From Pseudomonadota bacterium (GTDB taxonomy: Bacteria; UBA10199; 2-02-FULL-44-16; JAAZCA01): DNA of 19,362 nt. The notes below the pieces were generated by a model. That model had not been told where the DNA came from and searched no databases. It saw only the letters and a list, made by a program, of their open reading frames with translations. Of the stretch, positions 1 through 19,362 are shown one piece after another (position 1 is the stretch's first letter; every line of letters starts with the position of its first letter). Made by a program: the position numbers and the translations under genes. Location: contig JAZDOG010000003.1 of the NCBI GenBank assembly GCA_043798915.1, positions 1-19,362 of the forward strand, given 5' to 3'.

Positions 1-156
1 ACTCGCGTGATCTTTCAGATGCGAATCGAAATGCTTCATGAGGCCGTTGATCCTCTCTGAGAGGATCGCGATCTGGACCTCCGGAGAGCCGGTGTCGTTC
101 TCGCCGAGACGGTGCTTCTTGATGACCTCTGTCTTCTTTTCGAGTGCAAGTGCCAT
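1..156 (-). CDS. rpsO: 30S ribosomal protein S15 (3' end runs off the window)
   Basis: Manual translation of the minus strand from ATG at 156 gives [52 protein letters not shown], with the S15 signature [10 protein letters not shown]..KDHxS. AGGAG lies upstream and the gene follows truB as usual. Not in the ORF track. Confidence 0.97.
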
Positions 157-250
157 AGTGGGGAACGCTCCTATCACAGCCGATGTTTGGATGTAAAGGG
201 GTATTTAAAACATGTTTCAAGATCCAGTGCGGGGTGGTGCTTTACAGATG

Positions 251-964
251 TCATGCCTTCAACAGTTTTCTCCTCCACGTTTCGGGGCAATCTATCAACT
301 CTGCCATCGTGACCGCCTCATCTATTATATACGGTCCGCTCCGGAGGCGGCGGATCCGGCTCGCATGTCCGAGCGAACCCAATGCCTCACCGATATCGCG
401 GGCCAGGCTCCGGACGTAGGTGCCGGTGCGGCACTCGAGGCGCATGCGCACATCGGCGCCGTCGGAGGATATGATGGAGAGCGAATTGATCTCGACGAAC
501 CTCGGTTCGAGGCTGAGCGCGTTGCCTTTCCTTGCGGCGTCGTAGGCCCGCAGGCCCCCGACCTTGATCGCCGAATAGTCAGGCGGACGCTGGAGTATCC
601 TTCCGATGAAGCGGGGGAGGAGTTCATTGAGGCGTTCGAGCGCGTCAGGCGGCAGAAGGCCTCGCGCGACCACTTGGCCGGCATCGTCGTCCGTGTCAGT
701 CCGCGCCCCGAGCTTCAGAGTGAATTCATATATCTTCTCGGTGCCGGAGAGCTGCTGTGCGCGCTTCGTCGCGCCGTTGATGACGAGCGGGAGGACGCCG
801 GTCGCCGCGGGATCGAGCGTTCCCAGATGCCCCACCTTCCTCGCGCCGGTGATCCGCTTCACCTGCTGCACGATGTCGTGCGAAGTGGGGCCCGCAGGCT
901 TGTCGATGACGAGGACCCCGTCGGGCTGCGCGCGACCTGCATTTTTTCTGGTAGCCATTGGCAT
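251..964 (-). CDS. truB: tRNA pseudouridine(55) synthase TruB, short form without a C-terminal PUA domain (start may be 958)
   Basis: Motifs DGVLVIDKPAGPTSHD, KVGHLGTLDP (catalytic Asp), TDTDD, PPDYSAIKVGG and GTYVRSLARDIG. Confidence 0.97.
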   Translation of the reverse strand: MPMATRKNAGRAQPDGVLVIDKPAGPTSHDIVQQVKRITGARKVGHLGTLDPAATGVLPLVINGATKRAQQLSGTEKIYEFTLKLGARTDTDDDAGQVVARGLLPPDALERLNELLPRFIGRILQRPPDYSAIKVGGLRAYDAARKGNALSLEPRFVEINSLSIISSDGADVRMRLECRTGTYVRSLARDIGEALGSLGHASRIRRLRSGPYIIDEAVTMAELIDCPETWRRKLLKA

Positions 965-1039
965 GCGGCATCAGCTAGCAGCAAGGAGCGCTGAGGTCAA
1001 ATGCTCCGGCTGGATATCTATCTATTGATGACTGCGTAA

Positions 1040-1171
1040 TATAGTGACGTTTCCCTCCCCTTTGTAAGGGGAGGGTCAGGGTGAGGTAGACCGCCGTTTC
1101 AATGCTGATCTACCTCCCCTATCCCCTCCTTACAAAGGAGGGGAAAATGCTTGCCGTAAATTGTCACTATA
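1040..1171. repeat. REP/REPIN-like palindromic doublet with outer 9-bp inverted repeats
   Basis: Arm 1050-1090 (tttccctcccctttgtaaggggagggtcagggtgaggtaga) is an imperfect reverse complement of arm 1109-1146, and each arm is itself a hairpin. The unit is bracketed by TATAGTGAC (1040-1048) and GTCACTATA (1163-1171). Confidence 0.8.
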
Positions 1172-1254
1172 ATCTGCAGGATTCAATAATTGTAGTCTTG
1201 CAACCATCTGTAAAATAAGCTTAATCTGACGCGCAAAAAAATCAAAAAAAGTGC

Positions 1255-1281
1255 GCAACAAAATCGCGGCGGCGCCGACAA
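1255..1281 (+). promoter_or_regulatory. Possible sigma-28 (FliA)-type promoter for the FGE-fold gene
   Basis: GCAA(1255-1258)-N15-GCCGACAA(1274-1281) against the consensus TAAA-N15-GCCGATAA, ~40 bp before the ATG. Confidence 0.35.
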
Positions 1282-1321
1282 TAGACATGAGTGCGGCGGG
1301 GGCGCATTCAAGGAGGGTGTC

Positions 1322-1978
1322 ATGGTCGATCCAATTTGTCCTGCGGGGATGGTGCTTCAAAAACCGAATGGTGCGGTCCACCCAGATGAGCCGGCATTTT
1401 GCATTGGGAAGACCGAGACACCCCAGAAACCATATATGGATTTTTTGAGAGAGAAGTTTAAAGATGAATATGAAGAGGTTCGCAAACTTCTAGCTGGAGA
1501 CAGGTTTGCTGTCGTTGGGGACAAGAAGCCGGCTGTTTATGTAAAATGGGATAAAGCAAGGGAGTACTGTCAGTCCACGTATCCCGGTGGCGATCTTCCG
1601 ACGGGGCGGCAATGGGAAAATGCCTGCGGTGGCAAAGCTTATTGCACGTCAAGCGGAAAACTGAACCACCGAGAAGCGATATATAATGTTCATGGTTCTT
1701 CCGATGTCGGTTCCACTCCCGCCAATCCAAGAGGCGTTCAAGACATGACTGGAAATGTTTGGGAATGGACGAAAGACTATGTCGAAATTCTTGGTGGTTA
1801 TCGTATCCGCGGCGGGTCGTGGGACCCCTCCCTCAAATCGGAGTACCTGCGCACTGATAACCTCGAAGACATCTTCCCCCCCTACTTGGCTAGCCCCGTT
1901 ACCGGCTTTCGGTGTGTTGCGCTACCCCAGCCCGCCACTGAACCGACGACGGGCAAACTGCCGGGCTCCAGGAAGTGA
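1322..1978 (+). CDS. FGE-sulfatase (SUMF1/EgtB/PvdO-like, C-type lectin fold) domain protein; candidate DGR target
   Basis: Motifs CPAGMV, V.WDKAREYC, LPT..QWE.AC, ANPRGVQDMTGNVWEW, RGGSW and GFRCV. AGGAGG SD precedes the ATG. The catalytic Cys pair that follows RGGSW in true FGE is missing. Confidence 0.9.
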   Translation: MVDPICPAGMVLQKPNGAVHPDEPAFCIGKTETPQKPYMDFLREKFKDEYEEVRKLLAGDRFAVVGDKKPAVYVKWDKAREYCQSTYPGGDLPTGRQWENACGGKAYCTSSGKLNHREAIYNVHGSSDVGSTPANPRGVQDMTGNVWEWTKDYVEILGGYRIRGGSWDPSLKSEYLRTDNLEDIFPPYLASPVTGFRCVALPQPATEPTTGKLPGSRK

Positions 1979-2007
1979 TGTAGACTTTTACCCTTTGGTT
2001 TTTCATC

Positions 2008-2042
2008 CTTGGTCCGCCCTTAAACAGGCGGATCAAGTTTTT
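2008..2042 (+). terminator. Stem-loop plus T-run after the FGE-fold gene (intrinsic terminator, or DGR-type cis hairpin)
   Basis: cttggtccgcc (2008-2018) pairs with ggcggatcaag (2027-2037, one G-T pair), followed by TTTTT. Confidence 0.65.
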
Positions 2043-2178
2043 ACCAATTCGCCTCAGATAATCGCGATAAAGTGGTCAAATCTGGATAAGACAAAGTACC
2101 CCGTTCACTCAAGTTTTCGTCATTTCAACTGCTTATTGCTCAATAGGCCCTTGGAGCGACCGTCACTATAAAATAGTT

Positions 2179-2231
2179 ATTATAAGTTTTTTATAATCGG
2201 GCTTGACGATTTGCCCGCCAGTCCGTACACT
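2179..2231 (+). promoter_or_regulatory. Sigma-70 promoter of the ATPase gene with an upstream palindromic operator-like site
   Basis: TTGACG (2203-2208)-17 bp-TACACT (2226-2231); inverted repeat ATTATAA-N5-TTATAAT at 2179-2197. Confidence 0.65.
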
Positions 2232-2240
2232 GCCCTCATT

Positions 2241-3368
2241 ATGGAAAATCCCTTCAGGTACGGAGAAGAAGTCACCGGCGAAGATTTCTGCAACAGGCGC
2301 AAGGAGATCCGCAGGCTCACCGACTACATCGGCGCAGCCAACAAAGTCCTGCTGTACTCGCCTCGCCGCTGGGGGAAGACGTCCCTCATAAAGGAGACCA
2401 TTTCGCGCCTGCCTAAGAGAAAACACCTTATCATCTATGCCGACCTCTATCCCATCCTCAAGGAGGAGCACTTCAGCCAGATCGTTGCCCAGGGCTTTGC
2501 CAGGTCGCTCGCATCGCCGCTGCAGAAGGCGGTTGCTACCCTGCGCTCGCTGCTTACATCATTCATCCCCAAGGTTACGCTGGATGCCTCGGGGGAGGCG
2601 AATTTTGAATTTGGGTTCGATTCCACGAAGAAGGGAACAGCTCTGGCCGAGGAGCTGCTGGATGCGATCGAGGAGAGCGCGCGAAAATCCAAGAAGCGAG
2701 CCGTGGTGATCCTCGACGAGTTTCAACAGGTCGGCGAGCTCGCCGACGATCGACTGGAAAAGGTGCTCAGATCGAAAATACAAGCGCAAAGGCACGTCTG
2801 CTACATCTTTGCCGGCAGCAAACGGCATCTCCTCGTAGAGATGTTTTCAAATCCGTCCCGTCCTTTTTATAAGAGCGCCATCCATTTTCCTCTCGGCGCC
2901 ATCCCGCCGGAGGAGATGAAGACATTCATATCGAAGAAATTCGAGGCCAGAGGCCGAGTGGCCGACGATGCCGCGCTTGCCGAAATACTGGAGACAGCGG
3001 AGAACCACTCATACCACGTACAACAGCTCTGTTTCCACATATGGGAAACCGCGGCCGAACGGCGGCGGATCGACAGGGAAACGATATCGAATGCAGTGGA
3101 GCGTATACTTGTCTCTGAAAATGCCTCCTACCACAATACGTGGAGCCTGCTGACTCGTTCGCAGAAATTGGCGCTCAAGGCCCTTGCCGGCATCAGGGCT
3201 GGCGAGACACCTTTCTCGATGGATTTCCTGAACCGCGCGGGCCTCTCGTCGGCGGACGCCTTCCGCAAGGCCCTTGAGTCGCTGGTCGCCAAGGAACTTG
3301 TCGAGAAGGAGAACGGGGGATACAGGATATCCGATGTCTTCCTCAAACGGTGGCTGTCGAAACTTTAA
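2241..3368 (+). CDS. Archaeal-type AAA/P-loop ATPase (ATPase_2-like) with probable C-terminal winged helix
   Basis: N-terminal NPF.YG..V.GEDFCNR..E, Walker A SPRRWGKTS, Walker B VVILDEFQ, IFAGS, and C-terminal LESLVAKELV..GYRISD.FLKRWL. The ATG at 2241 matches the usual family start. Confidence 0.9.
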   Translation: MENPFRYGEEVTGEDFCNRRKEIRRLTDYIGAANKVLLYSPRRWGKTSLIKETISRLPKRKHLIIYADLYPILKEEHFSQIVAQGFARSLASPLQKAVATLRSLLTSFIPKVTLDASGEANFEFGFDSTKKGTALAEELLDAIEESARKSKKRAVVILDEFQQVGELADDRLEKVLRSKIQAQRHVCYIFAGSKRHLLVEMFSNPSRPFYKSAIHFPLGAIPPEEMKTFISKKFEARGRVADDAALAEILETAENHSYHVQQLCFHIWETAAERRRIDRETISNAVERILVSENASYHNTWSLLTRSQKLALKALAGIRAGETPFSMDFLNRAGLSSADAFRKALESLVAKELVEKENGGYRISDVFLKRWLSKL

Positions 3369-3427
3369 CTTCGGAGGCCCCCCCCTCCCCACGTCCTGCA
3401 ACAGACAACTCCCCGGCTGGATTTGAT

Positions 3428-3456
3428 TTGAGTAATGAACGAAAAAATGCCACAAT
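3428..3456 (+). promoter_or_regulatory. Putative sigma-70 promoter for the HEPN-MNT pair
   Basis: TTGAGT (3428-3433)-17 bp-CACAAT (3451-3456) with an extended -10 TGn. Confidence 0.45.
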
Positions 3457-3478
3457 AACCTCCGAGACAATGGGACAT

Positions 3479-3889
3479 ATGAATCAACACCAGATAGATG
3501 AACTTGTGAGTTATTGGCTTATTACGGCCCAGCATGATTATAAGACTATGCAAAGCCTGTACAGGTCGCGGCGGTATTCAGACTGTTTGTTTTACGGTCA
3601 CATTGTCGTGGAAAAATCGCTAAAAGCATTGGTGGTGCAGGAAACAAAACAGTCGGCTCCCTATACACATGATCTGCTTGTGCTCCGTCAGCGGCTTGCC
3701 GATATTGAATTGAATGAAAGTGATTTGCAGTTGCTCGACGACGTGAATCGTTTCAACATCAGAGCTCGCTATCCTGATTTCAAATTGCGGTTCTACAAAC
3801 TATGCACTGCCGCCTACACGAGGCCGTATTATACCAAAATACAGGGTCTTTACAAAAAGCTATGTCAAAAAATCAGGCAAAAAAAATAG
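3479..3889 (+). CDS. HEPN domain protein (COG2250-like); start 3479 or 3470
   Basis: Pattern W...A..D......L....Y..CLF.GH..VEK.LKA, THDL and ARYPD. More AT-rich than the flanking core genes and overlaps the MNT gene. Confidence 0.88.
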   Translation: MNQHQIDELVSYWLITAQHDYKTMQSLYRSRRYSDCLFYGHIVVEKSLKALVVQETKQSAPYTHDLLVLRQRLADIELNESDLQLLDDVNRFNIRARYPDFKLRFYKLCTAAYTRPYYTKIQGLYKKLCQKIRQKK

Positions 3890-4176
3890 CTGCCGCCTAC
3901 GCGCGCAAGTTGCTCAGGCATGGGTTTCCAGGAGCGAAAGTTTTTTTATTTGGCTCGCAAGCCAAGGGAACCGCGCACCATTGGAGTGACATAGATGTCT
4001 GTGTCGTCTCAAAACGATTTAGTGGAAAAAAATGGGATTGGTATGAAAAACAATTGTGGTATGCACGTCGGAGTGTGAACCCTCATATCGAGCCAATAGG
4101 CATGTCACCGGATGAGTTTGAAAATGTTTCTCCTTTGGCGGAGGAGATACGGAAAACCGGTATTAGGGTAGCCTGA
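3862..4176 (+). CDS. Minimal nucleotidyltransferase (MNT) domain protein, partner of the HEPN protein
   Basis: VFLFGSQAKG....SDIDVCVVS is the GS-x10-DxD pol-beta motif, and the protein ends in EEIRKTGI. ATG at 3862 overlaps the HEPN 3' end. Confidence 0.9.
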   Translation: MSKNQAKKIAAAYARKLLRHGFPGAKVFLFGSQAKGTAHHWSDIDVCVVSKRFSGKKWDWYEKQLWYARRSVNPHIEPIGMSPDEFENVSPLAEEIRKTGIRVA

Positions 4177-4182
4177 GACAGG

Positions 4183-4251
4183 TCAAAGAATAATCCTCTC
4201 CACTTCATCCAGCGTAAGCTTGTCGTTGGTGCGGTCGTGGAGCTTCATTGC
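4183..4251 (-). pseudogene. C-terminal remnant of a tyrosine recombinase/integrase
   Basis: The minus strand reads AMKLHDRTNDKLTLDEVERIIL*, matching a C-terminus recalled for one integrase family (..TTKLYDRT.D.ITLDEVERI.I). The frame is closed upstream by a stop at 4276-4278. Recognised from memory, not by search. Confidence 0.65.
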
Positions 4252-4382
4252 CGGAGCGAGCCGAAGCGAGACCCCTTACCAATCCTATCACTAACCGACA
4301 TCCTCGCTCCGAATCCCCTTGCCATTTTTCATCTCTTTCGTTACGAAGTTTCGCCGCAGACAGAAATCAAAGGAGGCCGGAT

Positions 4383-4709
4383 ATGGCGGGGAACGTTGTG
4401 AGCGTGACTGACGCGACTTTTCAGAAAGAGGTCCTTGAGTCTGGCATTCCGGTGCTCGTCGATTTCTGGGCGGCATGGTGCGGCCCGTGCCGCGCCTTGG
4501 CACCCGCGGTCGAGACGGTCGCCACGGAGAAAGCTGGAAAGGTCAAGGTGTGCAAGCTCGATGTCGACGGCAACCCCAACGTCGCCGGTCAGTTTGGAAT
4601 AAGAAGCATTCCCACTATCCTTCTGTTTAATGGCGGGCAGACGATAGGCCAGATCGTGGGCAATGTCCCAAAGGGCGCCATCGACGAGCTCTTGAAGAAG
4701 GTCGGTTGA
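4383..4709 (+). CDS. trxA: Thioredoxin
   Basis: VLVDFWAAWCGPC active site and cis-Pro motif SIPT. AAGGAGG SD precedes ATG 4383; the ORF-track extension from 4248 is unlikely. Confidence 0.97.
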   Translation: MAGNVVSVTDATFQKEVLESGIPVLVDFWAAWCGPCRALAPAVETVATEKAGKVKVCKLDVDGNPNVAGQFGIRSIPTILLFNGGQTIGQIVGNVPKGAIDELLKKVG

Positions 4710-4743
4710 TTTATTTTAGAAAATAGAAGGTTATGGTTGACTT

Positions 4744-4776
4744 ATAATCCACTCCATTAGGGAGTGGATTATTTTG
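4744..4776 (+). terminator. Intrinsic terminator after trxA
   Basis: Perfect 12-bp stem ataatccactcc (4744-4755) / ggagtggattat (4761-4772) with a 5-nt loop, followed by T-rich sequence. Confidence 0.75.
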
Positions 4777-4794
4777 TCTTAAAATTCAATTTAC

Positions 4795-4823
4795 TTGACA
4801 TTTCAGGCACTTTTACCTATTTC
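4795..4823 (+). promoter_or_regulatory. Possible sigma-70 promoter for tRNA-Val/thrS
   Basis: Perfect TTGACA (4795-4800) with AT-rich upstream sequence; only a weak -10 (TATTTC) at 17 bp. Confidence 0.4.
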
Positions 4824-4899
4824 CGTTTTTCTGTTTGATTCTGATGGGTTGAAAACTTGGATGTCGTTTCGTTTTGATAAATCATTTTTTTCGCATAGC

Positions 4900-4973
4900 G
4901 GGCGTATAGCTCAGTTGGCTAGAGTACTTCCTTGACATGGAAGGGGTCACTGGTTCGAGTCCAGTTACGCCCA
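4900..4973 (+). tRNA. tRNA-Val(GAC), CCA not encoded
   Basis: Acceptor stem GGGCGTA/TACGCCC, D arm, anticodon arm CTTCC-TTGACAT-GGAAG and T loop GGTTCGAGTCC. The discriminator A is followed by CTA. Confidence 0.96.
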
Positions 4974-5001
4974 CTATGCGAAAAAATAAGCATGGAAACC
5001 G

Positions 5002-6741
5002 ATGAGTGAAAAAGGCGACAAGGAGTTGCTCGAGCTTGAGACGCTGAGGCATTCGGCCGCGCATGTCATGGCCGATGCGGTGCTGCGCCTCTTTCCCGGG
5101 GCGAAGATCACCATAGGCCCCTCTATCGAAGATGGCTTCTATTACGACTTCGATTACAAACAGCCCTTTTCTCAGGACGATCTCTCGCGCATTGAAGCGG
5201 AGATGAAGAAGATTGCGGCTGAGAAACTGCCGTTCGCGCGCCGCGAGGTCAGCCGCGATGAGGCCCGCAAGATATTCGCCAAGGAGCCCTACAAGCTTGA
5301 GCTCATCGACGAGCTTTCGAAGGGCGAGGTCATAACGACTTTCAGCCACGGCGACTTCACCGATCTCTGCCGCGGGCCGCACGTGGAGCACACAGGCGCG
5401 ATCGGCGCCTTCAAACTCCTCAAGGTCGCAGGCGCGTACTGGCGCGGGGATGAAAAAAATCCGCAGCTCCAGCGCATCTACGGCACGGCCTTCCCCACGC
5501 TGGGGGAGCTCACCGCCTACCTCGCCATGGTCGAAGAGGCCGGACGCCGCGACCACAGAAAGCTTGGGACAGAGCTGGACCTCTTCTCCACGATGGACGA
5601 ATACGGCGCGGGCCTCGTCCTCTGGCATCCCAAGGGCAGCCGCATACGCGACGCGGTCGAGACCTTCTGGAAGGAAGAGCACTACAGGAACGGCTACGAG
5701 ATCCTCTACACGCCGCACATCGGCCGCGCGGCGCTATGGCAGACGTCGGGTCACCTCGATTTCTACAAAGACAGCATGTACTCGCCGATGGACATCGACG
5801 GGAACGACTACTTTTTGAAGCCGATGAACTGCCCGTTCCACATCATGGTCTACAAGAGGAAGATCCGCTCCTATCGCGATCTTCCCCTGAGGTGGGCCGA
5901 GCTCGGCACCGTCTATCGCTATGAGAAGAGCGGCGTCCTCCACGGGCTTATGCGCGTGCGTGGCTTCACGCAGGACGATGCGCATATCATGTGCACCCCG
6001 GACCAGATCGAGAACGAGATCCGCGAGGTGCTGCGCTTCTCGCTCTTCATGTGGAAGTCGTTCGGCTTCACCGACGTCAGGGCGTATCTGGCGACGAGAC
6101 CGGAGAAGGCGGTGGGCGAGCCGGAGCGCTGGGACCAGGCGATCGCCGCCCTGAAGAATGCCGTGAAGGAAGAGAACCTCGAATATGAATTGGACGAAGG
6201 CGGCGGCGCGTTCTACGGCCCCAAGATAGATCTCAAGGTCAAGGATGCGATTGGCCGCGAATGGCAGATGACGACGATCCAGTTCGATTTCAATCTGCCG
6301 GAGCGCTTCGACATGAATTTCATTGGGGCCGACGGACAGAGGCACAGGCCCTACATGGTACACCGGGCGCTCCTGGGCAGCCTCGAGCGATTCTTCGGCG
6401 TCCTCATCGAGCACCATGCCGGCGCATTTCCGGCGTGGCTAGCCCCGGTCCAGGCCAGGGTGCTCGTCATCAGCGCCGATCAGGCGGCGTACGCGAAGGG
6501 GGTCGTGGATCGCCTGCGCGCGCGGGGCCTCCGGGCGGAGCTCGACGACAGAAACGAGAAGCTGGGCCTGAAGATCAGGGAGGCGCAGCTCGAGAAGATT
6601 CCATACATGCTCGTGGTGGGCGGCAAGGAAGTCGAGGCCGGGGCGGTGGCGGTCAGGTCGCGGGTGAAAGGCGATTTGGGCGCAATGCCGGCCGATGCCT
6701 TTGTCGATCTGCTCTGCGATGAGGTTGCCGGCAAGAGATAA
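5002..6741 (+). CDS. thrS: Threonine--tRNA ligase (lacks the N-terminal TGS domain)
   Basis: LRHSAAH and DLCRGPH (editing domain), RDHRKLG, KPMNCP, RVRGFTQDDAH, FYGPKID, HRALLGSLERF and an anticodon-binding C-terminus. Confidence 0.99.
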   Translation: MSEKGDKELLELETLRHSAAHVMADAVLRLFPGAKITIGPSIEDGFYYDFDYKQPFSQDDLSRIEAEMKKIAAEKLPFARREVSRDEARKIFAKEPYKLELIDELSKGEVITTFSHGDFTDLCRGPHVEHTGAIGAFKLLKVAGAYWRGDEKNPQLQRIYGTAFPTLGELTAYLAMVEEAGRRDHRKLGTELDLFSTMDEYGAGLVLWHPKGSRIRDAVETFWKEEHYRNGYEILYTPHIGRAALWQTSGHLDFYKDSMYSPMDIDGNDYFLKPMNCPFHIMVYKRKIRSYRDLPLRWAELGTVYRYEKSGVLHGLMRVRGFTQDDAHIMCTPDQIENEIREVLRFSLFMWKSFGFTDVRAYLATRPEKAVGEPERWDQAIAALKNAVKEENLEYELDEGGGAFYGPKIDLKVKDAIGREWQMTTIQFDFNLPERFDMNFIGADGQRHRPYMVHRALLGSLERFFGVLIEHHAGAFPAWLAPVQARVLVISADQAAYAKGVVDRLRARGLRAELDDRNEKLGLKIREAQLEKIPYMLVVGGKEVEAGAVAVRSRVKGDLGAMPADAFVDLLCDEVAGKR

Positions 6742-6756
6742 CAAGGAGGTGTAACT

Positions 6757-7305
6757 ATTCGACCATCATTTTTGGACACGAGGCGTGAGCGCAGGGATGA
6801 GCTCCGGGTGAACAGGCGGATAAGGGTGCCGGAGGTAAGGCTCCTGGGCGAGGATGGCGAACAGCTAGGAGTCTTCGCAACATATGAAGCGATCCGGCGC
6901 GCGGAAGAGGCGGGCCTCGATCTCGTGGAGATCTCGCCGGCGGCCAAACCGCCGGTTTGCAAGATCATGGACTACGGCAAGTACAAGTACGAGCAGCAGA
7001 AGAAGAAGCACGAGCAGAAGAAACACCAGGTGGTGGTCAAAATAAAAGAGATAAAGATGCGCGCCGCCACCGACGAACACGATTTTCAGACGAAGCTGCG
7101 CCACATCAAACGGTTTCTCGAGGAGGGGGATAAGGTCAAAATATCCATCCGCTTCCGTGGCCGCGAGATGGCGCACATAGACCTCGGCCAAGGGCGGATG
7201 AAGAAGGTGGTCGAGGAGTTGAGGGGTGTGGGCGAGGTAGAGAGCTTCCCGAAGATGGAGATGCGGCAGCTCTTCATGATGCTTGCCCCGGCGAAGAAAA
7301 AATGA
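6757..7305 (+). CDS. infC: Translation initiation factor IF-3, ATT start codon
   Basis: [38 protein letters not shown] and GDKVK...RFRGRE. AAGGAGGT is followed 6 nt later by an in-frame ATT at 6757. Confidence 0.97.
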
Positions 7306-7315
7306 ATTTTCTGGT

Positions 7316-7391
7316 TGTCATTGCGAGCGAAGCGAAGCAATCCCTCTGATGCCGAGAGATTGCTTCGTCGCTGCCGCTCCTCGCAATGACA
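7316..7391. repeat. Palindromic repeat element (TGTCATTGCGAG...CTCGCAATGACA), copy 1
   Basis: 12-bp terminal inverted repeat with inner stem cgaagcaatc/gattgcttcg. Its reverse complement shares 34 identical nt with 14390-14423. Confidence 0.92.
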
Positions 7392-7417
7392 TACTAACTA
7401 TTGAGAGGAGAATACAG

Positions 7418-7615
7418 ATGCCAAAATTGAAGACGAGAAAGGGTGCTGCAAAGCGCTTCAAAAAACTGAAGTCCGGCAAGATCAAGAGAAAGAGGTCGAA
7501 GCTCCGTCACATACTGTCGTCCAAGACGCGCAAACAGAAGAGCAGGCTGCGTTCCAGGGCCTATGTGCACAAGGCCGATCAGAAAAAAGTGGCGCGGTTG
7601 CTGATAGGGCAATAG
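7418..7615 (+). CDS. rpmI: 50S ribosomal protein L35
   Basis: [15 protein letters not shown]...GKIKR...LRHIL; GAGGAG SD precedes ATG 7418. Confidence 0.97.
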
Positions 7616-7642
7616 TTTATTGAAATAATGGGTACGCCTTTT

Positions 7643-7705
7643 GTCATTCCTGCGAAAGCAGGAATCTCATTGTATCCACGGGATTCCCGCTTTCGCGGGA
7701 ATGAC
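7643..7705. repeat. Palindromic repeat doublet (GTCATTCC-GCGAAAGC-GGAATC type)
   Basis: gtcattcctgcgaaagcaggaatc (7643-7666) and gattcccgctttcgcgggaatgac (7682-7705) are inverted copies, and each is a hairpin. Confidence 0.9.
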
Positions 7706-7759
7706 GGAGTGAAGGCTCAATAATAGACACATTTTTCTTGGGATGAGAGGAGAAGGGAT

Positions 7760-8110
7760 ATGCCAAGAGCTAAAAGAGGTTTTAAGAGACGCCGCGCTGT
7801 GAAGAAGGTCCTCAAGGCGGCAAAGGGATACCATGCGTCGAGACATCGTCTGGTGCGCACCGCCAAAGAGGCGGTCGATCACGCGCTCCAGTACGCCTAC
7901 GTCGGCCGCAAGCTGAAGAAGCGCAGCTACCGCGGCCTGTGGCAGACGCGCATCGCGGCTGCGGCGAAGGCACAGGGCACCTCCTACAGCCGTTTGATGG
8001 GAGGGCTCAAGAAGAAGAGCGTGGAGCTGGACCGCAAGATGCTCTCCGAGCTTGCGATCCATCACCCGACGGATTTCGCCGCAATAATCGAGTTGGCGAA
8101 AACAGCCTGA
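7760..8110 (+). CDS. rplT: 50S ribosomal protein L20
   Basis: MPRAKRG, AKGY, YAYVGRKLKKRSYRGLWQTRI and LDRKMLSELA. Confidence 0.98.
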   Translation: MPRAKRGFKRRRAVKKVLKAAKGYHASRHRLVRTAKEAVDHALQYAYVGRKLKKRSYRGLWQTRIAAAAKAQGTSYSRLMGGLKKKSVELDRKMLSELAIHHPTDFAAIIELAKTA

Positions 8111-8143
8111 AAGCAGCTGACAGCTTCTTTACAAAGGTTCCTT

Positions 8144-9172
8144 ATGAAGGAACGTCTTCTTCAAGAGATCGCGGAGATCAAGGCAGAGGCGGAGGGTGAG
8201 CTGAAGAGCCTCGCCGATGCCGCCGCTGCGGAGGCGTGCCGGGTCAAATACCTCGGGCGCAAGGGCAGGGTCACATCGATCCTCAAATTGCTCTCCGGGC
8301 TCGACCAGGAGAGCCGTCCCGCCGTCGGCAGGGAGATCAATATCCTCAAGTCGATGCTGGAGGGCGAGCTCCGCGAGGTCTCCGAGAAATTAAAAAAGAC
8401 GGAGCAAGGTGCGAGCCTTGCGGCCCATCGCCTGGATATCACGCTGCCGGGACGCAGGGTCAAGGCAGGCCACCGCCATCCGCTGATGAAGGTGATGCGC
8501 GAGGTGGTGGAGATATTCACCGACATGGGTTTTTCGGTCCACACCGGCCCCGAGATCGAGAGCGACTACTACAACTTCGAGGCGCTCGGCGTCCCACCGG
8601 ACCATCCGGCCCGCGACATGCAGGACACATTTTACGTCGATGGCAACCGCCTCCTGCGCACCCACACCTCGCCGGTGCAGATACACGTTATGGAGGCACA
8701 CAAGCCGCCGATCTTCGCGGTCTTCCCCGGCGCTGTCTATCGCCGCGACAACGACGTCACCCACTCGCCGATGTTCCATCAGGTGGAGGGGCTCGTCGTC
8801 GACAGGCACATCACGATGGGCGACCTGAAGGGCATTCTCTCGACGTTCTGCAGGAAGATGTTCGGGGGGAGGCTCAAGGTCCGCTTCAGGCCGAGCTACT
8901 TTCCGTTCACGGAACCATCCGCCGAGGTCGATATACAATGCGTGATGTGCGACGGCACCGGCTGTCGCATCTGCAAGGGGAGCGGTTGGCTCGAGATCCT
9001 GGGCTGCGGCATGGTCGATCCTGTCGTCTTCGAAGCGGTAAAGATCGATTCCAGGCGCTACAGCGGCTTCGCGTTCGGGATGGGCGTCGAGAGGATAGCG
9101 ATGCTCAAGTACGCGATAGGCGACATAAGATTCTTCTTCGAGAATGACATGAGGTTTCTGGAACAGTTTTGA
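8144..9172 (+). CDS. pheS: Phenylalanine--tRNA ligase alpha subunit
   Basis: HPARDMQDTFY, LLRTHTSPVQ, HSPMFHQVEG, RFRPSYFPFTEPS, GFAFGMGVERIAML, and a CxxC..CxxC insert. Confidence 0.99.
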   Translation: MKERLLQEIAEIKAEAEGELKSLADAAAAEACRVKYLGRKGRVTSILKLLSGLDQESRPAVGREINILKSMLEGELREVSEKLKKTEQGASLAAHRLDITLPGRRVKAGHRHPLMKVMREVVEIFTDMGFSVHTGPEIESDYYNFEALGVPPDHPARDMQDTFYVDGNRLLRTHTSPVQIHVMEAHKPPIFAVFPGAVYRRDNDVTHSPMFHQVEGLVVDRHITMGDLKGILSTFCRKMFGGRLKVRFRPSYFPFTEPSAEVDIQCVMCDGTGCRICKGSGWLEILGCGMVDPVVFEAVKIDSRRYSGFAFGMGVERIAMLKYAIGDIRFFFENDMRFLEQF

Positions 9173-9196
9173 TAGCTTGTTGGAAAAATCAAAAAT

Positions 9197-11257
9197 ATGC
9201 GCGTACCTCTTGAGTGGTTAAAAGATTTCGTCGATGTCAGGGTGAAGCCAGAGAGGCTCTCTCATCTTCTCACCATGGCCGGCCTTGAGGTGGAGAGGAT
9301 TGAACGCGTCGGCACCGACACGATCTTCGAGATCGGGCTCACGCCCAACAGGGCCGACTGCCTTTCGATCATGGGGGTTGCACGCGAGATCGCCGCCCTC
9401 ACGGGCGCCAAACTCAAGCTCCCGGTTTTCAAAGCGCCGCGCGGGTCTGGAAAGATGGCGAGCGCCGCGCGGATCGCCGTAAAGCATCCGCGCCAGTGCC
9501 CGCGCTACACGGCCAGGGTAATCGAAGGCGTGAAGATATCTTCGTCGCCGGGCTGGATCGTGAAGAGGCTGGCCGATTTCGGCGTGCGATCGATCAACAA
9601 CGTCGTCGACGCGACGAACTACGTGATGCTCGAGACGGGACAGCCGTTGCACGCCTTCGATCTCCGCTTCCTCCGCGGCGGACGCATCGTCGTCCAGAAG
9701 GCCGGGAAGGAGCTTTCCTTCGGGACGCTCGACGGCGTGGAGAGAAACCTGCTGGAGGACGATCTGCTCATATGCGACGGCGAAGGACCGGTCGCGCTCG
9801 CCGGCGTGATGGGCGGCGATAATTCAGAGGTCAGACAATCCACGACCTCTGTCCTCCTCGAGAGCGCATTCTTCGAGCCGACATCGATCAGGCGCACCTC
9901 CAGGCGGCTTGGGGCTACATCTGAATCGTCCCGTCGCTTCGAGCGCGGCGTCGACCCGAACGGAACCCTTGCAGCGCTCCACAGGCTCACGCAGGTGATC
10001 CTAGACACCGCCGGCGGTACGCCGACGGCTGATTGGGTCGATATCTATCCAAAAAAGGTTTTTCCGAAGCGCGTGGCCCTTGCCGAGACAGAGGTGGAAC
10101 GGATACTCGGGATGAAAGTCGGGGTCAAAAAGTCGGCGGAGATACTTTCGCGGCTTTGCTTTGCCGCGCGCTCGTCGCGCGGGAAGATATCGGTTTCGGT
10201 TCCGACCTTCCGCCCCGACATCCTGCGCCCGATCGACCTGATCGAGGAGATCGCGCGCGTGGCCGGCTATGACTCCATACCGGAGAGCATGCCCGTTGCG
10301 CGCATCGCGCCGCTTGTGCGCCCGAGATTTTTAAAAGAGGAAGAGCTCTCGCGCGAAGCGCTTGTCGGCGCCGGCCTCACCGAGGCGGTCATCTACGGCT
10401 TCACGTCGGCCGAGAGCCTCGAGCCCTTCGCGGGGACGACCTCCGGGGAGGTGGGCATCACCAATCCCCTCTCTGCCGAGCAGGGGGTCATGCGCACGAC
10501 GCTCCTGCCGGGGCTTCTGGATGCGCTCAAACTCAACGCGAGCCGTCAGTGCACCGACTGCCGTCTCTTTGCGCTTGCCCGCGTCTATAGCCGCCCCATG
10601 TCTATCGGCCCATCCGAGGAGCCGCGCCATGTGGCGGGCGTGATGGCCGGTAGGCGCTTCCCCTCGGGATGGGAACGCTCGCGCGAGCCCCTGGATTTTT
10701 ATGATGCGAAGGGCGTGGTGGAGACGCTCTTCGATGCGCTCGGCGTCGGGCGCCTGGCGATATTCCAGCGCGGAGAGGCCGGGAGTTTCCTTCACCCTGG
10801 CTCCTTCGCATACGTCATCTGCGGCGGAAAGAGGATCGGTTTTGTGGGACAGCTGCATCCCGATGTGTGCGCCAGGTGGGAGCAGGAGCGGGAGATATTC
10901 GTCTTCGAGCTCAAATTCGAGCAACTGGCCGAGCTGGCGACGGCGGAGGCACCCAGGTTTTCCGAGCTCTCGCGCTATCCGTTCGTTCAGAGGGACCTGG
11001 CGGTCGTCGTGCCGGACCGCATCCCTGCGGTGGAGGTGGAGAAAGTCATCTTCGATGCAGGCGTCGATATCGTTTCGAGCGTTCGCATCTTCGACGTCTA
11101 TCGCGGCAACGGCGTGGCCCAGGGGCACAAGAGCCTGGGGCTCTCGCTCATATTAGCCAGGAACGACCGGACGCTCACGGACGAGGAGACGGAAGCTGCA
11201 CAGGAGAAAGTCGTGGACGCGCTCAAACAAAAGCTGGGTGCTGTGCTCAGAACGTGA
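9197..11257 (+). CDS. pheT: Phenylalanine--tRNA ligase beta subunit (lacks the B2 OB-fold domain)
   Basis: LTMAGLEVE is followed directly by LTPNRADCLS; also INNVVDATNYV, RFERGVD, DLIEEIAR and a C-terminal anticodon-binding domain (RDLAVVV..FDVY.G..RTLTD). Confidence 0.98.
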   Translation: MRVPLEWLKDFVDVRVKPERLSHLLTMAGLEVERIERVGTDTIFEIGLTPNRADCLSIMGVAREIAALTGAKLKLPVFKAPRGSGKMASAARIAVKHPRQCPRYTARVIEGVKISSSPGWIVKRLADFGVRSINNVVDATNYVMLETGQPLHAFDLRFLRGGRIVVQKAGKELSFGTLDGVERNLLEDDLLICDGEGPVALAGVMGGDNSEVRQSTTSVLLESAFFEPTSIRRTSRRLGATSESSRRFERGVDPNGTLAALHRLTQVILDTAGGTPTADWVDIYPKKVFPKRVALAETEVERILGMKVGVKKSAEILSRLCFAARSSRGKISVSVPTFRPDILRPIDLIEEIARVAGYDSIPESMPVARIAPLVRPRFLKEEELSREALVGAGLTEAVIYGFTSAESLEPFAGTTSGEVGITNPLSAEQGVMRTTLLPGLLDALKLNASRQCTDCRLFALARVYSRPMSIGPSEEPRHVAGVMAGRRFPSGWERSREPLDFYDAKGVVETLFDALGVGRLAIFQRGEAGSFLHPGSFAYVICGGKRIGFVGQLHPDVCARWEQEREIFVFELKFEQLAELATAEAPRFSELSRYPFVQRDLAVVVPDRIPAVEVEKVIFDAGVDIVSSVRIFDVYRGNGVAQGHKSLGLSLILARNDRTLTDEETEAAQEKVVDALKQKLGAVLRT

Positions 11258-11316
11258 TAATATCACCCGGGTGCGGGCCGTTCAGACATGAACAGCCTGC
11301 CCGGAAGGGAGGAAAT

Positions 11317-11610
11317 ATGACGAAGGCAGAAATCATTGAGCAGATATACGAGAAGGTGGGCTTTTCCAAGAAAGAGTCCGCTGAGATTGTCGAGATGGTA
11401 TTCGACACTATGAAAGAGACCCTGGAGAAGGGCGAGAAGATAAAGATATCCGGTTTCGGCAATTTCGTCGTCCGCCAGAAGCGCCCGCGCATCGGCCGTA
11501 ACCCGCAGACGGGCGAGGAGATCGAGATATCAGCGCGGCGCGTGCTCACGTTCCGGCCGAGCCAGGTGCTCAAGACTGCGCTCAACAAGGATGAGGGCGC
11601 GGCGGTTTGA
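11317..11610 (+). CDS. ihfA: Integration host factor alpha subunit
   Basis: MTKAEI, KISGFGNF..RQK.PRIGRNPQTGEEIEISARRVLTFRPSQ.LK; GGAGG SD; canonical position after pheT. Confidence 0.95.
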   Translation: MTKAEIIEQIYEKVGFSKKESAEIVEMVFDTMKETLEKGEKIKISGFGNFVVRQKRPRIGRNPQTGEEIEISARRVLTFRPSQVLKTALNKDEGAAV

Positions 11611-11630
11611 ATTGCGGTGAGGAGGCCATT

Positions 11631-12119
11631 GTGGAAAAGACTCGAGGGGCCAGGGGTGGAGGCGTCGTCATTCCGAACAAGCTCTACTTCCGCATCGGGG
11701 AGGTGAGCGATCTCGTCGGCGTGAAGCCATACGTCCTGCGCTATTGGGAATCTGAATTCCCGGACATCAAGCCCACCAAGTCCAAGTCAGGGCAGAGGCT
11801 CTACAAGCGGCGCGACGTCGAGATGCTGGTCAAGGTCAAGGGGCTGCTCTACGATGAAAGGTTCACGATCAACGGGGCGCGAAAGCGCCTGAAGGACATC
11901 GGCAGGACGGATGGGAGGGAATCCTCTCATTCGGCCGAGACAGAGGCCGTTCTCCCTCGTCAGCTGGAGGTCTTCCACGTGGAGGCCGCCGATCCGGAGG
12001 AGCGCAGCAAGAAGGAGCCATCCCGCGATGAGGTGAAGGCGGCGCGGGAAAGCTCCAAGGTATTGATTAAGATACGCCGTGATCTGGAGTCGATCCTCGA
12101 GGAGATTCACGACGGATGA
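11631..12119 (+). CDS. MerR-family HTH transcriptional regulator (ihfA-linked type)
   Basis: IPNKLYFRIGEVSDLVGVKPYVLRYWESEF..GQRLY..FTINGARKRL; GAGGAGG SD precedes GTG 11631. Confidence 0.92.
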   Translation: MEKTRGARGGGVVIPNKLYFRIGEVSDLVGVKPYVLRYWESEFPDIKPTKSKSGQRLYKRRDVEMLVKVKGLLYDERFTINGARKRLKDIGRTDGRESSHSAETEAVLPRQLEVFHVEAADPEERSKKEPSRDEVKAARESSKVLIKIRRDLESILEEIHDG

Positions 12120-12140
12120 GTGCGCGGTCGTCCTGCCAGC

Positions 12141-12216
12141 CGGGGCGTAGCTCAGCCTGGACTAGAGTGCTTGCTTGGGGTGCAAGAGGTCAGGGGTTCG
12201 AATCCCCTCGCCCCGA
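12141..12216 (+). tRNA. tRNA-Pro(GGG), CCA not encoded
   Basis: Acceptor stem CGGGGCG/CGCCCCG, anticodon arm CTTGC-TTGGGGT-GCAAG, T arm AGGGG-TTCGAAT-CCCCT; usual position after ihfA-merR. Confidence 0.96.
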
Positions 12217-12284
12217 CTGGCTCGATGACCGCTTTTTTTTTCTGGCTCGGCCGCTTCGTCAAACTTCAAAAGAGGGTTAAAGCG

Positions 12285-12962
12285 GTGATCAACCTGCTCA
12301 GGACGATAAGGGATGACTTTTCGATGGTGTTCGAGCGCGATCCGGCGGCTCGATCGAAGCTCGAAATCATCCTTTGCTACCCCGGTTTACATTCTCTTAT
12401 ATTACATAGAGTTGCAAATGTATTGTGGAACCATCACTTAAAGCTATTTGCGCGCATGCTCTCGCACTTCTCACGTTGGATAACCGGCATCGAGATCCAT
12501 CCCGGGGCGAAGATCGGCAAGCGGTTCTTCATCGACCACGGCATGGGGGTGGTCATCGGCGAGACGACGGAGATAGGCGATGACGTCATGCTCTATCAGG
12601 GCGTGACCCTCGGCGGGACCAGCTGGACCAAGGGCAAGCGACACCCGACGCTCGAAGACAGGGTTGTGGTGGGCGCCGGGGCCATCGTCCTGGGCCCCAT
12701 AAGCATAGGGCATGACAGCCGCATCGGTTCGTCTTCGGTCGTCGTTCACGATGTTCCGCCTTTTTCCACGGTCGTCGGCATACCTGGCAAGGTGGTTCAT
12801 CGCCGCGAGCCGATAGTGACAGATGAGGGCGAGCACCACTACGACCTGCAGCATGCCACGCTCCCCGACCCCTTCGGCGACGCCATCGAGGGCCTGCGCC
12901 GCAGCGTGGACGAGCTGAGCTTGAGGCTTGTGGAAGTAGAGCGAATGGTTGAGAAGGAATAG
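12285..12962 (+). CDS. cysE: Serine O-acetyltransferase (start approximate, GTG 12285)
   Basis: RDPAARS.LE...[42 protein letters not shown] and hexapeptide repeats. Confidence 0.95.
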
Positions 12963-12964
12963 AA

Positions 12965-14035
12965 GTGTCCATGTCGCGCCAATCGAAAAAAATCCTTGTG
13001 GGCATGAGCGGCGGAGTCGATTCCTCCGTCGCCGCTGTCCTTCTGGCGAAGCAGGGCTTCGAGGTCGCAGGCGTTTCTCTGAATCTCCTCTCGTGCGATC
13101 GCCAGATCGAGCGCAGCTGCTGTGCGCCAGAGGACCGGATGGATGCGCGCGAGGTCTGCGCACAGATGGGTCTCGGGCATTCCGTCGTCGACTGCCGCTT
13201 GCTCTTCAGAGAGGCTGTGATCGATCCGTTTGTGAGCGAATATCTCCGCGGCCGCACGCCATCCCCATGCATCATCTGCAACGAGAGGGTGAAATTTCAG
13301 GCGCTCCTCAAGGAGGCCGATCGACAGGGTGCGCGTTACATCGCCACAGGCCACTATGCCAGGATCGCAGGCGGCGAGTCGTTCAGACTGCTCTGTGCGG
13401 AGGCGCGCGAGAAGGATCAGTCGTACTTTCTCTTCAGGATGAATCAGGAGGAACTTGCGAGGACTATCTTTCCGCTGGGCGCCATGACGAAAGGCGAGGT
13501 GAGGAAGACGGCATCCGAGTTCGGGCTCGCCACGCGCGACAAGCCCGAAAGCCAGGAGGTCTGCTTTGTCCCGGATGGCGATTGCGCGGCGTTTTTGGAG
13601 GCGCGCGAAGGATCCTCAATCAAGGGGCCCGGGAATTTTATCGATGCGCGCGGGCGCGTCCTCGGCCGACACCGCGGGATACACGCCTACACGATAGGCC
13701 AGCGCCGCGGACTTGGGTTTGGAATAGGCAGGAGGCAATACGTCGTGAGGATCGACCCTGAGAAAAATGAAATTGTCCTCGGCAGCGACAAGGAACTCCT
13801 GTGTTCGGAGATGACGGTGCGCGACGTCTCGTGGGTGGCCGGGAAGCCGGGAGTCCTCACGGAAGCCACAGTGAGGATCAGGTCGACGCATGCCGGAGAG
13901 AAAGCGGAGCTGTCTGCCGATGAGGATGGATGCATCCGCGTGAGGTTTGAAAGGCCGGTGCGCGCGATCGCCCCCGGCCAGGCGGCCGTGTTCTATCGCG
14001 AGGACGAGGTGATGGGGGGAGGGTGGATCGAATGA
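12965..14035 (+). CDS. mnmA: tRNA 2-thiouridine(34) synthase MnmA (start GTG 12965 or ATG 12971)
   Basis: PP-loop MSGGVDSSVAA, TPSPCIICN, ATGHYA, KDQSYFL, ESQEVCF, YTIGQRRGLG and APGQAAVFY. Confidence 0.98.
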   Translation: MSMSRQSKKILVGMSGGVDSSVAAVLLAKQGFEVAGVSLNLLSCDRQIERSCCAPEDRMDAREVCAQMGLGHSVVDCRLLFREAVIDPFVSEYLRGRTPSPCIICNERVKFQALLKEADRQGARYIATGHYARIAGGESFRLLCAEAREKDQSYFLFRMNQEELARTIFPLGAMTKGEVRKTASEFGLATRDKPESQEVCFVPDGDCAAFLEAREGSSIKGPGNFIDARGRVLGRHRGIHAYTIGQRRGLGFGIGRRQYVVRIDPEKNEIVLGSDKELLCSEMTVRDVSWVAGKPGVLTEATVRIRSTHAGEKAELSADEDGCIRVRFERPVRAIAPGQAAVFYREDEVMGGGWIE

Positions 14036-15441
14036 AGCGCGTCGCATTCATAACGCTTGGCTGCAAGGCCAACTGGGTCGACGGCGAGGAACTCGCCGCC
14101 GTCTGTCGTCGCGCTGGCCTTGCCGTCGTCCCGTTCGCCGATGAGGCGGATGCCTATGTCGTCAACACCTGCACGGTGACCGCCGTAGCGGACCAGCAGT
14201 CTCGCCAGCTCCTCCGCAGGGCTCGGCGACAAAATCCGGGTGCGCTGGTCGTTGCCACAGGTTGTCTTGGCGAGGTGGACGCATCCGCCATCGAGGCGAT
14301 CCCTGAGGTGGACCGTGTATTTGGCACATCCGATCGTGGGGAGATGCTTGAATATTTATTTGAGAGGCTTGGGTTCGAAATCGGAATGGTGTCATTGCGA
14401 GGAGCGGCAGCGACGAAGCAATCCCTTGGAGTCAAAGAGATTGCTTCGCTCCCGTCGGTCGCTCGCAATGACAGCAATGAGTTTTTCCAATCCCGCGCCC
14501 GGGCATTTCTGAAGATTCAGGACGGCTGTGATCGGCACTGTGCGTATTGCATCGTCCCGCGCGCGCGCGGCCTCGCGAGGAGCGTCCATGCCGGCGAGAT
14601 CGTCGATTCGTGCATTGCCCTTTCGCGTCATCACAGGGAGATTGTCCTCACCGGCATCGACATAGGGCAGTATCGCGATGAGGAGTGCGGCGATCTTCCG
14701 GGCCTCCTTGAGAGGTTGCTTTCAACGGATGGCCTGCCGCGGATAAGGATCAGCTCGATCCATCCGACGGTCGTGGACGGGCGGCTCCTGAGGTTCTTAT
14801 CATCGCCGGGAAAGATGTGCCGCCATGTGCACCTATCGATCCAGAGCTGTTCGGACACGGTGCTCAAAAGGATGGGCCGCAATTATTCGGCGGACGATGT
14901 GGCTCGGGCCGTATCCTCTCTCGTGGACGCTGTCCCCGGCATCGCTGTGACATGCGACCTGATCGCTGGCTTTCCGGGCGAAAGCGAGGGGGATCACCGC
15001 AGCACAGTTTCATTATTATCATCTTTGCCTCTTGCAGGCCTGCACGTATTTCCGTATTCTCTCCGCCTCGGCACGAGGGCGGCGGGGATGGATGGACAGG
15101 TGGCGCCCGGGGAGCGCAGAATGCGGGCGGCTGAAATCAGGACCATCGGGGCGGAGGCGAGGCGAAGGTTTCTGGATTCATTCATCGGAGAGGCGCTCGA
15201 TGTGATCGTCACATCGAGCGAACCGGATGCGGATGGCGCTGTATCGGCCTTCTCCGACAACGCAATTTCGATCGCACTTCCGGCCGACATCATCGGCTAC
15301 GGTGATATGGGCCGGGCGATCATAACCGGGGCCTCCGGCCTCAAGGCAAAGGGCAAATGGGATTCTCATCAGATGAAAAGGCGCTCTTCAAGCGCTTCGA
15401 AGAGCGGCTCGGCTATAAATTCAAGCGCAGGGAGCATCTGA
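14032..15441 (+). CDS. mtaB: MiaB/MtaB-family radical SAM tRNA methylthiotransferase, most like MtaB; carries an in-frame repeat insertion
   Basis: UPF0004 cysteines TLGCK.N, VNTCTVT and ATGC; radical SAM motif FLKIQDGCDRHCAYC; HVFPYS.R.GT.AA. ATGA overlap with the mnmA stop. Confidence 0.88.
   Translation: MKRVAFITLGCKANWVDGEELAAVCRRAGLAVVPFADEADAYVVNTCTVTAVADQQSRQLLRRARRQNPGALVVATGCLGEVDASAIEAIPEVDRVFGTSDRGEMLEYLFERLGFEIGMVSLRGAAATKQSLGVKEIASLPSVARNDSNEFFQSRARAFLKIQDGCDRHCAYCIVPRARGLARSVHAGEIVDSCIALSRHHREIVLTGIDIGQYRDEECGDLPGLLERLLSTDGLPRIRISSIHPTVVDGRLLRFLSSPGKMCRHVHLSIQSCSDTVLKRMGRNYSADDVARAVSSLVDAVPGIAVTCDLIAGFPGESEGDHRSTVSLLSSLPLAGLHVFPYSLRLGTRAAGMDGQVAPGERRMRAAEIRTIGAEARRRFLDSFIGEALDVIVTSSEPDADGAVSAFSDNAISIALPADIIGYGDMGRAIITGASGLKAKGKWDSHQMKRRSSSASKSGSAINSSAGSI
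14390..14473. repeat. Palindromic repeat element, copy 2, in frame within mtaB
   Basis: TGTCATTGCGAG (14390-14401)...CTCGCAATGACA (14462-14473), 84 bp, in the opposite orientation to copy 1. Confidence 0.92.
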
Positions 15442-16082
15442 AGCGGGCCCTCTCGCACAAGTCCTACGCCAACGAGCAGCGCATGCCCGCAACCGAGAAC
15501 AACGAGCGCTACGAGTATCTGGGCGATGCGGTCCTGGAGCTCGCGGTGAGCCACCTGCTCATGGAACGATTTCCCGAGCATCCGGAGGGCGAGCTCTCGA
15601 AGCTGCGCGCGGCGATCGTCAATGAGGGGCAGCTGGCGGAGCTCGCGAAGGAGATCGGGCTCGGCGATTTTCTCTATCTCGGCAAGGGCGAGGACCAGAC
15701 GGGAGGGCGCGAGAAGCCGTCGCTCCTCTCCGACGCCTACGAGGCGATTCTCGGCGCGGTCTATCTGGACCGCGGTTTCGAAAAGGCCTTCGATGTCATC
15801 GCACGCCGATACGAGGATGTGCTCGAGCGCGCCGGCGGAGTAGGGTTCGTCCGCGACTACAAGACCAGGCTGCAGGAGGAGTCGCAGGGGCGCTTCCGCG
15901 CGGTGCCGCGCTATCGGCTCGTCGGCACCAGGGGTCCGGATCACAACAAACAGTTCGAGATACATCTCTTCATCCGCGACGAGCTGTGGGGTATAGGCCA
16001 CGGCGCGTCCAAGAAGGTGGCGGAGCAGGCGGCCGCCCGGCAGGCGCTGGATAAGATGAACGGTGTAGTGGAAGACCAGTGA
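15357..16082 (+). CDS. rnc: Ribonuclease III
   Basis: ALSHKSY, NERYEYLGDAVLEL, EGELSKLRA, DAYEAILGAVYLD, and dsRBD DYKTRLQE..GPDH..SKKVAEQAAA. Confidence 0.98.
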   Translation: MGFSSDEKALFKRFEERLGYKFKRREHLKRALSHKSYANEQRMPATENNERYEYLGDAVLELAVSHLLMERFPEHPEGELSKLRAAIVNEGQLAELAKEIGLGDFLYLGKGEDQTGGREKPSLLSDAYEAILGAVYLDRGFEKAFDVIARRYEDVLERAGGVGFVRDYKTRLQEESQGRFRAVPRYRLVGTRGPDHNKQFEIHLFIRDELWGIGHGASKKVAEQAAARQALDKMNGVVEDQ

Positions 16083-16147
16083 TACTTTAAACAGGGGGGG
16101 TACAATGGCTGGCTGATATATAGCGACATAACACAAAGGAGACACCA

Positions 16148-16750
16148 ATGGCTTACAAACTGCCGGACCTGCCGTTTGCAAAGGATGCGCTTGCCCCGAA
16201 CATCTCCGCCGAGACGCTCGAGTATCACCACGGCAAGCATCACGCCGCATATGTGAACAACCTGAACACCCTTCTGGAGGGGACGAACCTCGCGGAGATG
16301 CCGCTCGAGGAGCTCTTCACGTCGGGGCTCGAAAAGCTTCCGGCTGACAAGCGCAAGGGCGTCTTCAACAACGCGGCGCAGATCTACAACCACACCTTCT
16401 ACTGGAATTGCCTGCGCAAGAAGGGCGGGGCTCTGCCCACAGGAAAGCTTGCCGAGGCGATCACGAAGTCCTTCGGCGGCCTGGACAAATTCAAGGAGAG
16501 GTTTACGGCTGCTGCGGTGGGGCAATTCGGGAGCGGATGGGCCTGGCTCGTCAAGGGGAGCAACGGCTCGCTCGAGATCGTCGCGACATCCAACGCCGGC
16601 AATCCCCTGACGGATAAGAAAGTGCCGCTGCTCACCTGCGATGTATGGGAGCACGCCTACTATGTAGACTACCGCAACGCCCGGGCCAAATACGTCGAGG
16701 CGTACTGTGATCTCATCAACTGGGATTTCGTGGCAAAGAACTTCGGATAA
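16148..16750 (+). CDS. sodB: Superoxide dismutase, Fe/Mn family (Fe-type residues)
   Basis: HHGKHH, FNNAAQIYNH (Fe-type AQ), FGSGWAWL and DVWEHAYY; AAGGAG SD. Confidence 0.95.
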   Translation: MAYKLPDLPFAKDALAPNISAETLEYHHGKHHAAYVNNLNTLLEGTNLAEMPLEELFTSGLEKLPADKRKGVFNNAAQIYNHTFYWNCLRKKGGALPTGKLAEAITKSFGGLDKFKERFTAAAVGQFGSGWAWLVKGSNGSLEIVATSNAGNPLTDKKVPLLTCDVWEHAYYVDYRNARAKYVEAYCDLINWDFVAKNFG

Positions 16751-16776
16751 CAGGATAAAACGAAAAGGGGGCCTGT

Positions 16777-16986
16777 ATGGCTAAACTGGGGTTTAAGGTT
16801 TCTGGAGTGATTTTCCTGATCATCGCCCTGATGCATCTCCTGCGAATTTTGTTCAAGGTGACGATCGTGGCCGGCGGACATAATATTCCGCTCTGGATGA
16901 GTTGGGGAGGGGTCGCCATCTCAGGCATCATGGCTATATGGACCCTGATCGCGTCGTATAGCTGCTCCTCCCAGCAGGGTAGCTAG
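16777..16986 (+). CDS. Small hypothetical membrane protein (two hydrophobic helices)
   Basis: 69 aa with hydrophobic stretches VSGVIFLIIALMHLLRILF and LWMSWGGVAISGIMAIWTLIA. Purine-rich SD; fills the sod-era gap exactly. Confidence 0.75.
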   Translation: MAKLGFKVSGVIFLIIALMHLLRILFKVTIVAGGHNIPLWMSWGGVAISGIMAIWTLIASYSCSSQQGS

Positions 16987-17880
16987 ATGCCGTTCAAGTC
17001 CGGCTACATCGCGCTCATCGGAAGGCCCAACGTTGGCAAGTCGACGCTCCTCAACGCCATCATCGGGGAGAGGCTCGCCGTTGTCACGCCCAAGCCCCAG
17101 ACCACCCGGCACCGCATCACGGGGATTCTCAACGTGGCGGATGCGCAGATCGTCTTCCTCGACACGCCCGGCTATCATCGCTCCAGCAAACCCCTGAATC
17201 GTGCCATGAACGACATCGTCGATTCTGTGATCGGCGACGCCGACGTCATCTGCCTCATGGTCGAGGCGGGGCAGAGGGACACCGATATCGAAAAGGGGCT
17301 CTTCGATCGGATAGGCCCGGAGCGCGCGGTCGTCGTCGTCAACAAATGCGACAAAATTAATCGGGAAAAATATGACGGCATAGCTTCCGGCTTTCGCGAG
17401 GGATGGGGGGCCCGGGAGCTCGTGATCCTCTCCGCGCTCAAGAATATGGGCGTCGCGACGCTCGTCGAGGCGATAAAGGAGCGGCTGCCGGAAGGGCCCG
17501 CGCTCTTTCCCCTCGACAGCTACACGGAACACCCGGTCCGTTTCCTCGCGGCGGAACTCATCCGCGAACAGGTCTTCCTCCAGATGCAGCAGGAGATCCC
17601 CTACTCGGCAGCCGTCGAGATAGAGGAGTTCAAGGATGCAACGAAGGAAAAGGCCGTGACGATGATCCGCGCGGCGATCGTCGTGGAGAAAGAATCGCAG
17701 AAGGGGATGGTGATAGGCAAGGGCGCCCGGCGCATCAAGGAGATCGGGAGGAAGGCCAGGCTTGCTATCGAGGAGCTAGTGGGCGGCAAGGTCTTCCTGG
17801 AACTCAGCGTCAGGGTCGAGAAGGACTGGACGAAGGACCGCGACAAGATCGCCAAGCTGGGCTACAGCAAACAGATGTGA
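16987..17880 (+). CDS. era: GTPase Era
   Basis: GRPNVGKSTL, PQTTR, DTPG, NKCD and KH domain QKGMVIGKGARRIK.IG. Confidence 0.98.
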   Translation: MPFKSGYIALIGRPNVGKSTLLNAIIGERLAVVTPKPQTTRHRITGILNVADAQIVFLDTPGYHRSSKPLNRAMNDIVDSVIGDADVICLMVEAGQRDTDIEKGLFDRIGPERAVVVVNKCDKINREKYDGIASGFREGWGARELVILSALKNMGVATLVEAIKERLPEGPALFPLDSYTEHPVRFLAAELIREQVFLQMQQEIPYSAAVEIEEFKDATKEKAVTMIRAAIVVEKESQKGMVIGKGARRIKEIGRKARLAIEELVGGKVFLELSVRVEKDWTKDRDKIAKLGYSKQM

Positions 17881-17889
17881 TCGCCAATC

Positions 17890-19038
17890 ATGATGTATTC
17901 ATCAATCGTCATATCCAACGAAGCCGTGAAGAGGTGCGAGGGCGGAGAGCTTTGGTTTCCCTGCCGTGATGTCGTCGGGCGAAAGCCGAGGATCGCGGGG
18001 ATCGTCAATCTCATCGACAAGCGGAAGAGGTTTGTCGGCATGGCATTTCTCTCGCCGGGTTCGCGCTATTACATCCGCGTCTTTTCGCGGGCGCCGGCGA
18101 AGGCAGACAAGGAGTTCTGGCGGGAGAGAATCAGGAGGGCATACGAGCGCAGGGTGCCGCTCGCTGCGACCACAGACGCGTACCGCGTCGTCCACGCGGA
18201 GGCAGACGGGATCCCGTCGGTAGTGATCGATAAGTACAACGACATCTGGTCGCTGCAGACCACCTCCTCCGGTGCCGAGACGATAAAGAAAGACCTCATC
18301 GAGATCGTCGTCGCAGATTATTCCCCGGCATCCGTAATCGAGAAAAATGCGTCGCAGATGAGGAAGGCGGAGGGCCTGCCGACAGGGGACAGGATTGCCT
18401 TCGGATCGAGGAGGTCCGCCACGATCAAAGAGGGCGACCAGAGCTTCGAGGTCGACGTGCTTGCGGGTCAGAAGACTGGGGCCTATCTCGACTATCGCTC
18501 ATTCCGGCTCAAGGCGCGCGAGTTTGCGCGGGGCAGGTGCCTCGACGCGTTCTGCTACCAGGGCTGGTTCTCCTGCCAGATCGCGGGCGCGGCGAACGAG
18601 GTCATCGCCATCGACAGCTCCGCAGCCGCCGTAGAAGCGGCGAAGAAAAATGCCGCGATCAACCGCCACGGCAACATCGAGTTCGTGAAGGCCGACGTCC
18701 TCGAATTTTTCAAAGGACAGGGCGAGCCATTCGACTTTATCCACCTCGACCCGCCTGCGTTTGCAAAGGGTGGGGCGAAGACCGAGGCAGCTGTCCGAGG
18801 CTACAGGCGCATCGTGGAGGATGCTTTGAGGCTTCTCGCACCGCATGGAACCCTGATGGTCAGCTCATGCTCCCACGGCATAACGGAAGGCGTACTCGAA
18901 AAGATCGTCGCGGGCTGTCTTCAAAAGGCCGGGCTTGCATGCGAGGTGATCTACAGGGGCATCCAGGACCGCGACCATCCGCCTCTCAAGGGGCATCCGG
19001 AATCGCTGTATCTGAAGGCCGTGGCGGTGAGCGTGTGA
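17890..19038 (+). CDS. RlmI/RlmK-like class I SAM-dependent rRNA methyltransferase
   Basis: PUA-like N-terminus, YRVVHAEADGIP, GQKTGAYLD.R, LDAFCYQGWF, FDFIHLDPPAF, SSCS and DHP......ESLYLK. Confidence 0.9.
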   Translation: MMYSSIVISNEAVKRCEGGELWFPCRDVVGRKPRIAGIVNLIDKRKRFVGMAFLSPGSRYYIRVFSRAPAKADKEFWRERIRRAYERRVPLAATTDAYRVVHAEADGIPSVVIDKYNDIWSLQTTSSGAETIKKDLIEIVVADYSPASVIEKNASQMRKAEGLPTGDRIAFGSRRSATIKEGDQSFEVDVLAGQKTGAYLDYRSFRLKAREFARGRCLDAFCYQGWFSCQIAGAANEVIAIDSSAAAVEAAKKNAAINRHGNIEFVKADVLEFFKGQGEPFDFIHLDPPAFAKGGAKTEAAVRGYRRIVEDALRLLAPHGTLMVSSCSHGITEGVLEKIVAGCLQKAGLACEVIYRGIQDRDHPPLKGHPESLYLKAVAVSV

Positions 19039-19131
19039 GATCAGCTTTTGCGTGGGGTTATCCATTGTATTCTTGCATTTTTATCCATGGCAGGTAACTT
19101 TTTGCGCACGAAGTCACCCCTCGGAGGAATT

Positions 19132-19362
19132 ATGAGAAAATGGTTTATGGTGGCGGTGTTTGTCGTGTTCGCGCATCTCGCAGCTGTTGTTCCGGCCTGG
19201 GCTGGAAGCGGACTTGAGGTGAGCGCAATTAAATTTTCAGCGAAGAGCGCTCCGGATGTGGAGAGAAAGCCGCCGGTCTATGCCCCGGGGGAATCCCTGC
19301 TGTTGAGCCTCGACCTGAAGGGCTGCCGGATCGTAAAGGATGAGGCGTCGTTGCAGGCCGAT
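19132..19362 (+). CDS. Hypothetical secreted protein (runs off the window)
   Basis: GGAGG SD and ATG 19132. MRKWFMVAVFVVFAHLAAVVPAWA|GSGLEV... resembles a Sec signal peptide with an AxA cleavage site. Open to the end of the window; not in the ORF track. Confidence 0.75.
   Translation, partial: MRKWFMVAVFVVFAHLAAVVPAWAGSGLEVSAIKFSAKSAPDVERKPPVYAPGESLLLSLDLKGCRIVKDEASLQAD

Follow-up and report, generated by a model that had tools for sequence, protein, structure and literature searches.

A TGTC-tagged palindromic repeat read in frame in the domain linker of a bacterial MtaB

The mtaB gene of an uncultured bacterium contains a palindrome of 84 nucleotides that stands in frame with the rest of the gene, which raises the question of whether a genomic repeat has added residues to this enzyme or whether the palindrome is part of an old linker. 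The window, by which we mean the whole stretch of DNA analysed, is a complete contig of 19,362 nt (C89) from a genome (G000) of 2.34 Mb that is assembled in 105 contigs and 97% complete. In it mtaB belongs to a same-strand run of thrS, infC, rpmI, rplT, pheS, pheT, genes for a MerR-family regulator and a hexapeptide-repeat transferase, mnmA, mtaB, rnc, a superoxide dismutase gene (sod) and era. Read from the GTG at 14023 the open reading frame (14023..15441, plus strand; TIGR01579 and domain searches) has 472 codons; the database cluster of this very protein has 469 amino acids, consistent with a start at the ATG at 14032. By its sequence the product is MtaB: it scores 369.3 bits with TIGR01579 against a curated cut-off of 357.05, and the genome encodes no second MtaB, the next best paralogue being 32% identical.

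The element occupies 14390..14473 on the plus strand (84 nt; nhmmer E-value 2e-22) and has the look of a TGTC-tagged REP dimer or MITE. Its left terminal inverted repeat, TGTCATTGCGAG (14390..14401, plus strand), is exact over 12 nt, and the right one, CTCGCAATGACA (14462..14473, plus strand), is the exact complement of it. A second copy of 76 nt lies in the opposite orientation (7316..7391, minus strand) between infC (6772-7305) and rpmI (7418-7615). Searching the window for the 12-mer end with up to one mismatch gave four sites, all of them exact, against 0.14 expected, a count that none of 200 shuffles reached; TGTC stands at all four element termini. The two copies are 83% identical overall (87% over 68 nt), and the end of the intergenic copy, once reverse-complemented, is identical to nucleotides 1-34 of the mtaB copy and differs at base 35. 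The left boundary was confirmed independently in a metagenome run, where many foreign contigs match 14390-14423 only and, in 15 cases, cease to match immediately before 14390; this run held a 0.04 share of the window's words, gave foreign arm copies and short weak pieces, and left the source organism itself uncovered. It was the single DNA hit in the search for sequencing runs sharing words with the window, and that search gave no RNA run.

As RNA the mtaB element folds into a single long hairpin (-52.5 kcal/mol, z -6.3) and as DNA it reaches -27.6 kcal/mol (z -5.8), values that were matched by none of 200 shuffles in either case. Each arm carries ATTGC...GCAAT immediately after the tag, a 5-bp stem around an interior of 12-19 variable nucleotides. 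Taken separately the arms fold at -1.8 to -3.0 kcal/mol (z -0.2 to +1.6), which is no better than shuffles, and the stable structure of the element is arm paired with arm. At the element no Rfam 15 family reached its gathering score, the only such matches in the window being two tRNAs; the best match there was a sub-threshold look-alike of a miRNA hairpin (33.6 bits against a gathering score of 90). Searches of Pfam and NCBIfam with the six translated frames of both window copies found no family.

Within the gene, three of the six frames through the element are free of stops, and the mtaB frame is one of them: the open reading frame runs on through the element with neither a stop nor a frameshift. 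Since the copy is exactly a multiple of three in length and is read in a stop-free frame, it lengthens the protein by 28 residues and leaves the gene unbroken. Counted from the GTG at 14023 these are residues 123-150, and their codons (14389..14472, plus strand, from the translated frame) are shifted leftward by one base relative to the element limits, a GGC-like codon being split as G|TG...GAC A|GC. The insert sits in the linker between the UPF0004 domain (residues 6-101) and the Radical_SAM domain (164-331). An earlier note on this DNA had described an 84-bp element with 12-bp terminal inverted repeats, 34 nucleotides in common with the intergenic copy and a 28-residue addition between these two domains in an unbroken frame, and in all of this its account agrees with ours. 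It had also pointed to GCAATGA repeated directly after the element. The letters are indeed present twice (14465-14471 and, outside the element on the plus strand, 14474..14480), but this 7-mer repeat may be no more than chance, since other copies of the element in the source genome have no equivalent at their flanks.

Is the peptide an insertion, or a form that this linker has long had? It is absent from all 22 MtaB orthologues of same-class relatives and from all 41 nearest homologues in a collection of 5.8 billion proteins. G101 is invariant and R158 near-invariant among the MtaB proteins compared, and the span between them, 56 residues in the window MtaB and 28 with the insert taken out, measures 29-49 residues (median 37) in the 41 homologues and 24-55 in the 22 relatives. 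Such lengths would fit a plain insertion into a short linker, and a few original linker residues may have been lost alongside. A word search with residues 117-156 against the 5.8 billion proteins found the window's own protein alone among 4 candidates, a kind of search that needs shared exact 5-mers and says little about related inserts. The nearest homologue in the collection is 58-61% identical; no MtaB came closer than 58%, and neither a near-identical genome nor an insert-free allele, which would have given an empty site and an age for the insertion, was found there. Because the peptide is missing from the homologues and its DNA is 89% identical to another copy in the genome, the comparison supports an insertion, as the earlier note had supposed.

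This other copy belongs to a family, of which a profile search of the source genome recovered 10 full copies and about 10 partial or divergent ones. Compared with six others the mtaB copy shows 76-89% identity, the closest being C92 and C37 (89% each), and its similarity to C92 reaches precisely as far as the 12-nt ends. In their exact form these ends are present 11 times on the left and 12 times on the right, with a T before all 14 intact left ends and an A after all 16 right ends. Looser patterns were of less use: a terminus scan allowing up to two mismatches gave a count at about chance expectation and was discarded, and many of the 56 one-mismatch 11-mer matches in the genome may be chance by our own estimate, made without a control. 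Next to the ends of the copies inspected in this genome we found no direct repeat, and no pair of exact 12-nt ends bounds a unit of 0.4-8 kb in its 105 contigs (97% complete), where an insertion sequence with the same ends may have escaped assembly. With neither a target-site duplication nor an autonomous element, it is from copy number and spread that we infer mobility.

Is MtaB the only protein of this genome to have been entered? We examined ten long frames of the genome that span a copy. Nine of them have domains only downstream or no domain at all, and thus give no evidence that their copies are intragenic; in the PriA frame, one of the nine, the first domain begins 30 residues past the element. 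The tenth holds a truly intragenic copy, in a gene for a SPASM-type radical SAM protein (C99:6777-7883, minus strand), where one and the same frame leads from the radical SAM domain (29-184) through the element-coded CHREEPAGRRGDPLETVVSTGLPRRFAPRNDI (about 226-256) into a cysteine-rich C-terminal part. The linker in question is hypervariable in 42 homologues, several of which look repeat-coded. Beyond its right end this copy has about 20 additional bases in common with its nearest relative, and the limits of the element therefore differ between subfamilies.

The explanation that we favour, to which we give a probability of roughly 80% as a whole, is that a copy of the repeat was inserted in frame in the MtaB linker and that its peptide is most likely a passenger. 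The 84 nt would be a copy of a non-autonomous palindromic repeat built of two inverted arms, each with TGTC and ATTGCGAG at its start and GAAGCAATC at its end, and joined by a short loop. Arriving by a transposition-like spread, the copy would have landed within a glycine codon of the flexible linker that joins the methylthiotransferase domain at the N-terminus to the radical SAM core, where its length and the chosen frame, one of three open among six, would have lengthened the protein and left the gene intact. The peptide would most likely be a disordered loop on the surface that serves no function in itself, and it would persist as one of the insertions left after selection had purged those that shift the frame, bring in stops or fall in folded parts.

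How far does the family reach? The pattern of exact ends is present in 8 of 31 relatives and in 19 of 93 genomes of the phylum in the collection, with 1 to 91 copies per genome, and a reversed control pattern had no match in any of the 93. The richest are G005, G046, G047 and G080, with 38-91 copies. A scan of one genome per species returned at least 124 stretches from many phyla. Among the matches listed, the record titles (MAG labels) name Patescibacteria, Bacteroidota, Cyanobacteria, several classes of Proteobacteria, Chloroflexota, Planctomycetota, Nitrospirae, Verrucomicrobia, Gemmatimonadetes and Clostridia. Eighty-two copies that we fetched from other phyla have the 12-nt ends and the inner block, GAAGCAATC / GATTGCTTC, in common; they are 71-94 nt long and variable in sequence between ends and inner block as well as in the loop. 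In a genome of the sister genus (G005) the near-identical copies, of which there are many, are embedded in a composite repeat of 209 nt that has 18-nt inverted ends of its own, and the burst of copies is for this reason no proof that the 84-nt unit moves alone. We sampled 40 of its copies, out of 50 listed and 96 in total, leaving aside the final three and seven that stand at the start of a contig: T and A occupy the outer positions in 38 of the 40, and a T precedes GTC in all of them.

In-frame copies are found in these other genomes too. One of the 40 sampled copies is carried in frame by an RHS-repeat protein of the sister-genus genome that has domains on both sides of it. Six of the 82 copies from other phyla lie in long frames, and one of these cases is real, the UvrA of a genome of another phylum (L053), where the copy is read as SVIASKAKQSHSTGSANNGIATSPLAPRNDN between the ATPase modules. 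The element is read in differing frames, giving CHCE...PRND in the RHS protein and SVIAS...PRNDN in UvrA. In the MtaB linker of a relative from the same order (G013) a smaller hairpin, also tagged with TGTC, stands twice in direct orientation and encodes DSRFRGNDK in one copy and DSHFRGNDK in the other. The SPASM and RHS copies and this related repeat support the idea, first drawn from the mtaB copy, that repeats supply protein sequence in this lineage. A second idea, that intragenic copies are enriched for lengths that keep the frame, did not survive counting. The in-frame copy of mtaB spans 84 nt and the other three (in the SPASM gene, the RHS gene and uvrA) have end-to-end lengths of 94, 89 or 73 nt, so that one in four is a multiple of three, against 34 of 82 in the background (34, 28 and 20 copies from other phyla leaving remainders of 0, 1 and 2); non-composite copies of the sister-genus genome are multiples of three in 13 of 30 cases. 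As in-frame copies have other lengths, the frame must often be rescued, either by small changes where element and gene meet or by limits that differ.

Could the insertion have inactivated or crippled the gene, so that what we see is a pseudogene too young to show decay, in a cell for which ms2t6A is dispensable? The perfect 12-nt ends and the nearly perfect stem are what a recent event would leave, no close relative permits a dN/dS test, and an mRNA hairpin of -52 kcal/mol could hinder translation. We nevertheless consider this unlikely. All 472 codons are uninterrupted and the family score exceeds its curated cut-off. In an alignment of 60 sequences the six cluster cysteines (C14, C50, C81, C169, C173 and C176) are invariant columns and are all kept in the window MtaB, as are the other invariant columns, and the linker naturally differs in length between proteins (24 to 55 residues in the relatives). 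The AlphaFold2 model computed from the same alignment (mean pLDDT 89.7, pTM 0.88) is confident on either side of the insert, with pLDDT below 50 only at residues 126-150 and in the C-terminal tail, 454-472; the low values in the insert are due in part to the alignment having no homologues there. MtaB probably still works and tolerates the loop.

It is still less probable that the peptide has been co-opted and serves the enzyme, for instance as a new interaction or regulatory loop, instead of being a neutral passenger. Two radical SAM enzymes of the source genome carry such inserts at domain boundaries, and a different repeat has entered the same MtaB linker in the same-order relative, both of which could speak for a use. 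Against it, the peptide is unique (the word search of 5.8 billion proteins again: the window's own protein alone among 4 candidates), has no structure in the model and belongs to no Pfam or NCBIfam family in any frame; what is conserved is the DNA palindrome and not the peptide, since RHS and UvrA read it in differing frames. We give least credit, as a highly improbable case, to an assembly artefact by which the assembler of this metagenome-derived genome placed a repeat in mtaB. The assembly is in 105 contigs, and the repeat does disturb assembly, as copies at contig ends show in the source genome (C48, C73) and very often in that of the sister genus. A false join at a repeat would however link unrelated loci, and here the two flanks belong to a single gene, correctly ordered and in a common frame; the insert also has a sequence of its own, at most 89% identical to every other copy.

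Short palindromic repeats of bacteria have been sorted into GTAG- and CGTC-tagged superfamilies (Di Nocera, De Gregorio and Rocco, 2013, PMC3733652). According to the text of that survey, the tag of the CGTC group is often TGTC (also CCTC), the stems begin with A-T, and most members are inverted dimers; the group occurs in several phyla and has no dedicated transposase known to the authors. The window element resembles this superfamily, as the text describes it, in its TGTC tag, its A-T stem start, its inverted arms and its outward-facing tags. The same text reports CGTC dimers within the open reading frames of housekeeping genes that encode 20-30 amino acids, notably in DNA-repair and tRNA/RNA enzymes, in several phyla. 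The process is therefore not new outside Rickettsia, and the MtaB insertion adds one more case to a phenomenon already documented, in which bacterial repeats become protein sequence.

The relationship with Rickettsia is closer than this general likeness. The survey places RPE-6 of Rickettsia conorii in CGTC-1 and RPE-4 in CGTC-4, and includes dRS3 of Neisseria; the peptides that its Additional file 3 gives for R. conorii contain SFLRKQES...DSRFRGND, VIPAKAGI and CHSRRSGNP. In these entries, as far as that file goes, the 'D' elements have the same dimer layout as the window element, which encodes 28 amino acids in mtaB; the three frames of the listed peptides are those read as SLRG...ARND, VIA... 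and CHCE... in the mtaB element, and DSRFRGND is the very peptide of the MtaB linker in the same-order relative. The element is related to some Rickettsia elements by its ends. The survey's text describes the families CGTC-1 to CGTC-4 with 8-9-bp stems and 4-5-nt loops, in contrast to the arms described here, and with its 5-bp stem and 12-19-nt interior the window element falls outside these four described families. Its inner block GAAGCAATC is not mentioned either in the passages of that text with which we compared it. A literature search by sequence or peptide words, outside of which lay figures and most subscription journals, found no paper on the particular sequence of the element.

Other systems share single traits with it. 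Passages of a 2024 review (PMC10969869) describe RPE-1 and related elements (Ogata et al.) as in-frame palindromic insertions in unrelated housekeeping genes, consider such translational fusions to be compatible with the fold and call in-frame fusions of intragenic MITEs 'not unusual'. The mtaB copy is likewise an in-frame palindromic repeat within a housekeeping gene, but RPE-1 as described there is about 150 bp long with a conserved peptide of its own, whereas the window family has 71-94 nt, a variable middle and varying frames. Intragenic ERIC and RU elements (PMC2759123) and the QMITEs of Coxiella (PMC5896051) are, in the passages concerned, similarly small and non-autonomous, overlap open reading frames and donate residues; they differ in being larger (100-400 bp), and QMITEs also in their direct repeats and in mostly changing the 3' ends of genes and not internal linkers. 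A MITE derived from an insertion sequence would account for the small size and the perfect 12-nt ends, but the copies inspected in the source genome have no target-site duplication, and the contigs of that genome gave no parent element with the same ends and a transposase.

REPINs, which are moved by RAYT tyrosine transposases (Bertels and Rainey, 2011, PMC3116915), come near it in combining inverted short repeats, a spacer, a hairpin and no target duplication, as described there, and differ from the window element, which has no GTAG tag. A RAYT was also considered as the mobiliser and rejected. Genes with a Y1_Tnp domain occur in 28 of the 31 relatives whether the element is present or not, the three Y1_Tnp loci of the source genome are not flanked by the element, and the 10 best such loci of the relatives are likewise unflanked, with one single-mismatch match to the terminus (L177).

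More interesting than the insertion itself are the identical 12-nt ends across many phyla and the means by which the family has spread. The letter-identical ends and the 9-nt inner block, kept with variable middles in more than 10 phyla as judged from record titles, may point to a widely shared enzyme that moves or maintains the element. One may speculate that the TGTC-ATTGCGAG...GAAGCAATC palindrome forms a distinct and undescribed branch of tagged REPs that is served by such an enzyme and acts as a recurrent source of linker peptides, a proposal that we hold tentatively and would sooner expect to fail than to stand. If it were correct, preferential survival in interdomain linkers (MtaB, SPASM radical SAM, UvrA, RHS) would make the family a recurrent supplier of linker peptides in bacteria. 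The mtaB copy offers a clean example, exactly a multiple of three in length, from an uncultured lineage far from Rickettsia, and it suggests that the domain linker of MtaB can accommodate 28 extra residues. For annotation the family matters in a practical way, as it yields many spurious small open reading frames, odd 'insertions' in alignments and broken assemblies.

The TGTC-tagged palindromic repeat that lies in frame in the mtaB linker has a second in-frame copy in the source genome, at positions 7116-7207 of contig C99 (loci L034 and L043), within a SPASM-type radical SAM gene (C99:6777-7883, minus strand). There it separates the radical SAM core from the cysteine-rich C-terminal part of the protein. 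Comparison of 42 homologues showed that the equivalent linker is hypervariable, and several of them look as if they also carry a repeat-coded linker.

The MtaB linker of a relative from the same order (G013, L012) contains a 26-nt TGTC-tagged hairpin in two copies in direct orientation, which translate as DSRFRGNDK and DSHFRGNDK. In Di Nocera et al. 2013 (PMC3733652), this peptide is that of the R. conorii CGTC-1 (RPE-6) entries, and the MtaB linker was thus struck in an independent event in a different family of the order. In-frame copies of the element itself were also found in two other proteins. In the sister-genus genome G005 (contig C26, L196:1501-1571) the host is an RHS-repeat protein whose length exceeds 1023 aa; here DUF6531 is followed by the element-coded stretch and then by the RHS repeats. 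The other is a UvrA (L053:1201-1289) from a metagenome-assembled genome titled Gammaproteobacteria, where the element-coded stretch lies between the two ATPase modules; it resembles the REP-interrupted uvrA genes in the list of Di Nocera et al.

The near-identical element copies of G005 (L182-L207) are nested within a 209-nt composite repeat with 18-nt inverted ends of its own (for example in L189 and L195, around 1421-1629). This composite repeat forms the terminus of many G005 contigs, and the nested element therefore breaks the assembly. The source genome holds two near-identical Y1_Tnp-like genes of 325-338 aa (C93:1-1018 and C71:1-978); both stand at contig starts, a pattern that suggests a multi-copy element of their own, and no copy of the palindromic element flanks the Y1_Tnp-like gene at either of these two loci.

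Within the window, the intergenic copy of the element (7316-7391) lies between infC and rpmI, inside the conserved infC-rpmI-rplT operon, and its hairpin is therefore probably transcribed as part of the operon mRNA. A further imperfect palindrome, at 1050-1147, has two 32-nt arms with 75% complementarity and a 34-nt spacer between them; it is rich in GGGGAGGG/CCCCTCCC and has no relation to the mtaB element. At 2211-3889, upstream of a tRNA and thrS, a HEPN-domain gene overlaps the end of an ATPase_2/AAA-domain gene, and the two may form a defence or toxin-antitoxin-like pair. The C-terminal tail of MtaB is serine-rich and modelled with low confidence, and its coding sequence has 85 nt (15357-15441) in common with the beginning of the rnc ORF as listed; either the rnc start or the mtaB end may be misplaced.
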